Assembly: GCF_044324785.1 (NCBI RefSeq)
Contig: NZ_CP172127.1
Length of the DNA stretch: 64,000 nt
Source of the DNA: Escherichia coli
Lineage (GTDB): Bacteria; Pseudomonadota; Gammaproteobacteria; Enterobacterales; Enterobacteriaceae
Strand: one strand, 5' to 3'
Made by a program: the position numbers and the translations under genes. Every line of letters begins with the position of its first letter. Positions within the stretch are counted from its first letter, which is position 1. This document shows, piece after piece, positions 1 through 64,000 of this stretch. The notes beneath the pieces were generated by a model. That model was not told where the DNA came from and searched no databases. It was given only the letters and a program-made list of their open reading frames with translations.

Positions 1-23
1 GGCTGGCATTTTTTATGGTTGAG

Positions 24-896
24 TTACCAGCGACCGGACGCGCCGCCACCGCCAGAAGAACCGCCCCCGCCGCTAAATCCGCCGCCACTTGAGCCGCCAC
101 CGGAACCGCTGTTGTCTGAATGATAACTTCTACCAGATGCTTTTTTCTGAAGTACACATAAACAGGTAAAGACCATAATGGTGGTGAAAGTAAAAAAGAA
201 GAAAAATACAGCAATGGAAAAAGTTTTATCGGAGAACAGGAATAAATCTAAAAGATAGATTGCTGAAATACAGACACTGCTTTTACATGCGCGACAAAAA
301 TTACTGCCTTGATGAAAAAACCAGAAAGGGAAAAACATCACTGCAAATACCCAAAAAATAGCAAAGTAGTAATGATCGCTGGAAGACGCTGATTCACTTT
401 CTGAAGGATTAGCCGAATATTGGTGTTGTGAAGTGAGTTGGTTATTCAAAGCGATTATAGCTAACTCTAATCCCTTAGCTAATTTTTGTTGTTTAAATGC
501 GGGTATCATGTTGCTACGGATGATATCTCCAGCCAGAGCATCGGTTACCTTTTCTTCCAGCCCATAACCTACCTGGATGCGGACAGTACGATCCGACCAG
601 GCAACAATGATCAGTATCCCATCATTGCGTTTGGCATCTCCTAAACGCCAATTGTTAAAAACCCTTGTAGCATATTGTTCAATTGTCTCGTCTTTGGTTG
701 TGGGAATAATTAATACAGCAATTTGTACTTGGGTATTATTGAAAATAGATTCTAACTTCCGCGTCAGTTCTTTCTTTTCTTGTGAGTTTAAGCTACTCGT
801 AAGATCCGTAACTTGTTGCTGTAATGATGGGACAATAGTTGGTTGGGCTGCAACAAAGGAACACACGAATGTGAACATTAGTATGAAATAGCGCAT
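24..896 (-). CDS. ygcG: TPM-domain membrane protein YgcG (290 aa from MRYF start)
   Basis: ORF 24..965(-); N-terminal hydrophobic segment, Gly/Ser-rich C-terminal tail; matches E. coli YgcG from memory; start set at Met 896 rather than the upstream alternative start. Confidence 0.8.
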
Positions 897-1189
897 TATA
901 AATTTCTCATTAAATCTGGATAAATAAATTGACGGCGGCATCGGTAATTTGAGATTCGTTATCATTAAAAACGAACACAGAAAAAATAAATATAAATTTG
1001 GTGAATGTTTTTGACATGATTAAATCCATTTTCTTTATTTTCTTCTGACATAATACGTTACTCCCTTTAATTATTAACGATATGTTTCGCATTTTTCTTT
1101 AAACCTGCATGTAACAGAATGTTAATAAGACATGATTGTTGCGGCAGGATCTGCAATAATTAACAATTATCCACTTCACTGAGAATGCT

Positions 1190-1861
1190 ATGCAGTACCC
1201 GATTAACGAGATGTTCCAGACCCTGCAAGGTGAGGGTTACTTTACCGGCGTTCCCGCCATTTTTATTCGTTTACAGGGATGCCCGGTTGGCTGTGCCTGG
1301 TGCGACACCAAACACACCTGGGAAAAGCTTGAGGATCGGGAAGTCTCCCTTTTCAGCATTCTGGCGAAGACCAAAGAGAGTGATAAGTGGGGGGCGGCGA
1401 GCAGTGAAGACTTGCTGGCTGTCATTGGTCGCCAGGGATACACCGCGCGGCATGTGGTGATTACGGGTGGTGAGCCTTGCATTCATGATTTGCTGCCACT
1501 GACTGACCTGCTCGAAAAGAACGGTTTTAGCTGCCAGATCGAAACCAGTGGTACTCATGAGGTACGCTGCACACCGAATACCTGGGTTACCGTATCGCCA
1601 AAGCTGAACATGCGCGGCGGCTATGAAGTGTTGTCACAGGCACTGGAGCGAGCCAACGAAATCAAGCATCCAGTGGGACGCGTACGTGATATTGAAGCAC
1701 TGGATGAACTACTGGCAACACTGACCGATGATAAACCGCGAGTCATTGCGCTGCAGCCGATTAGCCAAAAGGATGATGCCACACGTTTGTGCATTGAAAC
1801 CTGCATTGCACGTAATTGGCGTTTGTCGATGCAAACACATAAATATTTAAATATTGCCTGA
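1190..1861 (+). CDS. queE: 7-carboxy-7-deazaguanine synthase (radical SAM)
   Basis: 223-aa ORF; N-terminus MQYPINEMFQTLQGEGYFTGVPAIFIRLQGCPVGCAWCDTK with CxxxCxxC-type radical-SAM cysteines; matches E. coli QueE/YgcF. Confidence 0.93.
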   Translation: MQYPINEMFQTLQGEGYFTGVPAIFIRLQGCPVGCAWCDTKHTWEKLEDREVSLFSILAKTKESDKWGAASSEDLLAVIGRQGYTARHVVITGGEPCIHDLLPLTDLLEKNGFSCQIETSGTHEVRCTPNTWVTVSPKLNMRGGYEVLSQALERANEIKHPVGRVRDIEALDELLATLTDDKPRVIALQPISQKDDATRLCIETCIARNWRLSMQTHKYLNIA

Positions 1862-2039
1862 TTAAACATTTATAAGCGTTATAAATGGGTGGGACCTGTA
1901 AAGACTTCTACTCATTTATATTCTTTGTCGCCTCTGAAAAACCTCCATTTTGCCCATCCTGGGCTAATCATTATCATTCTCTACAAATTCTATGGCGTTA
2001 ATTTTTCGTTGGAGTGAAAATTATTGCGGTGAAATTTGG

Positions 2040-2199
2040 TAGATTTTAGTTTGAATAGAGTTATTTTAAATATTTATCTTTTTAATCAATGGATTAAATG
2101 CTCTTTAACATAATGGATGTGTTGTTTGTGTGATCCTGTAAAGTTGGTAGATTGTGACTGGCTTAAAAAATCATTAATTAATAATAGGTTATGTTTAGA
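2040..2199 (+). other. AT-rich CRISPR leader
   Basis: AT-rich block immediately upstream of first repeat; shares the motif gttggtagattgt with the leader of the cas-adjacent array at 28716..28811. Confidence 0.7.
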
Positions 2200-2777
2200 G
2201 TGTTCCCCGCGCCAGCGGGGATAAACCGGGCGTTTCATGCTCATTGTTACCAACCCGCCAGTGTTCCCCGCGCCAGCGGGGATAAACCGCCGATGATCGG
2301 GCTCGGCATTTCGTCGAGGGGGTGTTCCCCGCGCCAGCGGGGATAAACCGGCTTGCAGCAGCTGCGCCAACGTCTGAATATGGTGTTCCCCGCGCCAGCG
2401 GGGATAAACCGATGGTGAGTGGTTGCATATGTGCCTGGCTATCGTGTTCCCCGCGCCAGCGGGGATAAACCGAGGCTATCTATCAGCCATTCTTCATCTA
2501 CTGAGTGTTCCCCGCGCCAGCGGGGATAAACCGGTCTGCTCGTGAGTCCGCGGCGCGAATTGCCGGTGTTCCCCGCGCCAGCGGGGATAAACCGCGAAGC
2601 TCCTTCCGTTGATTACCAAAATGTTGGTGTTCCCCGCGCCAGCGGGGATAAACCGACCGCCCGAACGGCAAAGGGGGCTTCTGGAAGGAGTTCCCCACGT
2701 CAGCGGGGATAAACCGGACACAGAGCGCCGCTATAGCGCCTATGCCAAGAGTTCCCCGCACCAGCGGGAATAAACCA
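2200..2777 (+). CRISPR. Type I-E CRISPR array, 10 repeats / 9 spacers (E. coli CRISPR II locus between queE and ygcE)
   Basis: 29-nt repeat GTGTTCCCCGCGCCAGCGGGGATAAACCG at exact 61-nt period (2200, 2261, ... 2749); 32-nt unique spacers; last two repeats degenerate (GAGTTCCCCACGTCAGCGGGGATAAACCG, GAGTTCCCCGCACCAGCGGGAATAAACCA), marking the leader-distal end. Confidence 0.97.
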
Positions 2778-3231
2778 CCATATAACCCGTTATCTCTTTC
2801 TCAAGTTTTTATATTAGCAGTACTCGTATTAAGCAACATATCCACGTAACACCTCATGTTCAAAATAGTTCTCCATGCCAGAGAAGTTCACAATTATCGA
2901 TACAAAAAATTAAATTTAATCAAAGTGTTATTTGTATGATTCTTAAATCGTTAAGAAATTTTAATCTATTGTTTTTTTAATATTGAATTAATGCCTGTTA
3001 ATTTTTTCTTTAGAATAACAGTGTATTTTTTAAGCTTGTTATTCATTGATTAAGTAATAAATCTGGAAGTTTGTCTTTGTTTTGAGGCTAATGAGTGGTT
3101 TTACATAACCGCCTCTATAGGCTGTTGATGAATAGTTCTTATGAATAAAGATATCCAGTTCATACTTTAAATGAAAATTGATAAAGTACGGTTTGCGTTG
3201 TCTTTTATTCTAAGGACATCGAGTGTAGTTA

Positions 3232-3370
3232 ATATTCCTTGTAACAACAGGGATAAACCGAACTAGTTAAAGTTTTTATTATGTTCCCTGCATCAGCGGG
3301 GATAAACCGGACTTGTTATCATTTTTTAAGTTGTCGAACTTATGTTCCCCGCGTCAGCGGGGATAACCAT
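3232..3370 (+). CRISPR. Decayed mini CRISPR array (3 degenerate repeats)
   Basis: Repeat-like units at 3232-3260 (only 3' half conserved), 3281-3309 (ATGTTCCCTGCATCAGCGGGGATAAACCG) and 3342-3370 (ATGTTCCCCGCGTCAGCGGGGATAACCAT); spacers of 20 and 32 nt; preceded by about 450 bp of AT-rich sequence. Confidence 0.75.
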
Positions 3371-3415
3371 TCAGGTATGTTCAGGCCGGGCAGTTTCCCG
3401 CCCGGTCTTCCTCAC

Positions 3416-4894
3416 TTACGCATTCGACCAGCTCTGGATCGAATCCGCATTCCCCAATTCCCCATGCATCACTTCATACGATTTTTTCAGGATCACATCA
3501 GTGTGCTTGGTTAGGTCTTTGAAAATGCCTTTATTCATCGCGTCGTAGCGTTTGGCGTTGCTCTCAACAGGCATAAAGATATCTTTCACGCGAACCATTT
3601 TGTCGACAGCCGTTGCGTAATCCGGGTATAGCCCCAGACCTACCGCCGTATTAATCGCTGCCCCCAGGCTTGCACAACCATTAATGGCGTTACGGCGTGC
3701 CGGAAGGTTGAACACGTCGGCAAAAATCTGCATAAACAGATCGCTGTTCGAACCGCCGCCAGTAATGATCACATGCTTTGCAAAGTGATTCATTTCATTA
3801 CACATATTGTCGTAATTGTTCTTCAGCGTCAGCGCCACGCTTTCCAGTATCGAACGATATATCCATGCGTAATCCATGCTGGAATCAAAGCCGATCATAA
3901 TCCCGCGTTTGTACGGTTCCCACGGATTGGTCAGCCAGTCCAGCACCGTCATCAGACCATTACAGCCAGGCGGCACACAAGACGCTTTTTTGTTGAGCAA
4001 ATCTTCCGGTGAAAGATCCTGTGCTTTGGCATCCTGAATTAACGACTCGCCTAACATGTCGCGCAGCCAGCTCACTGTCCACATGCCTTTGCGGATACCG
4101 TAACCTTCATACAGCAATGTTTGCGGAATAGAAGACATAATCGGCCAGTACGCTACCGGATCTTTCGGCAGTGCTTTGCCGTTCATCATCAACGCGATGT
4201 AAGTGCCAAGAGAAATTACCGCAGTTTCATCATCCAGTAACCCGGCTCCCAGTGCTTCTACCGGTTTATCACTGGTGGTACAAACAACCGGCAGCCCAGC
4301 CGGGAAATGTGTCGCCAGCGCGGCTTGAGGAGTGATATGCCCAAGAACAGTGCCCGGCATTTGCACATCAAACAGCATATGACGGGGGATATTAAACTTA
4401 TCCATTACCGCAGCCTCTTCGCTCCATGCCCAGGTCTTATAATCCACCGGCCACTGACCAAAATAGTTGGCGATATTGTCTTTAAACTCGCCGGTTAAGC
4501 GATGCGTCAGATAACCCGAAAAAGAGGTGACATATGCCACGTCAGGATTCGTATGTTCGTAAGGGCGTGTAACGCGTGCATCCTGCCAGCTGATCAACGG
4601 TGCAGCTGGCGTGCCATCGGCTTTCAATAACGCACGGCAGCAACGGATGGATCCCAGACCAATACCGACAATATCGTCTTTATTCCCGGCAAACTGACTC
4701 ATCAAATCGTGACCGGCAAAACATAATGATGCCCATAAATCGTCGTCAGGATGTTCTGCAGTATCGGCATCTGGCGTGTGCATCGGCTGCAATAAACCTT
4801 TGCCTTCGCAAACCACGTTACCTTCCAGATCGTACATCACCACTTTTGTGCTCTGACTTCCACCATCAATCCCTATGATGTATTTCTTCGACAT
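3416..4894 (-). CDS. ygcE: FGGY-family carbohydrate kinase
   Basis: 492-aa ORF; N-terminal MSKKYIIGIDGGSQSTKVVMYD typical of the sugar-kinase ATPase fold; matches E. coli YgcE. Confidence 0.9.
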   Translation of the reverse strand: MSKKYIIGIDGGSQSTKVVMYDLEGNVVCEGKGLLQPMHTPDADTAEHPDDDLWASLCFAGHDLMSQFAGNKDDIVGIGLGSIRCCRALLKADGTPAAPLISWQDARVTRPYEHTNPDVAYVTSFSGYLTHRLTGEFKDNIANYFGQWPVDYKTWAWSEEAAVMDKFNIPRHMLFDVQMPGTVLGHITPQAALATHFPAGLPVVCTTSDKPVEALGAGLLDDETAVISLGTYIALMMNGKALPKDPVAYWPIMSSIPQTLLYEGYGIRKGMWTVSWLRDMLGESLIQDAKAQDLSPEDLLNKKASCVPPGCNGLMTVLDWLTNPWEPYKRGIMIGFDSSMDYAWIYRSILESVALTLKNNYDNMCNEMNHFAKHVIITGGGSNSDLFMQIFADVFNLPARRNAINGCASLGAAINTAVGLGLYPDYATAVDKMVRVKDIFMPVESNAKRYDAMNKGIFKDLTKHTDVILKKSYEVMHGELGNADSIQSWSNA

Positions 4895-4920
4895 GATTTT
4901 TCTCCTGTAATTTTTCTGGC

Positions 4921-6198
4921 TTACTTGCTGTTAGCCGTTGCGGGGGTGCTATCAGCAGTACGAATTTTTTGGAACAGCAAAAAGGTAAAGACGATCACCA
5001 TGGCAAGCGCCGCCATGCCCATCAGCCACATATTGCGGTAGGCTTCTGCTGCGGGCAGGGTGTCTTGCCAGTGGCCGATAATTGGGTAAACGAAGACATC
5101 CGGCAGGAATCCAATCACCGAACAAATACCTACCGTGGTGCCCATAATGTAAGACGGTGTTCTTGCTTCGCCAGGGCAGGCCCAGTACAGCCCGCGTGAG
5201 GCGTAACAGGTGAATCCCAGCAGTAAAATCAGGCCAATCCCCATCGCGACCGATTGCGGGTTAGAGTTCGTGACGAGCAGGGCAGTTAACGCCAGCAGGC
5301 CGAGTACGGAAAGGATTTGGATCACGCGGGTAGGGGATTTCACTTTACTGTAGGTGGTAATAATGCCGCCAAGTGGGCCGCACAGCGCGCGGAAGATTTT
5401 GTTGATCACAATCCCCATGTAGCTCGCCGCCACCAGCGACATGCCGTACATTTCGGTCAGATAGTTGGTGGAGTAACTCAGAATGGCGTAGATGGTGAAG
5501 ACGCCAAAAATCACCATGCTGCAATACCAGGTGGTGCTGATACGCAAAACGGCCAGGATGTCGCTAAGCTGGAATGACTGTTTTTCTTCGTTATTGGCAC
5601 TGCGCAGGTTGTTGTTATCGCTAACAAAAAACCAGCACAGAATCCCCAACAAGATGTAAACCACACTGTAGATGATAATGACCGTTTTCAGGCTGGTGCT
5701 GTCATCCGGTGCAAAGCGAGAAAAGACCCACATGGTAAACACCGCCAGCGACATTACACCGACGCCGCGCAGCCCTTCCATCCAGCCCATAATTTTCCCT
5801 TGCTCACTATGATCGCCCAGCAATGAGGCGGCTTTAATCGACACCGACCACAGCATTAAAATCGTCGTTATCGCAAAGGCGATCTGAATACAGAGCATTA
5901 CCCACAGTGGTGGATATGTTGCCATTATCAGGCCCAGCAATCCGGTAATGATCATCGCGGAAGTAATCATTTTGCGGTGTGAAAATTTATCGGCAATAAC
6001 GCCGCTGGGGGCATAAAGAATAATAGCCGCAATACCAAAGGTACTCATTATTAAACCTATCTCGGTATTGCTGAATCCCATAAATTTCGCCATGGGAATT
6101 TGATAAATATAACGTAAATAAGCCAGGTCAAAACTAACGCCGCCGCTAAAACTAATTATCGCGAGGGTTATCCAACGGCGATATGAGTTGTGTTGCAT
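4921..6198 (-). CDS. yqcE: MFS transporter
   Basis: 425-aa ORF, multiple hydrophobic helices; matches E. coli YqcE; 26-bp gap to ygcE suggests an operon. Confidence 0.88.
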   Translation of the reverse strand: MQHNSYRRWITLAIISFSGGVSFDLAYLRYIYQIPMAKFMGFSNTEIGLIMSTFGIAAIILYAPSGVIADKFSHRKMITSAMIITGLLGLIMATYPPLWVMLCIQIAFAITTILMLWSVSIKAASLLGDHSEQGKIMGWMEGLRGVGVMSLAVFTMWVFSRFAPDDSTSLKTVIIIYSVVYILLGILCWFFVSDNNNLRSANNEEKQSFQLSDILAVLRISTTWYCSMVIFGVFTIYAILSYSTNYLTEMYGMSLVAASYMGIVINKIFRALCGPLGGIITTYSKVKSPTRVIQILSVLGLLALTALLVTNSNPQSVAMGIGLILLLGFTCYASRGLYWACPGEARTPSYIMGTTVGICSVIGFLPDVFVYPIIGHWQDTLPAAEAYRNMWLMGMAALAMVIVFTFLLFQKIRTADSTPATANSK

Positions 6199-6222
6199 AT
6201 CGTATTCCCATTTGTAATAGAC

Positions 6223-6270
6223 AAAAAAAAGAGAAAAGTAAGCCGCCCTTTCAGGTGGATTACTTTTCTC
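6223..6270 (-). terminator. Leader hairpin + U-tract (attenuator-like) upstream of yqcE
   Basis: On the minus strand: perfect 11-bp stem GAGAAAAGUAA / UUACUUUUCUC (6270..6231) with 18-nt loop, followed by U8 (6230..6223), about 25 nt before the yqcE start codon at 6198. Confidence 0.55.
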
Positions 6271-6319
6271 AGGTCTCTAGTAATTGCAATAAGAAATAAC
6301 ATGGAAAGCAGTGGTGTTG

Positions 6320-6335
6320 TGTGAGAGTAATCACG
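6320..6335. promoter_or_regulatory. CRP-like site TGTGA-N6-TCACg
   Basis: tgtgagagtaatcacg, 9/10 match to the TGTGA-N6-TCACA core, in the yqcE/ygcW divergent intergenic region. Confidence 0.45.
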
Positions 6336-6376
6336 CTTCTGCTTTTTAAAATTATTTGACAATTCGAATATCACAC

Positions 6377-6392
6377 TGTGATTACGATCACA
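6377..6392. promoter_or_regulatory. CRP-like site TGTGA-N6-TCACA (perfect half-sites)
   Basis: tgtgattacgatcaca; 57 bp from the other CRP-like site; followed by a TATGAT -10-like hexamer at 6408-6413. Confidence 0.55.
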
Positions 6393-6449
6393 TTAGCGAT
6401 TATGCCCTTATGATAAAAATTATCTCCAGTTACCAGAGATAATGAGAAA

Positions 6450-6492
6450 GGTAACTTCCCTCTCGCGGGGGAAGTTACCTTTCTTTTTTTTT
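6450..6492 (+). terminator. Leader hairpin + U-tract (attenuator-like) upstream of ygcW
   Basis: GGTAACTTCC (6450-6459) pairs perfectly with GGAAGTTACC (6470-6479), loop about 9 nt, then TTTCTTTTTTTTT (6480-6492), 25 nt before the ygcW ATG; an upstream hairpin (ttatctc...gagataa, 6420-6446) could form an alternative structure. Confidence 0.6.
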
Positions 6493-6516
6493 GCCTTACG
6501 GAAATTGGAGCTAACT

Positions 6517-7302
6517 ATGTCAATCGAATCTCTCAATGCGTTCTCAATGGATTTTTTCTCCCTGAAAGGTAAAACCGCTATTGTTACCGGCGGGAATAGC
6601 GGTTTAGGCCAGGCATTTGCCATGGCGCTGGCCAAAGCAGGCGCAAATATCTTTATTCCAAGCTTCGTTAAAGATAACGGCGAAACAAAGGAAATGATTG
6701 AAAAACAGGGTGTTGAAGTTGACTTTATGCAGGTGGATATCACCGCAAAAGGCGCGCCGCAGAAGATAATCGCCGCCTGTTGCGAACGTTTCGGTACCGT
6801 CGATATTCTGGTTAACAATGCCGGTATTTGTAAGCTGAATAAGGTGCTGGACTTCGGTCGTGCCGACTGGGATCCAATGATTGATGTGAACCTGACCGCC
6901 GCATTCGAGTTAAGCTATGAAGCTGCAAAAATTATGATCCCGCAGAAAAGCGGTAAAATCATTAATATCTGTTCATTATTCTCTTACTTAGGTGGACAAT
7001 GGTCACCTGCATATTCTGCCACTAAACATGCTCTTGCCGGATTCACCAAAGCTTATTGTGATGAACTAGGTCAATATAATATTCAGGTAAATGGTATTGC
7101 CCCTGGCTATTATGCAACAGATATTACGCTGGCGACACGCAGTAATCCAGAAACCAATCAGCGCGTTCTTGATCATATTCCGGCAAACCGTTGGGGCGAT
7201 ACTCAGGATTTAATGGGCGCAGCCGTATTCCTCGCAAGTCCGGCTTCAAATTATGTTAACGGGCATTTATTAGTGGTCGATGGCGGTTATTTAGTGCGCT
7301 AA
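6517..7302 (+). CDS. ygcW: Short-chain dehydrogenase/reductase (KduD/IdnO-like)
   Basis: 261 aa from MSIESLNAF; TGGNSGLGQA Rossmann glycine motif; matches E. coli YgcW; track ORF begins upstream at 6442. Confidence 0.88.
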   Translation: MSIESLNAFSMDFFSLKGKTAIVTGGNSGLGQAFAMALAKAGANIFIPSFVKDNGETKEMIEKQGVEVDFMQVDITAKGAPQKIIAACCERFGTVDILVNNAGICKLNKVLDFGRADWDPMIDVNLTAAFELSYEAAKIMIPQKSGKIINICSLFSYLGGQWSPAYSATKHALAGFTKAYCDELGQYNIQVNGIAPGYYATDITLATRSNPETNQRVLDHIPANRWGDTQDLMGAAVFLASPASNYVNGHLLVVDGGYLVR

Positions 7303-7371
7303 TCCATAACGGTGGTTTCTGTTTTCTCTTATTAATGATTATTCCATTTTTATTATCAGGAAGGAATTACT

Positions 7372-8826
7372 ATGTCTTTATCTCGCGCAGCGATAGTCGA
7401 CCAGCTAAAGGAAATTGTTGGTGCAGATCGCGTAATTACCGATGAAACAGTATTAAAGAAAAACAGTATTGACCGTTTTCGCAAATTTCCGGATATTCAT
7501 GGCATTTATACTTTGCCGATTCCGGCAGCGGTCGTAAAACTCGGTTCCACAGAACAAGTATCCCGTGTGCTGAATTTTATGAATGCGCACAAAATTAACG
7601 GTGTGCCGCGTACCGGTGCTTCCGCTACCGAAGGTGGGCTGGAAACCGTTGTGGAAAACTCGGTGGTGCTCGACGGCTCTGCCATGAATCAAATCATTAA
7701 TATTGATATTGAGAATATGCAGGCCACGGCGCAATGTGGTGTTCCGCTGGAAGTGCTGGAAAACGCGTTGCGTGAAAAAGGTTACACCACGGGGCATTCT
7801 CCGCAGTCAAAGCCGCTGGCGCAGATGGGCGGCCTGGTAGCAACCCGCAGTATTGGGCAGTTCTCCACACTCTACGGCGCAATCGAAGATATGGTCGTTG
7901 GTCTGGAAGCAGTATTGGCTGATGGCACCGTGACACGCATTAAAAACGTGCCACGTCGCGCGGCTGGCCCGGACATTCGTCACATCATCATCGGCAACGA
8001 AGGTGCATTGTGCTATATCACTGAAGTAACAGTGAAAATCTTTAAATTCACCCCAGAAAACAACCTCTTCTACGGCTATATCCTGGAAGACATGAAAACC
8101 GGCTTCAACATCCTGCGTGAAATCATGGTGGAAGGGTATCGTCCGTCGATCGCTCGTTTGTATGACGCCGAAGATGGCACCCAACACTTCACCCATTTTG
8201 CCGACGGAAAATGCGTGTTGATCTTTATGGCTGAAGGTAACCCTCGCATTGCGAAGGCGACGGGCGAAGGGATTGCGGAAATCGTAGCTCGCTACCCGCA
8301 ATGCCAGCGCGTGGACAGCAAGCTGATCGAAACCTGGTTTAACAACCTGAACTGGGGACCGGATAAAGTAGCTGCCGAACGTGTGCAGATCCTCAAAACC
8401 GGCAACATGGGCTTTACCACCGAAGTGTCCGGCTGCTGGAGCTGCATTCACGAAATCTACGAAAGCGTTATTAACCGTATTCGTACCGAGTTCCCGCACG
8501 CCGACGACATCACCATGCTGGGCGGTCACTCCTCTCATAGCTACCAGAACGGCACCAACATGTACTTCGTCTACGACTACAACGTCGTTGACTGTAAGCC
8601 GGAAGAGGAAATCGACAAGTACCACAATCCGCTCAACAAAATCATCTGCGAAGAAACCATTCGCCTCGGTGGTTCGATGGTGCACCACCACGGTATCGGT
8701 AAACATCGCGTTCACTGGAGCAAACTGGAACACGGCAGCGCGTGGGCGTTGCTGGAAGGGCTGAAAAAGCAGTTCGATCCTAACGGCATTATGAATACGG
8801 GTACTATCTATCCGATTGAAAAATAA
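7372..8826 (+). CDS. ygcU: FAD-linked oxidase (PCMH-type FAD-binding, GlcD/alkyl-DHAP synthase-like)
   Basis: 484-aa ORF; matches E. coli YgcU. Confidence 0.88.
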   Translation: MSLSRAAIVDQLKEIVGADRVITDETVLKKNSIDRFRKFPDIHGIYTLPIPAAVVKLGSTEQVSRVLNFMNAHKINGVPRTGASATEGGLETVVENSVVLDGSAMNQIINIDIENMQATAQCGVPLEVLENALREKGYTTGHSPQSKPLAQMGGLVATRSIGQFSTLYGAIEDMVVGLEAVLADGTVTRIKNVPRRAAGPDIRHIIIGNEGALCYITEVTVKIFKFTPENNLFYGYILEDMKTGFNILREIMVEGYRPSIARLYDAEDGTQHFTHFADGKCVLIFMAEGNPRIAKATGEGIAEIVARYPQCQRVDSKLIETWFNNLNWGPDKVAAERVQILKTGNMGFTTEVSGCWSCIHEIYESVINRIRTEFPHADDITMLGGHSSHSYQNGTNMYFVYDYNVVDCKPEEEIDKYHNPLNKIICEETIRLGGSMVHHHGIGKHRVHWSKLEHGSAWALLEGLKKQFDPNGIMNTGTIYPIEK

Positions 8827-8919
8827 TGTGTCAGGCAGCGTTCCACGATGACGGGGCGTTGCCATTTCGGCTTCTCAGGCGAGAAGCCGTTCTTATTACC
8901 GGACAATGAAGGGGTAAAG

Positions 8920-10257
8920 ATGAACACTTCACCGGTGCGAATGGATGATTTACCGCTTAACCGTTTTCACTGTCGAATTGCTGCGCTCACTTTCGGCGCG
9001 CACCTGACCGACGGTTATGTTCTCGGCGTCATTGGTTACGCCATTATTCAGCTTACACCCGCCATGCAACTGACGCCGTTTATGGCGGGAATGATTGGCG
9101 GCTCGGCGCTCCTTGGTTTGTTTCTTGGCAGCCTGGTTCTTGGATGGATCTCCGACCATATTGGTCGGCAAAAAATCTTCACCTTCAGCTTTTTGCTGAT
9201 TACGCTCGCTTCGTTCTTGCAATTTTTTGCCACCACGCCAGAGCATCTTATTGGGCTGCGCATTTTGATCGGCATTGGGCTGGGAGGCGATTACTCAGTC
9301 GGTCACACCTTGCTGGCTGAATTTTCCCCGCGCCGCCATCGCGGTGTTTTGCTGGGCGCATTCAGCGTGGTGTGGACCGTAGGCTATGTGTTGGCAAGTA
9401 TTGCCGGACATCACTTTATTAGCGAAAGCCCGGAGGCCTGGCGCTGGCTGCTGGCATCGGCAGCTCTGCCCGCGTTGTTGATTACGTTATTACGCTGGGG
9501 AACGCCAGAATCGCCACGCTGGCTACTGCGCCAGGGGCGTTTTGCAGAAGCTCACGCTATCGTGCATCGCTATTTTGGTCCCCATGTTTTACTGGGCGAT
9601 GAAGTGGCAACGGCGACCCATAAACACATCAAAACCTTGTTCTCTTCGCGCTACTGGCGGCGCACGGCGTTTAACAGCGTCTTCTTTGTCTGCCTCGTAA
9701 TCCCATGGTTTGTGATTTATACCTGGCTGCCAACTATCGCCCAAACTATTGGTCTGGAAGATGCGCTGACTGCCAGCCTGATGCTTAATGCGTTGTTAAT
9801 TGTGGGCGCGCTGCTGGGATTAGTTCTGACGCACCTGCTGGCACATCGCAAATTTTTGCTGGGAAGTTTTTTGCTGCTGGCGGCAACGCTGGTAGTAATG
9901 GCCTGTTTGCCTTCCGGCAGTTCATTAACGCTGCTGCTTTTTGTTCTCTTCAGCACCACCATTTCTGCAGTCAGTAATCTGGTGGGCATTTTGCCTGCGG
10001 AAAGTTTTCCTACTGACATTCGCTCGCTGGGCGTCGGTTTTGCCACCGCCATGAGTCGGTTGGGGGCGGCGGTAAGTACTGGCCTGCTGCCGTGGGTGCT
10101 GGCGCAGTGGGGAATGCAAGTCACCTTATTGCTCCTGGCGGCAGTGTTGTTGGTTGGTTTTGTCGTGACCTGGCTATGGGCACCAGAAACCAAAGCACTC
10201 CCGCTGGTGGCGGCGGGAAATGTAGGAGGTGCGAATGAACATTCTGTTAGCGTTTAA
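8920..10257 (+). CDS. ygcS: MFS sugar/metabolite transporter
   Basis: 445 aa from MNTSPVR; about 12 hydrophobic segments; matches E. coli YgcS; 3' end overlaps ygcR. Confidence 0.85.
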   Translation: MNTSPVRMDDLPLNRFHCRIAALTFGAHLTDGYVLGVIGYAIIQLTPAMQLTPFMAGMIGGSALLGLFLGSLVLGWISDHIGRQKIFTFSFLLITLASFLQFFATTPEHLIGLRILIGIGLGGDYSVGHTLLAEFSPRRHRGVLLGAFSVVWTVGYVLASIAGHHFISESPEAWRWLLASAALPALLITLLRWGTPESPRWLLRQGRFAEAHAIVHRYFGPHVLLGDEVATATHKHIKTLFSSRYWRRTAFNSVFFVCLVIPWFVIYTWLPTIAQTIGLEDALTASLMLNALLIVGALLGLVLTHLLAHRKFLLGSFLLLAATLVVMACLPSGSSLTLLLFVLFSTTISAVSNLVGILPAESFPTDIRSLGVGFATAMSRLGAAVSTGLLPWVLAQWGMQVTLLLLAAVLLVGFVVTWLWAPETKALPLVAAGNVGGANEHSVSV

Positions 10258-11014
10258 AGCCGAACCGGATGCCGGAATGCTGGCGGAAAAAGAGTGGCAG
10301 GCGGCGGTTCAGGGTAATAGCGGACCGGATGTTTCGCTTCTGCGAAGTTTACTCGGTGCTGATGAACAGGCTGCCGCCGCGCTGCTGTTGGCGCAGAGAA
10401 AAAACGGTACGTCGATGTCTTTAACCGCGTTGAGCATGGGGGATGAACGGGCGTTGCACTGGCTGCGCTATCTCATGGCTCTTGGGTTTGAGGAAGCTGT
10501 ATTGCTGGAGATGGCGGCAGATCTGCGCTTTGCGCCGGAATTTGTCGCTCGCCATATTGCCGAATGGCAGCGTCAGAATCCGCTGGATCTGATAATTACC
10601 GGCTGCCAAAGCAGCGAAGGGCAGAATGGGCAAACGCCATTTTTGCTGGCGGAAATGCTGGGCTGGCCCTGCTTCACCCAGGTGGAGCGTTTTACTCTCG
10701 ACGCGCCGTTTATCACCCTCGAACAGCGTACTGAAAACGGGCTGCGCTGTTGCCGGGTTCGCATGCCTGCGGTGATTGCCGTGCGTCAGTGCGGTGAAGT
10801 GGCCTTGCCAGTACCGGGAATGCGCCAGCGTATGGCGGCGGGGAAAGCAGAAATTATCCGTAAAACTGTTGCTGCCGAATCGCCAGCGATGCAGTGTCTG
10901 CAACTGGCAAGAGCAGAGCAACAACGCGGAGCGACGCTGATTGATGGGCAAACGGTAGCAGAAAAAGCGCAAAAGCTATGGCAGGACTATTTACGCCAAA
11001 GGATGCAGCCATGA
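10235..11014 (+). CDS. ygcR: Electron-transfer flavoprotein beta-subunit-like (FixA-like)
   Basis: 259 aa from MNILLAFK; matches E. coli YgcR; overlaps ygcS end and ygcQ start. Confidence 0.85.
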   Translation: MNILLAFKAEPDAGMLAEKEWQAAVQGNSGPDVSLLRSLLGADEQAAAALLLAQRKNGTSMSLTALSMGDERALHWLRYLMALGFEEAVLLEMAADLRFAPEFVARHIAEWQRQNPLDLIITGCQSSEGQNGQTPFLLAEMLGWPCFTQVERFTLDAPFITLEQRTENGLRCCRVRMPAVIAVRQCGEVALPVPGMRQRMAAGKAEIIRKTVAAESPAMQCLQLARAEQQRGATLIDGQTVAEKAQKLWQDYLRQRMQP

Positions 11015-11871
11015 ATATCGCAATTGTGACAATAAATCAGGAGAATGCCGCAATAGCGAGCTGGCTGGCAGAACAGGATTTCAGCGGTTGTACCCTGGCG
11101 CACTGGCAGATTGAACCTCAGCCCGTAGTGGCGGAACAGGTGCTGGATGCGCTGGTGGAACAGTGGCAGCGAACGCCTGCGGACGTTGTTCTCTTTCCGC
11201 CGGGAACGTTTGGTGATGAACTGTCGACACGGTTGGCCTGGCGATTACATGGTGCAAGCATCAGCCAGGTGACTTCGTTAGATATTTCAACCGGAAGCGT
11301 GCGCAAATACCACTGGGGAAATGCGCTAACGGCGACGCTGCAAACAGAAAAACGCCCGCTATGCCTTTCCCTTGCCCGCCAGACGGGAGCAGTGAAAAAC
11401 GCCACATTGCCCTCTGGTATGCAGCAACTGAACATTGTCCCCGGCGCGCTTCCCGACTGGCTGGTTAGCACAGAGGATCTGAAAAATGTTACCCGTGACC
11501 CATTAGCTGAGGCCAGACGGGTGCTGGTGGTGGGGCAGGGCGGAGAGGCAGATAACCAGGAAATCGCTATGCTGGCAGAAAAGCTGGGAGCCGAAGTGGG
11601 CTACAGTCGGGCACGAGTGATGAACGGTGGCGTTGATGCCGAAAAAGTGATTGGTATTTCCGGACATCTGCTGGCACCTGAGGTGTGTATTGTTGTTGGC
11701 GCTTCCGGCGCAGCAGCGTTAATGGCGGGCGTCCGCAATAGCAAGTTTGTGGTGGCGATTAATCATGACGCCAGCGCGGCGGTATTTTCACAGGCAGATG
11801 TTGGCGTGGTTGATGACTGGAAAGCGGTGCTGGAGGCACTGGTGACAACCATTCACGTAGATTGCCAATAA
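11011..11871 (+). CDS. ygcQ: Electron-transfer flavoprotein alpha-subunit-like (FixB-like)
   Basis: 286 aa from MNIAIVT; ATGA overlap with ygcR stop; matches E. coli YgcQ. Confidence 0.85.
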   Translation: MNIAIVTINQENAAIASWLAEQDFSGCTLAHWQIEPQPVVAEQVLDALVEQWQRTPADVVLFPPGTFGDELSTRLAWRLHGASISQVTSLDISTGSVRKYHWGNALTATLQTEKRPLCLSLARQTGAVKNATLPSGMQQLNIVPGALPDWLVSTEDLKNVTRDPLAEARRVLVVGQGGEADNQEIAMLAEKLGAEVGYSRARVMNGGVDAEKVIGISGHLLAPEVCIVVGASGAAALMAGVRNSKFVVAINHDASAAVFSQADVGVVDDWKAVLEALVTTIHVDCQ

Positions 11872-11874
11872 CGT

Positions 11875-11985
11875 GCTGCCGGATGATCCTGCCTACGGTT
11901 CTGGGCTGGGGACTTGTAAGCCTGATAAGACGCGTCAAGCGTCGTATCAGGCGCTGAATGTCGGATGTGGCGTGCAGCCTACAAA
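11875..11985. repeat. REP/BIME extragenic palindromes
   Basis: gcctgataagacgcg...cgtcgtatcaggc palindrome flanked by gccggatg / gtcggatgtggcgtgcagcctac REP-like units, between convergent ygcQ and ygcP. Confidence 0.7.
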
Positions 11986-12017
11986 TCACACAAATTCAAC
12001 TCGTTACGAGTATCCCG

Positions 12018-12593
12018 TCAAAGCAATTTTTTCGCTAACGTCCAGACCCCGGTATTCGTGGTGGAAAGCGCCACGACACCCGCGTTAATCGCATTACGCG
12101 CATCTTCTTCATCGCACACCAGCCCGCCGGCAATCAGCGGTTGGCGGATTTTCTCCGTCACCCAGCCCAGAACTTTAGGCATACAGCCTGGCAGGATCTC
12201 AATACAATCCGGATTCGATTGCGCAACTTGCTTATCAATGTTGTGAAACGAAATCGAATCAACAATAAACAGGCGATGAATACAGAAAAAACCTTCCGCT
12301 CTTGCCGCTTTCAGCATCGATGCTTTCGTGCTGATAATGCCGTCCGCCTCGGTCACCAGTTTCAAAAACTGAATCACCACTTCTTTATTTGACGCGCCTT
12401 CCAGCAAATCAACATGAATAAAAGCATATTTTCCGGCATTTTTAATCTTTTTAACGATTTGACTAATGGTGCAGATATTGCCGTACAACACGGAAATAAA
12501 CTGGCATTCAGAGTCGATTGCCAGTTGCAGGCTGGCATTATCTTTAACGGCAGCAATCACCGGATTCTGGCGGAGCAGGTGTAAGAGGGGCAT
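12018..12593 (-). CDS. ygcP: GlpP-family putative RNA-binding antiterminator
   Basis: 191-aa ORF; matches E. coli YgcP. Confidence 0.82.
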   Translation of the reverse strand: MPLLHLLRQNPVIAAVKDNASLQLAIDSECQFISVLYGNICTISQIVKKIKNAGKYAFIHVDLLEGASNKEVVIQFLKLVTEADGIISTKASMLKAARAEGFFCIHRLFIVDSISFHNIDKQVAQSNPDCIEILPGCMPKVLGWVTEKIRQPLIAGGLVCDEEDARNAINAGVVALSTTNTGVWTLAKKLL

Positions 12594-12609
12594 AAATTAT
12601 CCTTATTAT

Positions 12610-12870
12610 TTATCCAAAACGGTAGGTGATGCCGAATCCGGAAGGCGGATAGCGCCACTGTTGTAGTGTTGATTCGTCGCACAGCAAACGGCAGGTGCCA
12701 CACTCCAGGCAGCCGTGATAATCAATGCGTAAGTCACCTTCCGGTGTGAGCGAAAAAAGACCTGCCGGACAGGCGTTAATTAATCGTTCTGCCATCTGAC
12801 GCTCAACGGAGTCAGCCGGAACAATGTGCGGCGCATCAGCAACGCGCCAGAGATTACGGGCTACAGACAT
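12610..12870 (-). CDS. ygcO: FixX-like ferredoxin
   Basis: 86 aa from MSVARNLWRV; cysteine cluster C..YHGCLECGTCRLLC; matches E. coli YgcO. Confidence 0.82.
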   Translation of the reverse strand: MSVARNLWRVADAPHIVPADSVERQMAERLINACPAGLFSLTPEGDLRIDYHGCLECGTCRLLCDESTLQQWRYPPSGFGITYRFG

Positions 12871-14132
12871 CGCAGACTCCTGATAACATCGCCCGCCAGA
12901 TGCCACAGGCCGTGACGACGTAAATGACGCCAGAATAACTGGCGCAGCGGTGGAACAGGTTTATCACCCTGATCCCATAAATCGCGGGAAATATCCTGCA
13001 TTAACGCAGGCCACGCCCGATACCAGCCAGGGCGTTGCAAAAGCGCCGGAACATGCTGATAACGTTGTAGAACATCCCATAGCAGGCTGCGCTCGACGTT
13101 GTGATGATAAAGCGCAAACAGATTTTGCGGCTCGCGGTGCTGGCAGGCGCTTATCAGCGTTTGTGCCGCCGCCTGTGCGCCAGTCAGCGCCATATCCATG
13201 CCGCGCACGGAAATTCCGGTATTGACGCAACTGCGCAACGCATCGCCCAGCAGCAGCCAGCCGTTACCGGCGTATTGCACCGGCATACTGTGCAAGCCAC
13301 CTTCTGGCACCAGATGCGCACCATACTCCAGTGATTCCGTGTTTTTGATAAGCGGGCGCACTGCCGGATGCGTTTTAAAGCGAGCCAGCAGCTCGCTTGC
13401 CGGAACACGACTTTGCGTAAGGGAAGAGAGCGGGCAAACAATCCCTAACGAGAGCGTTTGTTGATTAGTATAAAGAAATGCGCCGCCGGGTAAGTCATCA
13501 CAGATTCCGCCGCTGAACAGCAACGCTGCGCCTTCGTTATTCTCCAGATGAAAACGTTCTTCAATAGCGGATGTTTCCAGCGCCAGCACTTCTTTGATCC
13601 CCAACGCCATCGCTTCGCCAGCAGGACGAGTCACTAACCCGTGACGCTCAGCCAGGACGCTGTTGGCACCTTCTGCCAGCACCACATAACGGGCGCGGAG
13701 AATATCGTCACCACAAATGACACCACACACCCTGCCGTTTTCTTCATACAGCGCATCCACCGTCGCACCAGGGATGCATTCGACACCTTCTTTTTCGGCT
13801 TCGGCAACCAGCCACGGATCGAACCGTGCACGTAATACACTCCAGGATTCACCGCCGGGCTGTAAGCTGGAAAACGTCGTTGCGCCATCCGGCGTTAACA
13901 GGGAAAGGCTTTCGTGAGTGATGCGTCGTTCAAGAGGCGCGGTCAGATGAAATTGTGGGAGGAGTTCCGCGAGCGCCTGGGTATATAAACGCCCGCCGGA
14001 AAGATTTTTGCTGCCGGGGATTTCAGCGCGTTCCAGTAACAAAACGGATAAACCCACTCGCGCGCAGCGTAACGCGCAAGCGGTGCCTGCAATACCGGCA
14101 CCAATAATAATAATGTCGCAGTCGTCTTCCAT
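12861..14132 (-). CDS. ygcN: FixC-like FAD-dependent oxidoreductase (ETF-quinone oxidoreductase-like)
   Basis: 423 aa from MEDDCDIIIIGAGIAGTACA (GxGxxG dinucleotide-binding motif); overlaps ygcO start by 10 nt. Confidence 0.85.
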   Translation of the reverse strand: MEDDCDIIIIGAGIAGTACALRCARVGLSVLLLERAEIPGSKNLSGGRLYTQALAELLPQFHLTAPLERRITHESLSLLTPDGATTFSSLQPGGESWSVLRARFDPWLVAEAEKEGVECIPGATVDALYEENGRVCGVICGDDILRARYVVLAEGANSVLAERHGLVTRPAGEAMALGIKEVLALETSAIEERFHLENNEGAALLFSGGICDDLPGGAFLYTNQQTLSLGIVCPLSSLTQSRVPASELLARFKTHPAVRPLIKNTESLEYGAHLVPEGGLHSMPVQYAGNGWLLLGDALRSCVNTGISVRGMDMALTGAQAAAQTLISACQHREPQNLFALYHHNVERSLLWDVLQRYQHVPALLQRPGWYRAWPALMQDISRDLWDQGDKPVPPLRQLFWRHLRRHGLWHLAGDVIRSLRCL

Positions 14133-14209
14133 GTCATGCCCCAGATATCCAGAACACAACACCCTAACATAGCGTTACTTAAGGGAAATTGACCGCCGAC
14201 ACACTCTTA

Positions 14210-14575
14210 TCATTCGCCGCGATAGATACACCCTGCGGTGCAGGTTTCTTTTACCATCACCGCACTTAACAGCGGCACAACGGGTTTAACCTGATCCCAA
14301 ATCCATTTTGCTAAAACTTCGCTGGTTGGGTTTTCCAGACCTGGAATATCATTGAGATAATGGTGATCGAGGCGCTCATAAGTTGGCTTAAACGCCGCTT
14401 TCAGTTCAGCGAAATCGATAATCCAGCCCGTATGCGGATCGACTTCCCCGGTAATTTCCAGTCGCACCATAAAGGAATGCCCGTGCAGGCGACCACATTT
14501 ATGTCCTTCCGGGACGTGTGGTAAGCGGTGAGCGGCTTCGAAGGTGAAATCTTTAAATAACGTGGTGGACATCAT
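14210..14575 (-). CDS. queD: 6-carboxy-5,6,7,8-tetrahydropterin synthase
   Basis: 121 aa from [18 protein letters not shown]; matches E. coli QueD/YgcM; track ORF extends to 14659 through an upstream start. Confidence 0.9.
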
Positions 14576-14890
14576 AATTTCTCTACAGGACGATAAAACC
14601 GCCGTAGAGTACCGGAAAGGCTGTTTTTTCGCATTATCTAAAACGACTTTGTTGCGCAAAATCGCTGATTTATCTTAATGATTGGCTAAATTCATTTGTT
14701 TTTCATTGGGTTGGTTAATCTGTTTTGTTGTTAAAGACTATTGCTAAAACAGGTTAGTCGATTTGGTTATTAGTTATCGCTATCCCGTCTTTAATCCACA
14801 CCGTTCACCCCGTTAACCTTACCTTCTCTTCTGTTTTATGGGCGCTGACAGGGCGCAGAAACAGCTTTGCTTACTGGAACATAACGACGC

Positions 14891-16690
14891 ATGACGACAC
14901 AGGCCCCACCTTCCGCGTTGCTTCCGTTGAACCCGGAGCAACTGGCACGCCTTCAGGCGGCCACGACCGATTTAACTCCCACCCAGCTTGCCTGGGTTTC
15001 TGGCTATTTCTGGGGCGTGCTCAACCAGCAGCCTGCTGCGCTTGCAGCGACGCCAGCGCCCGCCGCAGAAATGCCGGGTATAACTATTATCTCCGCCTCG
15101 CAAACCGGCAATGCGCGCCGGGTTGCTGAAGCATTACGCGATGATTTATTGGCGGCAAAACTGAACGTTAAGCTGGTGAACGCGGGCGACTATAAATTCA
15201 AACAAATCGCCAGCGAAAAACTGCTCATCGTGGTGACGTCAACGCAAGGGGAAGGGGAACCGCCGGAAGAAGCCGTCGCGCTGCATAAGTTCCTGTTCTC
15301 CAAAAAAGCGCCAAAGCTGGAAAACACCGCGTTTGCCGTGTTTAGCCTCGGCGATAGCTCTTATGAATTTTTCTGCCAGTCCGGGAAAGATTTTGACAGC
15401 AAGCTGGCGGAACTGGGCGGTGAACGCCTGCTCGACCGTGTCGATGCCGACGTTGAATACCAGACCGCTGCCAGCGAGTGGCGCGCCCGCGTGGTTGATG
15501 TTCTGAAGTCCCGTGCGCCTGTCGCGGCACCTTCGCAATCCGTCGCTACTGGCGCGGTAAATGAAATCCACACCAGCCCGTACAGCAAAGACGCGCCGCT
15601 GGTGGCGAGCCTTTCGGTTAACCAGAAAATTACCGGGCGTAACTCTGAAAAAGACGTTCGCCATATCGAAATTGACTTAGGTGACTCTGGCCTGCGTTAT
15701 CAGCCGGGTGACGCGCTGGGCATCTGGTATCAGAACGATCCGGCACTGGTGAAAGAACTTGTCGAACTGCTGTGGCTGAAAGGCGATGAAACTGTCACCG
15801 TTGACGGCAAAACGCTGACCCTGAGCGAAGCGCTACAGTGGCACTTTGAACTCACCGTCAACACCGCGAATATTGTTGAGAACTACGCCACGCTTACCCG
15901 CAGCGAAACGCTGCTGCCGCTGGTGGGCGATAAAGCGAAGTTACAGCATTACGCCGCGACCACGCCGATTGTTGACATGGTGCGTTTCTCTCCGGCGCAA
16001 CTGGATGCCGAAGCGCTGATTAACCTGCTGCGCCCGCTGACCCCGCGTCTGTATTCCATCGCCTCCTCGCAGGCGGAAGTCGAGAACGAAGTACACGTTA
16101 CCGTTGGTGTGGTGCGTTACGACGTGGAAGGCCGCGCCCGTGCCGGTGGTGCCTCCAGTTTCCTCGCGGACCGTGTGGAAGAAGAGGGCGAAGTCCGCGT
16201 CTTTATCGAACATAACGATAACTTCCGCCTGCCAGCCAATCCGGAAACCCCGGTGATTATGATTGGCCCAGGCACCGGCATCGCGCCGTTCCGCGCCTTT
16301 ATGCAGCAACGCGCCGCCGACGAAGCGCTGGGGAAAAACTGGCTGTTCTTTGGCAACCCGCACTTTACGGAAGATTTCCTCTACCAGGTGGAATGGCAGC
16401 GCTACGTCAAAGAGGGCGTGCTGACGCGTATCGATCTTGCCTGGTCGCGCGATCAAAAAGAAAAAATTTACGTACAAGACAAACTGCGCGAACAGGGCGC
16501 GGAGCTATGGCGCTGGATCAATGACGGTGCCCACATTTATGTCTGCGGCGACGCTAATCGCATGGCGAAAGACGTTGAGCAGGCACTTCTGGAAGTGATT
16601 GCCGAATTTGGTGGCATGGACACCGAAGCGGCGGATGAATTTTTAAGTGAGCTGCGCGTAGAGCGCCGTTATCAGCGAGATGTCTACTAA
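14891..16690 (+). CDS. cysJ: Sulfite reductase [NADPH] flavoprotein alpha subunit
   Basis: 599-aa ORF, full-length match to E. coli CysJ from memory. Confidence 0.97.
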
Positions 16691-18402
16691 TGAGCGAAAA
16701 ACATCCAGGGCCTTTAGTGGTCGAAGGAAAACTGACAGACGCCGAGCGCATGAAGCTTGAAAGCAACTACCTGCGCGGCACCATTGCGGAAGATTTAAAC
16801 GACGGTCTGACCGGCGGCTTTAAGGGCGACAACTTCCTGCTGATCCGCTTCCACGGCATGTATCAGCAAGATGACCGCGACATCCGCGCCGAACGTGCTG
16901 AACAGAAGCTGGAGCCACGTCATGCAATGCTGTTGCGCTGTCGTCTGCCGGGTGGGGTGATTACCACCAAACAGTGGCAGGCGATCGATAAATTTGCCGG
17001 TGAAAACACCATCTATGGCAGCATTCGCCTGACCAACCGCCAGACGTTTCAGTTCCACGGCATTCTGAAAAAGAACGTCAAACCGGTGCACCAGATGCTG
17101 CACTCGGTCGGTCTTGATGCGCTGGCGACTGCTAACGACATGAACCGTAACGTACTCTGCACCTCGAACCCTTACGAGTCGCAGCTGCACGCGGAAGCCT
17201 ATGAATGGGCGAAGAAAATCTCTGAACATCTGCTGCCTCGTACCCGCGCGTATGCAGAGATCTGGCTCGATCAGGAAAAAGTCGCCACTACTGATGAAGA
17301 GCCGATCCTTGGTCAGACCTACCTGCCGCGTAAGTTCAAAACCACGGTAGTGATCCCGCCGCAGAACGATATCGATCTGCACGCCAACGACATGAACTTC
17401 GTGGCGATCGCCGAAAACGGCAAGCTGGTGGGCTTTAACCTGCTGGTGGGCGGTGGGCTTTCCATCGAGCACGGCAACAAGAAAACCTACGCCCGCACCG
17501 CGAGTGAGTTTGGCTATCTGCCGCTGGAGCATACACTGGCAGTGGCGGAAGCCGTCGTGACAACTCAGCGTGACTGGGGTAACCGAACCGATCGTAAAAA
17601 TGCCAAAACCAAATACACGCTGGAGCGCGTGGGGGTTGAGACGTTTAAAGCGGAAGTGGAGCGTCGCGCGGGGATCAAATTTGAACCGATCCGTCCGTAT
17701 GAGTTCACCGGACGCGGCGATCGTATTGGTTGGGTTAAGGGCATTGATGATAACTGGCACCTGACGCTGTTTATCGAAAATGGTCGCATCCTTGATTATC
17801 CGGGGCGTCCGCTGAAAACTGGCCTGCTGGAGATCGCGAAGATCCACAAAGGTGATTTCCGCATTACGGCGAACCAGAATCTGATCATCGCCGGTGTGCC
17901 GGAAAGCGAGAAAGCGAAGATCGAGAAGATCGCCAAAGAGAGCGGGTTAATGAATGCCGTCACGCCGCAGCGTGAAAACTCAATGGCCTGCGTGTCATTC
18001 CCGACTTGCCCGCTGGCGATGGCCGAAGCCGAGCGTTTCCTGCCGTCTTTTATCGACAACATCGATAATTTAATGGCGAAACATGGTGTCAGCGATGAGC
18101 ATATCGTGATGCGTGTAACAGGCTGCCCGAACGGTTGTGGTCGCGCGATGCTGGCGGAAGTGGGCCTGGTGGGTAAAGCGCCGGGTCGCTACAACCTACA
18201 TCTTGGCGGCAACCGCATTGGGACACGTATCCCACGGATGTATAAAGAAAACATCACCGAGCCGGAAATCCTGGCGTCGCTTGATGAACTGATAGGGCGC
18301 TGGGCGAAAGAGCGCGAAGCGGGTGAAGGCTTCGGCGACTTTACGGTGCGTGCGGGCATCATTCGCCCGGTGCTCGATCCGGCGCGCGATTTGTGGGATT
18401 AA
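16690..18402 (+). CDS. cysI: Sulfite reductase hemoprotein beta subunit
   Basis: 570-aa ORF; start overlaps cysJ stop; matches E. coli CysI. Confidence 0.97.
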
Positions 18403-18422
18403 CCATCAGCCCGGTCTTGTAG

Positions 18423-18454
18423 GCCTGATAAGACGCGTGAGCGTCGCATCAGGC
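18423..18454. repeat. REP-type palindrome
   Basis: gcctgataagacgcgtgagcgtcgcatcaggc in the cysI-cysH intergenic region. Confidence 0.6.
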
Positions 18455-18475
18455 AAGGCAAACAGTGAGGAATCT

Positions 18476-19210
18476 ATGTCCAAACTCGATCTAAACGCCC
18501 TGAACGAACTGCCGAAGGTAGATCGCATTCTGGCGCTTGCAGAAACTAACGCCGAACTGGAAAAACTGGATGCTGAAGGCCGCGTTGCCTGGGCGCTGGA
18601 TAATCTGCCCGGTGAATATGTACTTTCTTCCAGTTTCGGCATTCAGGCGGCGGTGAGCCTGCATCTGGTGAATCAGATTCACCCGGATATCCCGGTGATC
18701 CTGACCGATACGGGTTATCTGTTCCCGGAAACCTACCGCTTTATTGACGTGTTAACGGACAAACTCAAGCTCAACCTGAAAGTGTACCGAGCTACCGAAA
18801 GCGCCGCCTGGCAGGAAGCACGCTACGGCAAACTGTGGGAGCAGGGCGTTGAAGGCATTGAAAAGTACAATGACATCAACAAAGTCGAACCGATGAACCG
18901 GGCGCTGAAAGAACTGAATGCGCAAACGTGGTTTGCTGGCCTGCGCCGCGAACAATCCGGCAGTCGCGCCAATTTACCGGTGCTGGCAATTCAGCGTGGC
19001 GTATTTAAAGTGCTGCCGATTATCGACTGGGATAACCGAACGATATATCAGTATCTGCAAAAACATGGCCTGAAATATCATCCATTATGGGACGAAGGAT
19101 ATTTATCCGTCGGTGATACCCATACAACCCGTAAATGGGAACCCGGCATGGCGGAAGAAGAAACGCGTTTCTTTGGCTTAAAAAGGGAATGTGGGCTGCA
19201 CGAAGGGTAA
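18476..19210 (+). CDS. cysH: Phosphoadenosine phosphosulfate (PAPS) reductase
   Basis: 244 aa from [13 protein letters not shown]; matches E. coli CysH; track ORF 18323.. is an upstream extension. Confidence 0.95.
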
Positions 19211-19227
19211 ATATTGCCGGATAAATT

Positions 19228-19265
19228 AAACGCCTCTGTCAGAAATGATGGGGGCGTTTTTATTT
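19228..19265 (+). terminator. Putative intrinsic terminator after cysH
   Basis: aaacgcc...ggcgttt stem (7 bp, long loop) followed by tttttatttt. Confidence 0.4.
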
Positions 19266-19474
19266 TGCGAGCAGCATTCCGGCATTTAAAGGTGAACATC
19301 GCAGGGAGAATTAACAGGTATAGAATGGAGTTGGGTGCTTGAGGCTGTCTGGCGTTAAGCATTCGCGAGGTTCCAGATGGACAAAAGCCCCAGGCGATAT
19401 TTCTATCAACCTGAGGCCAGCGTTCGAACCTAAGCAATTCGAATGTTAGTCTCTTCTTTGCAGGGAGGCAAGAC

Positions 19475-19627
19475 ATGCTGACAAAATATGCCCTTGTGGC
19501 AATCATCGTACTGTGTTGTACAGTACTGGGATTCACGCTGATGGTAGGCGACTCGTTGTGTGAGTTGAGTATCAGAGAACGTGGTATGGAGTTTAAGGCA
19601 GTTCTCGCTTACGAATCGAAGAAGTAG
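19475..19627 (+). CDS. Hok/Gef-family type I toxin (HokE-like), 50 aa
   Basis: ATG at 19475 with GGGAGG SD 7 nt upstream; product [50 protein letters not shown] has the family hallmarks (N-terminal TM helix, LCE and AYES motifs); below the 60-aa cutoff of the ORF track; GC stem-loop (19633-19654) just after the stop. Confidence 0.8.
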
Positions 19628-19821
19628 CCACCACGCGGGGGTAAAACCCCGCGTACTGAATTGTGATGGTTTGGTCTCCTGCACCCTTTTTTAATTTATA
19701 TTGTTTATGTGAATATTATGCCTATGTTTATTATTCATATATATTACGGATGAAAATTATTTGATTATTCATAATGTAAATATTTTATTGAACGATATAT
19801 ATCACAGATAATTTTTAATAT

Positions 19822-34330: not shown

Positions 34331-34642
34331 ATGGGTAAACTAACGCTGCTGTTGCTGGCTATTCTGGTCTGGCTACAGTATTCGCTGTGGTTCGGTAAGA
34401 ACGGTATACATGACTATACCCGCGTCAATGATGATGTGGCGGCACAGCAAGCTACAAACGCGAAACTTAAAGCGCGAAACGATCAACTTTTTGCCGAAAT
34501 TGACGATCTCAATGGCGGCCAGGAGGCGCTCGAAGAGCGTGCGCGTAATGAACTCAGCATGACCAGGCCGGGCGAAACTTTTTATCGTCTGGTGCCTGAC
34601 GCGTCGAAGCGCGCACAGTCTGCGGGGCAAAACAATCGATAA
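34331..34642 (+). CDS. ftsB: Cell division protein FtsB
   Basis: 103 aa; [27 protein letters not shown] then coiled coil; matches E. coli FtsB. Confidence 0.92.
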
Positions 34643-34660
34643 ATCAGCCCGGGAATTAAC

Positions 34661-35371
34661 ATGGCAACCACTCATTTGGATGTTTGCGCCGTGGTTCCGG
34701 CGGCCGGATTTGGCCGTCGAATGCAAACGGAATGTCCTAAGCAATATCTCTCAATCGGTAATCAAACCATTCTTGAACACTCGGTGCATGCGCTGCTGGC
34801 GCATCCCCGGGTAACGCGTGTCATCATTGTGATAAGTCCCGGCGACAGCCGCTTTGCGCAACTTCCACTGGCAAATCATCCGCAAATCACCGTTGTAGAT
34901 GGCGGTGATGAGCGTGCCGATTCCGTGCTGGCAGGTCTGAAAGCCGCTGGCGACGCGCAGTGGGTATTGGTGCATGACGCCGCTCGTCCTTGTCTGCATC
35001 AGGATGACCTCGCGCGATTGTTGGCGTTGAGCGAAACCAGCCGCACGGGGGGGATCCTCGCCGCACCAGTGCGCGATACGATGAAACGTGCCGAACCGGG
35101 CAAAAATGCTATTGCTCATACCGTTGATCGCAACGGCTTATGGCACGCGCTGACGCCGCAATTTTTCCCTCGCGAGCTGTTACATGACTGCCTGACGCGC
35201 GCTCTAAATGAAGGCGCTACCATTACCGACGAAGCCTCGGCGCTGGAATATTGCGGATTTCATCCGCAGTTGGTCGAAGGCCGCGCGGATAACATTAAAG
35301 TCACGCGCCCGGAAGATTTGGCACTGGCCGAGTTTTACCTCACCCGAACCATCCATCAGGAGAATACATAA
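34661..35371 (+). CDS. ispD: 2-C-methyl-D-erythritol 4-phosphate cytidylyltransferase
   Basis: 236-aa ORF; matches E. coli IspD. Confidence 0.95.
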
Positions 35372-35850
35372 TGCGAATTGGACACGGTTTTGACGTACAC
35401 GCCTTTGGCGGCGAAGGCCCAATTATCATTGGTGGCGTACGCATTCCTTACGAAAAAGGATTGCTGGCGCATTCTGATGGCGACGTGGCATTACATGCAT
35501 TGACCGATGCCTTACTTGGCGCGGCGGCGCTGGGGGATATCGGCAAGCTTTTCCCGGATACCGATCCGGCATTTAAAGGTGCCGACAGCCGCGAGCTGCT
35601 ACGCGAAGCCTGGCGTCGTATTCAGGCGAAGGGGTATACCCTTGGCAACGTCGATGTCACTATCATCGCTCAGGCACCGAAGATGTTGCCGCACATTCCA
35701 CAAATGCGCGTGTTTATTGCCGAAGATCTCGGCTGCCATATGGATGATGTTAACGTGAAAGCCACTACTACGGAAAAACTTGGATTTACCGGACGTGGGG
35801 AAGGGATTGCCTGTGAAGCGGTGGCGCTACTCATTAAGGCAACAAAATGA
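35371..35850 (+). CDS. ispF: 2-C-methyl-D-erythritol 2,4-cyclodiphosphate synthase
   Basis: 159 aa; [13 protein letters not shown]...HSDGDV signature; start overlaps ispD stop. Confidence 0.95.
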
Positions 35851-36876
35851 TTGAGTTTGATAATCTCACTTACCTCCACGGTAAACCGCAAGGCACCGGG
35901 CTGCTGAAAGCCAATCCGGAAGACTTTGTGGTGGTGGAAGATTTGGGCTTTGAGCCTGATGGTGAAGGTGAGCATATTCTGGTTAGAATCCTCAAAAACG
36001 GCTGCAATACCCGTTTTGTGGCGGATGCACTGGCGAAATTCCTGAAAATTCATGCCCGTGAAGTCAGCTTCGCTGGGCAAAAAGACAAACATGCTGTTAC
36101 GGAACAGTGGTTATGCGCTCGCGTGCCGGGCAAGGAAATGCCCGATCTGAGCGCCTTTCAACTGGAAGGCTGCCAGGTGCTGGAGTATGCGCGGCACAAG
36201 CGCAAGCTGCGTTTAGGCGCGCTGAAAGGTAACGCCTTTACCCTGGTTCTGCGCGAAGTGAGCAATCGCGATGACGTTGAACAACGTCTGATCGATATTT
36301 GCGTAAAAGGTGTACCGAACTACTTCGGTGCCCAACGTTTTGGGATTGGCGGTAGCAACTTGCAGGGCGCGCTGCGCTGGGCGCAAACCAATACTCCGGT
36401 GCGCGATCGCAATAAACGGAGTTTTTGGTTGTCGGCAGCCCGCAGTGCGTTGTTTAATCAGATTGTTGCTGAGCGCCTCAAAAAAGCAGACGTTAATCAA
36501 GTTGTTGACGGCGATGCGCTACAATTAGCCGGACGTGGTAGCTGGTTTGTCGCAACCACCGAAGAACTGGCGGAATTACAGCGTCGCGTCAACGATAAAG
36601 AGCTGATGATAACCGCCGCATTGCCGGGCAGTGGTGAATGGGGAACTCAGCGTGAAGCGTTGGCATTCGAACAAACAGCTGTCGCCGAAGAAACTGAATT
36701 ACAAGCCTTACTGGTGCGCGAAAAAGTTGAAGCCGCGCGCAGAGCGATGCTGCTGTATCCGCAACAATTAAGCTGGAACTGGTGGGATGACGTCACCGTA
36801 GAAATCCGTTTCTGGCTTCCGGCGGGTAGTTTTGCAACCAGCGTTGTCAGGGAACTTATCAACACAACAGGTGATT

Positions 36877-36896
<20 letters not shown>
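35847..36896 (+). CDS. truD: tRNA pseudouridine(13) synthase
   Basis: 349-aa ORF; matches E. coli TruD. Confidence 0.9.
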
Positions 36897-38258
<1,362 letters not shown>

Positions 38259-38397
38259 AACATGAGGAAATACCTGGATTTTTCCTGGTTATTTTGCCGC
38301 AGGTCAGCGTATCGTGAACATCTTTTCCAGTGTTCAGTATGGTGCCTTGCACGGTAATTATGTCACTGGTTATTAACCAATTTTTCCTGGGGGATAA

Positions 38398-39537
38398 ATG
38401 AGCGCGGGAAGCCCAAAATTCACCGTTCGCCGCATTGCGGCTTTGTCACTGGTTTCGCTATGGCTGGCAGGCTGTTCTGACACTTCAAATCCACCGGCAC
38501 CGGTCAGCTCCGTTAATGGCAATGCGCCTGCAAATACCAATTCTGGTATGTTGATTACGCCGCCGCCGAAAATGGGGACGACGTCTACAGCGCAGCAACC
38601 GCAAATTCAGCCGGTACAGCAGCCACAAATTCAGGCTACTCAACAACCGCAAATCCAGCCAGTACAGCCAGTAGCTCAGCAGCCGGTACAGATGGAAAAC
38701 GGACGCATCGTCTACAACCGTCAGTATGGGAACATTCCGAAAGGCAGTTATAGCGGCAGTACCTATACAGTGAAAAAAGGCGACACACTTTTCTATATCG
38801 CCTGGATTACTGGCAACGATTTCCGTGACCTTGCTCAGCGCAACAATATTCAGGCACCATACGCGCTGAACGTCGGTCAGACCTTACAGGTGGGTAATGC
38901 TTCCGGTACGCCAATCACTGGCGGAAATGCCATTACCCAGGCCGATGCAGCAGAGCAAGGAGTTGTGATCAAGCCTGCACAAAATTCCACCGTTGCTGTT
39001 GCGTCGCAACCGACAATTACGTATTCTGAGTCTTCGGGTGAACAGAGTGCTAACAAAATGTTGCCGAACAACAAGCCAACTGCGACCACGGTCACAGCGC
39101 CTGTAACGGTACCAACAGCAAGCACAACCGAGCCGACTGTCAGCAGTACATCAACCAGTACGCCTATCTCTACCTGGCGCTGGCCGACTGAGGGTAAAGT
39201 GATCGAAACCTTTGGCGCTTCTGAGGGGGGCAACAAGGGGATTGATATCGCAGGCAGCAAAGGACAGGCAATTATCGCGACCGCAGATGGCCGCGTTGTT
39301 TATGCCGGTAACGCGCTGCGCGGCTACGGTAATCTGATTATCATCAAACATAATGATGATTACCTGAGTGCCTACGCCCATAACGACACAATGCTGGTCC
39401 GGGAACAACAAGAAGTGAAGGCGGGGCAAAAAATAGCAACCATGGGTAGCACCGGAACCAGTTCAACACGCTTGCATTTTGAAATTCGTTACAAGGGGAA
39501 ATCCGTAAACCCGCTGCGTTATTTGCCGCAGCGATAA
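38398..39537 (+). CDS. nlpD: Lipoprotein NlpD (LysM + M23 peptidase-like domain)
   Basis: 379 aa; lipobox LAGCS; Gln/Pro-rich repeats; LysM and C-terminal M23-like domain; rpoS promoters expected within this gene. Confidence 0.92.
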
Positions 39538-39599
39538 ATCGGCGGAACCAGGCTTTTGCTTGAATGTTCCGTCAAGGGATCACGGGTAGGAGCCACCTT

Positions 39600-40592
39600 A
39601 TGAGTCAGAATACGCTGAAAGTTCATGATTTAAATGAAGATGCGGAATTTGATGAGAACGGAGTTGAGGTTTTTGACGAAAAGGCCTTAGTAGAAGAGGA
39701 ACCCAGTGATAACGATTTGGCCGAAGAGGAACTGTTATCGCAGGGAGCCACACAGCGTGTGTTGGACGCGACTCAGCTTTACCTTGGTGAGATTGGTTAT
39801 TCACCACTGTTAACGGCCGAAGAAGAAGTTTATTTTGCGCGTCGCGCACTGCGTGGAGATGTTGCCTCCCGCCGCCGGATGATCGAGAGTAACTTGCGTC
39901 TGGTGGTAAAAATTGCCCGCCGTTATGGCAATCGTGGTCTGGCGTTGCTGGACCTTATCGAAGAGGGCAACCTGGGGCTGATCCGCGCGGTTGAGAAGTT
40001 TGACCCGGAACGTGGTTTCCGCTTCTCAACATACGCAACCTGGTGGATTCGCCAGACGATCGAACGGGCGATTATGAACCAAACCCGTACTATTCGTTTG
40101 CCTATTCACATCGTAAAGGAGCTGAACGTTTACCTGCGAACCGCACGCGAGTTGTCCCATAAACTGGACCACGAACCAAGTGCGGAAGAGATCGCAGAGC
40201 AACTGGATAAGCCAGTTGATGACGTCAGCCGTATGCTTCGTCTTAACGAGCGCATTACCTCGGTAGACACCCCGCTAGGTGGTGATTCCGAAAAAGCGTT
40301 GCTGGACATCCTGGCCGATGAAAAAGAGAACGGTCCGGAAGATACCACGCAAGATGACGATATGAAGCAGAGCATCGTCAAATGGCTGTTCGAGCTGAAC
40401 GCCAAACAGCGTGAAGTACTGGCACGTCGATTCGGTTTGCTGGGGTACGAAGCGGCAACACTGGAAGATGTAGGTCGTGAAATTGGCCTCACCCGTGAAC
40501 GTGTTCGCCAGATTCAGGTTGAAGGCCTGCGCCGTTTGCGCGAAATCCTGCAAACGCAGGGGCTGAATATCGAAGCGCTGTTCCGCGAGTAA
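39600..40592 (+). CDS. rpoS: RNA polymerase sigma factor sigma-S
   Basis: 330 aa from [14 protein letters not shown]; full length; codon 33 is GAG (Glu). Confidence 0.97.
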
Positions 40593-40607
40593 GTAAGCAT
40601 CTGTCAG

Positions 40608-40646
40608 AAAGGCCAGTCTCAAGCGAGGCTGGCCTTTTTCTTTTGG
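40608..40646 (+). terminator. rpoS intrinsic terminator
   Basis: aaaggccag...ctggccttt stem followed by tttttcttttgg. Confidence 0.7.
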
Positions 40647-40712
40647 TTGGGGAGTTGGTGTGTTTTGTCGCCTGGATAAGACACGTCAGTGTCCCACCCG
40701 GCAATCAGCATC

Positions 40713-41120
40713 CTATTTGCTCATCATCTTGCGCACCAGTTGCATAAACAGCTCTTGCTCTTCTCCACTCAAACGCCCCAAAAATTCCTCATCCACACTG
40801 TCACCAATCGGTATCGCCGCAGCAAGTACCTTTTCTCCTTCGGCAGTCAGCCAGACAAAGCGACGCCGCTTGTCAGCGGCGTCATGTTCACGTCTGACTA
40901 AGCCACGATTTTCCATTCTTGCCAACATTTCTGCCAGCGTTGCTTTGGTGCTGACGGCTGCTTCCATCAGTGCCACCTGTTCGATACCAGGTTTATCAGC
41001 AATGGCGCGCATCACCGCGTACTGTGGTTTGGTCAGATCAGGTAACTCGTGCTGCCAGCGAGCCGTATGCTGCTGAAAAAGCTGTCGTAACTGATGGAAC
41101 GCTTTATTTCGTAACGCCAT
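40713..41120 (-). CDS. MarR/SlyA-family transcriptional regulator
   Basis: 135-aa ORF; winged-helix MarR-like sequence; divergent from the UbiX/UbiD-type operon. Confidence 0.8.
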   Translation of the reverse strand: MALRNKAFHQLRQLFQQHTARWQHELPDLTKPQYAVMRAIADKPGIEQVALMEAAVSTKATLAEMLARMENRGLVRREHDAADKRRRFVWLTAEGEKVLAAAIPIGDSVDEEFLGRLSGEEQELFMQLVRKMMSK

Positions 41121-41234
41121 GTAAACTCCGGGCTAATTCTCTGTCGCTATCATAGCGGTTTTTCAGTGACGAAGAAGATGTTGTTACTTTTCAATCCTTG
41201 CCGCTGTGGAAATGAAGGAGTATGTTAATAATAA

Positions 41235-41250
41235 TGTTCGTATACGAACA
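41235..41250. promoter_or_regulatory. 16-bp perfect palindrome, candidate MarR-family operator
   Basis: tgttcgtatacgaaca, 16 bp upstream of the UbiX-like gene ATG in the divergent intergenic region. Confidence 0.45.
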
Positions 41251-41266
41251 ATTAAGAGAGTAAGCA

Positions 41267-41860
41267 ATGAAACTGATCGTCGGGATGACAGGGGCTACCG
41301 GTGCGCCTCTTGGTGTGGCATTACTGCAAGCGCTGCGGGAGATGCCGAATGTCGAGACTCATCTGGTGATGTCGAAGTGGGCGAAAACCACTATTGAACT
41401 GGAAACGCCTTACAGCGCTCGCGATGTTGCCGCCCTCGCAGACTTCAGCCATAACCCGGCGGATCAGGCGGCGACTATCTCTTCCGGCTCCTTTCGTACC
41501 GACGGCATGATCGTTATTCCATGCAGTATGAAAACGCTCGCCGGTATCCGCGCTGGTTACGCCGATGGTCTCGTAGGGCGCGCGGCGGACGTCGTGCTCA
41601 AAGAAGGCCGCAAACTGGTGCTGGTGCCGCGTGAAATGCCGCTTAGCACCATCCATCTCGAAAATATGCTCGCACTTTCGCGCATGGGCGTGGCGATGGT
41701 GCCGCCGATGCCTGCCTTTTATAACCATCCCGAAACGGTAGATGACATTGTCCACCATGTGGTAGCCCGCGTGCTGGATCAATTTGGCCTCGAACATCCT
41801 CACGCCAGGCGCTGGCAAGGGTTGCCGCAGGCCCGGAATTTTTCTCAGGAGAATGAATAA
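41267..41860 (+). CDS. UbiX/Pad1-family flavin prenyltransferase
   Basis: 197 aa; MKLIVGMTGATGAPLG flavoprotein N-terminus. Confidence 0.88.
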   Translation: MKLIVGMTGATGAPLGVALLQALREMPNVETHLVMSKWAKTTIELETPYSARDVAALADFSHNPADQAATISSGSFRTDGMIVIPCSMKTLAGIRAGYADGLVGRAADVVLKEGRKLVLVPREMPLSTIHLENMLALSRMGVAMVPPMPAFYNHPETVDDIVHHVVARVLDQFGLEHPHARRWQGLPQARNFSQENE

Positions 41861-43287
41861 TGGCATTTGATGATTTACGCAGCTTTTTACAGGCGCTTGA
41901 TGACCACGGCCAGTTACTGAAAATCAGCGAAGAGGTGAACGCGGAACCGGATCTGGCAGCCGCTGCCAATGCCACCGGGCGTATCGGCGATGGTGCACCG
42001 GCTCTGTGGTTTGACAATATTCGCGGCTTTACCGATGCCCGCGTGGCGATGAATACCATCGGTTCCTGGCAGAACCACGCGATTTCCCTCGGCCTGCCGC
42101 CAAACACCCCGGTTAAAAAACAGATTGATGAGTTTATCCGCCGCTGGGATAACTTCCCCATTACCCCGGAGCGCCGCGCCAATCCAGCCTGGGCGCAGAA
42201 CACCGTCGATGGCGACGAGATCAACCTGTTCGATATTCTGCCACTGTTTCGTTTAAACGACGGTGATGGCGGTTTCTATCTCGACAAAGCCTGCGTAGTT
42301 TCCCGCGATCCGCTCGACCCGGATAACTTCGGCAAGCAGAACGTCGGCATCTACCGCATGGAAGTGAAGGGCAAGCGTAAGCTCGGCCTGCAACCGGTGC
42401 CGATGCACGATATCGCCCTGCATCTGCATAAAGCAGAAGAGCGCGGTGAAGATCTGCCGATTGCCATCACCCTGGGTAACGATCCGATCATCACCCTGAT
42501 GGGGGCCACGCCGCTGAAATACGATCAGTCTGAGTACGAAATGGCGGGCGCGCTGCGCGAAAGCCCGTACCCGATCGCCACCGCCCCGCTGACCAGTTTT
42601 GATGTGCCGTGGGGCTCGGAAGTGATCCTCGAAGGGGTTATCGAAAGTCGTAAACGTGAGATTGAAGGGCCGTTCGGTGAGTTTACCGGCCACTACTCCG
42701 GCGGGCGTAACATGACCGTGGTGCGTATCGATAAAGTCTCTTACCGTACCAAACCGATTTTCGAATCGCTCTATCTTGGTATGCCGTGGACCGAAATCGA
42801 CTACCTGATGGGGCCTGCCACCTGCGTGCCGCTGTATCAACAACTGAAAGCCGAGTTCCCGGAAGTGCAGGCGGTAAACGCCATGTACACCCACGGCCTG
42901 TTGGCGATTATCTCCACCAAAAAACGCTACGGTGGCTTTGCCCGCGCGGTGGGCCTGCGTGCGATGACCACGCCGCACGGTCTGGGCTACGTGAAGATGG
43001 TGATTATGGTCGATGAAGACGTTGATCCGTTCAACCTGCCGCAGGTGATGTGGGCGCTCTCTTCGAAAGTGAACCCGGCAGGGGATTTAGTGCAGTTGCC
43101 GAATATGTCCGTGCTGGAACTCGACCCCGGCTCAAGCCCGGCCGGTATCACCGACAAGCTGATTATCGACGCTACCACGCCTGTCGCCCCGGACAACCGT
43201 GGTCACTACAGCCAGCCGGTGGTGGATTTACCGGAAACCAAAGCCTGGGCTGAAAAACTGACCGCTATGCTGGCCGCACGTCAATAA
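41860..43287 (+). CDS. UbiD-family (prFMN-dependent) aromatic acid decarboxylase
   Basis: 475-aa ORF; start overlaps the UbiX-like gene stop. Confidence 0.88.
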   Translation: MAFDDLRSFLQALDDHGQLLKISEEVNAEPDLAAAANATGRIGDGAPALWFDNIRGFTDARVAMNTIGSWQNHAISLGLPPNTPVKKQIDEFIRRWDNFPITPERRANPAWAQNTVDGDEINLFDILPLFRLNDGDGGFYLDKACVVSRDPLDPDNFGKQNVGIYRMEVKGKRKLGLQPVPMHDIALHLHKAEERGEDLPIAITLGNDPIITLMGATPLKYDQSEYEMAGALRESPYPIATAPLTSFDVPWGSEVILEGVIESRKREIEGPFGEFTGHYSGGRNMTVVRIDKVSYRTKPIFESLYLGMPWTEIDYLMGPATCVPLYQQLKAEFPEVQAVNAMYTHGLLAIISTKKRYGGFARAVGLRAMTTPHGLGYVKMVIMVDEDVDPFNLPQVMWALSSKVNPAGDLVQLPNMSVLELDPGSSPAGITDKLIIDATTPVAPDNRGHYSQPVVDLPETKAWAEKLTAMLAARQ

Positions 43288-43297
43288 GGAGAACAAG

Positions 43298-43534
43298 ATG
43301 ATTTGTCCACGTTGTGCCGATGAACAGATTGAAGTGATGGCGAAATCGCCGGTAAAAGATGTCTGGACGGTCTACCAGTGCCAGCATTGCCTCTATACCT
43401 GGCGCGATACCGAACCGCTGCGCCGCACCAGCCGCGAACATTATCCCGAAGCGTTCCGCATGACGCAGAAAGATATTGATGACGCGCCGATGGTGCCGAG
43501 CATCCCGCCGCTGCTGGCGGTAGATAAGCGTTAA
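43298..43534 (+). CDS. Small zinc-ribbon subunit associated with UbiD-type decarboxylases
   Basis: 78 aa; CPRC...CQHC motif; immediately downstream of the UbiD-like gene. Confidence 0.7.
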   Translation: MICPRCADEQIEVMAKSPVKDVWTVYQCQHCLYTWRDTEPLRRTSREHYPEAFRMTQKDIDDAPMVPSIPPLLAVDKR

Positions 43535-43542
43535 TAAAAAGT

Positions 43543-43570
43543 GCCGGGTAGTGGCTTTGCTTTACCCGGC
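43543..43570. terminator. Bidirectional terminator between the decarboxylase operon and pphB
   Basis: gccgggta...tacccggc 8-bp stem flanked by A-run upstream and T-rich downstream. Confidence 0.65.
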
Positions 43571-43574
43571 CTAA

Positions 43575-44237
43575 TTACTTTATTTTATAAAATGACAGCC
43601 GCCCGCTTTTCGGCGATCCGGTATCAATATAAATCTGGTTAGCGAACGTCTGAATGTTATCAAACATCATATGTCCAAATATAAAATAATCAGCGCCGTT
43701 TATTTGTTGTAACTCGCCATTAAGCGATTTCTGCACACGATCAACAGGCCAGAGTAATTCTCTCTCCGCTATTTCTTTGCCAAAGAGATATTCATTCCCC
43801 GGATAATCTGCATGTGCGATGACATATTTTATTATGTCGTTAGTGATTTCAATAATATGTGGAAGGTGATGAAATCTCAGCAACAGATCTATTGCTTCTT
43901 GTTGTTCCGTCTCATTTAATTCAAAGAACCAGTCGCCGCCGCTGGCAAGCCACATATTGCCATCGCCGGTCGCGAACGCATCCAACGCCATCGCTTCATG
44001 GTTGCCTTTAACCGATGTAAACCAGGGCTGGTTTAGCAGGCGCAGCACGTTAAGACTCTCCGGCCCACGATCAATATTATCGCCGACAGAAATAAGTAAG
44101 TCGGTTTCAGGGCAAAAAGAGAGTTGATGTAAGCGAGATTGTAATAATTTATAGTCACCATGAATATCACCAACGGCCCATATATGGCGATAGTGATGGG
44201 CATCAATTATTTGATAGCGAGTGGTAGACATTTGCAT
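43575..44237 (-). CDS. pphB: Serine/threonine protein phosphatase 2 (lambda-phosphatase-like)
   Basis: 220 aa; GDIHGD...GDNIDRG...GNHE metallophosphoesterase motifs. Confidence 0.85.
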   Translation of the reverse strand: MQMSTTRYQIIDAHHYRHIWAVGDIHGDYKLLQSRLHQLSFCPETDLLISVGDNIDRGPESLNVLRLLNQPWFTSVKGNHEAMALDAFATGDGNMWLASGGDWFFELNETEQQEAIDLLLRFHHLPHIIEITNDIIKYVIAHADYPGNEYLFGKEIAERELLWPVDRVQKSLNGELQQINGADYFIFGHMMFDNIQTFANQIYIDTGSPKSGRLSFYKIK

Positions 44238-44323
44238 AGACTCAAATTTATATGAATGTATTATTATATCAGACCAGGGTATTGAAGTCTCTGGAGTAAT
44301 AAATTACAAAAGGATGTTTTAAA

Positions 44324-44857
44324 ATGCTGAGATATTTCTATGCTTTCCTGTTAGTTTTTTGTTTTTTCACCTCTAATGTACACGCTGCATCTATAGAAGA
44401 AATAAATCGTTTCGAAAAACTTATAACCGAAGGTGATGTAATTGAGTGTACAGCGCATTTCAGTCAGACGGAGAATAACGAAACATACCAACTTAACCTT
44501 TTGGGAATAATGAAAGTTACTTACTCTGGGGAAAGTGAAAAACGCTACCACTCGACACAATATTATCGTTTAGACGGCTTCAAAATTCCCTTTATCCGTT
44601 ATGAGATGGATATCATCGCTACTCATGAAAAATCGAAGTTAAAAGAAGAGATTGTGCCTGACAGCGTACAGGTATTTTATCCTTCAGCACCAGAGCAAGA
44701 AGCGATATTAGCAGAAGCTGTACGGAAAACCGCACCAATGTCTATTGATAATGACGATATCACATTTACGACATTTCCTGATTACCAGGTGAAAGTGAAA
44801 TCCCCCTCTATGCCAGAAGCGATGACTCAGTATTGCCAGGTGCAAACGAAAAAGTAG
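44324..44857 (+). CDS. Hypothetical secreted protein (signal peptide), low-GC gene
   Basis: 177-aa ORF; N-terminal MLRYFYAFLLVFCFFTSNVHA-AS signal-peptide-like segment; visibly AT-rich; no family recognised. Confidence 0.6.
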   Translation: MLRYFYAFLLVFCFFTSNVHAASIEEINRFEKLITEGDVIECTAHFSQTENNETYQLNLLGIMKVTYSGESEKRYHSTQYYRLDGFKIPFIRYEMDIIATHEKSKLKEEIVPDSVQVFYPSAPEQEAILAEAVRKTAPMSIDNDDITFTTFPDYQVKVKSPSMPEAMTQYCQVQTKK

Positions 44858-44865
44858 TGAATAAA

Positions 44866-44888
44866 CCCGACGGCATTGTGCCGTCGGG
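44866..44888. terminator. Hairpin terminator between the secreted-protein ORF and mutS
   Basis: cccgacggc attgt gccgtcggg; on the minus strand followed by uuuauu. Confidence 0.55.
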
Positions 44889-44898
44889 CATGTCAGGT

Positions 44899-55781: not shown

Positions 55782-57604
55782 GCGCAATTTCCCTGATCAA
55801 TAGCGGCGTGGCGTGGTTTGTCGCCGCCGCTGTTCTGGCATTTCTCTTTTCTTTTCAAAAGGCGCTAAGCGGCTGGATAGCCGGAATTGGCGGCGCGGTT
55901 GGTAGCCTGTATACGGCAGCCGCGGGCTTTACTGTGCTGACTGGCGCGGTTGGCGTGAGCGGTGCGCTGTCGCTGGTAAGCTACGATGTGCAAATCTCTC
56001 CGCTTAACGCGATTTGGCTGATTACGCTCGGTCTGTGCGGTCTGTTTGTCAGCCTCTACAACATTGACTGGCATCGCCACGCGCAGGTGAAGTGCAACGG
56101 CTTGCAGATCAATATGTTGATGGCTGCCGCCGTCTGCGCCGTCATCGCCAGCAACCTCGGCATGTTCGTGGTAATGGCTGAAATCATGGCCCTGTGCGCG
56201 GTGTTCCTTACCAGCAACAGCAAAGAGGGCAAACTGTGGTTTGCGCTGGGGCGTCTTGGCACTCTGCTGCTGGCGATTGCCTGCTGGCTGCTGTGGCAGC
56301 GTTACGGCACGCTGGATCTGCGCCTGCTGGATATGCGTATGCAACAGCTGCCGCTCGGTTCCGATATCTGGCTGCTCGGTGTGATTGGCTTTGGCCTGCT
56401 GGCCGGGATTATTCCGCTGCACGGCTGGGTGCCGCAGGCACATGCGAACGCCTCTGCGCCAGCTGCCGCGTTGTTTTCTACGGTAGTCATGAAAATTGGC
56501 CTGCTGGGCATTTTAACCCTGTCGCTGCTGGGCGGTAATGCACCGCTGTGGTGGGGGATCGCGCTGCTGGTGCTCGGCATGATCACCGCGTTCGTCGGTG
56601 GTCTGTATGCGTTGATGGAACATAATATCCAACGTCTGCTGGCTTACCACACCCTGGAGAATATCGGCATTATCCTGCTGGGGCTGGGCGCTGGCGTAAC
56701 GGGTATCGCGCTCGAACAACCGGCGCTGATTGCCCTTGGTCTGGTCGGTGGTCTGTACCATCTGCTTAACCATAGCCTGTTCAAAAGCGTACTGTTCCTC
56801 GGGGCGGGGAGCGTCTGGTTCCGTACCGGGCATCGCGATATCGAAAAACTCGGTGGCATTGGCAAGAAAATGCCGGTTATCTCCATCGCCATGTTAGTCG
56901 GGCTGATGGCAATGGCTGCGCTGCCGCCGCTGAACGGGTTTGCCGGGGAATGGGTTATCTATCAATCCTTCTTCAAACTGAGCAATAGTGGCGCGTTTGT
57001 TGCCCGTCTGCTGGGGCCGCTGCTCGCTGTGGGGCTGGCAATTACCGGTGCGCTGGCAGTGATGTGTATGGCGAAAGTCTATGGCGTCACGTTCCTCGGC
57101 GCGCCGCGTACCAAAGAAGCCGAAAACGCCACCAGTGCGCCGCTCCTGATGAGCGTAAGCGTGGTGGCACTGGCGATTTGCTGCGTAATTGGCGGTGTTG
57201 CTGCGCCGTGGCTGCTGCCGATGCTCTCTGCTGCTGTACCTCTGCCGCTGGAGCCTGCTAACACCACCGTTTCTCAACCCATGATCACGTTGCTGCTGAT
57301 TGCCTGCCCGCTGCTGCCATTCATCATTATGGCGATTTGCAAAGGCGATCGTTTGCCGTCGCGTTCCCGCGGTGCGGCCTGGGTGTGCGGCTACGACCAT
57401 GAAAAATCAATGGTGATTACTGCTCACGGTTTTGCCATGCCGGTGAAACAGGCGTTTGCGCCAGTGCTGAAACTGCGCAAATGGCTGAATCCGGTGTCGC
57501 TGGTACCGGGCTGGCAGTGCGAGGGGAGTGCGTTGCTGTTTCGCCGGATGGCGCTGGTTGAACTGGCGGTACTGGTGGTGATTATTGTTTCACGAGGAGC
57601 CTGA
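55778..57604 (+). CDS. hycC: FHL membrane subunit HycC (NuoL/antiporter-like)
   Basis: 608-aa polytopic membrane ORF. Confidence 0.95.
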   Translation: MSAISLINSGVAWFVAAAVLAFLFSFQKALSGWIAGIGGAVGSLYTAAAGFTVLTGAVGVSGALSLVSYDVQISPLNAIWLITLGLCGLFVSLYNIDWHRHAQVKCNGLQINMLMAAAVCAVIASNLGMFVVMAEIMALCAVFLTSNSKEGKLWFALGRLGTLLLAIACWLLWQRYGTLDLRLLDMRMQQLPLGSDIWLLGVIGFGLLAGIIPLHGWVPQAHANASAPAAALFSTVVMKIGLLGILTLSLLGGNAPLWWGIALLVLGMITAFVGGLYALMEHNIQRLLAYHTLENIGIILLGLGAGVTGIALEQPALIALGLVGGLYHLLNHSLFKSVLFLGAGSVWFRTGHRDIEKLGGIGKKMPVISIAMLVGLMAMAALPPLNGFAGEWVIYQSFFKLSNSGAFVARLLGPLLAVGLAITGALAVMCMAKVYGVTFLGAPRTKEAENATSAPLLMSVSVVALAICCVIGGVAAPWLLPMLSAAVPLPLEPANTTVSQPMITLLLIACPLLPFIIMAICKGDRLPSRSRGAAWVCGYDHEKSMVITAHGFAMPVKQAFAPVLKLRKWLNPVSLVPGWQCEGSALLFRRMALVELAVLVVIIVSRGA

Positions 57605-57606
57605 GA

Positions 57607-58530
57607 ATGAGTGTTTTATATCCGTTAATTCAGGCGCTGGTGTTATTTGCCGTTGCGCCGCTGCTCTCCGGTATAACCCGCGTGGCGCGCGCCCGCTTGC
57701 ATAACCGTCGCGGGCCGGGCGTGTTGCAGGAGTATCGCGACATTATCAAACTGCTGGGTCGCCAGAGCGTTGGCCCGGATGCCTCCGGCTGGGTGTTCCG
57801 CCTGACGCCGTATGTGATGGTGGGCGTCATGCTGACTATCGCTACTGCGCTGCCGGTGGTGACCGTTGGTTCTCCGCTGCCGCAGCTGGGCGATTTGATC
57901 ACTTTACTGTATCTCTTTGCCATCGCGCGTTTCTTCTTTGCCATTTCTGGTCTGGATACCGGTAGCCCGTTTACCGCTATCGGCGCGAGCCGTGAAGCGA
58001 TGCTTGGCGTGCTGGTCGAACCGATGCTGCTGCTTGGTCTGTGGGTTGCGGCGCAGGTTGCCGGTTCCACCAACATCAGCAACATCACCGACACCGTTTA
58101 TCACTGGCCGCTGAGCCAGAGCATCCCGCTGGTGCTGGCGCTTTGTGCCTGTGCGTTCGCCACTTTTATCGAAATGGGCAAACTGCCGTTCGACCTGGCG
58201 GAAGCCGAGCAGGAGTTGCAGGAAGGTCCGCTCTCTGAATACAGCGGCAGCGGCTTTGGCGTCATGAAATGGGGTATCAGCCTGAAACAGCTGGTGGTGT
58301 TGCAGATGTTCGTCGGGGTGTTTATTCCGTGGGGACAAATGGAAACCTTCACCGCCGGTGGGCTGCTGCTGGCGCTGGTGATTGCCATCGTCAAACTGGT
58401 GGTTGGCGTCCTGGTTATCGCGCTGTTCGAAAACAGCATGGCCCGTCTGCGTCTTGATATTACTCCGCGCATTACCTGGGCTGGGTTTGGCTTTGCATTT
58501 TTAGCGTTCGTCTCCTTGCTGGCGGCGTGA
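57607..58530 (+). CDS. hycD: FHL membrane subunit HycD (NuoH-like)
   Basis: 307-aa membrane ORF. Confidence 0.95.
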   Translation: MSVLYPLIQALVLFAVAPLLSGITRVARARLHNRRGPGVLQEYRDIIKLLGRQSVGPDASGWVFRLTPYVMVGVMLTIATALPVVTVGSPLPQLGDLITLLYLFAIARFFFAISGLDTGSPFTAIGASREAMLGVLVEPMLLLGLWVAAQVAGSTNISNITDTVYHWPLSQSIPLVLALCACAFATFIEMGKLPFDLAEAEQELQEGPLSEYSGSGFGVMKWGISLKQLVVLQMFVGVFIPWGQMETFTAGGLLLALVIAIVKLVVGVLVIALFENSMARLRLDITPRITWAGFGFAFLAFVSLLAA

Positions 58531-58547
58531 TTAAAGAGAGTTTGAGC

Positions 58548-60257
58548 ATGTCTGAAGAAAAATTAGGTCAACATTATCTCGCCGCGCTGAATGAGGCATT
58601 TCCGGGCGTCGTGCTGGACCACGCCTGGCAGACCAAAGATCAGCTGACCGTGACCGTGAAGGTGAACTACCTGCCGGAAGTGGTGGAGTTTCTCTACTAC
58701 AAGCAGGGGGGCTGGCTGTCGGTGCTGTTTGGTAACGATGAACGCAAACTGAATGGTCATTACGCCGTTTACTACGTGCTGTCGATGGAGAAGGGCACGA
58801 AGTGTTGGGTAACGGTTCGCGTTGAAGTTGACGCCAACAAACCGGAATATCCGTCCGTGACGCCGCGCGTTCCGGCGGCGGTGTGGGGCGAGCGCGAAGT
58901 GCGCGATATGTACGGTTTGATTCCGGTTGGTCTGCCGGATGAACGTCGTCTGGTGCTGCCGGATGACTGGCCGGATGAACTTTATCCGCTGCGTAAAGAC
59001 AGCATGGATTATCGTCAACGTCCGGCACCGACTACCGATGCTGAAACCTACGAGTTCATCAACGAACTGGGCGACAAGAAAAACAACGTCGTGCCGATTG
59101 GTCCGCTGCATGTCACTTCTGACGAACCGGGTCACTTCCGTCTGTTCGTCGATGGCGAAAATATTATCGACGCCGACTACCGCCTGTTCTACGTCCATCG
59201 CGGCATGGAAAAACTGGCGGAAACCCGTATGGGGTACAACGAAGTGACCTTCCTCTCTGACCGTGTGTGCGGGATCTGCGGCTTTGCTCACAGCACCGCC
59301 TACACCACGTCGGTGGAAAACGCGATGGGTATTCAGGTGCCAGAACGTGCGCAGATGATCCGCGCCATTCTGTTGGAGGTGGAACGCCTGCACTCGCATC
59401 TGCTCAACCTCGGCCTCGCCTGTCACTTTACCGGCTTCGACTCCGGCTTTATGCAGTTCTTCCGCGTGCGTGAAACCTCCATGAAAATGGCAGAGATCCT
59501 TACCGGTGCACGTAAAACCTACGGCCTGAACCTGATCGGCGGGATTCGTCGCGATCTGCTGAAAGACGACATGATCCAGACCCGCCAGCTGGCACAACAG
59601 ATGCGTCGTGAAGTGCAGGAGCTGGTGGATGTGCTGCTGAGCACACCGAACATGGAGCAGCGTACTGTCGGCATTGGTCGTCTGGACCCGGAAATCGCCC
59701 GCGATTTCAGTAACGTTGGCCCGATGGTCCGCGCCAGCGGTCACGCCCGCGATACCCGTGCCGATCACCCGTTTGTTGGTTATGGCCTTCTGCCAATGGA
59801 AGTCCACAGCGAGCAGGGCTGCGACGTTATTTCGCGTCTGAAAGTGCGTATCAACGAAGTCTATACCGCGCTGAACATGATCGACTACGGTCTGGATAAC
59901 CTGCCGGGTGGCCCGCTGATGGTGGAAGGCTTTACCTACATTCCGCACCGCTTTGCGCTGGGCTTTGCCGAAGCGCCGCGCGGCGACGATATCCACTGGA
60001 GCATGACCGGCGACAACCAGAAGCTGTACCGCTGGCGCTGCCGTGCCGCGACCTACGCGAACTGGCCGACCCTGCGCTACATGCTGCGCGGCAACACCGT
60101 TTCCGATGCGCCGCTGATTATCGGTAGCCTGGACCCTTGCTACTCCTGTACCGACCGCATGACCGTGGTCGATGTGCGTAAGAAGAAGAGCAAAGTGGTG
60201 CCGTACAAAGAACTCGAGCGTTACAGCATTGAGCGTAAAAACTCGCCGCTGAAATAA
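58548..60257 (+). CDS. hycE: Hydrogenase 3 large subunit HycE
   Basis: 569 aa from MSEEKLGQ; RVCGICGFAHS and DPCYSCTDR NiFe ligand motifs. Confidence 0.96.
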   Translation: MSEEKLGQHYLAALNEAFPGVVLDHAWQTKDQLTVTVKVNYLPEVVEFLYYKQGGWLSVLFGNDERKLNGHYAVYYVLSMEKGTKCWVTVRVEVDANKPEYPSVTPRVPAAVWGEREVRDMYGLIPVGLPDERRLVLPDDWPDELYPLRKDSMDYRQRPAPTTDAETYEFINELGDKKNNVVPIGPLHVTSDEPGHFRLFVDGENIIDADYRLFYVHRGMEKLAETRMGYNEVTFLSDRVCGICGFAHSTAYTTSVENAMGIQVPERAQMIRAILLEVERLHSHLLNLGLACHFTGFDSGFMQFFRVRETSMKMAEILTGARKTYGLNLIGGIRRDLLKDDMIQTRQLAQQMRREVQELVDVLLSTPNMEQRTVGIGRLDPEIARDFSNVGPMVRASGHARDTRADHPFVGYGLLPMEVHSEQGCDVISRLKVRINEVYTALNMIDYGLDNLPGGPLMVEGFTYIPHRFALGFAEAPRGDDIHWSMTGDNQKLYRWRCRAATYANWPTLRYMLRGNTVSDAPLIIGSLDPCYSCTDRMTVVDVRKKKSKVVPYKELERYSIERKNSPLK

Positions 60258-60266
60258 GGAATCGCC

Positions 60267-60809
60267 ATGTTTACCTTTATCAAAAAAGTTATCAAAACCG
60301 GCACGGCGACCTCGTCTTATCCGCTGGAGCCGATTGCGGTTGATAAAAACTTCCGTGGTAAGCCAGAGCAGAACCCGCAGCAGTGCATCGGCTGCGCGGC
60401 CTGCGTCAATGCCTGCCCGTCAAACGCCTTAACGGTTGAAACCGACCTCGCCACAGGAGAGCTTGCGTGGGAGTTCAATCTTGGACGCTGCATCTTCTGT
60501 GGACGCTGCGAAGAAGTCTGCCCGACGGCGGCGATCAAACTGTCGCAAGAGTACGAACTGGCGGTGTGGAAGAAAGAAGATTTCCTGCAACAGTCTCGCT
60601 TCGCGCTGTGCAACTGCCGCGTCTGCAATCGTCCTTTTGCCGTCCAGAAAGAGATCGACTACGCCATTGCGCTGCTTAAGCACAATGGTGACAGCCGCGC
60701 GGAAAACCACCGCGAAAGCTTTGAGACTTGCCCGGAATGTAAGCGCCAGAAATGCCTGGTGCCGTCCGACCGTATTGAACTGACTCGCCATATGAAAGAG
60801 GCCATCTGA
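60267..60809 (+). CDS. hycF: FHL iron-sulfur subunit HycF
   Basis: 180 aa; two 4Fe-4S ferredoxin motifs. Confidence 0.95.
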
Positions 60810-61576
60810 TGAGCAATTTATTAGGCCCCCGTGACGCCAACGGCATTCCGGTCCCGATGACGGTGGATGAATCCATCGCCAGCATGAAGGCGTCGTTACT
60901 GAAAAAAATCAAACGTTCTGCCTACGTTTACCGCGTGGACTGCGGCGGCTGCAACGGCTGCGAAATCGAAATTTTCGCCACGCTTTCGCCGCTGTTTGAT
61001 GCAGAACGCTTCGGCATTAAAGTCGTTCCTTCACCGCGTCATGCGGATATTTTACTGTTTACCGGCGCGGTCACCCGTGCAATGCGATCCCCTGCGCTGC
61101 GTGCGTGGCAGTCCGCGCCGGACCCGAAAATCTGTATCTCCTACGGTGCCTGCGGTAACAGTGGCGGGATCTTCCATGATCTCTACTGCGTGTGGGGCGG
61201 TACGGATAAAATCGTCCCGGTAGATGTCTACATCCCTGGCTGCCCGCCAACGCCTGCCGCCACGCTGTACGGCTTTGCGATGGCGCTCGGCCTGCTGGAG
61301 CAGAAAATCCACGCTCGTGGGCCGGGTGAACTGGATGAACAACCGGCGGAGATCCTGCATGGCGATATGGTGCAGCCGCTGCGTGTGAAAGTGGATCGCG
61401 AAGCACGCCGCCTCGCGGGTTATCGTTACGGTCGTCAGATTGCCGATGACTTCCTGACACAGTTAGGGCAGGGCGAAGAACAGGTTGCACGCTGGCTGGA
61501 AGCGGAAAACGATCCGCGTCTGAACGAGATTGTCAGCCATCTGAATCATGTTGTTGAAGAGGCGCGTATCCGATGA
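60809..61576 (+). CDS. hycG: Hydrogenase 3 small subunit HycG (NuoB-like)
   Basis: 255-aa ORF; CGGCNGC motif. Confidence 0.95.
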
Positions 61577-61983
61577 GTGAAAAGGTGGTGTTCAGTCAAC
61601 TGAGCCGTAAATTTATTGATGAGAACGATGCCACGCCCGCCGAGGCGCAGCAGGTGGTCTATTACAGCCTGGCGATTGGTCACCACCTTGGGGTTATCGA
61701 TTGCCTGGAAGCGGCGCTCACCTGTCCGTGGGATGAATATCTGGCATGGATTGCCACTCTGGAGGCGGGCAGCGAAGCCCGCCGCAAAATGGAAGGCGTG
61801 CCGAAATATGGTGAGATCGTCATCGACATTAACCATGTGCCGATGCTGGCCAACGCATTCGATAAAGCCCGGGCAGCGCAAACTTCGCAGCAGAAGGAAT
61901 GGAGTACAATGCTGTTAAGTATGCTGCATGATATTCATCAGGAAAACGCCATCTATTTGATGGTGAGGAGATTGCGTGACTGA
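61573..61983 (+). CDS. hycH: FHL maturation protein HycH
   Basis: 136-aa ORF; overlaps hycG end. Confidence 0.92.
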
Positions 61984-62446
61984 CGTTTTACTCTGTGTTG
62001 GCAATAGCATGATGGGCGATGATGGCGCAGGCCCGCTACTGGCGGAAAAGTGCGCCGCCGCGCCGAAAGGTAACTGGGTGGTGATTGACGGCGGTAGCGC
62101 ACCGGAAAACGACATCGTCGCTATCCGTGAACTGCGCCCTACACGACTGCTGATTGTCGATGCCACGGATATGGGGCTAAACCCCGGTGAGATCCGTATC
62201 ATCGATCCGGATGATATCGCCGAGATGTTTATGATGACTACCCATAACATGCCGTTGAACTACCTTATCGACCAGTTAAAAGAAGACATTGGCGAAGTGA
62301 TTTTCCTCGGCATCCAGCCGGATATCGTCGGCTTTTACTACCCGATGACCCAGCCGATTAAAGATGCGGTAGAAACCGTTTATCAACGACTGGAAGGCTG
62401 GGAAGGGAATGGCGGATTCGCGCAGTTAGCGGTGGAAGAAGAGTAG
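61976..62446 (+). CDS. hycI: Hydrogenase 3 maturation endopeptidase HycI
   Basis: 156-aa ORF; overlaps hycH end. Confidence 0.93.
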   Translation: MTDVLLCVGNSMMGDDGAGPLLAEKCAAAPKGNWVVIDGGSAPENDIVAIRELRPTRLLIVDATDMGLNPGEIRIIDPDDIAEMFMMTTHNMPLNYLIDQLKEDIGEVIFLGIQPDIVGFYYPMTQPIKDAVETVYQRLEGWEGNGGFAQLAVEEE

Positions 62447-62515
62447 TTTTTCAATAAGTAATCAGGACAGGGACGTTCTTGATGAGGGAATCAGAACTGA
62501 TAGCAAACCCCAGAT

Positions 62516-62542
62516 TGCCCGATGCGCAACGCTTATCGGGCT
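62516..62542. terminator. Putative bidirectional terminator hairpin between hycI and ascB
   Basis: gcccgat...atcgggc inverted repeat in the convergent intergenic region. Confidence 0.45.
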
Positions 62543-62568
62543 TTCCTGGTTAGTGCGACAGTAGTTAC

Positions 62569-63999
<1,431 letters not shown>

Positions 64000-64000
64000 C

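What the first reader, a model, noticed from the sequence alone, without database searches (positions are those of the whole stretch)
2778..3370. Eroded second array with a truncated 20-nt spacer
Downstream of the 10-repeat array, about 450 bp of AT-rich sequence leads to three degenerate repeats. The first unit retains only its 3' half and the first spacer is 20 nt instead of 32, indicating internal deletion. The AT-rich block lacks the leader motif of the two intact arrays.
Basis: seen in the sequence. Interest (0 to 1): 0.25.

Follow-up and report, generated by a model that had tools for sequence, protein, structure and literature searches.

The report
Known frozen CRISPR2.2 mini-array of E. 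coli
The flagged stretch is CRISPR2.2, the already described leaderless three-repeat remnant next to the second CRISPR array of E. coli, so the finding is real but ordinary; the only twist is that the "eroded" remnant is almost invariant across thousands of genomes.

Summary
After the 10-repeat array (2200-2777) comes 454 bp of 28% G+C DNA, then three degenerate type I-E repeats: R1 3232-3260, R2 3281-3309 and R3 3342-3370. They enclose a 20-nt spacer and a 32-nt spacer. The locus lies between queE (ygcF) and ygcE.

- R1 is not a half repeat. It is full length (20/29 to the consensus) and keeps the 7-bp stem and tetraloop through two compensatory pairs.
- No allele with a 32-nt first spacer was found in about 4,000 E. 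coli genomes or 89 metagenome contigs, so the deletion is old and only inferred.

New details:
- R3 is the ancestral terminal repeat of the locus, shared with E. albertii and E. whittamii.
- The first ~117 nt of the AT-rich block may hold two further eroded units.
- A contig outside sampled E. coli diversity carries the block plus R1-S2-R3.
- CRISPR2.2 varies far less than its flanks. Spacer 2 is identical in 4048 of 4060 genomes.

Already known; low interest. A CreR-like regulatory role is not excluded but no target was found.

The parts
1190..1861 (+). queE (ygcF), the left flanking gene of the CRISPR-II locus
   Evidence: NCBIfam TIGR04322 QueE, E = 1e-110. Annotated queE in homologous RefSeq loci.
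1862..2199 (+). Leader 2.3 of the active array
   Evidence: AT-rich (G+C 0.30). Contains GTTGGTAGATTGT at 2143-2155, shared with leader 2.1 at 28755-28767. Homologous to leader 2.1 (z = 8.2).
2200..2777 (+). CRISPR2.3: 10 repeats and 9 spacers; the last two repeats are degenerate (26/29 and 25/29)
   Evidence: Its terminal spacers differ between strains.
2778..3231 (.). 454-bp AT-rich block between CRISPR2.3 and CRISPR2.2
   Evidence: G+C 0.284. No leader homology. No homologue in phages, plasmids or 80 queE loci of other Enterobacteriaceae. Present at 65-80% identity in the divergent contig L156.
2778..2810 (+). Candidate eroded spacer (Sx) continuing CRISPR2.3
   Evidence: Aligns by position to a 33-nt spacer that follows an intact repeat in L156.
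2811..2839 (+). Candidate eroded repeat R11*
   Evidence: Positional counterpart of a still recognisable degenerate repeat, CGTTCCCTGTATCAGCAATAAACA, in L156. Not recognisable on its own (about 11/29 by eye).
2866..2894 (+). Candidate eroded repeat R12* (TAGTTCTCCATGCCAGAGAAGTTCACAAT)
   Evidence: 17/29 to the repeat, lying 117 nt (2 x 61 - 5) after R10. Weak on its own.
3232..3260 (+). CRISPR2.2 repeat R1: full length, 5' part heavily substituted, 3' ATAAACCG intact
   Evidence: 20/29 to the consensus and 12/18 to R2 in the 5' half. Same stem-loop register, -7.9 kcal/mol. 29/29 identical between the K-12 type and L156.
3261..3280 (+). Spacer S1, 20 nt (AACTAGTTAAAGTTTTTATT)
   Evidence: Invariant in 14 strains. 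Identical in 75 of the 78 metagenome contigs that carry an S1.
3281..3309 (+). CRISPR2.2 repeat R2 (25/29); stem kept with one U-G wobble
3310..3341 (+). Spacer S2, 32 nt (GACTTGTTATCATTTTTTAAGTTGTCGAACTT)
   Evidence: 100% identical in 4048 of the 4060 E. coli genomes that hold it. 30/32 in L156. No protospacer in phages or plasmids.
3342..3370 (+). CRISPR2.2 repeat R3 (24/29; 3' end degenerate, ATAACCAT): the ancestral terminal repeat of the locus
   Evidence: The same terminal repeat ends the single arrays of E. coli AST240 and FDAARGOS_1299, E. albertii and E. whittamii.
3383..3408 (.). G+C-rich hairpin between R3 and the ygcE stop codon (likely ygcE terminator; could also stop + strand read-through)
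   Evidence: Predicted 9-bp stem in the centroid fold. Position relative to ORF 3416-4894. Function is inferred.
3416..4894 (-). ygcE (FGGY-family sugar kinase), the right flanking gene
   Evidence: Annotated ygcE in homologous RefSeq loci. FGGY-family hits below the curated cut-offs.

Best explanation
This is CRISPR2.2, the leaderless three-repeat, two-spacer mini-array at the trailer end of the E. coli CRISPR-II locus (queE/ygcF to ygcE). It belongs to the type I-E system whose cas genes lie 16 kb away in the same window.

Shown:
- The three units are homologous to I-E repeats.
- R3 is the ancestral terminal repeat of the locus.
- The array has no recognisable leader and shows no spacer turnover. 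It changes only by loss of whole units, or of the whole block, through repeat-repeat recombination.

Inferred:
- Without a leader, and with a degenerate leader-proximal repeat, Cas1-Cas2 cannot add spacers, so the array is frozen.
- The 20-nt spacer is secondary: a 12-nt loss that predates E. coli diversification, possibly in a duplicate of the S2 unit.
- Any transcription would be read-through from the CRISPR2.3 leader promoter across the 454-bp block.
- All three repeats keep the Cas6e stem-loop, and R1 and R2 keep the ATAAACCG 5' handle, so such a transcript could in principle be processed into a 61-nt crRNA (S2) and a 49-nt crRNA (S1).
For: - Repeat homology and register.
- Flanking genes and a complete I-E cas set.
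- Prevalence: at least 80% of the region is present in 4116 of 5426 complete E. coli genomes.
- Conservation: the 151-bp core matches in 4432 genomes at no less than 95% identity, 4036 of them over at least 80% of its length; the lowest identity among sampled full-length matches was 97.4%. S2 is identical in 4048 of 4060 genomes.
- No leader motif or homology.
- No promoter-like excess and no terminator-like site across 1800-3500.
- Hairpins retained, alone and in context.
- Recombinational variants observed: single arrays ending in an R3-type hybrid repeat; R1-S1-R hybrid (strain 121, and four or five metagenome contigs); R1-S2-R3 (L155).
- R3-type terminal repeat in E. albertii and E. whittamii.
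Against: - A neutral relic should vary at least as much as its flanks, but it varies much less. In nine strains, 5 of 139 sites segregate, against 56 of 338 in the flanks (Fisher p = 4e-5) and 68 of 219 four-fold sites of ygcE.
- Between E. coli and the divergent contig L156, by my count, R1+S2+R3 differ at about 4 of 91 positions, while the block is only 65-80% identical.
- The pattern of what is kept matches what crRNA maturation would need: R1 keeps its hairpin and 5' handle, and R3 keeps its hairpin only. This hints at maintained function rather than pure decay.
- Transcription was not tested.
Confidence: 0.85

Rival explanations
1. CRISPR2.2 is a selectively maintained regulatory mini-CRISPR of the CreA/CreR type. 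R1 supplies only a Cas6e site and the 5' handle, and R3 supplies only the 3' hairpin. The conserved S2 (and the 20-nt S1, which is 32 minus 2 x 6 nt) would guide Cascade to a partially complementary chromosomal site without cleavage.
For: - Strong conservation relative to the flanks, within E. coli and against L156.
- All five stem substitutions in R1 preserve pairing.
- The degeneration pattern matches that described for creR, where the first pseudo-repeat keeps the 5'-handle nucleotides and the second keeps the 3' handle (bioRxiv 10.1101/2023.03.10.532045).
- L156 carries exactly such a two-repeat unit, R1-S2-R3.
- A paper entitled 'Altered stoichiometry Escherichia coli Cascade complexes with shortened CRISPR RNA spacers are capable of interference and primed adaptation' exists (PMC5159557; title and abstract only).
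Against: - No PAM-flanked, seed-anchored match of S1 or S2 beyond 8-9 nt anywhere in the 64-kb window, which includes the whole cas locus; hit counts are at chance level.
- No second long match in E. coli genomes, phages or plasmids.
- No promoter signal above shuffles.
- The array lies 16 kb from the cas genes, not in a cas intergenic region.
- It is absent from genomes with single arrays, from E. albertii and from E. whittamii, and single units are lost in several percent of contigs.
- Stem preservation in R1 has p about 0.16 under a transition-only model.
Confidence: 0.15
2. The block is what is left of CRISPR2.2's own leader. Two tandem arrays each once had a leader, and the second leader and its first repeat decayed.
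For: - CRISPR2.3 has its own conserved degenerate terminal repeat, R10, and apparently two more eroded units.
- What remains of the block (2895-3231, 337 bp) is as long as leader 2.3 (338 bp) and similarly AT-rich.
- Its 3' 186 bp are the better conserved part.
Against: No detectable homology to leader 2.3 or 2.1 (z about 1, against 8.2 for the control). No GTTGGTAGATTGT motif. The BLAST fragments are not colinear.
Confidence: 0.25
3. A single ancestral array was split by insertion of foreign AT-rich DNA.
For: - The literature describes it this way (PMC10910852).
- E. albertii, E. whittamii and some E. coli carry one uninterrupted array ending in R3.
- The block occupies exactly the place of a spacer between R10 and R1.
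Against: - The block has no homologue elsewhere: not in plasmids or phages, and at most two places per E. coli genome, with a median of one.
- Its first ~117 nt look like decayed array units.
- It is present in the divergent lineage L156.
- Single arrays are readily explained by repeat-repeat deletion. The hybrid terminal repeat GAGTT...GTCAGCGGGGATAACCAT combines a 2.3-type 5' end with an R3 3' end.
Confidence: 0.15
4. The conserved sequence is a small protein gene (31-aa ORF, 3171-3266) that overlaps R1.
For: The start codon is ATG or GTG in all strains, and 6 of 10 polymorphic sites fall on codon position 3.
Against: Binomial p = 0.077. No Shine-Dalgarno sequence is visible upstream (by eye). 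The ORF ends inside S1, so it cannot explain conservation of R2, S2 and R3. Nothing is annotated there in K-12 or other RefSeq records.
Confidence: 0.03

Closest known systems
CRISPR2.2 of the E. coli CRISPR-II locus (nomenclature of Diez-Villasenor et al. 2010, as cited in PMC4489801, PMC3903273 and PMC3737337)
   Same: Position between ygcE and ygcF/queE. About 0.5 kb downstream of CRISPR2.3. Three type-2 (I-E) repeats and two invariable spacers. No leader. Replaced by a single 'CRISPR2.2-3' array in some strains.
   Different: Nothing of substance; this is that element. Points added here, which I did not find in the open-access papers I could read:
- R1 is full length and keeps its hairpin.
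- S1 resembles S2.
- R3 is the ancestral terminus shared with E. albertii and E. whittamii.
- The start of the AT-rich block may hold eroded units.
- Conservation is quantified across about 4,000 genomes.
Terminal degenerate 'anchor' repeat plus conserved last spacer of CRISPR2.1 (Almendros et al. 2014, PMC3903273)
   Same: A degenerate trailer-end repeat and an adjoining spacer conserved across strains regardless of the rest of the array. [quoted passage not shown]
   Different: CRISPR2.2 has three repeats and is separated from the active array by 454 bp. The anchor idea has not been tested for either locus.
CreA/CreR regulatory mini-CRISPRs and cr-like RNA mini-arrays (bioRxiv 10.1101/2023.03.10.532045; PMC10120712; PMC9458426)
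   Same: A small, conserved array of degenerate repeats. The first repeat keeps the 5'-handle nucleotides and the last keeps the 3' hairpin. There is no leader or IHF site and no spacer turnover.
   Different: Those elements sit in cas intergenic regions, for example between cas3 and cas8e. Their spacer matches a PAM-flanked site in a nearby promoter over 10-15 nt or more. CRISPR2.2 is 16 kb from the cas genes and no such target was found in the window.
Orphan or decaying CRISPR arrays in general
   Same: No adjacent cas genes, degenerate repeats, no acquisition.
   Different: A complete cognate I-E cas operon is present in the same genome region, and the sequence is not currently decaying.

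Membership tests
Type I-E CRISPR array (E. coli repeat cluster 2) | Direct repeats of about 29 nt homologous to GTGTTCCCCGCGCCAGCGGGGATAAACCG | tested here: met
   R1 20/29, R2 25/29, R3 24/29. The background maximum in the window is 18/29.
Type I-E CRISPR array (E. coli repeat cluster 2) | Repeat forms the 7-bp stem and tetraloop recognised by Cas6e | tested here: met
   Identical dot-bracket register for the consensus, R1, R2 and R3 (-15.2, -7.9, -12.1 and -15.1 kcal/mol). The hairpins are also predicted in context. Binding by Cas6e was not tested.
Type I-E CRISPR array (E. coli repeat cluster 2) | Spacers of uniform 32-33 nt | tested here: not met
   S2 is 32 nt but S1 is 20 nt. The 20-nt length is fixed in the species.
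Type I-E CRISPR array (E. coli repeat cluster 2) | AT-rich leader with conserved elements abutting the first repeat | tested here: not met
   AT-rich DNA is present, but it has no GTTGGTAGATTGT motif and no homology to either leader (z about 1, against 8.2 for the control).
Type I-E CRISPR array (E. coli repeat cluster 2) | Strain-to-strain spacer turnover at the leader end | tested here: not met
   The same two spacers are found in about 4,000 genomes. CRISPR2.3 spacers, by contrast, differ between the same strains.
Type I-E CRISPR array (E. coli repeat cluster 2) | Cognate cas genes in the genome | tested here: met
   Cas3, Cse1, Cse2, Cas5e, Cas1e and Cas2e found at 19822-28712.
Type I-E CRISPR array (E. 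coli repeat cluster 2) | Transcribed and processed into crRNA | not testable with these tools
   Only sequence-level prerequisites could be checked.
E. coli CRISPR2.2 | Located between ygcE and ygcF (queE), about 0.5 kb from CRISPR2.3 on the ygcE side | tested here: met
   queE 1190-1861, CRISPR2.3 2200-2777, a 454-bp gap, CRISPR2.2 3232-3370, ygcE 3416-4894. Same layout in RefSeq loci.
E. coli CRISPR2.2 | Three repeats and two invariable spacers | tested here: met
   Description in PMC4489801.
CreA/CreR-type regulatory mini-CRISPR | Degenerate repeats in which the first keeps the 5'-handle nucleotides and the last keeps the 3'-handle hairpin | tested here: met
   The 3' 11 nt of R1 are intact while its 5' part is substituted. 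The stem-loop of R3 is intact while its 3' end is degenerate. Criterion taken.
CreA/CreR-type regulatory mini-CRISPR | Sits within or beside the cas operon | tested here: not met
   16.4 kb separate R3 (3370) from the cas3 start (19822).
CreA/CreR-type regulatory mini-CRISPR | Spacer partially complementary (at least 10-15 nt from the seed, PAM-flanked) to a promoter it represses | tested here: not met
   Only bare 8-9-nt seed matches at chance frequency in the 64-kb window. The rest of the genome could not be scanned for short matches.
CreA/CreR-type regulatory mini-CRISPR | Own promoter, with expression of a cr-like RNA | tested here: inconclusive
   Four promoter-like sites against 3.7 expected across 1800-3500; none lies immediately upstream of R1. 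Expression is not testable here.

The most novel reading that the evidence does not exclude
CRISPR2.2 may not be a decaying relic but a selectively maintained cr-like RNA gene (CreR-like). Its degenerate first repeat and 3'-degenerate last repeat keep exactly what Cas6e and Cascade need. Its invariant 32-nt guide, and its 20-nt guide (32 minus 12 nt), would direct Cascade to an as yet unidentified, partially matching chromosomal site.
Probability: 0.15. Interest if true: 0.55.

Novelty: already known. Interest (0 to 1): 0.15.

Why it matters
As it stands, this matters little. It re-identifies a feature catalogued in 2010 and present in about three quarters of complete E. coli genomes.

It is useful for annotation, because RefSeq lists no feature under CRISPR2.2, and for anyone typing strains by CRISPR.

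The one point worth a specialist's attention is the contrast between heavy past degeneration and present near-invariance. Spacer 2 is identical in 99.7% of the 4060 genomes that hold it, beside highly polymorphic DNA. If that reflects function, E. coli would have a second kind of I-E guide RNA that has gone unstudied in the best-studied type I system.

Tried and rejected
- **Leader homology of the block.** BLAST fragments were not colinear and alignment scores were at shuffle level. Rejected. An IHF-consensus scan was uninformative, because it missed even the real leader 2.3.
- **The whole block as a fossil array.** No 61-nt autocorrelation (z = 0.41), no TRF hit, and weak repeat-like hits not in excess (9 against 5.4 +/- 2.2). 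Rejected for 2895-3231. Kept only for the first ~117 nt, on the strength of the L156 alignment.
- **Protospacers for S2.** Phages and plasmids gave only chance-level partial hits. The 100% 'plasmid' hits are mislabelled 4.8-Mb chromosomes.
- **Origin of the block.** No phage match; plasmid matches only in the same mislabelled chromosomes.
- **Rfam.** Nothing relevant.
- **Pre-deletion allele of S1.** None in the metagenome scan. The positive-control scan found 89 contigs; of the 80 retrieved, 76 carry a 20-nt spacer, one 21 nt and one 19 nt. The two 32-nt cases are R1 joined directly to S2.
- **Compensatory stem changes in R1 as proof of selection.** Under a G:C to A:T transition-only model, p is about 0.16. 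Not decisive.
- **31-aa ORF overlapping R1.** Codon-position bias p = 0.077 and no Shine-Dalgarno sequence. Set aside.
- **Original 2010 paper.** Not held in the library. Its content is cited second-hand from papers that cite it.

Full report
**What is there**

The window starts in ygcG (- strand). queE follows (1190-1861, +; NCBIfam QueE, E = 1e-110), then a 338-bp AT-rich leader (1862-2199) and a 10-repeat type I-E array (2200-2777). After that come 454 bp of 28% G+C DNA (2778-3231) and three degenerate repeats:

| Unit | Coordinates | Sequence or size | Match to consensus |
|---|---|---|---|
| R1 | 3232-3260 | ATATTCCTTGTAACAACAGGGATAAACCG | 20/29 |
| S1 | 3261-3280 | 20 nt | n/a |
| R2 | 3281-3309 | 29 nt | 25/29 |
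| S2 | 3310-3341 | 32 nt | n/a |
| R3 | 3342-3370 | 3' end degenerate (ATAACCAT) | 24/29 |

A G+C-rich hairpin (3383-3408) and the convergent ygcE gene (3416-4894, -) follow. Apart from the two arrays and one solitary repeat, no 29-mer in the 64-kb window exceeds 18/29 to the consensus. The three units are therefore real repeats, at the coordinates given. A complete I-E cas set (Cas3, Cse1, Cse2, Cas5e, Cas1e, Cas2e) and the second intact array (28812-29451) lie 16-26 kb further on.

**It is a known element**

The open-access literature names it precisely.
- CRISPR2.2 and CRISPR2.3 lie between ygcE and ygcF, "separated by 0.5 kb", with leaders only next to CRISPR2.1 and 2.3 (PMC3903273 and PMC3737337).

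At least 80% of the 753-bp region is present in 4116 of 5426 complete E. coli genomes. RefSeq lists no feature under the CRISPR2.2 match, and the K-12 MG1655 record annotates nothing between ygcE and queE.

- *R1 is not a half repeat.* Its 3' 11 nt are perfect. Its 5' 18 nt match R2 at 12/18, whereas 18-mers from the block average 4.4 and reach at most 9. It folds in exactly the canonical register (7-bp stem, tetraloop, -7.9 kcal/mol). Of its nine differences from the consensus, eight are G:C to A:T transitions. All five in the stem keep pairing: two C-G to U-A double changes and one U-G wobble. Under a transition-only null this has p of about 0.16, so it is suggestive and nothing more.
- *The 20-nt spacer.* From my own knowledge, Cas1-Cas2 measures about 33 bp, so a 20-nt spacer must be secondary. 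S1 aligns to S2 as a copy lacking 12 nt (p = 0.009 by shuffling, 0.018 against 20-mers of the block). R1 and R2 share derived states (T9, A12). This is compatible with S1-R2 being a truncated duplicate of the S2 unit.
- *No pre-deletion allele was found.* All 4432 genomes matching the 151-bp core do so at no less than 95% identity (4036 over at least 80% of its length); the lowest identity among sampled full-length matches was 97.4%. A metagenome scan for R1, then 21-45 nt, then R2, found nothing. In the control scan, 75 of the 78 contigs that carry an S1 have the identical 20-nt spacer.
- *The claim that the block lacks the leader motif is correct*.

**History of the locus**

- In Citrobacter, Klebsiella, Enterobacter and other genera, queE abuts ygcE with no CRISPR between them.
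- E. albertii has leader 2.3, two repeats, and a terminal repeat GGGTTCTCCGCGTCAGCGGGGATAACCAT. E. whittamii has the leader and only that terminal repeat.
- E. coli strains with a single "CRISPR2.2-3" array end in the same R3-type repeat. It carries a 2.3-type 5' end (GAGTT), as expected from recombination between a 2.3 repeat and R3.
- R3 is therefore the ancestral terminus of the locus.
- Smaller recombinational losses also occur. R1-S1-hybrid repeat is seen in strain 121 and in four or five metagenome contigs. R1-S2-R3 is seen in L155.

One metagenome contig, L156, is 92-94% identical to the window in coding DNA. Its best match to any of the 5426 E. coli genomes is 95.5%, so it lies outside sampled E. 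coli diversity. It nevertheless carries the AT-rich block (65-80% identity) followed by R1-S2-R3. The block and the mini-array therefore predate E. coli diversification. The genomes that lack them most simply lost them.

In L156 the sequence aligned to 2778-2839 is a 33-nt spacer plus a still recognisable degenerate repeat (CGTTCCCTGTATCAGCAATAAACA). Window 2866-2894 scores 17/29. The first ~117 nt of the "block" are thus probably two more decayed units of CRISPR2.3. The remaining 337 bp show no 61-nt periodicity and no repeat remnants above chance. They also have no homologue in phages or plasmids. Their origin (ex-leader, insertion or fully decayed array) stays open.

**Conservation**

| Sample | Region | Result |
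|---|---|---|
| 9 strains spanning the identity range | CRISPR2.2 | 5/139 segregating sites, pi 0.010; spacers 0/52 |
| | Flanks | 56/338 segregating sites (Fisher p = 4e-5) |
| | ygcE four-fold sites (8 strains) | 68/219 segregating sites, pi 0.13 |
| 38 metagenome contigs | S1, R2, S2, R3 | pi 0, 0, 0.007, 0.012 |
| | AT-rich block | pi 0.013-0.035 |
| | ygcE four-fold sites | pi 0.12 |
| Complete E. coli genomes | S2 | identical in 4048 of 4060 genomes |
| E. coli versus L156 (first figure is my count) | R1+S2+R3 | about 4 of 91 positions differ |
| | AT-rich block | 65-80% identical |

CRISPR2.3 spacers in the same strains differ completely, and one shared spacer carries a SNP.

Caveats:
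- ygcE is unusually polymorphic here, so it overstates the neutral level.
- The nine strains were chosen for spread.
- Some metagenome contigs are noisy.
- A localised sweep by recombination cannot be excluded.

Even so, the mini-array is not eroding now.

**How it most likely works**

*Shown:*
- It is a type I-E repeat-spacer remnant without a leader and without spacer turnover.
- It changes only by unit loss.

*Inferred:*
- It cannot acquire spacers.
- If it is transcribed at all, this is by read-through from the leader 2.3 promoter. No promoter-like excess and no terminator-like site were found across 1800-3500.
- Such a transcript could be cut by Cas6e, because all three hairpins form in context and R1 and R2 keep the ATAAACCG 5' handle.

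The main alternative is that it is kept for a purpose. Its pattern resembles CreA/CreR mini-CRISPRs, described for type I systems including I-E: the first repeat keeps the hairpin and 5' handle, and the last keeps only the hairpin. However, those elements sit in cas intergenic regions, and their spacer matches a PAM-flanked promoter site. Here the array is 16 kb from cas3. S1 and S2 have only chance-level 8-9-nt seed matches in the window and no second long match in E. coli genomes, phages or plasmids. I therefore do not file it as a Cre element, and give that reading about 15%.

**Verdict**

The feature is already known (CRISPR2.2). Interest is low (0.15). The residual curiosity is the strong sequence conservation of a supposedly vestigial array.

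Noticed in passing
window 22547-22575 (- strand), with hairpin 22526-22551: A solitary I-E repeat in inverted orientation (CTGTTCCCCGCGTCAGCGGGGATAAGCCC, 25/29) lies about 25 nt after the cas3 stop. It directly follows a G+C-rich hairpin, in the 414-bp cas3-cse1 intergenic region. The published survey PMC10120712 reports repeat-like sequences and regulatory mini-arrays enriched next to cas3 in I-E loci. I did not look for a second repeat or a target.
   Followed up: partly
window 3171-3266 (+): A 31-aa ORF (MKIDKVRFALSFILRTSSVVNIPCNNRDKPN) overlaps R1. Its start codon is ATG or GTG in all strains, and 6 of 10 polymorphic sites fall on codon position 3 (p = 0.077). No Shine-Dalgarno sequence is visible. 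Probably not a gene.
   Followed up: partly
window 3416-4894 (ygcE) and homologous loci L001-L011: ygcE is unusually polymorphic: four-fold-site pi is about 0.12-0.13, and the window's allele is only about 95-96% identical to most E. coli alleles. This suggests deep allelic classes or introgression in this neighbourhood.
   Followed up: no
L156 (metagenome contig Ga0209547_100011): This divergent Escherichia-like contig lacks the whole cas operon and CRISPR2.1 (window 19692-29523 missing). Its ygcE is truncated and joined to sequence matching window 14137 onward, a deletion of about 10 kb. It still keeps the AT-rich block and R1-S2-R3.
   Followed up: partly
L013 (GTDB E. coli representative SCPM-O-B-8794) 6670-6790; L005 2350-2510: Some genomes labelled E. 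coli have no CRISPR-II locus at all. In L013, queE and ygcE are separated by about 110 bp of unrelated sequence. In L005 (strain Z1323CEC0015), the genes next to ygcE are a porin and an aminoimidazole riboside kinase.
   Followed up: no
window 29484-29512 (+): A very degenerate terminal repeat of CRISPR2.1 (GAATTCCCCGCCCCTGCGGTAGAACTCGC, 17/29) follows the last good repeat. It probably corresponds to the conserved degenerate terminal ('anchor') repeat discussed in PMC3903273.
   Followed up: no
window 3327-3342 (inside spacer S2): S2 contains a small palindrome, AAGTT-GTCG-AACTT, which is predicted to form a hairpin in the RNA fold. Its significance is unknown.
   Followed up: no
window 2867-3026: The middle of the AT-rich block is the most variable part of the region (pi 0.07-0.12 in nine strains) and shows mosaic haplotypes, for example CATGCCAGAG versus CATATATGAG at 2873-2882.
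   Followed up: no

Follow-up and report, generated by a model that had tools for sequence, protein, structure and literature searches.

A candidate YgcP-dependent antitermination switch in the twin leaders of the yqcE/ygcW divergent spacer of Escherichia coli

Introduction

In the BglG/SacY systems, represented in E. coli by bgl, a protein stabilises a weak 5′ RAT hairpin that shares bases with the leader terminator; bgl is CRP-dependent, and a pair of terminators flanks the operon or lies inside it. HutP occupies two sites and thereby destabilises a terminator, whereas TRAP favours termination. Background on the recognition of repeated triplets by HutP is given in PMC2425495. In Bacillus subtilis, GlpP together with glycerol-3-phosphate antiterminates at the glpD leader (PMC9604022), and is reported to act there through mRNA stabilisation as well as antitermination (Glatz et al. 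1996, taken here from its citation in PMC9604022). Synthetic biology has already put the glpD leader to use (PMC9604022).

Here we analyse the divergent spacer between yqcE and ygcW in a 64-kb stretch of E. coli DNA (the window). An earlier note on this DNA had drawn attention to a hairpin and U-tract in each divergent leader, and had proposed antitermination by YgcP, encoded at the same locus. The literature that we searched held no study of ygcP and nothing relevant on PF04309, and NCBIfam has no model for YgcP.

Results

Locus layout and likeness to described systems

The spacer and the genes around it are arranged as follows.

3416-4894, minus strand: ygcE, FGGY kinase, in an operon with yqcE (3416..6198) behind the minus-strand module
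4921-6198, minus strand: yqcE, MFS transporter, in the operon with ygcE behind the minus-strand module
6199-6516: yqcE/ygcW divergent spacer, 318 bp, which holds both leaders
6517..11871, plus strand: ygcW, ygcU, ygcS, ygcR and ygcQ, behind the plus-strand module
12018-12593, minus strand: ygcP, PF04309 (G3P_antiterm) protein and candidate antiterminator

The plus-strand products are an SDR (YgcW), an FAD oxidase (YgcU), an MFS protein (YgcS), ETF beta (YgcR) and ETF alpha (YgcQ); from the spacing of the five genes, we infer that they form a single operon. A CRISPR array, missed by Tandem Repeats Finder, was also picked up by a repeat search.

This arrangement parallels that of the B. subtilis GlpP system. 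GlpP, which acts on the glpD, glpFK and glpTQ leaders, is a PF04309 protein encoded with the genes that it regulates, as YgcP is with its putative targets. In both systems a strong intrinsic terminator stands in the 5′ leader, and a weak 5′ hairpin carries a GA-rich element (GAGAU-N3-GAGA) and shares its 3′ strand with the 5′ half of the terminator; each regulon contains an FGGY kinase and a flavin dehydrogenase, with catabolite control overlaid. Three features of a GlpP-type system were found at the ygc locus: a PF04309 gene, a terminator between the predicted promoter and the start codon, and a glpD-like overlapping element.

The two systems also differ. The earlier note had called YgcP a GlpP homologue, and it is indeed a PF04309 protein with relatives among solved structures (Listeria GlpP, 3KTS, and TM1436, 1VKF), but its relationship to canonical GlpP is a distant one (E 8.5e-28 to 3KTS). 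Unlike the GlpP regulon, the ygc regulon contains an SDR, MFS transporters and a GlcD-like FAD oxidase that is accompanied by ETF and ETF-QO-like proteins of its own. In contrast to glpD, one divergent spacer holds two inverted copies of the leader module, and the weak hairpin begins at about +1 of the predicted transcripts rather than at +14. Finally, initiation in the gamma-proteobacterial versions would depend on class-II-like CRP sites, unlike in the GlpP system.

The switch that we propose for YgcP would follow the logic of BglG and SacY with an unrelated protein: BglG/SacY have the CAT-PRD fold and YgcP the PF04309 barrel, and BglG is controlled by PTS phosphorylation, which is not so in the proposed YgcP system. 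None of the genes that were annotated or profiled at the locus encodes a CAT-PRD antiterminator. The two spaced GAG(A) repeats of the conserved ygc loop also recall the repeated NAG or GAG triplets of HutP and TRAP; however, there are only two of them, they lie in a hairpin loop, and the protein family is a different one.

Intrinsic terminators in both leaders

We confirmed the hairpin and U-tract of both leaders.

6444..6492, plus strand: ygcW-leader intrinsic terminator; 19-bp stem 6444-6485, GC-rich core 6450-6479, U-tract 6480-6492
6223..6270, minus strand: yqcE-leader intrinsic terminator; stem 6270-6260/6241-6231, inner stem, U8 6230-6223

The hairpin placed before ygcW at 6450..6492 is formed by GGTAACTTCCC and GGGAAGTTACC, which pair across 6450-6479, and the U-tract TTTCTTTTTTTTT (6480-6492) follows directly on the stem core. 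Likewise, the minus-strand hairpin claimed at 6270..6223 before yqcE is formed by GAGAAAAGTAA and TTACTTTTCTC (6270-6260 with 6241-6231). When folded, both leaders gave stable terminators: that of ygcW reached -31.0 kcal/mol, compared with -11.8 +/- 2.4 for shuffled sequences (z -7.9), and that of yqcE reached -20.5 kcal/mol (z -4.7), and in neither case was any of 200 shuffles as stable. The two hairpins have a common lower-stem motif, GAGAAARGTAA...TTACYTTTCTY-T8-G, which within the window occurs in these two hairpins only, a count that none of 100 shuffles reached. Bidirectional terminators were ruled out, as the opposite strands are without T-runs.

Published Term-seq data for K-12 grown in LB show that transcripts end in each leader, with 3′ ends 38 nt (ygcW) and 36 nt (yqcE) ahead of the gene (PMC7815308, supplementary file 3). 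The ygcW-leader end has 40,640 reads and an intrinsic-terminator score of 15.8, and the yqcE-leader end 1,557 reads and a score of 11.4; neither is Rho-dependent, with Rho scores of 0.50 and 0.61, both classed 'No' (PMC7815308). The termination claimed for both leaders is therefore seen in vivo. In the window, these ends map to 6479 (ygcW leader) and 6234 (yqcE leader), positions that fall at or within the 3′ arm of each stem and not in the U-tract, 6-7 nt short of the expected termination point; exonucleolytic trimming or processing is assumed to explain these positions. The TERMITe supplements have no entry for genes of the yqcE/ygcW locus. Together, the stable GC-containing stems, the U-tracts that directly follow them and the Rho-independent 3′ ends identify both structures as intrinsic terminators.

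Each hairpin is also an inverted repeat with a conserved outer half-site, and could be read as a DNA operator at which a repressor blocks the polymerase just downstream of each promoter. We regard this as very improbable: the inner stem varies freely with compensatory changes, loop length varies, and the T-run always follows on the transcribed strand only, where the 3′ ends map. Furthermore, the locus has no conserved gene for a DNA-binding regulator.

One module, two copies per locus

Judged by sequence and structure, the two leader hairpins are homologous copies of one module of about 74 nt. A covariance model (R1) gave exactly two strong hits in each of 49 Enterobacterales loci, one per leader; in all, the Enterobacterales yielded 101 hits of 59-87 bits, with two in every yqcE/ygcW spacer examined. 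The hairpins are kept, with compensatory changes, across more than 20 genera, as would be expected from the earlier reading of them: in the terminator 95% of cells are paired, and double changes occur at 7 of 16 pairs. Neither in the window nor across 1.28 Mb of loci did the covariance model detect a third copy, and neither the model nor a pattern search placed one before ygcN-ygcO-ygcP or ygcS. BLAST over E. coli genomes found the module at a median of 2 places per genome. No Rfam 15 family matched at its gathering score, the best match (26 bits, against thresholds of 60-100) and all others being at chance level.

The module extends beyond the Enterobacterales. In five species of Listeria it lies upstream of a ygcU-ygcP-yqcE-ygcW-ygcE operon, and in Thalassobacillus a copy (61 bits) stands beside the ygcP homologue. 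Two copies are present beside the ygcP homologue in Bacillus, Clostridium sediminicola and Sporomusa, and two (71 and 66 bits) in a divergent spacer of Vibrio hannami; the V. hannami, C. sediminicola and Sporomusa loci were found through the protein alone. A Vallitalea homologue (P0092) was not placed on a contig.

These distributions bear on the possibility that the hairpins are unregulated partial terminators, or makers of stable short RNAs, with YgcP uninvolved. In the short-RNA form of this proposal, the CRP-driven promoters would mainly yield leader RNAs of about 55 nt that serve as sRNAs in trans or as dampers. The abundance of the ygcW-leader 3′ end in LB (the 40,640 reads above) speaks for it; several 5′-UTR fragments act as sRNAs in the same eLife study (PMC7815308), and both short RNAs would end in a hairpin and U-tail, the shape of Hfq-binding sRNAs. 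However, it leaves unexplained why in Firmicutes, Negativicutes and Vibrio the module stands before different genes but always beside a ygcP homologue, why two copies per locus are retained in both orientations, and why the terminator's 5′ half covaries with an upstream 5′ strand, RUUACY (see below). We consider it unlikely on these grounds. A trans-acting role of the short leader RNAs could nevertheless exist on top of a role in cis.

A conserved hairpin that competes with the terminator

The earlier note had suggested a hairpin at 6420-6446 as the structure alternative to the ygcW-leader terminator. Although this strain and K-12 both have that hairpin, conservation fails already within Escherichia: it is broken in other Escherichia and in Citrobacter, and the predicted transcription start falls downstream of its left arm. 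We rejected it. On the comparative evidence, the alternative structure is instead a conserved 6-bp helix, RUUACY with RGUAAY, which competes with the terminator and closes the following hairpins.

6429..6455, plus strand: ygcW-leader antiterminator hairpin; GUUACC 6429-6434 with GGUAAC 6450-6455, loop AGAGAUAAUGAGAAA 6435-6449
6259..6284, minus strand: yqcE-leader antiterminator hairpin; AUUACU 6284-6279 with AGUAAU 6264-6259, loop AGAGACCUGAGAAA 6278-6265

In 5′ fragments of the leaders, this hairpin is the minimum-energy fold, at -6.7 kcal/mol for ygcW and -1.4 kcal/mol for yqcE, and the same hairpin folds from 5′ fragments of the leaders of Listeria, Thalassobacillus and B. subtilis glpD. 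Across the folded leaders, the antiterminator ranges from -1.4 to -8.8 kcal/mol, compared with -20 to -42 kcal/mol for the terminator.

Among 93 distinct sequences the helix is 93.7% paired, compared with 14-54% when the partner strand is slid. Compensatory changes occur at 2 of its 6 pairs, plus a third in one sequence, and represent few independent events, in roughly four to six lineages. At pair 7/37, 66 sequences have G-C and 26 have A-U, the yqcE leader carrying the A-U in place of the G-C of other copies; at pair 12/32, 66 have U-A and 23 have C-G; and pair 10/34 is changed to G-C in one locus (L027) and in Listeria. In the A-U copies, column 37 has no partner within the terminator, so that the covariation of 7/37 is specific to the alternative helix. 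The loop carries a near-invariant GAGA-N3-5-GAGAAA, in which GAG and GAGAAA are invariant over the 93 sequences; since GAGAAA also builds the lower terminator stem, part of its conservation could reflect pairing.

The B. subtilis glpD 5′ UTR contains a similar element. There, GGUC...GACC encloses UGAGAUGAGGAGA and overlaps the terminator in the same fold (sequence from PMC9604022, Table S4). Set side by side, glpD reads GGUCC-UGAGAU-GAG-GAGAGA-CC and the ygcW leader GUUACC-AGAGAU-AAU-GAGAAAG-GUAAC, a comparison with canonical GlpP that draws on this one B. subtilis leader and on GA-rich leaders picked out by eye at three clostridial glp loci.

The ygcW leader also contains an ATG at 6442, which opens a frame of 286 aa (6442-7302) that crosses the hairpin and continues into ygcW, and either attenuation through a leader peptide or an N-terminal extension of YgcW could be imagined. 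Indeed, many ygcW-side leaders contain ATGAGAAA, and the Escherichia frame is free of stops and shares its phase with ygcW. Across 51 spacers, however, it is open and in phase in 13, out of phase in 18 and interrupted in 20; the ATG is absent from 9 of the 51, and yqcE-side copies carry CTG, CAG, AAG or ACG in its place. Nor is there a usable Shine-Dalgarno spacing. As frame, stops and ATG are not conserved, we rejected the leader-peptide attenuator, and the whole proposal can hardly be credited.

CRP sites and predicted promoters

Two CRP-like sites had been claimed between the leaders, and we found both where they had been placed, each with an extended -10 element downstream.

6320..6335, centre 6327.5: CRP site for the yqcE promoter; TGTGAGAGTAATCACG, 9/10 half-site match
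6377..6392, centre 6384.5: CRP site for the ygcW promoter; TGTGATTACGATCACA, experimentally bound
6411..6419, plus strand: predicted extended -10 of the ygcW promoter, TG-A-TAAAAA; predicted start about 6426-6428
6293..6301, minus strand: predicted extended -10 of the yqcE promoter, TG-T-TATTTC; predicted start about 6286-6285

CRP binds the 6377-6392 site in ETEC by ChIP-seq (PMC4287617) and, by Footprint-seq, with a Kd of about 1.7 nM (PMC12871828). The spacer is among the top CRP predictions of PhyloScan (PMC1794230), and yqcE-ygcE is listed as Crp-activated (PMC8085971).

In keeping with the earlier suggestion, a separate CRP site accompanies each leader, at a class-II-like spacing that is fixed in all loci. 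From the CRP centre to the first stem base of the module the distance is 42.5-45.5 nt over all modules and 44.5 nt in most loci: 42.5-44.5 nt on the yqcE side in every locus and 43.5-45.5 nt on the ygcW side in all loci, Vibrio included. Unlike this spacing, the gap between the two CRP sites varies widely among loci. The TGnTA of the extended -10 is kept in all genera at both promoters. Given the fixed spacing and the conserved TGnTA, transcription is predicted to start on the first bases of the module; the CRP centre would then lie at about -41.5 relative to the predicted ygcW start, which fits both the 44.5-nt spacing and the TGnTA.

Association of YgcP with the leaders

PF04309 is recorded on all 120 of the YgcP homologues among the matches listed. 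In a sample whose loci were all collected through ygcP, and for which the co-occurrence figures hold, ygcP is linked to module-bearing operons in 68 of 68 loci, and no regulator-like gene other than the PF04309 gene accompanies the module from phylum to phylum. This co-occurrence, together with the analogy to GlpP, suggests that YgcP acts directly on both leaders. Wherever in silico analysis or published data allowed a test of the earlier interpretation, it was supported.

The competition between antiterminator and terminator is supported independently of YgcP, for which the case is one of co-occurrence, and the switch could therefore be real and yet answer to another effector, such as a tiny metabolite riboswitch or a different RNA-binding protein. 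We think this quite unlikely. The sensing part has about 27 nt and a purine-rich open loop, far simpler than known riboswitch aptamers, and no Rfam family matches the module; moreover, the sole regulator-like gene that tracks the module is the PF04309 gene, and the GlpP-dependent glpD leader of B. subtilis has the same layout.

A model for the ygc leaders

We propose, with a probability of roughly two in three, that the spacer contains twin cassettes in which CRP drives initiation, a terminator closes the leader, and YgcP with an inducer antiterminates at the GAGA-loop hairpin. The two cassettes would stand back to back as copies of one another, one serving yqcE-ygcE and the other ygcW-ygcU-(ygcSRQ), each consisting of a CRP site about 41.5 bp before the predicted start, an extended -10 (TGnTA) and a 74-nt leader from about +1. 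The first 27 nt or so of the RNA would fold into the weak hairpin, with its 6-bp stem RUUACY/RGUAAY and a loop of 14-15 nt; the 3′ strand of this hairpin and the GAGAAA would also make up the 5′ half of the much stronger terminator, which is followed by U8-9. By default the terminator wins and transcripts stop, as Term-seq in LB shows. On sensing its inducer, YgcP would bind the GAGA-loop hairpin and keep it closed, so that the terminator could not form and RNA polymerase would read into the genes. Expression would then need both cAMP-CRP, for initiation, and inducer, for read-through.

By analogy with the glycerol-3-phosphate made by GlpK, the inducer is probably the phosphorylated product of the FGGY kinase YgcE. 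The E. coli glycerol regulon uses GlpR, and the ygc regulon is thus not the glycerol regulon. Its gene content (an SDR, a GlcD-like oxidase, an ETF and a non-GlpK FGGY kinase) suggests that the effector is a phosphorylated compound and probably not glycerol-3-phosphate.

YgcP might instead act otherwise than by blocking the terminator, through protection from mRNA decay, through translation or by binding the terminator stem. The invariant GAGAAA does sit in the terminator stem itself, and the dual role reported for GlpP at glpD, as that report is cited, offers a precedent. Such an action seems improbable to us, since a conserved, covarying alternative helix is most simply a structural switch, and terminated transcripts are detected in vivo.

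Discussion

Our results suggest that PF04309 antiterminators probably recognise a 6-bp stem that carries a GAGA-N3-5-GAGAAA loop. We found no earlier nucleotide-level definition of a PF04309 recognition element in the literature, even for B. subtilis GlpP, and none in Rfam. The module could be used to map the regulons of the PF04309 protein family. The proposed model also offers a testable regulatory mechanism for about ten 'y' genes of E. coli K-12 and would assign a function to ygcP; screens for leader read-through could reveal the inducer and the pathway. The cassette itself (CRP site, extended -10 and 74-nt switch) is compact and portable.

More broadly, protein-mediated antitermination probably switches on the ygc genes and with them an uncharacterised sugar or polyol pathway. 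We are evenly divided on a wider reading, in which the GAGA-loop hairpin would be the general recognition element of PF04309 antiterminators, in Firmicute glp and enterobacterial ygc leaders alike, YgcP would provide, after BglG, the second protein-mediated leader-antitermination system of E. coli, and the ligand would be, instead of glycerol-3-phosphate, a phosphorylated intermediate of an ETF-linked sugar or polyol pathway that has passed between Firmicutes and gamma-proteobacteria. The YgcW proteins of E. coli and Listeria are 76-78% identical.

The ygc locus

The region corresponds to the E. coli ygc locus. Of 5426 complete E. coli genomes, 5071 carry it; identity is 96.4% to K-12, relative to which the region is reversed, and 99% to an O169:H41 strain. 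Its features are as follows.

3416-4894, minus strand: ygcE
4921-6198, minus strand: yqcE
Between yqcE and ygcW: the 318-bp yqcE/ygcW spacer
6270-6260 with 6241-6231, minus strand: stem of the yqcE-leader terminator hairpin (from folding), enclosing a further inner stem, then U8
6320-6335 and 6377-6392: two CRP-like sites
6444-6485, plus strand: ygcW-leader terminator hairpin (from folding), 19 bp, GC-rich core 6450-6479, then TTTCTTTTTTTTT
6517-7302, plus strand: ygcW
After ygcW, in this order, plus strand: ygcU, ygcS, ygcR and ygcQ
12018-12593, minus strand: ygcP
After ygcP, minus strand: ygcO and ygcN

Both divergent leaders contain terminators

The earlier note described a hairpin and U-tract in each leader, and both are present as described. 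The ygcW-leader hairpin folds at -31 kcal/mol, compared with -11.8 in shuffled sequences (z -7.9), and the yqcE-leader hairpin at -20.5 kcal/mol (z -4.7). Both terminators are oriented with their own gene, and the opposite strands are without a T-run. In MG1655 grown in LB to OD 0.4, Term-seq detected two 3' ends in these leaders (Adams et al. 2021, PMC7815308, supplementary file 3): 2900311 (-), 38 nt upstream of ygcW, with 40,640 reads, not called Rho-dependent (score 0.50, 'No') and scoring 15.8 as an intrinsic terminator; and 2900556 (+), 36 nt upstream of yqcE, with 1,557 reads, likewise not called Rho-dependent (score 0.61, 'No') and scoring 11.4 as an intrinsic terminator. Neither end carries a regulatory-element remark in that file. 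When transferred to the window through the K-12 locus, these ends correspond to 6479 in the ygcW leader (...GGGGGAAGUUACC|) and 6234 in the yqcE leader (...GGCGGCUUACUUUU|); both lie on the 3' flank of the hairpin, 6-7 nt short of the expected release point, which we assume to reflect 3' trimming back towards the stable stem. The earlier note had proposed termination in both leaders, and the absence of termination at these sites, which would have spoken against it, is not what Term-seq shows.

We rejected as an artefact a 286-aa ORF (6442-7302) that extends ygcW upstream: the hairpin and U-tract make up its first 25 codons, and its frame is not conserved. A leader peptide is ruled out because frame conservation is absent.

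The two leaders share one conserved module

The two hairpins share a lower stem and tail, GAGAAARGUAA...UUACYUUUCUY-U8-G, that occurs nowhere else in the 64-kb window; judged by this sequence, they are one element present twice. We fetched 65 loci through YgcP, a sample that covers modules in the company of ygcP; in nearly all of these loci the ygcU/ygcW/yqcE/ygcE cluster is linked to ygcP. Both leaders have the same module in every Enterobacterales spacer examined (among the genera, Escherichia, Citrobacter, Klebsiella, Enterobacter, Yokenella, Pluralibacter, Mixta, Buttiauxella, Serratia, Rahnella, Ewingella, Budvicia, Limnobaculum, Pantoea, Erwinia and Izhakiella). The consensus is RUUACY, 0-3 nt, AGAGA, N3-5, GAGAAARGUAAY, a variable upper stem, RUURCYUUUCUC and U7-9. 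A covariance model built from 36 copies, whose E-values are rough, gave 101 matches of 59-87 bits, exactly two per locus and one per leader, and no other match at that level in the 1.28 Mb of loci. The hairpins are conserved and covary: terminator pairs are 95% kept, and both sides have changed in 7 of 16 pairs, chiefly in the upper stem. No Rfam family matches the module, and RefSeq holds no annotation under it.

In Limnobaculum eriocheiris (L032:13856-13985) the yqcE-ygcW spacer is just 130 nt, with one symmetric hairpin between A9 and T9; apparently the two inverted modules recombined, with loss of both promoters and the CRP sites. Module upper stems and loops differ from genus to genus, yet are identical within the genomes of Limnobaculum allomyrinae (L034) and Budvicia diplopodorum (L041), which suggests gene conversion between the inverted copies. 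Citrobacter youngae (L010:16324-16469) and Klebsiella spallanzanii (L012:12670-12815) carry an insertion of ~127 bp, a putative ERIC/IRU-like repeat, downstream of the yqcE-side terminator and ahead of the yqcE start codon.

A conserved alternative helix overlaps the terminator

The 5' RUUACY is complementary to RGUAAY, the terminator 5'-half segment immediately after GAGAAA. When 93 distinct sequences were aligned by the model, pairing in this helix reached 93.7%, against 14-54% with the partner slid by 1-3 columns. Covariation events are few: pair 7/37 occurs as G-C (66 sequences) or A-U (26), pair 12/32 as U-A (66) or C-G (23), and pair 10/34 as G-C in one sequence. Because column 37 opposes C and is unpaired in the terminator of the A-U copies, the 7/37 change, as aligned, makes sense for the alternative helix only. 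Other independent cases are the ygcP-linked locus L027 (GUUGCC/GGCGAC, with the terminator 3' strand also altered), Listeria (GUUGCU/AGCGAC), Faecalibacterium (GUUUC/GAAAC) and Sporomusa (AUUACU/AGUAAU). This helix takes the place of the antiterminator hairpin that the earlier note had put at 6420-6446, which is not conserved and would be mostly untranscribed.

When folded, the 5' fragments adopt precisely this hairpin, at -1.4 to -6.8 kcal/mol, and the terminators are far stronger. Switches in which a protein must keep the weak hairpin closed typically have such a weak-versus-strong pair. A protein-free riboswitch is a less probable reading that explains less than antitermination by YgcP would, and so are terminators that are unregulated or serve to make sRNAs.

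A CRP-like site serves each module

The two CRP-like sites reported between the leaders are present, and 6377-6392 is a proven CRP site, bound in ETEC by ChIP-seq (PMC4287617) and in Footprint-seq with a Kd of ~1.7 nM (PMC12871828). PhyloScan placed the spacer among its top predictions (PMC1794230), and yqcE-ygcE is listed as Crp-activated (PMC8085971). The earlier note saw a roughly class-II distance to each leader. Every locus has a separate CRP-like site for each module, centred 42.5-45.5 nt from the first stem base (44.5 in most), even though the inter-site distance varies (spacer lengths, 310 to 465 bp). There is also a conserved TGnTA extended -10, which lies 7-8 nt upstream of AGUUAC. 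Together, this spacing and the TGnTA fit class II CRP promoters; transcripts would then begin 0-2 nt ahead of the module, at an inferred ~6426-6428 (+) and 6286-6285 (-). Reading the modules as DNA operators explains less than an RNA element does. This strain and K-12 differ by seven substitutions in the spacer, none in the hairpins of either module; at 6412 (position 215 of the K-12 spacer, L001), the spacer base of the predicted ygcW extended -10 is TGATAAAAA here and TGCTAAAAA in K-12.

The module accompanies ygcP beyond Enterobacterales

Beyond this order, too, the module accompanies ygcP homologues. In Thalassobacillus a 61-bit copy lies upstream of ygcW-ygcE-ygcU, which diverge from ygcP; a copy precedes ygcU-ygcP-yqcE-ygcW-ygcE in five Listeria species, and one Bacillus has two. 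Loci found through the protein alone, in Vibrio hannami (71 and 66 bits), Clostridium sediminicola (62 and 54) and Sporomusa (40 and 39), each have two copies ahead of the same gene families. In Vibrio hannami the CRP-centre-to-module distance is 44.5 nt, twice, and in Sporomusa the elsewhere-invariant lower stem is altered with compensation (GAGGAUAGUA/UACUGUCCUC). YgcP acting on stability only explains less than YgcP acting as an antiterminator.

In Clostridium (L068:6265-6332, between the kinase and FAD-oxidase genes) and Sporomusa (L069:17125-17192, upstream of a BCCT transporter gene), the second module does not head the operon but is found within or behind it; antitermination would there gate distal genes too. 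Between E. coli and Listeria (L056-L059, L063), YgcW is 76-78% identical, compared with ~48% for YqcE and 55-57% for YgcP, which suggests that the cluster has moved horizontally between Firmicutes and gamma-proteobacteria.

Relation to GlpP systems

YgcP belongs to PF04309, and its relatives with solved structures are Listeria GlpP (3KTS) and TM1436. The B. subtilis glpD 5' UTR contains GGUCC-UGAGAU-GAG-GAGAGA-CC directly overlapping the terminator (PMC9604022, Table S4); it folds into a hairpin analogous to the module's 5' hairpin, and its core, GAGAU-N3-GAGA, is spaced just as it is in the ygcW leader. Three clostridial loci in our set are canonical glpP-glpK/G3P-oxidase loci with GA-rich leader terminators, two of which are weak model matches. 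We rate the yqcE/ygcW leaders as a probable case of the known GlpP-type antitermination, to which they would add an antiterminator hairpin that is defined and covaries, and a cassette that is duplicated and coupled to CRP. Our literature search found no paper dealing with ygcP or the yqcE/ygcW leader. The E. coli regulon differs from the glycerol regulon: its genes encode a non-GlpK FGGY kinase, a KduD-like SDR, a GlcD-like FAD oxidase, ETF, FixC/FixX-like proteins and two MFS transporters; given this non-glycerol content, the effector is likely a phosphorylated compound other than that of the glycerol regulon.

Other features of the locus

The ygcU-ygcS spacer (8827-8925) contains two strong hairpins (-40.5 kcal/mol, z -4.1), one being CGGCTTCTC-AGGC-GAGAAGCCG followed by TTCTTATT. 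The RefSeq 469-aa ygcS start (8848) would read through them; a 445-aa start at 8920 keeps them outside the gene, where they could serve as a partial internal terminator. REP-like palindromes (GCCTGATAAGACGCG...CGTCGTATCAGGC and GCCGGATG...) lie at 11872-12017, between the convergent ygcQ and ygcP. Between queE and ygcE, a CRISPR array (2200-2777 and 3232-3370) has ~10 type I-E-like 29-nt repeats (GTGTTCCCCGCGCCAGCGGGGATAAACCG) at 61-nt spacing, with degenerate copies on the ygcE-proximal side; K-12 has a CRISPR annotated at the same position.

Follow-up and report, generated by a model that had tools for sequence, protein, structure and literature searches.

What does the DNA between cysH (18476-19210) and cas3 (19822-22521, the non-K-12 variant of the type I-E gene) encode in the 64,000-nucleotide stretch of Escherichia coli DNA analyzed here, referred to below as the window, and could the product still be made and held in check? 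A first-pass annotation recognized a 50-codon toxin gene there from the raw sequence, and raised the possibility of a functional toxin-antitoxin pair beside the CRISPR-Cas locus; the gene was missing from the track of open reading frames (ORFs) because a peptide of 50 amino acids (aa) falls below the usual listing cut-off of 60. The feature is very probably an intact chromosomal copy of the E. coli hokX/sokX locus (HokG in UniProt), which encodes a type I toxin-antitoxin pair.

Identity of the locus and its toxin gene

As a locus, hokX/sokX between cysH and cas3 is nothing new, having already been described and named. RefSeq annotates a coding sequence (CDS) at the identical coordinates as WP_000956458.1, a "Hok/Gef family protein," and the identical peptide is entered in UniProt as HOKG_ECO57, "Putative protein HokG," where it is recorded on at least 1000 contigs. 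The papers concerned with the locus at cysH name it hokX/sokX, and one of them (PMC7232551) treats the copy of NRG857c, in the cysH-iap region, as homologous to the E. coli B hokX. A search of 5426 complete E. coli genomes, with the CDS and its 3' untranslated region (UTR; 19475-19694) as the query, found the hokX CDS in 4220 of them (78%) at identities of at least 90%, and always on the chromosome; with the locus so common and already annotated, the novelty implied at first was lost. Literature searches for mokE, mokX, mokG, and hokG returned only the monacolin genes of Monascus.

The translation given by the first-pass annotation for the 50-codon ORF behind a GGGAGG Shine-Dalgarno (SD) sequence was exact; the ORF opens with ATG at 19475 and closes with TAG at 19625-19627. 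Its likeness to Hok toxins was borne out by profile search, in which residues 5-46 of the peptide matched all 42 positions of Pfam HOK_GEF (PF01848) with an i-Evalue of 6.3e-10; within the Hok family, it is closest to HokE. Scores against the NCBIfam subfamily models HokA (53 vs. 89 bits) and Hok (39.5 vs. 73 bits) both fell below the curated cut-offs, in agreement with the generic RefSeq name. The peptide fits the family pattern of approximately 50 aa with an N-terminal hydrophobic helix, a conserved Cys14, and, on the periplasmic side, Cys29 and Cys46, which may be DNA- or RNA-encoded; in HokX, Cys14, Cys15, and Cys29 are DNA-encoded, and the codon for Tyr46 lies within UACG. The roles of the Hok cysteines are known from work with HokB (PMC12214031).

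At the level of RNA, family RF01794 of Rfam matched 19333-19490 with 111.7 bits (gathering score, 59), and it was the sole Rfam family to reach its gathering score within the whole window. The match lies on the plus strand and runs from the 5' end of the hok mRNA to the start codon; the Rfam "sok" model describes the hok leader, not the antisense RNA. Two other candidates, ctRNA_p42d and Spot_42 at 19168-19268, were weak, remained below the gathering score, and represent the terminator hairpin of cysH.

The HokX peptide is under purifying selection. Eight E. coli alleles were 2-8% divergent over the spacer, and the protein accession was nonetheless identical in every annotated allele; all seven of the polymorphisms within the CDS were synonymous. 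Across genera, comparison of hokX with nine relatives gave dN/dS values of 0.06-0.28 at dS values of up to approximately 1. A collection of phage sequences held no DNA similar to the hokX locus, and hence a prophage origin is unsupported. Over its 611 bp, the cysH-cas3 spacer matches that of E. coli strain N3 with 100% identity; the N3 genome differs from the window in CRISPR spacer content and by scattered SNPs; the annotated nlpD frameshift of N3 is absent from the window.

The hok transcript and its antisense RNA

The features recognized at the locus are collected in Table 1. Upstream, the intrinsic terminator of cysH (cysJIH) is almost unchanged among all E. coli alleles compared, and it shields the hok locus from upstream read-through. 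Beyond it lies a putative weak promoter with no clear -35 box. Ten loci belonging to several genera carry TAGAAT, TATGAT, or TAAGAT at the -10 position of this promoter, and conservation does not extend further upstream. Transcription of hok would start at G19333, seven bases past TAGAAT. In a scan that required nine of 12 consensus bases, neither this promoter nor that of Sok reached the threshold, and so the assignment of both rests on position and conservation.

Table 1. Features of the hokX/sokX locus, with positions in the window and the basis of each assignment.
Feature	Position	Strand	Basis or detail
Intrinsic terminator of cysH (cysJIH)	19228-19268	+	Terminator scan; 14-pair stem followed by a T-run
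Putative weak hok promoter	19298-19332	+	Position and conservation; -10 TAGAAT at 19321-19326
Full-length hokX mRNA (5' leader, CDS, 3' UTR), ~361 nt	~19333-19693	+	Rfam start; cross-genus conservation
tac element	19333-19345	+	Pairs with fbi (19674-19686) in the MFE structure
SokX antisense RNA, 59 nt	19435->19377	-	K-12 sokX (b4701) mapped by pairwise alignment
Predicted hairpin sequestering GAGG	19388-19416	+	MFE folds; GAGG 19413-19416 against GCCC 19388-19391 (ucb-like)
Putative Sok promoter	19443-19471	-	-35 TTGCCT (complement of 19466-19471), 17-nt spacer, -10 TAACAT (complement of 19443-19448)
12-codon leader ORF, candidate substitute for mok	19443-19481	+	Frame analysis
hok SD, GGGAGG	19463-19468	+	Read from the sequence; 6 nt ahead of the ATG
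hokX (HokG) toxin CDS, 50 aa	19475-19627	+	ORF, Pfam, RefSeq, UniProt
UACG motif for TadA editing	19610-19613	+	Context match to the published site; edit of A19611 gives Tyr46->Cys
G+C-rich stem-loop after the stop codon	19633-19654	+	8-bp stem (19633-19640/19647-19654), 6-nt loop
fbi and T-run, 3' end of the full-length mRNA	19674-19693	+	Pairing of fbi (19674-19686) with tac; T-run 19688-19693

The candidate leader had been placed by the first-pass annotation from 19370 onward. The transcribed locus instead begins at approximately 19333 and ends near 19693, as marked by the start of the RF01794 match and by conservation across genera, which sets in at 19333 and ceases at the T-run behind fbi; in strains now devoid of the cas genes, homology stops at 19694. 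Among the E. coli alleles the leader is invariant over 19333-19417, and variation is found in the promoter-proximal stretch and in the region of the Sok 5' tail.

The RNA so delimited has a minimum free energy (MFE) of -127.8 kcal/mol (z = -2.98 vs. shuffled sequences), and in its MFE structure 11 of the 13 positions of tac, which is invariant in the eight E. coli alleles, are paired in a helix with fbi; this joining of the ends is the defining trait of hok mRNAs. An RNAalifold consensus of nine loci of the HokX clade (from Escherichia, Kluyvera, Pluralibacter, and Enterobacter) retained the terminal stem-loop and the GAGG hairpin as well as this pairing of the ends. Of the 99 consensus pairs, 14 show compensatory changes, none of them within the tac/fbi helix, the elements of which vary so little that support from covariation is weak.

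The GAGG of the leader aligns with the SD sequence of mok in hokC, hokB, and the hok of an IncFII plasmid. In MFE predictions for both the full-length and the nascent RNA it is paired with 19388-19391, and these pairs are invariant in the nine-locus alignment (columns 58-88). When the RNA was cut at 19656, the 5' end was predicted to fold locally and GAGG to shift its pairing to CUCU at 19450-19453. This modeled refolding is qualitatively like that of R1 (PMC9841398), where tac pairs with ucb, whereas the tac end of hokX would enter a local hairpin. The G+C-rich stem-loop that the first-pass annotation had placed directly after the stop codon is present with exactly the stem and loop of Table 1, and it is conserved, with one compensatory pair. 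It probably protects the processed (active) mRNA at its 3' end; in R1, mutation of the equivalent last stem-loop opens the mRNA to 3' exonucleases (PMC9841398).

Opposite the leader, a cis-encoded Sok is present with its own putative promoter and terminator, as read from the sequence. The mapped stretch is identical at 57 of 59 nt to the ncRNA sokX (b4701) of K-12 MG1655, which is annotated antisense to the cysH/cas3 direction. Its fold (-22.7 kcal/mol, z = -3.57) has a single-stranded 5' tail and a long terminator hairpin followed by UUUUG. The -35 hexamer of its promoter overlaps the hok SD, the mapped start is at 19435, and both hexamers are conserved in 10 loci across genera. An antisense Sok and an overlapping mok frame had both been expected at the locus, with alignment to a plasmid hok proposed as the means of finding them. 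The expectation held for Sok and failed for mok, at least in its canonical form.

Translation, toxicity, and editing of HokX

In hokB, hokC, and plasmid hok, the ATG of mok stands approximately 8 nt past GAGG and is overlapped by the 5' end of Sok. No ATG, GTG, or TTG was found at the aligned site of E. coli hokX, which reads TCG (19424-19426) in all E. coli alleles compared. The Kluyvera and Pluralibacter orthologues carry GTATGAAC, with an ATG, at this position. K-12 hokE, on the other hand, has neither a canonical mok ATG nor an annotated mok, and since it is an accepted member of the family, the missing start leaves the membership of hokX among hok/sok loci intact, although it does lower confidence in the synthesis of Hok from the native mRNA.

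With R1, Hok synthesis requires translation of mok, which need go only up to the hok SD (PMC9841398), so that a much shorter frame could take the place of mok. The 12-codon leader ORF is the only frame that reads across the hok SD, and its TGA (19479-19481) overlaps the hok start in the arrangement ATGCTGA. It has no recognizable SD sequence. Six of the nine loci of the HokX clade share its geometry, and the homologous upstream ATG of K-12 hokE and of two further loci is in frame with hok. Conservation of the leader ATG is confounded, however, by its being the complement of the final three bases of the -10 hexamer of Sok. Any coupling that is needed would be supplied by this leader ORF, or else hok would be translated from its own strong SD; GGAGG is kept in all loci compared, 6-10 nt ahead of the ATG. 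A tentative and somewhat doubtful proposal is that mok has been lost in the hokX/hokE clade, that the leader ORF now opens the ribosome-binding site of hok, and that SokX blocks this mini-ORF from 8 nt upstream. If true, the coupling device of mok would here be reduced to a minimum. The lack of a canonical mok start in both hokX and hokE bears on the generality of the coupling model developed with R1.

The peptide itself has entered published experiments. A 2026 preprint on the diversity of Hok proteins includes a construct (LRP171, "46_982") that encodes the identical peptide and was cloned for a toxicity assay; its DNA is one synonymous base apart from the window. The preprint reports toxicity for 42 of the 45 homologues tested, and the three that it names as exceptions bear identifiers other than 46_982, which suggests, from the text and construct table of the preprint rather than from an individual result, that 46_982 is toxic. 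A literature search found no experiment on post-segregational killing or Sok-dependent repression for hokX.

Editing of the transcript has been observed directly. A 2025 study of UPEC reported WP_000956458.1 to be A-to-I edited (c.137A>G, p.Y46C) in the context GUUCUCGCUUACGAAUCGAAG, 21 nt that correspond to 19601-19621 of the window. Positions 19477-19496 and 19617-19636 of the window are exact matches to the "hokG" primers of that study. The extent of Y46C editing was 14.8% (188/1270 reads) and 23.6% (42/178 reads) in two UPEC isolates, and 10-37% across ten clinical UPEC isolates. The hokX mRNA is therefore expressed and a substrate of TadA, in UPEC isolates. With HokB, a Cys29-Cys46 disulfide is required for toxicity, and Cys46 of HokC, HokD, and HokE is RNA-encoded (PMC12214031); HokX, with a DNA-encoded Cys29 and UACG at Tyr46, conforms to this. 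The transcript of K-12 hokE undergoes editing of codon 46 (PMC12214031) even though the gene has no canonical mok ATG.

These elements can be arranged in a scheme that borrows its functional steps from R1. A weak promoter would give rise to the stable ~361-nt hok mRNA, which the tac-fbi pairing and the folded leader (as predicted) would keep both untranslated and free of bound antidote. Slow trimming of the 3' end to the stem-loop behind the stop codon would then free the 5' end and permit refolding of the leader. Short, unstable SokX, produced from a stronger promoter over the hok SD, would pair with the refolded leader and commit it to decay by RNase III. With a drop in SokX, the 50-aa Hok would be made and inserted into the inner membrane, leading to depolarization or killing. 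By analogy with HokB, editing of codon 46 from UAC to UIC by TadA would make a Cys29-Cys46 disulfide possible and may thereby raise toxicity.

The strongest competing view is that the locus has become a translationally silent relic, still transcribed and with its structure intact, from which Hok is never made and which is kept by drift or by some other role of the RNA. The change of the mok start to TCG in all E. coli alleles, where the Kluyvera and Pluralibacter orthologues retain ATG, is what would be expected of such a relic given the requirement for mok translation in R1 (PMC9841398). According to earlier studies cited by the 2026 preprint, the chromosomal hokA, hokB, and hokC did not confer post-segregational killing. 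Moreover, hok has been lost repeatedly: by deletion from the ATG in K-12, through the approximately 800 insertions described below, and in one class of strains without hok and cas3. Selection speaks otherwise, as the wholly synonymous polymorphism and the low dN/dS values imply a peptide that is translated and selected. The strong SD of hok at its 6-nt spacing, the conserved leader ORF ending at ATGCTGA, and the editing of hokE, which likewise does without a canonical mok ATG, further count against silence, and we consider the relic unlikely. The hokX/sokX pair, as the first-pass annotation had supposed, looks functional instead, in view of purifying selection, intact promoter-like boxes, the Sok terminator hairpin, and tac/fbi, and the published expression and editing are in keeping with this.

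The CRISPR-Cas neighborhood and comparison with known hok systems

Only 128 nt separate the 3' end of hok from the start of cas3, and the pair might thus be thought to safeguard the CRISPR-Cas locus by penalizing loss of the cas genes, as the CreTA RNA pairs do for archaeal type I-B systems. The distribution of hokX bears on this directly. Nearly all of the 5426 complete genomes match some part of the cysH-cas3 spacer, and the whole query, including the entire 3' UTR, was covered in 3419 of the 4220 genomes with the CDS. Approximately 800 genomes match only as far as query position 175 (19649 of the window); in such partial matches an IS186/IS421 element lies inside the G+C-rich stem-loop, as in ECO2947, where IS421 follows the equivalent of 19649. 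The site is of the same kind as the insertion sites in hokC and hokE of K-12. The arrangements encountered were cysH-hokX-cas3 with the non-K-12 variant (that of the window); cysH-hokX-iap, in which the entire cas locus is absent; cysH-hokX-IS421-cas3; cysH-hokX beside an inverted cas3; cysH-sokX-cas3 of the K-12 type; and cysH-casA, from which both hokX and cas3 have been lost. Aligned pairwise with the window, the spacer of K-12 agrees from cysH through the hok ATG (19477) and is fully divergent thereafter. By this alignment, K-12 keeps the hok promoter, leader, SD, and ATG as well as sokX, and has lost the coding sequence and 3' UTR, much as the first-pass annotation had stated in speaking of a sok remnant.

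Outside these strains, hokX directly follows cysH in Escherichia sp. E1V33, Kluyvera genomosp. 1, K. intermedia, and a Pluralibacter MAG, and neither cas3 nor casA was found in the available flanks of the E1V33, Kluyvera, and Pluralibacter orthologues. A scan of genome contigs with a 16-nt leader motif (GATATTTCTATCAACC), too short for 298 Gb, gave mostly chance matches, with approximately 11 usable Enterobacteriaceae loci among the matches listed.

A role in safeguarding cas genes is very improbable on this evidence. Apart from its adjacency to cas3, it could draw on K-12, where the toxin is lost and the antidote gene kept, as expected if loss of sok alone were harmful. K-12, however, has cas genes and no hok, while hokX is retained without any cas locus (cysH-hokX-iap) in approximately 23% of a spread sample and is lost together with cas3 in some strains. 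The orthologues after cysH, with neither cas3 nor casA in their available flanks, also stand against it. Published figures for UPEC give 90% with hok vs. 46% with type I-E cas genes, Hok loci in general are not enriched near defense systems (12% vs. 9.4% expected), and no Cas-dependent regulation is evident. The distribution, as drawn from coverage classes and a spread sample, the flanks of the orthologues, and this lack of enrichment tie hokX to the 3' end of cysH and make its adjacency to cas3 incidental; the position is an accident of the cas locus sitting between hokX and iap. A reading in which either minus-strand ORF (19430-19684, 84 aa; 19078-19536, 152 aa) is the true gene, and the 50-aa frame a product of chance, can be dismissed almost entirely, since, although both are longer than hok, the antisense frame that is open over hok in the window is broken by one to three stops in eight of the nine relatives, the hok frame shows synonymous substitutions, the Pfam and Rfam matches are on the plus strand, the 152-aa ORF runs antisense through the cysH end and terminator, and neither is annotated by RefSeq; the first-pass annotation had rightly set both aside as artifacts.

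The hokX locus marks a constant point where the variable CRISPR-Cas I-E region adjoins cysH; wherever cas genes were lost or replaced, or an IS was inserted, the boundaries coincide with the hokX ATG, stem-loop, or 3' end. Beyond its correct annotation the locus matters little, being common and named, and with its distribution, toxicity assays, and editing already covered in recent papers.

Relative to the known hokX/sokX of E. coli, nothing substantive differs: the peptide, the cysH-cas3/iap site, and sokX are the same. The window carries the intact form, without the IS186/IS421 insertion of the approximately 800 genomes, an insertion that is also carried by hokX of E. coli B (PMC7232551). 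More widely, the locus aligns over its full length with hokE, hokC, and hokB of K-12 and with the hok of an IncFII plasmid. The closest paralogue is hokE/sokE of K-12, likewise of 50 aa and placed with hokX in identity cluster 46 of the 2026 preprint. The two share leader blocks, the spacing from Sok to hok, the want of a canonical mok ATG, and UACG at codon 46. They are set apart by 14 non-synonymous differences, by the location of hokE at ybdK-entD, by the IS186 that follows the stem-loop of K-12 hokE and leaves it without fbi, and by the upstream ATG, which is in frame with hok in hokE and out of frame, with a stop at +7, in hokX.

With hok/sok (parB) of R1 and IncF plasmids, hokX has in common the gene order, the tac/fbi pairing, the predicted sequestration of GAGG, the 3' stem-loop, and an antisense RNA promoter that overlaps the hok SD. 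R1, however, has a mok of 70 codons that overlaps hok and is required for its translation, where hokX has none at that position, and the R1 Hok is a peptide of 52 aa, diverged in sequence from the 50 aa of HokX. Unlike the plasmid systems, hokX is chromosomal and without a demonstrated role in plasmid stabilization. The toxicity of the chromosomal hokB/sokB of K-12 is tuned through A-to-I editing by TadA, which creates a cysteine for the Cys29-Cys46 disulfide, and in this hokX would be similar. In hokB, which has an annotated mokB, it is codon 29 that is edited and Cys46 that is DNA-encoded; hokX has the reverse, an edited codon 46 and a Cys29 already present in the DNA.

Leader strand and variation

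The match of the Rfam model RF01794, named 'sok antitoxin', at 19333-19490 (+) has the orientation of the hok mRNA leader, running from its tac end to the start codon, and not that of the sokX RNA annotated in K-12 (window 19377-19435, -). Any strand assignment that relied on this model would consequently be wrong for 'sok'. Within E. coli, the sole variable part of the hok leader was found to be 19418-19442, the stretch to which the unpaired 5' tail of SokX is complementary; the 85 nt upstream of it are invariant, and alleles of the O157 type carry a 1-nt deletion within it. A change in this segment affects the two partners simultaneously, since the antisense RNA is encoded in cis.

No canonical mok start codon was present in E. 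coli hokX at the aligned position, 19424-19426, which reads TCG; this is unlike the hokX orthologues of Kluyvera and Pluralibacter, where the canonical codon is present. Instead, a conserved 12-codon leader ORF ending in ATGCTGA occupies 19443-19481, its conservation to be read with the caveat that the Sok -10 box includes its ATG. Within the hok coding sequence, the TadA motif coincides with a site of known editing: published RNA-seq of UPEC isolates revealed 10-37% Tyr46 to Cys editing in exactly the same protein, the gene there being named hokG.

Features of the hokX region and comparison loci
Feature	Location	Remarks
TadA motif UACG	19610-19613	encodes Tyr46 of HokX
IS insertion in hok stem-loop	L010 3439-4900; L005 1508; L006 732	comparison coordinates
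Type I-E CRISPR array, ~10 repeats	2200-2777	near queE/ygcE; 61-bp periodicity, repeat GTGTTCCCCGCGCCAGCGGGGATAAACCG
Type I-E CRISPR array, 11 repeats	28811-29456	between cas2 and iap; 61-bp periodicity, repeat GTGTTCCCCGCGCCAGCGGGGATAAACCG
mok-position/leader-ORF comparison loci	L083, L112, L031	

Strain differences

The spacers of both CRISPR arrays in the window differ in content from those of E. coli strain N3, and the window therefore belongs to another strain. In strain YZ22PE106 (L012 3481-6177), hokX is immediately followed by a cas3 annotated in the reverse orientation, suggesting that a segment was inverted and that one end of the inversion lies at the 3' boundary of hokX. K-12 (L003 215-585, aligned to window 19205-19477) retains the promoter of hok together with its leader, SD and ATG, joined to unrelated sequence approximately 80 bp upstream of the K-12-type cas3, and thus transcription from the hokX promoter may run on towards cas3 in this strain.

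Recurrent insertion in the 3' stem-loop

Insertion of IS186/IS421 was recurrent in the G+C stem-loop 3' of the hok stop (CGCGGGGGTAAAACCCCGCG), the point of insertion corresponding to window 19649/19650, and the fbi element is lost as a consequence. The hokX locus is interrupted at this point in approximately 800 of 5426 complete genomes. In K-12, the corresponding position is interrupted in both hokC and hokE.

Follow-up and report, generated by a model that had tools for sequence, protein, structure and literature searches.

An intact rpoS gene with glutamate at codon 33 in a 64-kb stretch of non-K-12 Escherichia coli DNA

The gene at 39600..40592 of the stretch of Escherichia coli DNA analysed here, 64,000 nucleotides of contig NZ_CP172127.1 (hereafter, the window), is rpoS; its identity is certain and it is intact. 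Its codon 33 specifies Glu, the ancestral residue of the species. Sigma-S, the product, is an alternative sigma factor acting on core RNA polymerase, and it drives the general stress and stationary-phase regulon. We conclude with high confidence that the gene is an ordinary chromosomal rpoS of a non-K-12 E. coli in its intact wild-type form. The allele is already known, being the ancestral state and the most common one, and brings nothing new on RpoS biology. The features of the gene itself are as follows.

39600..40592, + strand: rpoS coding sequence, encoding sigma-S (sigma-38); 330 sense codons and TAA, translated without an internal stop
39696..39698, + strand: codon 33, GAG (Glu) by direct read; the ancestral, natural-isolate state
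39588..39592, + strand: Shine-Dalgarno sequence AGGAG, 7 nt 5′ of the ATG at 39600, read from the sequence

Translation of 39600..40592 ran through 330 residues to the TAA without meeting a stop or a break in the frame, and the original prediction of an intact, full-length rpoS with GAG at 39696-39698 was therefore correct on both counts. The product scored 604.6 bits (E = 5e-182) against the NCBIfam RpoS equivalog NF004207, for which the cut-off is 394 bits, and positions 1-329 of the 329 in the profile aligned to residues 1-329 of the 330-aa product. The score against TIGR02394 was 480.7 bits (cut-off, 378.7 bits), and the RpoD, RpoH and other sigma models of NCBIfam all scored under their own cut-offs on this product. 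Pfam placed Sigma70 regions 1.2 (residues 56-88), 2 (94-163), 3 (174-248) and 4 (262-315) on it without interruption, each over approximately its full profile, which is the group-2 sigma-70 architecture. The best PDB matches were E. coli RpoS chains (e.g., 6KJ6, 5IPL and 6OMF), and the only mismatch in the 6KJ6 alignment was residue 33, where that chain bears the K-12 Gln. A chance match is no concern because of the E-value of 5e-182 to the RpoS profile and the identity of the product to RpoS of E. coli N3. Residues I128, K173 and E174 are present and are invariant in eight enterobacterial sequences; we take Lys173 to be involved in promoter selectivity and in recognition by RssB. A hydrophobic residue at position 128 has been reported to be critical for RpoS (PMC5405132).

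The ORF scan also returned a longer mechanical frame, 39564..40592 (+) of 342 aa, which begins 12 codons further 5′ with the ATG at 39564; if RpoS were initiated there, the polymorphic residue would be number 45. This is very improbable, since position 1 of the RpoS equivalog profile falls on the Met of 39600, the RpoS chains of solved structures begin at that same Met, and a Shine-Dalgarno sequence comparable to the AGGAG before 39600 is absent 5′ of 39564. Moreover, the RefSeq annotation of rpoS is 330 aa in all three of N3, MG1655 and O157:H7. The profile alignment, the Shine-Dalgarno position and these annotations are the reasons for favouring the start at 39600. Slighter still is the probability that the integrity of the gene is an assembly or consensus artefact masking a lesion, or that the culture was a mixture of rpoS+ and rpoS- cells. 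Mutants of rpoS do build up readily in culture (PMC2700278; PMC3074542) and minority alleles are invisible in a consensus sequence, but the whole gene is gap-free and collinear with both MG1655 and N3, with no sign of a local anomaly.

Alignment with reference rpoS alleles, which had been proposed as a check on the prediction, was gap-free against MG1655 and N3. The window rpoS differed from that of MG1655 at 11 nucleotides, 10 of them synonymous, and the sole change in the protein, produced by G at nucleotide 97 (C in MG1655), was E33 where MG1655 has Q33; the N3 protein was identical. Within the public collection, at least 1000 contigs carry the exact window RpoS protein. Residue 33 sits in the acidic N-terminal tail of sigma-S, upstream of conserved region 1.2.

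The frequency of codon-33 alleles was determined with a 55-nt query in which the first base of the codon is at position 28, searched against 5426 complete E. coli genomes. Every 28-nt megablast seed in this query spans the first base of codon 33, so that a match requires the queried base. The counts were as follows.

First base G (GAG query): 5058 genomes matched, 4832 exactly over the whole 55-mer
First base C (CAG query): 228 genomes matched, 174 with exact CAG and 54 with one further mismatch
First base T (TAG query): 128 genomes matched, 121 exactly

The GAG-type 55-mer was thus present in 5058 of the 5426 genomes (~93%), and the G, C and T counts together account for 5414 of the 5417 genomes with the locus. 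The G set takes in O157:H7, ST131, O103:H2, derivatives of the B strain, and animal and environmental isolates, while the entries sampled from the C and T sets were almost all K-12 laboratory derivatives (among them MG1655, BW25113, MC4100, W3110, J53, HB101, TG1, S17-1, DH1 and XL1-Blue). The claim in the original prediction that codon 33 is polymorphic among laboratory lineages holds for K-12 stocks, as CAG (174 genomes), CTG (54) and TAG (128 of the 5426) occur essentially all in K-12 derivatives (PMC2700278). The CTG allele was read directly in E. coli DH1 (NC_017625.1, 1016281..1016335), where codon 33 encodes Leu, and 53 further complete genomes, including XL1-Blue, matched the CAG query at 98.2%, as did DH1. 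A failure of the seed logic as the source of these 98.2% matches is ruled out, because DH1 reads CTG with C kept as the first base. Leu33 joins Gln, amber and Glu as a codon-33 variant of K-12 laboratory stocks.

Outside E. coli, Glu33 was also found in RpoS of E. albertii, Leclercia and Klebsiella, and RpoS of Hafnia and Sodalis is shorter by one residue within that acidic stretch. Because of the census of 5426 genomes and of Glu33 in the outgroups, Glu33 is the ancestral and species-wide state, and the Gln, Leu and amber variation is a peculiarity of K-12 stocks. This picture agrees with published work (PMC2700278, PMC1852560, PMC3074542).

The DNA downstream of the gene bears on the lineage of the window, and contains the following features.

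40713..43540, strand not applicable: variable spacer between rpoS and mutS, O157 'pattern I' type (ORFs, Pfam, NCBIfam, collinearity with N3)
40713..41120, - strand: MarR/SlyA-like regulator (ORF; NCBIfam MarR-family matches)
41267..41860: hydroxyarylic acid decarboxylase subunit B (ORF; Pfam Flavoprotein and UbiD domains for the B/C region)
41860..43287: decarboxylase subunit C (ORF; the same Pfam domains for the B/C region)

By analogy with the N3 locus, a small decarboxylase subunit D may lie downstream of C. The order after the terminator is the MarR/SlyA-like gene, the decarboxylase subunits, pphB, an ORF of 177 aa and mutS. This order is that of the ygbN-negative 'pattern I' (O157-type) known from the mosaic DNA between mutS and rpoS (PMC4209514). 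The K-12-like sequence runs out in the T-run of the rpoS terminator (40639..40650), and the terminator therefore forms one boundary of the mosaic segment. Over the 24 kb around rpoS (28-52 kb), N3 was 99.3% identical to the window and the other complete genomes among the matches listed were 97.0-97.6% identical. Over 1-19 kb, again among the matches listed, N3 was the best at 97.9%, followed by VCSW5 at 97.2%, and the rest were at approximately 96.5-96.7%. Because N3 came first in each of the two segments and other genomes lie at ~96.5-97.6%, the source is a rare, deep-branching lineage of E. coli. In addition, an 87-nt stretch of rpoS with two window-private SNPs was found in exact form in none of the GTDB species representatives, so that the window does not belong to one of those genomes.

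These comparisons decide whether Glu33 might instead be a laboratory pseudo-reversion of the K-12 amber TAG, the window then being a K-12 stock with a repaired rpoS. GAG at codon 33 has indeed been reported in some K-12 stocks (PMC2700278). However, the window has neither the K-12 spacer nor near-identity to MG1655: a MarR/decarboxylase spacer replaces ygbI-N, there are 10 synonymous differences from MG1655 in rpoS and 13 in nlpD, and identity to nearly all complete genomes is 96.5-97.6% over 19-24 kb, with N3 the best at 97.9-99.3%. The flanking sequence refutes the pseudo-revertant, which we give almost no credence, and shows the window to be from a non-K-12 E. coli. The framing of the window as a laboratory lineage in the original prediction consequently fails, given this spacer, the ~97% identity of the flanks and the species-wide distribution of GAG. 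The state of codon 33 is uninformative here, because GAG is ancestral and species-wide and the window is not K-12.

A segment of approximately 680 bp (44220..44898) in the pphB-mutS interval bears the 177-aa ORF (44324..44857, +), whose hydrophobic N-terminus (MLRYFYAFLLVFCFFTSNVHA) resembles a signal peptide. Searches of the 177-aa ORF against Pfam, NCBIfam and PADLOC gave no matches. The segment was present in 2 of the 5426 complete E. coli genomes (N3 and R32_14_1F), other E. coli having approximately 117 bp at this site in its place. The exact 177-aa protein was found on 228 contigs, and among its relatives the labels 'Escherichia sp. MOD1-EC4550' and 'unclassified Escherichia' occur; a cryptic-clade-like lineage, we infer, would fit these labels. 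Around mutS, two closely related assemblies (GCA_028598205.1 and GCA_053151395.1) match the window at 99.97-100% identity. In both, the 177-aa ORF is interrupted by an IS1 with its 9-bp target duplication (locus 6013..6780; window 44449..44457), whereas the window has no IS1 there. The MutS and NlpD proteins are highly conserved, with exact copies in thousands of blocks of the collection.

Elsewhere in the window, the type I-E gene cas7/casC (25061..26116) has a single in-frame stop at codon 83 (25307..25309), the frame being otherwise open to 26116, and the NCBIfam Cas7/Cse4 model matched the ORF downstream of this stop at profile positions 151-325 only. We regard the gene as a probable pseudogene, in which case Cascade would not function. 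The cas3, cse1, cse2, cas5, cas6 and cas1 genes look intact. A CRISPR array (28812..29451) separates the cas genes, among which cas2 is assigned by analogy with N3, from iap; it consists of 11 repeats of GTGTTCCCCGCGCCAGCGGGGATAAACCG at 61-nt spacing, the last with one substitution. Between cysH and cas3 there is a sok antitoxin RNA (CssrC; Rfam RF01794; 19333..19490, +) scoring 111.7 bits against a gathering threshold of 59, which implies a chromosomal hok/sok-type locus.

The elements in cis that would govern expression of rpoS are as follows.

38398..39537, + strand: nlpD, the upstream gene housing the rpoS promoter and leader (NCBIfam NlpD equivalog, 679 bits)
39033..39599, + strand: putative rpoS 5′ leader, its start set by homology from the K-12 promoter within nlpD
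40606..40649, + strand: strong intrinsic terminator of rpoS, with a stem-loop at 40606..40639 (15-bp stem, 4-nt loop) and then a T-run (terminator scan)

The gene lies directly downstream of nlpD with its leader inside nlpD, and the order pcm-nlpD-rpoS is the same in the window, N3, MG1655 and O157:H7. The window NlpD protein is identical to that of MG1655, its gene having 13 synonymous nucleotide differences, and the 62-nt spacer between nlpD and rpoS is identical as well. Transcription presumably starts at ~39033, 567 nt 5′ of the ATG, after the K-12 promoter in nlpD. Window and MG1655 diverge at five sites within 650 nt 5′ of the ATG (39171, 39195, 39306, 39417 and 39438; ~99% identity), all synonymous in nlpD, of which those at 39171 and 39195 are window-private changes within the leader. 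The last 161 nt before the ATG (39439..39599), which we take to hold the inhibitory hairpin and the pairing site for DsrA, RprA and ArcZ, are identical in the window, MG1655, N3 and O157:H7. The terminator stem is common to the window and MG1655. A sigma-70 consensus scan of 38900..40750 found no promoter sites; the rpoS promoter is known to be non-consensus, and the consensus model is uninformative for it. At the Rfam gathering threshold, a scan of the whole window covered the rpoS leader with no family and found only the sok/CssrC RNA described above. The local expression elements (the nlpD-embedded leader, Shine-Dalgarno sequence, start codon and terminator) are thus all present in essentially the K-12 form. 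In N3, nlpD has lost one G from a G-run (window 39223..39230) and is annotated as frameshifted; the run is intact in the window, and the N3 deletion falls inside the rpoS leader region.

The encoded RpoS protein is very probably active, because the same sequence, K-12 RpoS with Q33E, was active in published assays. HPII catalase, glycogen level, and survival of H2O2 and cold in a strain with this protein were indistinguishable from K-12 (PMC5405132), and Ferenci et al. described Q33E as of similar functional activity (PMC3074542). Normal amounts of active sigma-S in the source strain would also hinge on trans-acting factors. In the ECOR collection of natural isolates, the RpoS level is very low in ECOR02 and ECOR22 and at its highest in ECOR69, and all three encode the Q33E-only protein (PMC3074542). 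Since strains with the same protein span the extremes of RpoS level, an intact rpoS is necessary and not sufficient for the general stress response, and alone cannot certify a working one. The statement in the original prediction that the general stress response should be functional therefore stands in part: it holds for the protein, which is active as K-12 with Q33E (PMC5405132), and does not carry over directly to the strain, as the RpoS level of ECOR strains with that protein can be anything from very low to the highest of all (PMC3074542). On the present evidence, the general stress response of the source strain is quite likely to be functional.

It is unlikely that the stress response is weak or reset in spite of the intact rpoS, through rssB, hfq, crl, spoT/ppGpp, DsrA/RprA/ArcZ or the Ira anti-adaptors. 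The contrast of ECOR02 and ECOR22 with ECOR69, and RpoS levels up to 7-fold above that of MG1655 across ECOR strains (PMC3074542), are consistent with such an effect, and the genes identified in the window did not include rssB, hfq, crl, dsrA, rprA, arcZ, the ira genes or spoT. However, the local cis elements all match K-12, natural isolates whose rpoS is intact are mostly RpoS-positive (PMC2700278; PMC3074542), and nothing observed points to a defect of any kind. Somewhat less likely again is that the background resets the sigma-S level through the private changes (39171 and 39195; rpoS nucleotides 393, 462 and 678) or through trans-acting factors, the stress response then being markedly unlike that of K-12 despite an effectively identical protein; such a setting, if true, would be another case of the strain-specific RpoS levels known from the ECOR collection. 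At the level of the gene, nothing stands against the sigma-S-dependent acid, oxidative and starvation resistance. Lesions in rpoS are common, 20-30% of natural isolates being rpoS-defective (PMC3074542) and many laboratory stocks likewise, and the value of a genome without them is one of annotation and quality control only.

Comparison with known rpoS loci places the window allele as follows. MG1655 RpoS (NP_417221.1), with Gln33 encoded by CAG, is identical to the window at 329 of 330 residues, and NlpD, the nlpD-rpoS spacer, the proximal leader and the terminator stem are likewise identical. MG1655 differs in having ygbI-ygbN at the spacer, which are missing from the window, and the DNA of the two is unrelated from just after the terminator. 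RpoS of E. coli N3 (WP_000081550.1) is identical to the window at all 330 residues and shares the nlpD synteny, and its rpoS differs from that of the window only by three synonymous changes (nt 393, 462 and 678), which are private to the window. The window protein is also the same as that of the 'Q33E only' alleles of ECOR02, 05, 08, 22, 58 and 69.

The O157:H7 RpoS (WP_000081565.1) shares Glu33 with the window, whereas it has Gln188 in place of the Lys188 of both the window and K-12, and its locus is 97.8% identical in DNA. Its 'pattern I' spacer has the same layout, a MarR/SlyA-like regulator followed by decarboxylase B and C, but the window has the extra 680-bp segment between pphB and mutS. 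The K-12 amber allele TAG33 of W3110, J53, HB101, TG1, AG100 and similar stocks, which lowers sigma-S activity (PMC5454202), affects the same codon of the same gene, where the window instead has a sense codon, the ancestral one. Leu33 (CTG) of the DH1 lineage is, in turn, a laboratory-stock variant at the same polymorphic codon as Glu33 of the window.

Follow-up and report, generated by a model that had tools for sequence, protein, structure and literature searches.

The closest described relatives of the locus analyzed here come from Escherichia coli itself. HosA of E. coli UMN026/EPEC (PDB 8AGA, 8PQ4 and others) is encoded at the same locus, is associated with the same 14-bp operator core and has the same ligand-contact residues. 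The UMN026/EPEC locus shows the same divergent genes, B-C-D gene order and adjacency to rpoS, and its differences from our sequence are only allelic. The operon DNA of the window is 95-98% identical to that of other E. coli, strain N3 excepted. The UMN026 protein reportedly binds its operator and is released from it by 4-hydroxybenzoate (Roy and Ranjan, 2016, Biochemistry 55:1120; Cao, 2018). The former study is summarized as showing that HosA represses both the operon and its own gene, that 4-hydroxybenzoate acts as inducer and that the transcription start precedes the HosA site. With oligonucleotides carrying the site, dissociation of HosA by 4-hydroxybenzoate was described (KD 4.74 μM; Cao, 2018), and H9, R12 and D110 were named as 4-hydroxybenzoate contacts (bioRxiv 10.1101/2024.04.24.590444). 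HosA has also been reported to influence motility, and the operon may therefore not be its sole target.

For the enzymes, the nearest system is EcdBCD of E. coli O157:H7 (Lupa et al., 2005), which has the same layout abutting pphB without ygbI-N and does not differ in kind. EcdCD is listed as a reversible decarboxylase of 4-hydroxybenzoate, its best substrate, and of vanillate (Table 2 of PMC6644310, citing Lupa 2005). The same B-C-D three-gene system is found in the Firmicute hosts Sedimentibacter hydroxybenzoicus (VdcCD, PDB 7AE4/7AE5; Marshall et al., 2021, PMC8379154) and Bacillus subtilis (BsdBCD/VdcBCD). In Sedimentibacter, VdcD is a zinc-ribbon allosteric activator that is needed for VdcC activity (PMC8379154). 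UbiX and UbiD of E. coli K-12, which serve ubiquinone biosynthesis, belong to the same protein families as B and C and share the prFMN chemistry; in contrast to C, K-12 UbiD takes a polyprenylated substrate and lacks a D subunit, and the ubi genes are unlinked to hosA.

A more distant parallel on the side of the regulator is PcaV of Streptomyces (PDB 4FHT), the ligand of which is protocatechuate. Here too, a MarR dimer occupies a palindromic operator beside catabolic genes and is released by a phenolic acid, but PcaV is only a distant relative of HosA and differs in ligand, operator and regulated pathway.

Organization and origin of the segment between rpoS and mutS

We analyzed a stretch of 64,000 nucleotides of E. 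coli DNA (the window), in which a MarR/SlyA-type regulator divergent from an operon with UbiX-like, UbiD-like and zinc-ribbon genes had been proposed in an initial annotation. All of these features are present (Table 1), and we estimate a probability of about 93% that the segment consists of hosA and a three-gene hydroxyarylic acid decarboxylase operon between rpoS and mutS that has already been characterized in E. coli. The arrangement of the copy in the window is the O157:H7-like form of the mutS-rpoS region. An earlier report mentions a "2.9 Kb sequence harboring hosA, pad1 and yclC" (PMC5491219, citing Herbelin 2000).

Table 1. Features of the hosA-BCD locus and its borders, in window coordinates.
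Feature	Position	Strand	Description
rpoS, left flank	39600..40592	+	330 aa; mechanical ORF begins earlier, at 39564
rpoS terminator-like hairpin	40606..40639	+	15-pair stem followed by T run (terminator scan)
Stretch missing from K-12 MG1655	40639..43575	.	~2.9 kb; blastn of window against K-12, KO11FL and O157:H7
hosA	40713..41120	-	MarR family, 135 aa
Predicted hosA -10 hexamer	41149..41154	-	TATGAT, inside conserved CTAT(C/G)ATAGC
Predicted BCD promoter	41198..41226	+	TTGCCG (41198-41203), 17 nt, TATGTT (41221-41226)
HosA operator	41235..41250	.	perfect 16-bp palindrome TGTTCGTATACGAACA; 14-bp core GTTCGTATACGAAC at 41236-41249
Gene B	41267..41860	+	UbiX-family flavin prenyltransferase
Gene C	41860..43287	+	UbiD-family decarboxylase
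Gene D	43298..43534	+	small zinc-ribbon subunit
D/pphB intergenic hairpin	43543..43570	.	GCCGGGTA-12 nt-TACCCGGC; direct sequence reading
pphB	43575..44231 (N3 annotation); 43575-44237 by ORF	-	serine/threonine phosphatase 2; right neighbor, outside operon

The left border is formed by rpoS, whose product is 100% identical to RpoS of strain N3, K-12 and O157 (tblastn) and which is annotated as rpoS in a near-identical locus (L001). In the blastn comparison with K-12, homology stops at 40638, and in a genome lacking the segment (H30) the match is confined to 40593-40638. In the full arrangement of E. coli W/KO11FL, homology extends to 43541 and is followed by ygbN. The tight coupling of the operon starts that had been claimed was confirmed, as B and C share one base (TAATG) and C and D are separated by 10 nt with GGAG inside the gap. 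The right neighbor was identified as pphB by NCBIfam PRK09968 (458 bits, cutoff 332) and by the annotation of L001, and its DNA is 93% identical to K-12 pphB. The hairpin between the convergent genes D and pphB probably serves as a bidirectional terminator, judging from its sequence. It was missed by the terminator scan, which we attribute to its 12-nt loop, the limit of the scan being 8. A rare orphan ORF of 177 aa (orf177) is located between pphB and mutS.

The initial annotation had regarded the segment as an accessory island that varies among E. coli strains and is replaced by ygbI-N at this position in K-12. Variable presence was borne out, with 2,380 of 5,426 complete genomes (44%) carrying the segment, and MG1655 indeed possesses ygbI-N and lacks the four hosA-BCD genes. 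The two segments are, however, no alternatives for one site, because roughly two of every three carrier genomes, e.g., KO11FL, have them next to each other. The window and K-12 represent two different deletion derivatives of the mutS-rpoS region.

A recent horizontal acquisition of the segment as an accessory island appears unlikely. Besides the patchy occurrence in E. coli, it could draw on the G+C content of the operon (55-58%), which is somewhat above that of rpoS (about 51%; 49-53% in its surroundings), on a 2024 preprint describing hosA as horizontally acquired from Shigella, and on the divergence of the operon DNA, which is 95-97% identical to that of other E. coli, compared to 99% for rpoS; this divergence is consistent with recombination in the region. 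The G+C content of mutS (54-58%) is similar to that of the operon, and a clearly atypical composition was found only in the stretch comprising pphB and orf177 (36-44%). No tRNA gene is present in positions 30000-55000 of the window, no mobility gene such as an integrase was found among the ORFs, and the search for direct repeats flanking the segment returned nothing beyond short chance matches. The conserved position also speaks against an island: of 80 species loci, 45 have rpoS on one side of hosA-BCD and mutS on the other, and they come from numerous genera of the Enterobacteriaceae, among them Salmonella, Citrobacter, Klebsiella, Enterobacter and Kluyvera. Since the order rpoS-hosA-BCD-mutS is kept in these 45 other species, K-12 would have lost ancestral DNA, and E. 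coli genomes carrying both segments fit with the layouts of K-12 and the window having arisen by two different deletions. In addition, mutS comes after D at a distance of at most 700 bp in 34 of 48 species, which suggests that hosA-BCD is the basal content of the interval, whereas pphB and ygbI-N are additions in Escherichia. The work of Herbelin in 2000 reportedly reached the same conclusion.

HosA and the decarboxylase subunits

The regulator contains a MarR domain (Pfam PF01047, E = 3.9e-12, residues 29-85) and is identical in 131 of 134 positions to "Transcriptional regulator HosA" (PDB 8AGA), from which it deviates by I52M, A119G and N134S. The next best solved structure is PcaV, with an E-value of only 5e-16. 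Residues H9, R12, H18, W22, K31, Y34 and D110 are the same in all 76 orthologs compared, and the protein of the window likewise possesses the ligand-contact residues. Based on this sequence agreement, the allele with three substitutions presumably behaves like the published HosA.

Protein B has a Pfam Flavoprotein domain and is recognized by the NCBIfam models NF041206 for VdcB (312 bits, cutoff 290) and TIGR00421 for the UbiX family (246 bits). It is identical in 196 of 197 residues (Y179H) to PDB 1SBZ, which we take to be Pad1. UbiX and Pad1 proteins are flavin prenyltransferases and not decarboxylases. The 1SBZ protein was read as a decarboxylase at its time; NCBIfam now labels the family as flavin prenyltransferase.

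Protein C comprises the N-terminal, core and C-terminal UbiD domains (three Pfam families) and scores 789 bits with the VdcC model NF041204 (cutoff 650). It aligns over its full length with Sedimentibacter VdcC (PDB 7AE4, E = 1.7e-160, 538 bits; about 60% identity by eye) and is 99% identical to the C subunit of O157:H7. Residues N161, R166, H183, E227, E269 and E274 do not vary among 84 sequences and are presumably, after the structures of Fdc1 and UbiD, candidates for the metal and prFMN ligands and the E-R-E catalytic triad. An "ERE motif" is described in PMC8379154.

Protein D scores 121 bits with the VdcD model NF041205 (cutoff 30) and matches the ShdD/VdcD chain 7AE4_a. Its two CxxC knuckles, formed by Cys3/Cys6 and Cys28/Cys31, are invariant in their four cysteines in 84 sequences and correspond to the zinc ligands of ShVdcD, cysteines 3, 6, 28 and 31 (PMC8379154). 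R36 and E39 are also kept in D of the window, whereas residue 12 is E instead of the R12 that forms a salt bridge in ShVdcD, and the C-terminal tail is six residues longer. The requirement of C for D has been shown for a relative of this pair and would by analogy also hold here. The contiguous order B-C-D was found in 66 of 80 species loci. In 13 loci no B was detected beside C; in 12 of these hosA is located directly upstream of C, and the remaining one (L073) ends upstream. One further locus (L023) is cut at the start of C.

The substrate, which the initial annotation had left open, can be named from the literature: 4-hydroxybenzoate and vanillate are listed for the O157:H7 enzyme, and the effector of HosA is 4-hydroxybenzoate. 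As part of the overall reading given above, C of the window would be expected to decarboxylate 4-hydroxybenzoate and vanillate in the same way as the recombinant O157:H7 enzyme. It is very improbable that the operon instead acts on phenylacrylic acids, on protocatechuate (AroY-like) or on gallate, or that it represents a spare UbiX/UbiD pair for ubiquinone. Such a role might be suggested by older annotations of B ("Pad1, phenylacrylic acid decarboxylase", PMC5491219; "probable aromatic acid decarboxylase"), by the functional diversity of the UbiD family and by the several hydroxybenzoates that related Klebsiella enzymes accept (PMC6644310). The scores of C speak against it: the UbiD equivalog model gives 175 bits (cutoff 788) as opposed to the 789 bits with VdcC, and the structures of AroY and Fdc1 give about 100 bits as opposed to 538 bits for VdcC. 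The presence of D, a subunit specific to the Vdc/Ecd type, the ligand sensed by HosA and the substrates tabulated for the recombinant O157:H7 enzyme likewise favor a 4-hydroxybenzoate/vanillate decarboxylase.

The operator palindrome and the predicted divergent promoters

The perfect 16-bp palindrome that had been proposed as an operator candidate is present 16 nt before the ATG of B (41267), placing the 14-bp core 17 nt before the start codon, and the core is the published HosA site. It matches the EMSA and BLI oligonucleotides of Cao (2018), except for one extra T printed inside the bolded site in the supplement. Perfect 16-bp palindromes are not rare in 64 kb, as the window contains two and Markov-1 resampling gave 1.4 ± 1.2; what makes this one significant is where it lies and that it is conserved in orthologous loci. 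All 82 orthologous intergenic regions contain a GTTCG-N4-CGAAC box with essentially invariant arms and a variable 4-nt center. In the box nearest to the operon both arms were exact in 74 loci, and one arm position deviated in the other eight. The distance to B is 14-21 nt in most loci, and the surrounding sequence has diverged. Among six E. coli lineages the 14-bp core is identical, but position 41235 is C instead of T in four of the six strains; the outer T, which completes the 16-bp palindrome, is common to the window and O157:H7. Since the outer T/A pair varies among strains, the functional unit would be the 14-bp core.

Promoter hexamers and the exact placement of the box with respect to the transcription start were predicted from conservation. 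For BCD, the predicted transcription start is near 41233, immediately before the box, in agreement with a HosA site downstream of the transcription start as reported for Roy and Ranjan (2016). The TTG of the putative -35 region and the TA of the putative -10 region are conserved columns in a cross-genus alignment. A consensus scan preferred another hexamer pair (41207-41235), which is not conserved. In an intergenic alignment of 18 genera, CTAT(C/G)ATAGC was the sole conserved block near the hosA start, and the TATGAT within it may be the -10 region of hosA; no convincing -35 region was found.

It is very improbable that the palindrome is instead an RNA element, i.e., a small terminator or a 5′-UTR hairpin that governs translation or stability. 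It does lie within the predicted 5′ UTR, a stem of 6 bp closed by a loop of 4 nt can form, and the terminator scan flagged it on the minus strand. However, its fold of -7.4 kcal/mol is unexceptional (z = -0.41; 59 of 200 shuffles at least as stable), the 82 loci show no compensatory arm changes but variation only in the center, a signature of base-specific protein recognition, and HosA binds the palindrome DNA in vitro according to published work.

In 27 of the 82 loci the proximal operator is preceded, at about 56 bp, by a second, distal box (GATCG-N4-CGAAC). The genera concerned are Enterobacter, Leclercia, Kluyvera and Pseudocitrobacter; Pantoea, Mixta and Vibrio have it at a wider spacing. 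Tentatively, and with somewhat less than even confidence, we propose that the ancestral region possessed two HosA boxes, the distal one of which decayed in the Escherichia/Salmonella/Citrobacter lineage. The single operator of E. coli might then serve both divergent promoters, and hosA autoregulation might differ by genus. The same proposal would make hosA-BCD the ancestral filling of the rpoS-mutS interval, with ygbI-N and pphB as the true additions.

Proposed mode of action and significance of the locus

The following sequence of events would account for the locus. A HosA dimer would bind the core GTTCGTATACGAAC, located near +3 to +16, and block transcription. Binding of 4-hydroxybenzoate at the dimer interface, by D110 of one subunit and R12 and H9 of the other, would take HosA off the DNA. 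B would then provide prenylated FMN, the zinc-ribbon protein D would bind tightly to C, which has the UbiD fold, and activate it, and C would reversibly convert 4-hydroxybenzoate to phenol and vanillate to guaiacol. No feature of the sequence speaks against this account. Literature on near-identical proteins covers binding of HosA to its site, release by 4-hydroxybenzoate, operon induction and the substrates. EMSAs on the palindrome, tests of phenolic acids as effectors and decarboxylase assays have essentially been published already. Operator, regulator, enzymes and substrates of hosA-BCD have all been described before, and the locus contains nothing new in kind.

The four genes should accordingly be called hosA and ecdB, ecdC and ecdD (vdcBCD) rather than be listed as of unknown function; the operon names in use are ecdBCD, kpdBCD and vdcBCD, and the genes were formerly named pad1, yclC and yclD. 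Our comparison adds that operator and ligand residues are invariant across genera, that the cluster appears to be ancestral at this site and that some genera possess a second box. If true, the ancestral state of hosA-BCD contradicts the acquisition from Shigella proposed in the 2024 preprint. The locus is a classical marker of mutS-rpoS mosaicism, and HosA with its 14-bp site already serves as a biosensor for 4-hydroxybenzoate. With this operon, many enteric bacteria can turn 4-hydroxybenzoate and vanillate, which stem from plant phenolics, products of paraben hydrolysis and tyrosine metabolites, into phenol and guaiacol, a conversion that bears on phenol production in the gut and on tolerance to phenolic acids.

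Layout and protein content of the hosA-BCD locus

Between rpoS and mutS, the regulatory gene hosA is located divergently to three genes, all on the plus strand, for the subunits B, C and D of a hydroxyarylic acid decarboxylase (EcdBCD, also named VdcBCD or KpdBCD). The stop codon of B and the start codon of C share one base (TAATG), and the 10-nt gap between C and D contains the motif GGAG. RefSeq annotates the near-identical locus of strain N3 as encoding a MarR-family regulator together with 'non-oxidative hydroxyarylic acid decarboxylases subunit B/C/D'. The divergent regulator, the three-gene operon and the palindrome between them were found in the ORF list and the sequence exactly as described in the initial annotation, which was right on the anatomy and the regulatory logic and wrong on the state of knowledge and on the status of the segment as an island. 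Regulator, operator, effector, enzyme family, structures and substrates are all known already.

Features of the rpoS-mutS region and their coordinates
Feature	Coordinates	Strand	Size or position	Source
rpoS	39600-40592		upstream of hosA-BCD	ORF list
rpoS terminator-like hairpin	40606-40639			terminator scan
hosA, MarR-family ORF	40713-41120	-	135 aa	ORF list
hosA-B intergenic region	41121-41266		146 bp	ORF list and sequence
Near-palindrome GCTATCATAGC	41143-41159		22-32 bp upstream of hosA start codon	
TTGCCG-17-TATGTT	41198-41226		conserved block	cross-genus alignment
Perfect palindrome TGTTCGTATACGAACA	41235-41250		16 nt before ATG of B	
B	41267-41860	+		ORF list
C	41860-43287	+		ORF list
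D	43298-43534	+		ORF list
pphB	43575-44237	-	downstream of D	ORF list
Low-G+C stretch, 36-44% G+C	44238-44898		661 bp	
orf177	44324-44857	+	177 aa	
mutS	44899-47460	-	downstream of pphB	ORF list

A MarR domain was detected in the regulator with Pfam, and 131 of 134 residues were identical to PDB entry 8AGA and likewise to six more entries titled 'Transcriptional regulator HosA'. B scored above the curated NCBIfam cutoff for VdcB and is a UbiX-family flavin prenyltransferase; it is identical at 196 of 197 positions to PDB entry 1SBZ, Pad1 from E. coli O157:H7. C contains three UbiD domains (Pfam) and reached 789 bits with the NCBIfam model for VdcC (cutoff 650), but only 175 bits with the ubiquinone UbiD equivalog (cutoff 788). 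Among solved structures, VdcC of Sedimentibacter hydroxybenzoicus (7AE4, E = 1.7e-160) was the closest relative, whereas AroY and Fdc1 gave about 100 bits each. D scored 121 bits with VdcD (cutoff 30) and, when aligned with the D chain of 7AE4, shares four cysteines at positions 3, 6, 28, and 31. In VdcD these cysteines are zinc ligands, and activity of C needs D as an obligatory allosteric activator (Marshall et al. 2021, PMC8379154).

All four D cysteines were invariant in 84 sequences, as were N161, R166, H183, E227, E269, and E274 of C. In HosA, 4-hydroxybenzoate is reported to be held by H9, R12, and D110, plus H18, W22, K31, and Y34, and all seven residues were invariant in 76 orthologues. 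This conservation in HosA, C and D supports the proposed mechanism.

The substrate, which the initial annotation had called unknown, is on record. A 2019 review that cites Lupa et al. 2005 (PMC6644310, Table 2) places recombinant O157:H7 EcdCD in the 4-hydroxybenzoate decarboxylase group, with 4-hydroxybenzoate as best substrate, vanillate as a further one and both reactions reversible. The compound numbers in this table were read from its headings, 49a heading the 4-hydroxybenzoate group and 57a being the sole substrate of vanillate decarboxylase.

The HosA operator and the intergenic region

Two perfect 16-bp palindromes occur in the window compared to 1.4 ± 1.2 in resampled sequence, which is no excess. 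As about one per window is expected by chance, perfection was dropped as evidence and conservation was used instead. The operator sequence had no match in the full text of papers and was found only in a supplement, that of Cao et al. 2018 (PMC6261655), which gives the oligonucleotides used for EMSA and BLI with HosA. Aligned to genomes, these oligonucleotides correspond to the hosA-B intergenic region, and the site marked in them is the 14-bp core GTTCGTATACGAAC of the palindrome (41236-41249), with one extra T printed that is found in no genome. HosA binds to this site and is dissociated by 4-hydroxybenzoate, the KD for the ligand being 4.74 μM (Cao et al. 2018, PMC6261655). According to a 2024 preprint, Roy & Ranjan 2016 described repression of the decarboxylase operon and of hosA itself by HosA, induction of the operon by 4-hydroxybenzoate and a palindromic site downstream of the transcription start. 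Six E. coli lineages share the same core, with either T or C at the outer base 41235. Because this base is variable, the 16-bp perfection is a feature of the strain, and function resides in the 14-bp core. No further exact HosA box was present in the window, and the four boxes with one mismatch (2.3 expected) are at chance level.

Scanning species-representative genomes with the C protein gave 80 loci, nearly all of which have a HosA orthologue (50-93% identity) oriented divergently to B or, in loci lacking B, to C. The motif GTTCG-N4-CGAAC was found in 82 of 82 intergenic regions, mostly 14-21 nt before B. In the box nearest to the operon, both arms were exact in 74 loci and one arm position was off in 8; substitutions fell almost entirely within the central four bases, and the surroundings had diverged. 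Invariant arms with a variable centre favour base-specific recognition by a protein over an RNA stem. The latter reading was also not borne out by folding, as the 5′ region folded no better than shuffled sequences (z = -0.41), and an Rfam scan of 38000-48500 returned only a weak chance match, the rpoS terminator (RF00489, 26 bits vs. a gathering score of 50). The proposal that the palindrome is the operator was thus borne out, its core being the published HosA binding site and kept in all 82 loci.

Besides the box, the alignment contained just two more conserved blocks. TTGCCG-17-TATGTT is the predicted operon promoter; with it, the box would span about +3 to +16, which fits the published position of the site. 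TGGAAA-17-AATAAT (41207-41235), a candidate from the consensus scan, was rejected since its hexamers, unlike those of TTGCCG-17-TATGTT, are not conserved across genera. In the other block, CTAT(C/G)ATAGC, the core TAT(C/G)ATA of the near-palindrome GCTATCATAGC is conserved across 18 genera; this block probably holds the predicted -10 region of the hosA promoter. Alternatively, given its symmetry, GCTATCATAGC could be bound by a different factor.

In 27 of the 82 loci, a further, distal HosA-like box (typically GATCG-N4-CGAAC) lies upstream of the proximal one. The distance between the two is about 56 bp in Enterobacter, Leclercia, Lelliottia, Kluyvera, and Pseudocitrobacter and about 70 bp in Pantoea, Mixta, Chimaeribacter, and Vibrio (compared loci including L007, L008, L011, L014, L019, L024, L026-L028, L032, L034, L037, L042, L043, L045, L046, L049, L053, and L055). 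With at most one mismatch allowed, none was found in E. coli, Salmonella, Citrobacter, and most Klebsiella, which show an apparently decayed sequence at the homologous position. Clusters lacking B, with hosA directly next to and divergent from C-D, were seen in several Enterobacterales, among them Superficieibacter, Pluralibacter, Cedecea, Chimaeribacter, one Mangrovibacter, Siccibacter, Rouxiella, some Rahnella, and Erwinia (loci L044, L055, L056, L064, L066, L070, L075, L076, L078, L079, L083, and L085). In these organisms, prFMN presumably comes from the housekeeping UbiX.

Mosaic divergence and the orf177 stretch

We compared positions 36000-48000 of the window with K-12 MG1655, O157:H7 and the W-type strain KO11FL. 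nlpD and rpoS were ~99% identical to all three, mutS ~96.4% and pphB ~93-94%, and the hosA-BCD genes were 94.8-97.8% identical to those of O157:H7 and W (K-12 lacks them). The sole near-identical allele was that of strain N3 (99.7%), which is near-identical over the whole region (99.8%). The region is mosaic, and the sharp change in divergence across it fits the known recombinational mosaicism around mutS.

The spacer between pphB and mutS measures ~105 bp in K-12 and O157, and strain L006 encodes a TPR protein at the position of orf177. The N-terminus of the orf177 product resembles a signal peptide (MLRYFYAFLLVFCFFTSNVHA), and the protein matched nothing in Pfam, NCBIfam or PADLOC. Among 5,426 complete E. 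coli genomes, only N3 and R32_14_1F have the 661-bp stretch. Among 5.8 billion proteins, just three homologous clusters were found, one from Escherichia marmotae with 78% identity, and homologues were limited to this species and Escherichia sp. E1V33. E1V33 carries orf177 at the same site with 93% protein identity. Since the stretch is more alike in DNA (96.4%) than its neighbours pphB (88%) and mutS (91%), exchange between lineages is suggested. The orf177 stretch is the genuinely rare part of the strain's mutS-rpoS region.

Distribution and history of hosA-BCD

As the initial annotation had stated, K-12 MG1655 is annotated with ygbI-N between pphB and rpoS and lacks hosA, B, C, and D. Its homology to the window ends at 40638 and starts again at 43576 within pphB; the ~2.9-kb segment described in the literature is the stretch bounded by these junctions. 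The four genes are present in 2,380 of 5,426 complete E. coli genomes. In 799 carriers they directly abut pphB, as in the window and O157:H7, an arrangement termed 'pattern I' (Ewers et al. 2014). Because in the remaining carriers D is followed by ygbN-ygbI, the arrangement of E. coli W/KO11FL, the hosA-BCD and ygbI-N segments are neighbours rather than alternatives. Different deletions from the long form appear to have given rise to the window and K-12 types, a conclusion reportedly also reached by Herbelin et al. in 2000.

Variant arrangements were observed in other genera. Enterobacter, Lelliottia, Leclercia, and the Klebsiella oxytoca group have ~2.6 kb of extra DNA between rpoS and hosA (loci L014, L019, L020, L025, L027, L034, L045, L046, and L063). 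In Salmonella (L029, L031) and Phytobacter (L018, L050, L052), hosA-BCD has the opposite orientation with respect to rpoS and mutS, with D facing rpoS.

The reading of the segment as an island is not supported: tRNA genes (tRNA scan), border repeats (repeat search) and mobility genes were not found, and synteny extends across genera. On the basis of 97.6% identity with a protein of Shigella dysenteriae, a 2024 preprint inferred horizontal transfer from Shigella; the rpoS-hosA-BCD-mutS synteny across genera argues against this and for vertical inheritance of hosA-BCD with lineage-specific loss. Since hosA-BCD is flanked by both rpoS and mutS in 45 of 80 species loci outside Escherichia and mutS lies ≤700 bp past D in 34 of 48 species, these genes would represent basal content of the rpoS-mutS interval in Enterobacteriaceae, and pphB, ygbI-N, and orf177 would be lineage-specific additions.

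What the first reader, a model, noticed from the sequence alone, without database searches (positions are those of the whole stretch)
44238..44898. Low-GC orphan ORF encoding a secreted protein between pphB and mutS
The 177-aa ORF (44324-44857) is markedly AT-rich compared with its neighbours, has a classical signal-peptide-like N-terminus (positive N-terminus, hydrophobic core, VHA-AS), and is bracketed by hairpin terminators. I recognise no family. It looks like a small horizontally acquired insert in a known recombination hot spot and could be a periplasmic effector, immunity or inhibitor protein.
Basis: seen in the sequence. Interest (0 to 1): 0.4.

Follow-up and report, generated by a model that had tools for sequence, protein, structure and literature searches.

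The report
Rare secreted ToxS-like barrel protein gene
The low-GC ORF is a real but rare E. coli gene for an exported protein of an unannotated, fast-evolving family that sits beside mutS in Escherichia and Citrobacter and is predicted to fold like the bile-sensing ToxS/VtrC barrels of Vibrio, with no partner regulator nearby.

Summary
The ORF (44324-44857, 177 aa) is real. Its GC is 38.8%, against 52% for the window. It has a Sec-type signal peptide (VHA|AS). A strong hairpin follows it, but that hairpin is the mutS terminator. The upstream "hairpin" is no better than chance.

Only 2 of 5426 complete E. coli genomes carry the gene. Nearly all others have a ~105-bp pphB-mutS spacer, and 182 have a TPR gene at that site. 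In the window the gene lies on a ~750-bp recombinant patch inside otherwise ordinary E. coli flanks.

It is not a lone orphan. Homologues of 176-181 aa occupy the same slot, convergent with mutS, in E. marmotae (78% identity), other Escherichia lineages (93%, 47%, 39%) and Citrobacter (20-23%), while MutS stays 95-99.5% identical.

No ToxR-like partner gene is adjacent, and no sequence-level homology to YqeJ was detected.

Verdict: a soluble periplasmic ToxS/VtrC-like barrel, probably binding a ligand or partner. Its function is inferred, not shown.

The parts
44324..44857 (+). CDS of the 177-aa exported protein (stop codon included). The exact protein is recorded on 228 public contigs as 'hypothetical protein'.
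   Evidence: purifying selection
44324..44386 (+). Predicted Sec signal peptide, residues 1-21: MLR / YFYAFLLVFCFFTS / NVHA, with cleavage after A21 (VHA|AS). Contains two T6 runs (44355-44360 and 44362-44367).
   Evidence: Sequence; comparison of family N-termini with the YqeJ TM anchors; low-pLDDT detached helix 2-16 in the model. A frameshift in the equivalent T7 run was seen in L007.
44387..44854 (+). Mature domain: 156 aa, 18.0 kDa, pI 4.9, GRAVY -0.55. Predicted order of elements is alpha1, beta1-beta5, alpha2, beta6-beta8, forming a lipocalin-like barrel.
   Evidence: ToxS topology from PMC13042144
44447..44449 (+). Codon for Cys42. It is invariant in the family and lies in the first barrel strand (E39-50).
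44834..44836 (+). Codon for Cys171. It is invariant in the family and lies in the last barrel strand (E167-174). It is the inferred disulfide partner of Cys42 (39+174 = 42+171 for antiparallel pairing).
   Evidence: FidL/YqeJ-type disulfide described in PMC9214523
44310..44314 (+). Shine-Dalgarno-like AAGGA, 9 nt before the ATG. It is conserved in the E. marmotae-type copy L007.
   Evidence: sequence
44237..44264 (+). Sigma-70-like promoter match (TAGACT, 16 nt, TATTAT) in the ~90-bp divergent pphB/ORF intergenic region. This is a consensus match only; the number of such matches in the region is no higher than in shuffles.
44866..44888 (.). 10-bp G+C-rich hairpin (CCCGACGGCA-TTG-TGCCGTCGGG) in the 41-bp gap between the ORF stop and the mutS stop. 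The T-run lies on the minus strand, so it is the mutS intrinsic terminator. It is positionally equivalent to the K-12 hairpin, whose stem sequence differs.
44150..44900 (.). Recombinant patch: the 5' ~80 bp of pphB, the intergenic region, the ORF and the terminator. It is 94-99% identical to strains R32 and E1V33, whose flanking genes are only 82-93% identical to the window.
43575..44231 (-). pphB (Ser/Thr phosphatase, Metallophos). It is the divergently transcribed neighbour in all Escherichia-type loci and is absent from the Citrobacter loci.
44899..47460 (-). mutS, the convergent neighbour in every enterobacterial locus found. In some loci further genes lie between it and the homologue.

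Best explanation
The ORF encodes a Sec-exported protein. After signal-peptidase cleavage at VHA|AS it should be a soluble, acidic 18-kDa periplasmic protein.

The protein is predicted to fold as an eight-stranded lipocalin-like barrel of the ToxS/VtrC type (alpha1, five strands, alpha2, three strands). A Cys42-Cys171 disulfide between the first and last strands would close the barrel.

By analogy with ToxS, VtrC and the FidL/YqeJ group, the barrel most likely holds a hydrophobic small molecule (bile-salt or lipid-like) or the periplasmic domain of a partner protein. It differs from those proteins in two ways: it is not membrane-anchored, and it is not encoded next to a ToxR-like regulator. It would therefore act alone or in trans.

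The gene belongs to a small, unannotated, very fast-evolving family. In Escherichia and Citrobacter the family is parked at the 3' end of mutS. In E. coli proper it is a rare allele (2 of 5426 complete genomes), carried on a ~750-bp patch exchanged by homologous recombination between Escherichia lineages.

Shown: the gene, its rarity, the synteny, the mosaic structure, purifying selection and the family. Inferred: export, fold, disulfide and the binding function.
For: Gene and selection:
- An intact ORF of 176-181 aa is conserved from 94% down to 20% identity.
- dN/dS against E. marmotae is 0.36, Fisher p = 1.4e-4.

Export:
- A basic n-region, a hydrophobic core of typically 10-14 residues and a small-residue site recur across most members. 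YqeJ has an 18-21-residue anchor instead.
- The mature protein is hydrophilic (GRAVY -0.55).

Fold:
- Two AlphaFold models of members only 23% identical reach pLDDT 86.3 (pTM 0.77) and 88.4 (pTM 0.78).
- Foldseek independently ranks VtrC and ToxS first (prob 1.00, TM-score normalised to target 0.51-0.59).
- The order of secondary-structure elements equals the published ToxS topology.
- The invariant cysteines lie in strand 1 and the last strand, as described for FidL, YqeJ, STM0345, SF3507 and BprQ.

Fast evolution, as reported for VtrC-like proteins:
- ORF identity is 78, 47, 39 and 23% where MutS identity is 99, 99.5, 95 and 95%.

Rarity and mosaic structure.

Weak contextual hints of a sensor or lipid link:
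- One distant member lies upstream of a dCache-GGDEF sensor.
- Two others lie just downstream of a cyclopropane-fatty-acid-synthase/DUF3833 cluster.
Against: - No ToxR/VtrA-like gene is adjacent in any locus.
- No sequence-level link was found. hhalign against a YqeJ profile gives 6% probability. No member hits any Pfam family convincingly. The profile finds nothing in PDB sequences.
- Model coordinates could not be inspected, so the disulfide geometry and any pocket are unverified.
- No signal-peptide predictor was run.
- The gene looks dispensable. It is lost from nearly all E. coli. Truncated or interrupted forms occur on about 108 contigs against about 276 with intact forms. dN/dS is 0.5-0.8 among the closest alleles, though counts are small.
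Confidence: 0.5

Rival explanations
1. Decaying relic. The gene was functional in an Escherichia/Citrobacter ancestor. In E. coli it is now a neutral passenger that survives only where recombination has not yet removed it, and it contributes nothing to the cell.
For: - It is absent from 5424 of 5426 complete genomes.
- Truncated 115-aa forms and 134/135-aa forms that start at the same point occur on about 108 contigs.
- A T7-to-T6 frameshift sits in the signal-peptide region of L007.
- dN/dS is 0.52-0.78 among the closest alleles.
- It has low GC and many rare codons (4% strict, 11% broad), typical of weakly expressed genes.
Against: - The reading frame, its length, the signal peptide and both cysteines are kept across lineages down to 20% identity.
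- dN < dS is significant against E. marmotae.
- The gene appears common in E. marmotae, with hundreds of contigs.
- The intact allele has spread between divergent backgrounds. ORF dS is 0.04-0.05 where flank dS is 0.27-0.55.
- Some truncations may be homopolymer sequencing errors or contig breaks.
Confidence: 0.2
2. Periplasmic inhibitor or immunity protein. A small secreted barrel neutralises an incoming enzyme or toxin such as lysozyme, a colicin or a T6SS effector, and evolves fast in an arms race.
For: - Sequence divergence is extreme at a fixed locus.
- The product is a small, disulfide-bonded periplasmic protein.
- Presence is patchy and alleles are exchanged between lineages.
- From general knowledge, some lysozyme inhibitors (MliC/PliC) are also eight-stranded barrels.
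Against: - No cognate toxin or effector gene lies beside it in any locus.
- There is no PADLOC, Pfam or NCBIfam match.
- The closest structures are ToxS and VtrC.
Confidence: 0.12
3. Trans-acting co-component. The soluble barrel docks onto the periplasmic domain of a membrane-tethered regulator or sensor encoded elsewhere (for example a ToxR-like regulator such as YqeI or CadC, or a sensor kinase or cyclase) and modulates it in response to a ligand.
For: - It has the same fold, topology and disulfide pattern as the sensor subunits of co-component systems.
- One distant homologue lies directly upstream of, and co-directional with, a dCache-GGDEF membrane sensor.
- C. freundii carries a genuine YqeI/YqeJ-like pair on the other side of mutS.
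Against: - Known systems are encoded as adjacent, often overlapping gene pairs, and the barrel is membrane-anchored. Neither holds here.
- No partner has been identified.
- The single dCache example is anecdotal.
Confidence: 0.15
4. Small outer-membrane beta-barrel of the OmpX/OmpW/PagL type.
Against: - The mature protein is hydrophilic and acidic (GRAVY -0.55, pI 4.9).
- It has two helices packed with the barrel.
- It ends in ...QVQTKK rather than with an aromatic C-terminal residue.
- It has a conserved cysteine pair, which is unusual for such proteins.
Confidence: 0.03

Closest known systems
ToxS periplasmic domain (Vibrio parahaemolyticus 8u2f; V. cholerae 8alo)
   Same: - The order of elements is identical: alpha1, beta1-5, alpha2, beta6-8.
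- It is periplasmic and comes from a fast-evolving family of enteric bacteria.
   Different: - ToxS is anchored by an N-terminal TM helix and is encoded next to toxR, whose periplasmic domain it binds. Here there is a cleavable-type signal peptide and no toxR-like neighbour.
- Identity is 8-11%, with no sequence-level signal.
- Bile binding has not been tested here.
VtrC of the VtrA/VtrC bile-salt receptor (5kev, 5kew, 8dml)
   Same: - It has an eight-stranded lipocalin-like barrel.
   Different: - VtrC forms an obligate heterodimer with VtrA, and the two genes overlap.
- It is membrane-tethered.
- It has no conserved N/C-strand disulfide.
FidL/YqeJ/STM0345/SF3507/BprQ group of VtrC-like proteins (Kinch et al. 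2022, PMC9214523)
   Same: - The hosts are enterobacteria, including E. coli.
- The size is about 160-180 aa.
- A conserved cysteine pair sits in the first and last barrel strands. Compare YqeJ ...ETCTANW... and ...IMHCAR with this protein's ...IECTAHF... and ...TQYCQVQTKK.
- The group is fast-evolving.
   Different: - The profile-profile comparison with YqeJ is not significant (6% probability).
- There is no PF27292 (YqeJ_C) hit.
- YqeJ has an 18-21-residue TM anchor.
- yqeJ overlaps yqeI, a ToxR-like regulator gene. This gene has no such partner.
Polymorphic mutS-rpoS region of E. coli and Salmonella (Herbelin 2000 and Kotewicz 2002, cited in PMC7232297; Ewers 2014, PMC4209514)
   Same: - It is the same chromosomal hot spot of horizontal exchange and gene gain and loss around mutS.
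- The window carries the O157-type rpoS-marR-ecdBCD-pphB arrangement.
   Different: - The passages retrieved from these papers describe the o454-nlpD/ygbI-N and fhlA-mutS segments. They do not mention this gene in the pphB-mutS spacer (term-search passages only).
- Salmonella has an uncharacterised STM2908 next to pphB and mutS. Its relation to this family could not be tested.

Membership tests
VtrC/ToxS-like lipocalin-type periplasmic sensor superfamily (co-component systems, Kinch et al. 2022) | Eight-stranded meander (lipocalin-like) barrel; in ToxS the order is alpha1, beta1-5, alpha2, beta6-8 | tested here: met
   [not shown]
VtrC/ToxS-like lipocalin-type periplasmic sensor superfamily (co-component systems, Kinch et al. 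2022) | N-terminal TM helix or signal peptide that places the barrel in the periplasm | tested here: met
   The N-terminus has a basic n-region, a 14-residue h-region and VHA|AS. The pattern of a short core followed by a small-residue site recurs across most family members. It looks like a cleavable signal peptide rather than an anchor. This is a heuristic assessment; no SignalP run was possible.
VtrC/ToxS-like lipocalin-type periplasmic sensor superfamily (co-component systems, Kinch et al. 2022) | Encoded immediately downstream of, and often overlapping, a membrane-tethered ToxR/VtrA/CadC-like wHTH regulator gene | tested here: not met
   The neighbours are pphB or ecdD on one side and mutS, hok or a small ORF on the other, in all 9 or more loci inspected. 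No Trans_reg_C gene is adjacent.
VtrC/ToxS-like lipocalin-type periplasmic sensor superfamily (co-component systems, Kinch et al. 2022) | Binds bile salts or another hydrophobic ligand, and binds the regulator's periplasmic domain | not testable with these tools
   No coordinates, docking or experiments were available.
FidL/YqeJ disulfide-containing subgroup of VtrC-like proteins | [quoted passage not shown] | tested here: met
   Cys42 and Cys171 are invariant in 17 and 16 sequences. They lie in the first (39-50) and last (167-174) strands. The bond itself is inferred from strand register and was not measured.
FidL/YqeJ disulfide-containing subgroup of VtrC-like proteins | Sequence relationship detectable by profile methods (HHsearch) or by Pfam PF27292 YqeJ_C | tested here: not met
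   hhalign of A4 against the YqeJ alignment A6 gives probability 6%. None of 17 members matches YqeJ_C, FidL or ToxS models at E <= 10. The YqeJ profile was narrow (7 sequences).
Classical lipocalins / bacterial Blc (calycin) | Pfam lipocalin signature, with a barrel followed by a C-terminal helix | tested here: not met
   [not shown]
Periplasmic lysozyme-inhibitor or immunity proteins (MliC/PliC, Ivy, T6SS immunity) | Family HMM match, a structural match, or an adjacent cognate toxin gene | tested here: not met
   [not shown]
Eight-stranded outer-membrane barrels (OmpX/OmpW/PagL) | Hydrophobic membrane-facing belt and an aromatic C-terminal residue | tested here: not met
   GRAVY is -0.55 and pI is 4.9. 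The C-terminus is ...QTKK. Two helices are integrated in the fold.

The most novel reading that the evidence does not exclude
ToxS/VtrC-type sensor barrels may also exist as free-standing, secreted proteins, uncoupled from any ToxR-like gene. This family would be the first such branch. It would be a hypervariable periplasmic ligand sensor or chaperone that acts in trans on a membrane regulator or sensor. Its alleles (20-94% identical at one fixed slot beside mutS) would be kept diverse and shuffled between Escherichia species by the elevated recombination around mutS.
Probability: 0.15. Interest if true: 0.6.

Novelty: new variant of a known kind. Interest (0 to 1): 0.42.

Why it matters
- **Annotation.** A few hundred database entries labelled 'hypothetical protein' can be grouped into a definable family of exported proteins with a confident fold model. 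No Pfam or NCBIfam model covers it.
- **Biology.** ToxS- and VtrC-like barrels are how several enteric pathogens sense bile and switch on virulence. A soluble version without a partner regulator would widen the ways this fold can be used. It also offers a simple protein to test for bile or lipid binding in Escherichia and Citrobacter, including the mouse pathogen C. rodentium.
- **Evolution.** The pphB-mutS junction has at least three states in E. coli: empty, a TPR gene, and this gene. The gene's alleles diverge far faster than the flanking core genes and are exchanged between species. This makes it a compact marker of introgression at the mutS hot spot.
- **If it is only a decaying relic,** the finding is ordinary.

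Tried and rejected
- **Curated libraries gave nothing.** Pfam and NCBIfam on the protein, Pfam on all 17 members at E <= 10 (only scattered chance hits), PADLOC and PHROGs, the family profile against PDB sequences, tblastn against plasmids and Rfam on 43400-45200 (only Hrs13 at 18.5 bits against a gathering score of 52).
- **Sequence link to YqeJ.** hhalign of the family against a YqeJ alignment gave 6% probability, so homology could not be shown by sequence.
- **AFDB Foldseek.** The library was not available.
- **Genome-wide scan.** The 17-member alignment was too diverse for the scan. The Escherichia-only alignment returned a single species representative, Escherichia sp. E1V33. That scan is pattern-based and may miss copies.
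- **K-12 spacer as a deletion scar.** A 30-nt block resembling the signal-peptide region scored p about 0.03 in K-12 but 0.40 in MSB1_7A. This was rejected as unproven. Only the terminator end shows positional homology (9 of 500 shuffles scored as well).
- **Upstream hairpin or terminator.** Rejected (z +0.56).
- **Other E. coli alleles.** The divergent L026 and L024 alleles were sought in RefSeq complete E. coli genomes and not found.
- **First try at K-12 yqeJ.** It used the wrong coordinate offset and was corrected.

Full report
**1. The observation**

The window carries a 177-aa ATG ORF at 44324-44857 on the + strand. It lies between pphB (43575-44231, minus strand) and mutS (44899-47460, minus strand).

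Its GC content is 0.388 and GC3 is 0.376. The window is 0.52, mutS 0.559 and ecdC 0.573. The 300-nt GC profile falls to 0.33 at 44200-44499. pphB is also AT-rich (0.423), so the low-GC tract spans pphB plus the ORF. Rare codons are enriched: 4.0% strict and 11.3% broad, against 1.3% and 3.5% in mutS.

The N-terminus is MLR / YFYAFLLVFCFFTS / NVHA|AS. This has the anatomy of a Sec signal peptide.

The hairpin at 44866-44888 is very stable (z -4.4 on the + strand and -5.5 on the minus strand). Its T-run lies on the minus strand. K-12, which lacks the ORF, has a hairpin at the same position after mutS (z -7.2). It is therefore the mutS terminator, shared by the convergent ORF.

The claimed upstream hairpin is no better than shuffled sequence (z +0.56).

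An AAGGA sits 9 nt before the ATG. A sigma-70-like match (44237-44264) lies in the ~90-bp divergent spacer shared with pphB, but such matches are no more frequent there than in shuffles.

**2. Distribution in E. coli**

Both megablast and sensitive blastn find the segment in only 2 of 5426 complete E. coli genomes. These are strain N3 (99.8% identity) and strain R32_14_1F (96.8%). Both annotate the gene as 'hypothetical protein' between pphB and mutS.

In 5418 genomes the flanks are present. Nearly all have pphB and mutS about 105 bp apart. A different gene, encoding a tetratricopeptide-repeat protein on the minus strand, fills the same gap in 182 genomes. The junction therefore has at least three states.

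In wider databases the exact window protein is recorded on 228 contigs. These are mostly draft E. coli or unclassified Escherichia assemblies. Truncated or interrupted forms occur on about 108 further contigs.

**3. Mosaic structure**

Window 44150-44900 covers the first ~80 bp of pphB, the spacer, the ORF and the terminator. This stretch is 94-99% identical to R32 and to Escherichia sp. E1V33. The rest of pphB and mutS are 97-100% identical to ordinary E. coli such as MSB1_7A, and only 82-93% identical to R32 and E1V33.

Synonymous divergence tells the same story. Among these three lineages the ORF has dS 0.04-0.05, where pphB has about 0.5 and mutS 0.27-0.47.

The cassette has therefore been moved between divergent backgrounds by homologous recombination, with crossovers in the pphB 5' end and at the mutS stop. 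This fits the known hot spot around mutS (PMC4209514, PMC7232297).

**4. It is not an orphan, and it is old at this site**

An exhaustive phmmer search of 1.84 billion representative proteins, plus word-indexed searches of 5.8 billion, found a small family. All full-length members are 176-181 aa, and none carries an annotation.

Genomic context was recovered for most members:
- **E. marmotae** (78% identity): the same slot between pphB and mutS. One copy is frameshifted by a T7-to-T6 change in the signal-peptide region.
- **Escherichia sp. E1V33** (93%): the same slot.
- **Two further Escherichia-like lineages** (47% and 39%): both have the arrangement rpoS-marR-ecdBCD-pphB, then the homologue, then mutS.
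- **Citrobacter freundii and C. rodentium** (20-23%): the gene lies directly after ecdD and convergent with mutS, and there is no pphB.

Across these loci MutS stays 95-99.5% identical and EcdC 97-99%, while the ORF drops from 94% to 20%. The gene is thus a long-standing and extremely fast-diverging resident of the mutS 3' flank. Its divergence does not track that of the flanks.

More distant members lie elsewhere. One is upstream of a dCache-GGDEF sensor. Two are downstream of a cyclopropane-fatty-acid-synthase/DUF3833 cluster.

Selection is purifying but relaxed. dN/dS is 0.36 against E. marmotae (p = 1.4e-4) and 0.5-0.8 among close alleles.

**5. What the protein looks like**

All 17 aligned members have a basic N-terminus. 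Most then have a hydrophobic core of about 10-14 residues followed by a small-residue cleavage-type site. E. coli YqeJ and its relatives have 18-21-residue anchors instead.

The mature protein is 156 aa, 18.0 kDa, pI 4.9 and GRAVY -0.55.

Five columns are invariant: A22, C42, V117, Y154 and C171. Near-invariant positions include G37, Y75, P120, D145 and P152.

AlphaFold2 with the family alignment gives pLDDT 86.3 and pTM 0.77 for the window protein. For the C. freundii member (23% identical) it gives 88.4 and 0.78. Both models show a detached signal helix, then alpha1, five long strands, alpha2 and three strands.

The published ToxS periplasmic structure has exactly this order of elements: alpha1, beta1-5, alpha2, beta6-8 (PMC13042144).

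The two invariant cysteines fall in the first strand (39-50) and the last strand (167-174). Their positions would face each other in an antiparallel register. Kinch et al. describe this same 'N-terminal strand to C-terminal strand' disulfide for the FidL/YqeJ/STM0345/SF3507/BprQ branch of VtrC-like proteins in enterobacteria, a superfamily they characterise as fast-evolving (PMC9214523).

**6. What does not fit**

Known VtrC-like proteins are membrane-tethered. They are encoded immediately after, and often overlapping, a ToxR-like regulator gene. K-12 yqeI/yqeJ shows this arrangement. No such regulator is adjacent in any locus of this family.

Profile-profile comparison with a YqeJ alignment is not significant (6% probability). 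No member hits the YqeJ_C, ToxS or any other Pfam model.

The structural margin over unrelated barrels is modest. The two models share one alignment. I could not inspect coordinates.

I therefore do not file the protein as a member of the co-component family. I describe it as ToxS/VtrC-like in fold and probable mode of action.

**7. Most likely mechanism and rivals**

Best explanation (confidence about 0.5): a soluble periplasmic, disulfide-closed, lipocalin-type barrel. It would bind a hydrophobic small molecule or a partner's periplasmic domain, acting alone or in trans.

Rivals:
- A decaying relic with no function in E. coli (0.2).
- A trans-acting co-component of a regulator or sensor encoded elsewhere (0.15). 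This is a special case of the best explanation.
- An outer-membrane barrel (0.03). The hydrophilic composition, the two helices and the C-terminus argue against it.

**8. Novelty and verdict**

The gene is deposited many times but has never been characterised or placed in a family. The fold assignment, the conserved cysteine pair, the fixed position beside mutS and the extreme divergence are, as far as my searches show, undescribed.

It is best rated a new variant of a known kind: a free-standing, secreted relative, by fold, of ToxS/VtrC-type sensor barrels. Interest is moderate (0.42). Function is unproven, and the gene is dispensable and rare in E. coli. It does offer a simple, testable protein and a neat example of allele shuffling at the mutS hot spot.

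Noticed in passing
L004 3678-4541 (E. coli TC_EC10), equivalent to the window's 44232-44898 gap: A different gene, an 864-bp tetratricopeptide-repeat protein on the minus strand, fills the same pphB-mutS gap. It is present in 182 of 5426 complete E. coli genomes at >=99% identity. The junction therefore has at least three alternative states.
   Followed up: partly
L016 10893-12190 and 7846-7998 (Citrobacter freundii): On the promoter side of mutS, C. freundii carries a YqeJ_C-like gene plus a Trans_reg_C (YqeI-like) gene. This is a genuine co-component pair, within a few kb of the family member. A hok/gef toxin gene lies between the family member and mutS.
   Followed up: no
L024 11478-14462 and 8213-8623; L025 likewise: In the lineage with the 39%-identical allele, a phage-type integrase and the Kiwa defence genes KwaA/KwaB sit next to the mutS promoter side. 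An extra unannotated 136-aa ORF lies between the homologue and mutS.
   Followed up: no
window 44354-44368; L007 about 5853-5860: The signal-peptide coding region contains homopolymer T runs (T6-G-T6 in the window, T7 in E. marmotae). A T7-to-T6 contraction frameshifts the copy in L007. The 115-aa truncated forms recorded on dozens of E. coli contigs start at Met63, consistent with similar upstream lesions. These could be real inactivation, slippage or sequencing error.
   Followed up: partly
window 44866-44888 compared with L003 1220-1248 (K-12): The mutS terminator hairpin keeps its position and strength in the window and in K-12, but the stem sequences differ at several paired positions (CCCGACGGCA/TGCCGTCGGG against CCCGATAGC/GCTATCGGG). 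On the + strand it lacks a T-run, so ORF transcripts might read through antisense into mutS.
   Followed up: partly
window 44225-44237: pphB has two in-frame ATGs here (MQMSTTRYQ...). RefSeq annotation of the near-identical strain N3 uses the inner one (218 aa). The first codons of pphB belong to the recombinant patch and differ from K-12 (MSTTRYQIID against MPSTRYQKIN).
   Followed up: partly
L013 529-2816; L015 148-8531; L027 1120-7531: Distant family members (24-30% identity) lie outside the mutS region. One is directly upstream of a dCache-GGDEF diguanylate cyclase. Two are just downstream of an amine-oxidase/DUF1365/cyclopropane-fatty-acid-synthase/DUF2878/DUF3833 cluster.
   Followed up: no
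window 38398-39537 compared with L001 2207-3300: nlpD is intact (379 aa) in the window. It is annotated as frameshifted in strain N3, which is otherwise 99.8-100% identical across the pphB-mutS stretch compared. The window is therefore not simply that record.
   Followed up: no
Salmonella SPI-1 flank (literature, PMC7232297): In Salmonella Typhimurium, pphB and an uncharacterised gene STM2908 lie together next to mutS, on its other side. Whether STM2908 belongs to this family could not be checked, because no Salmonella sequence was accessible.
   Followed up: no
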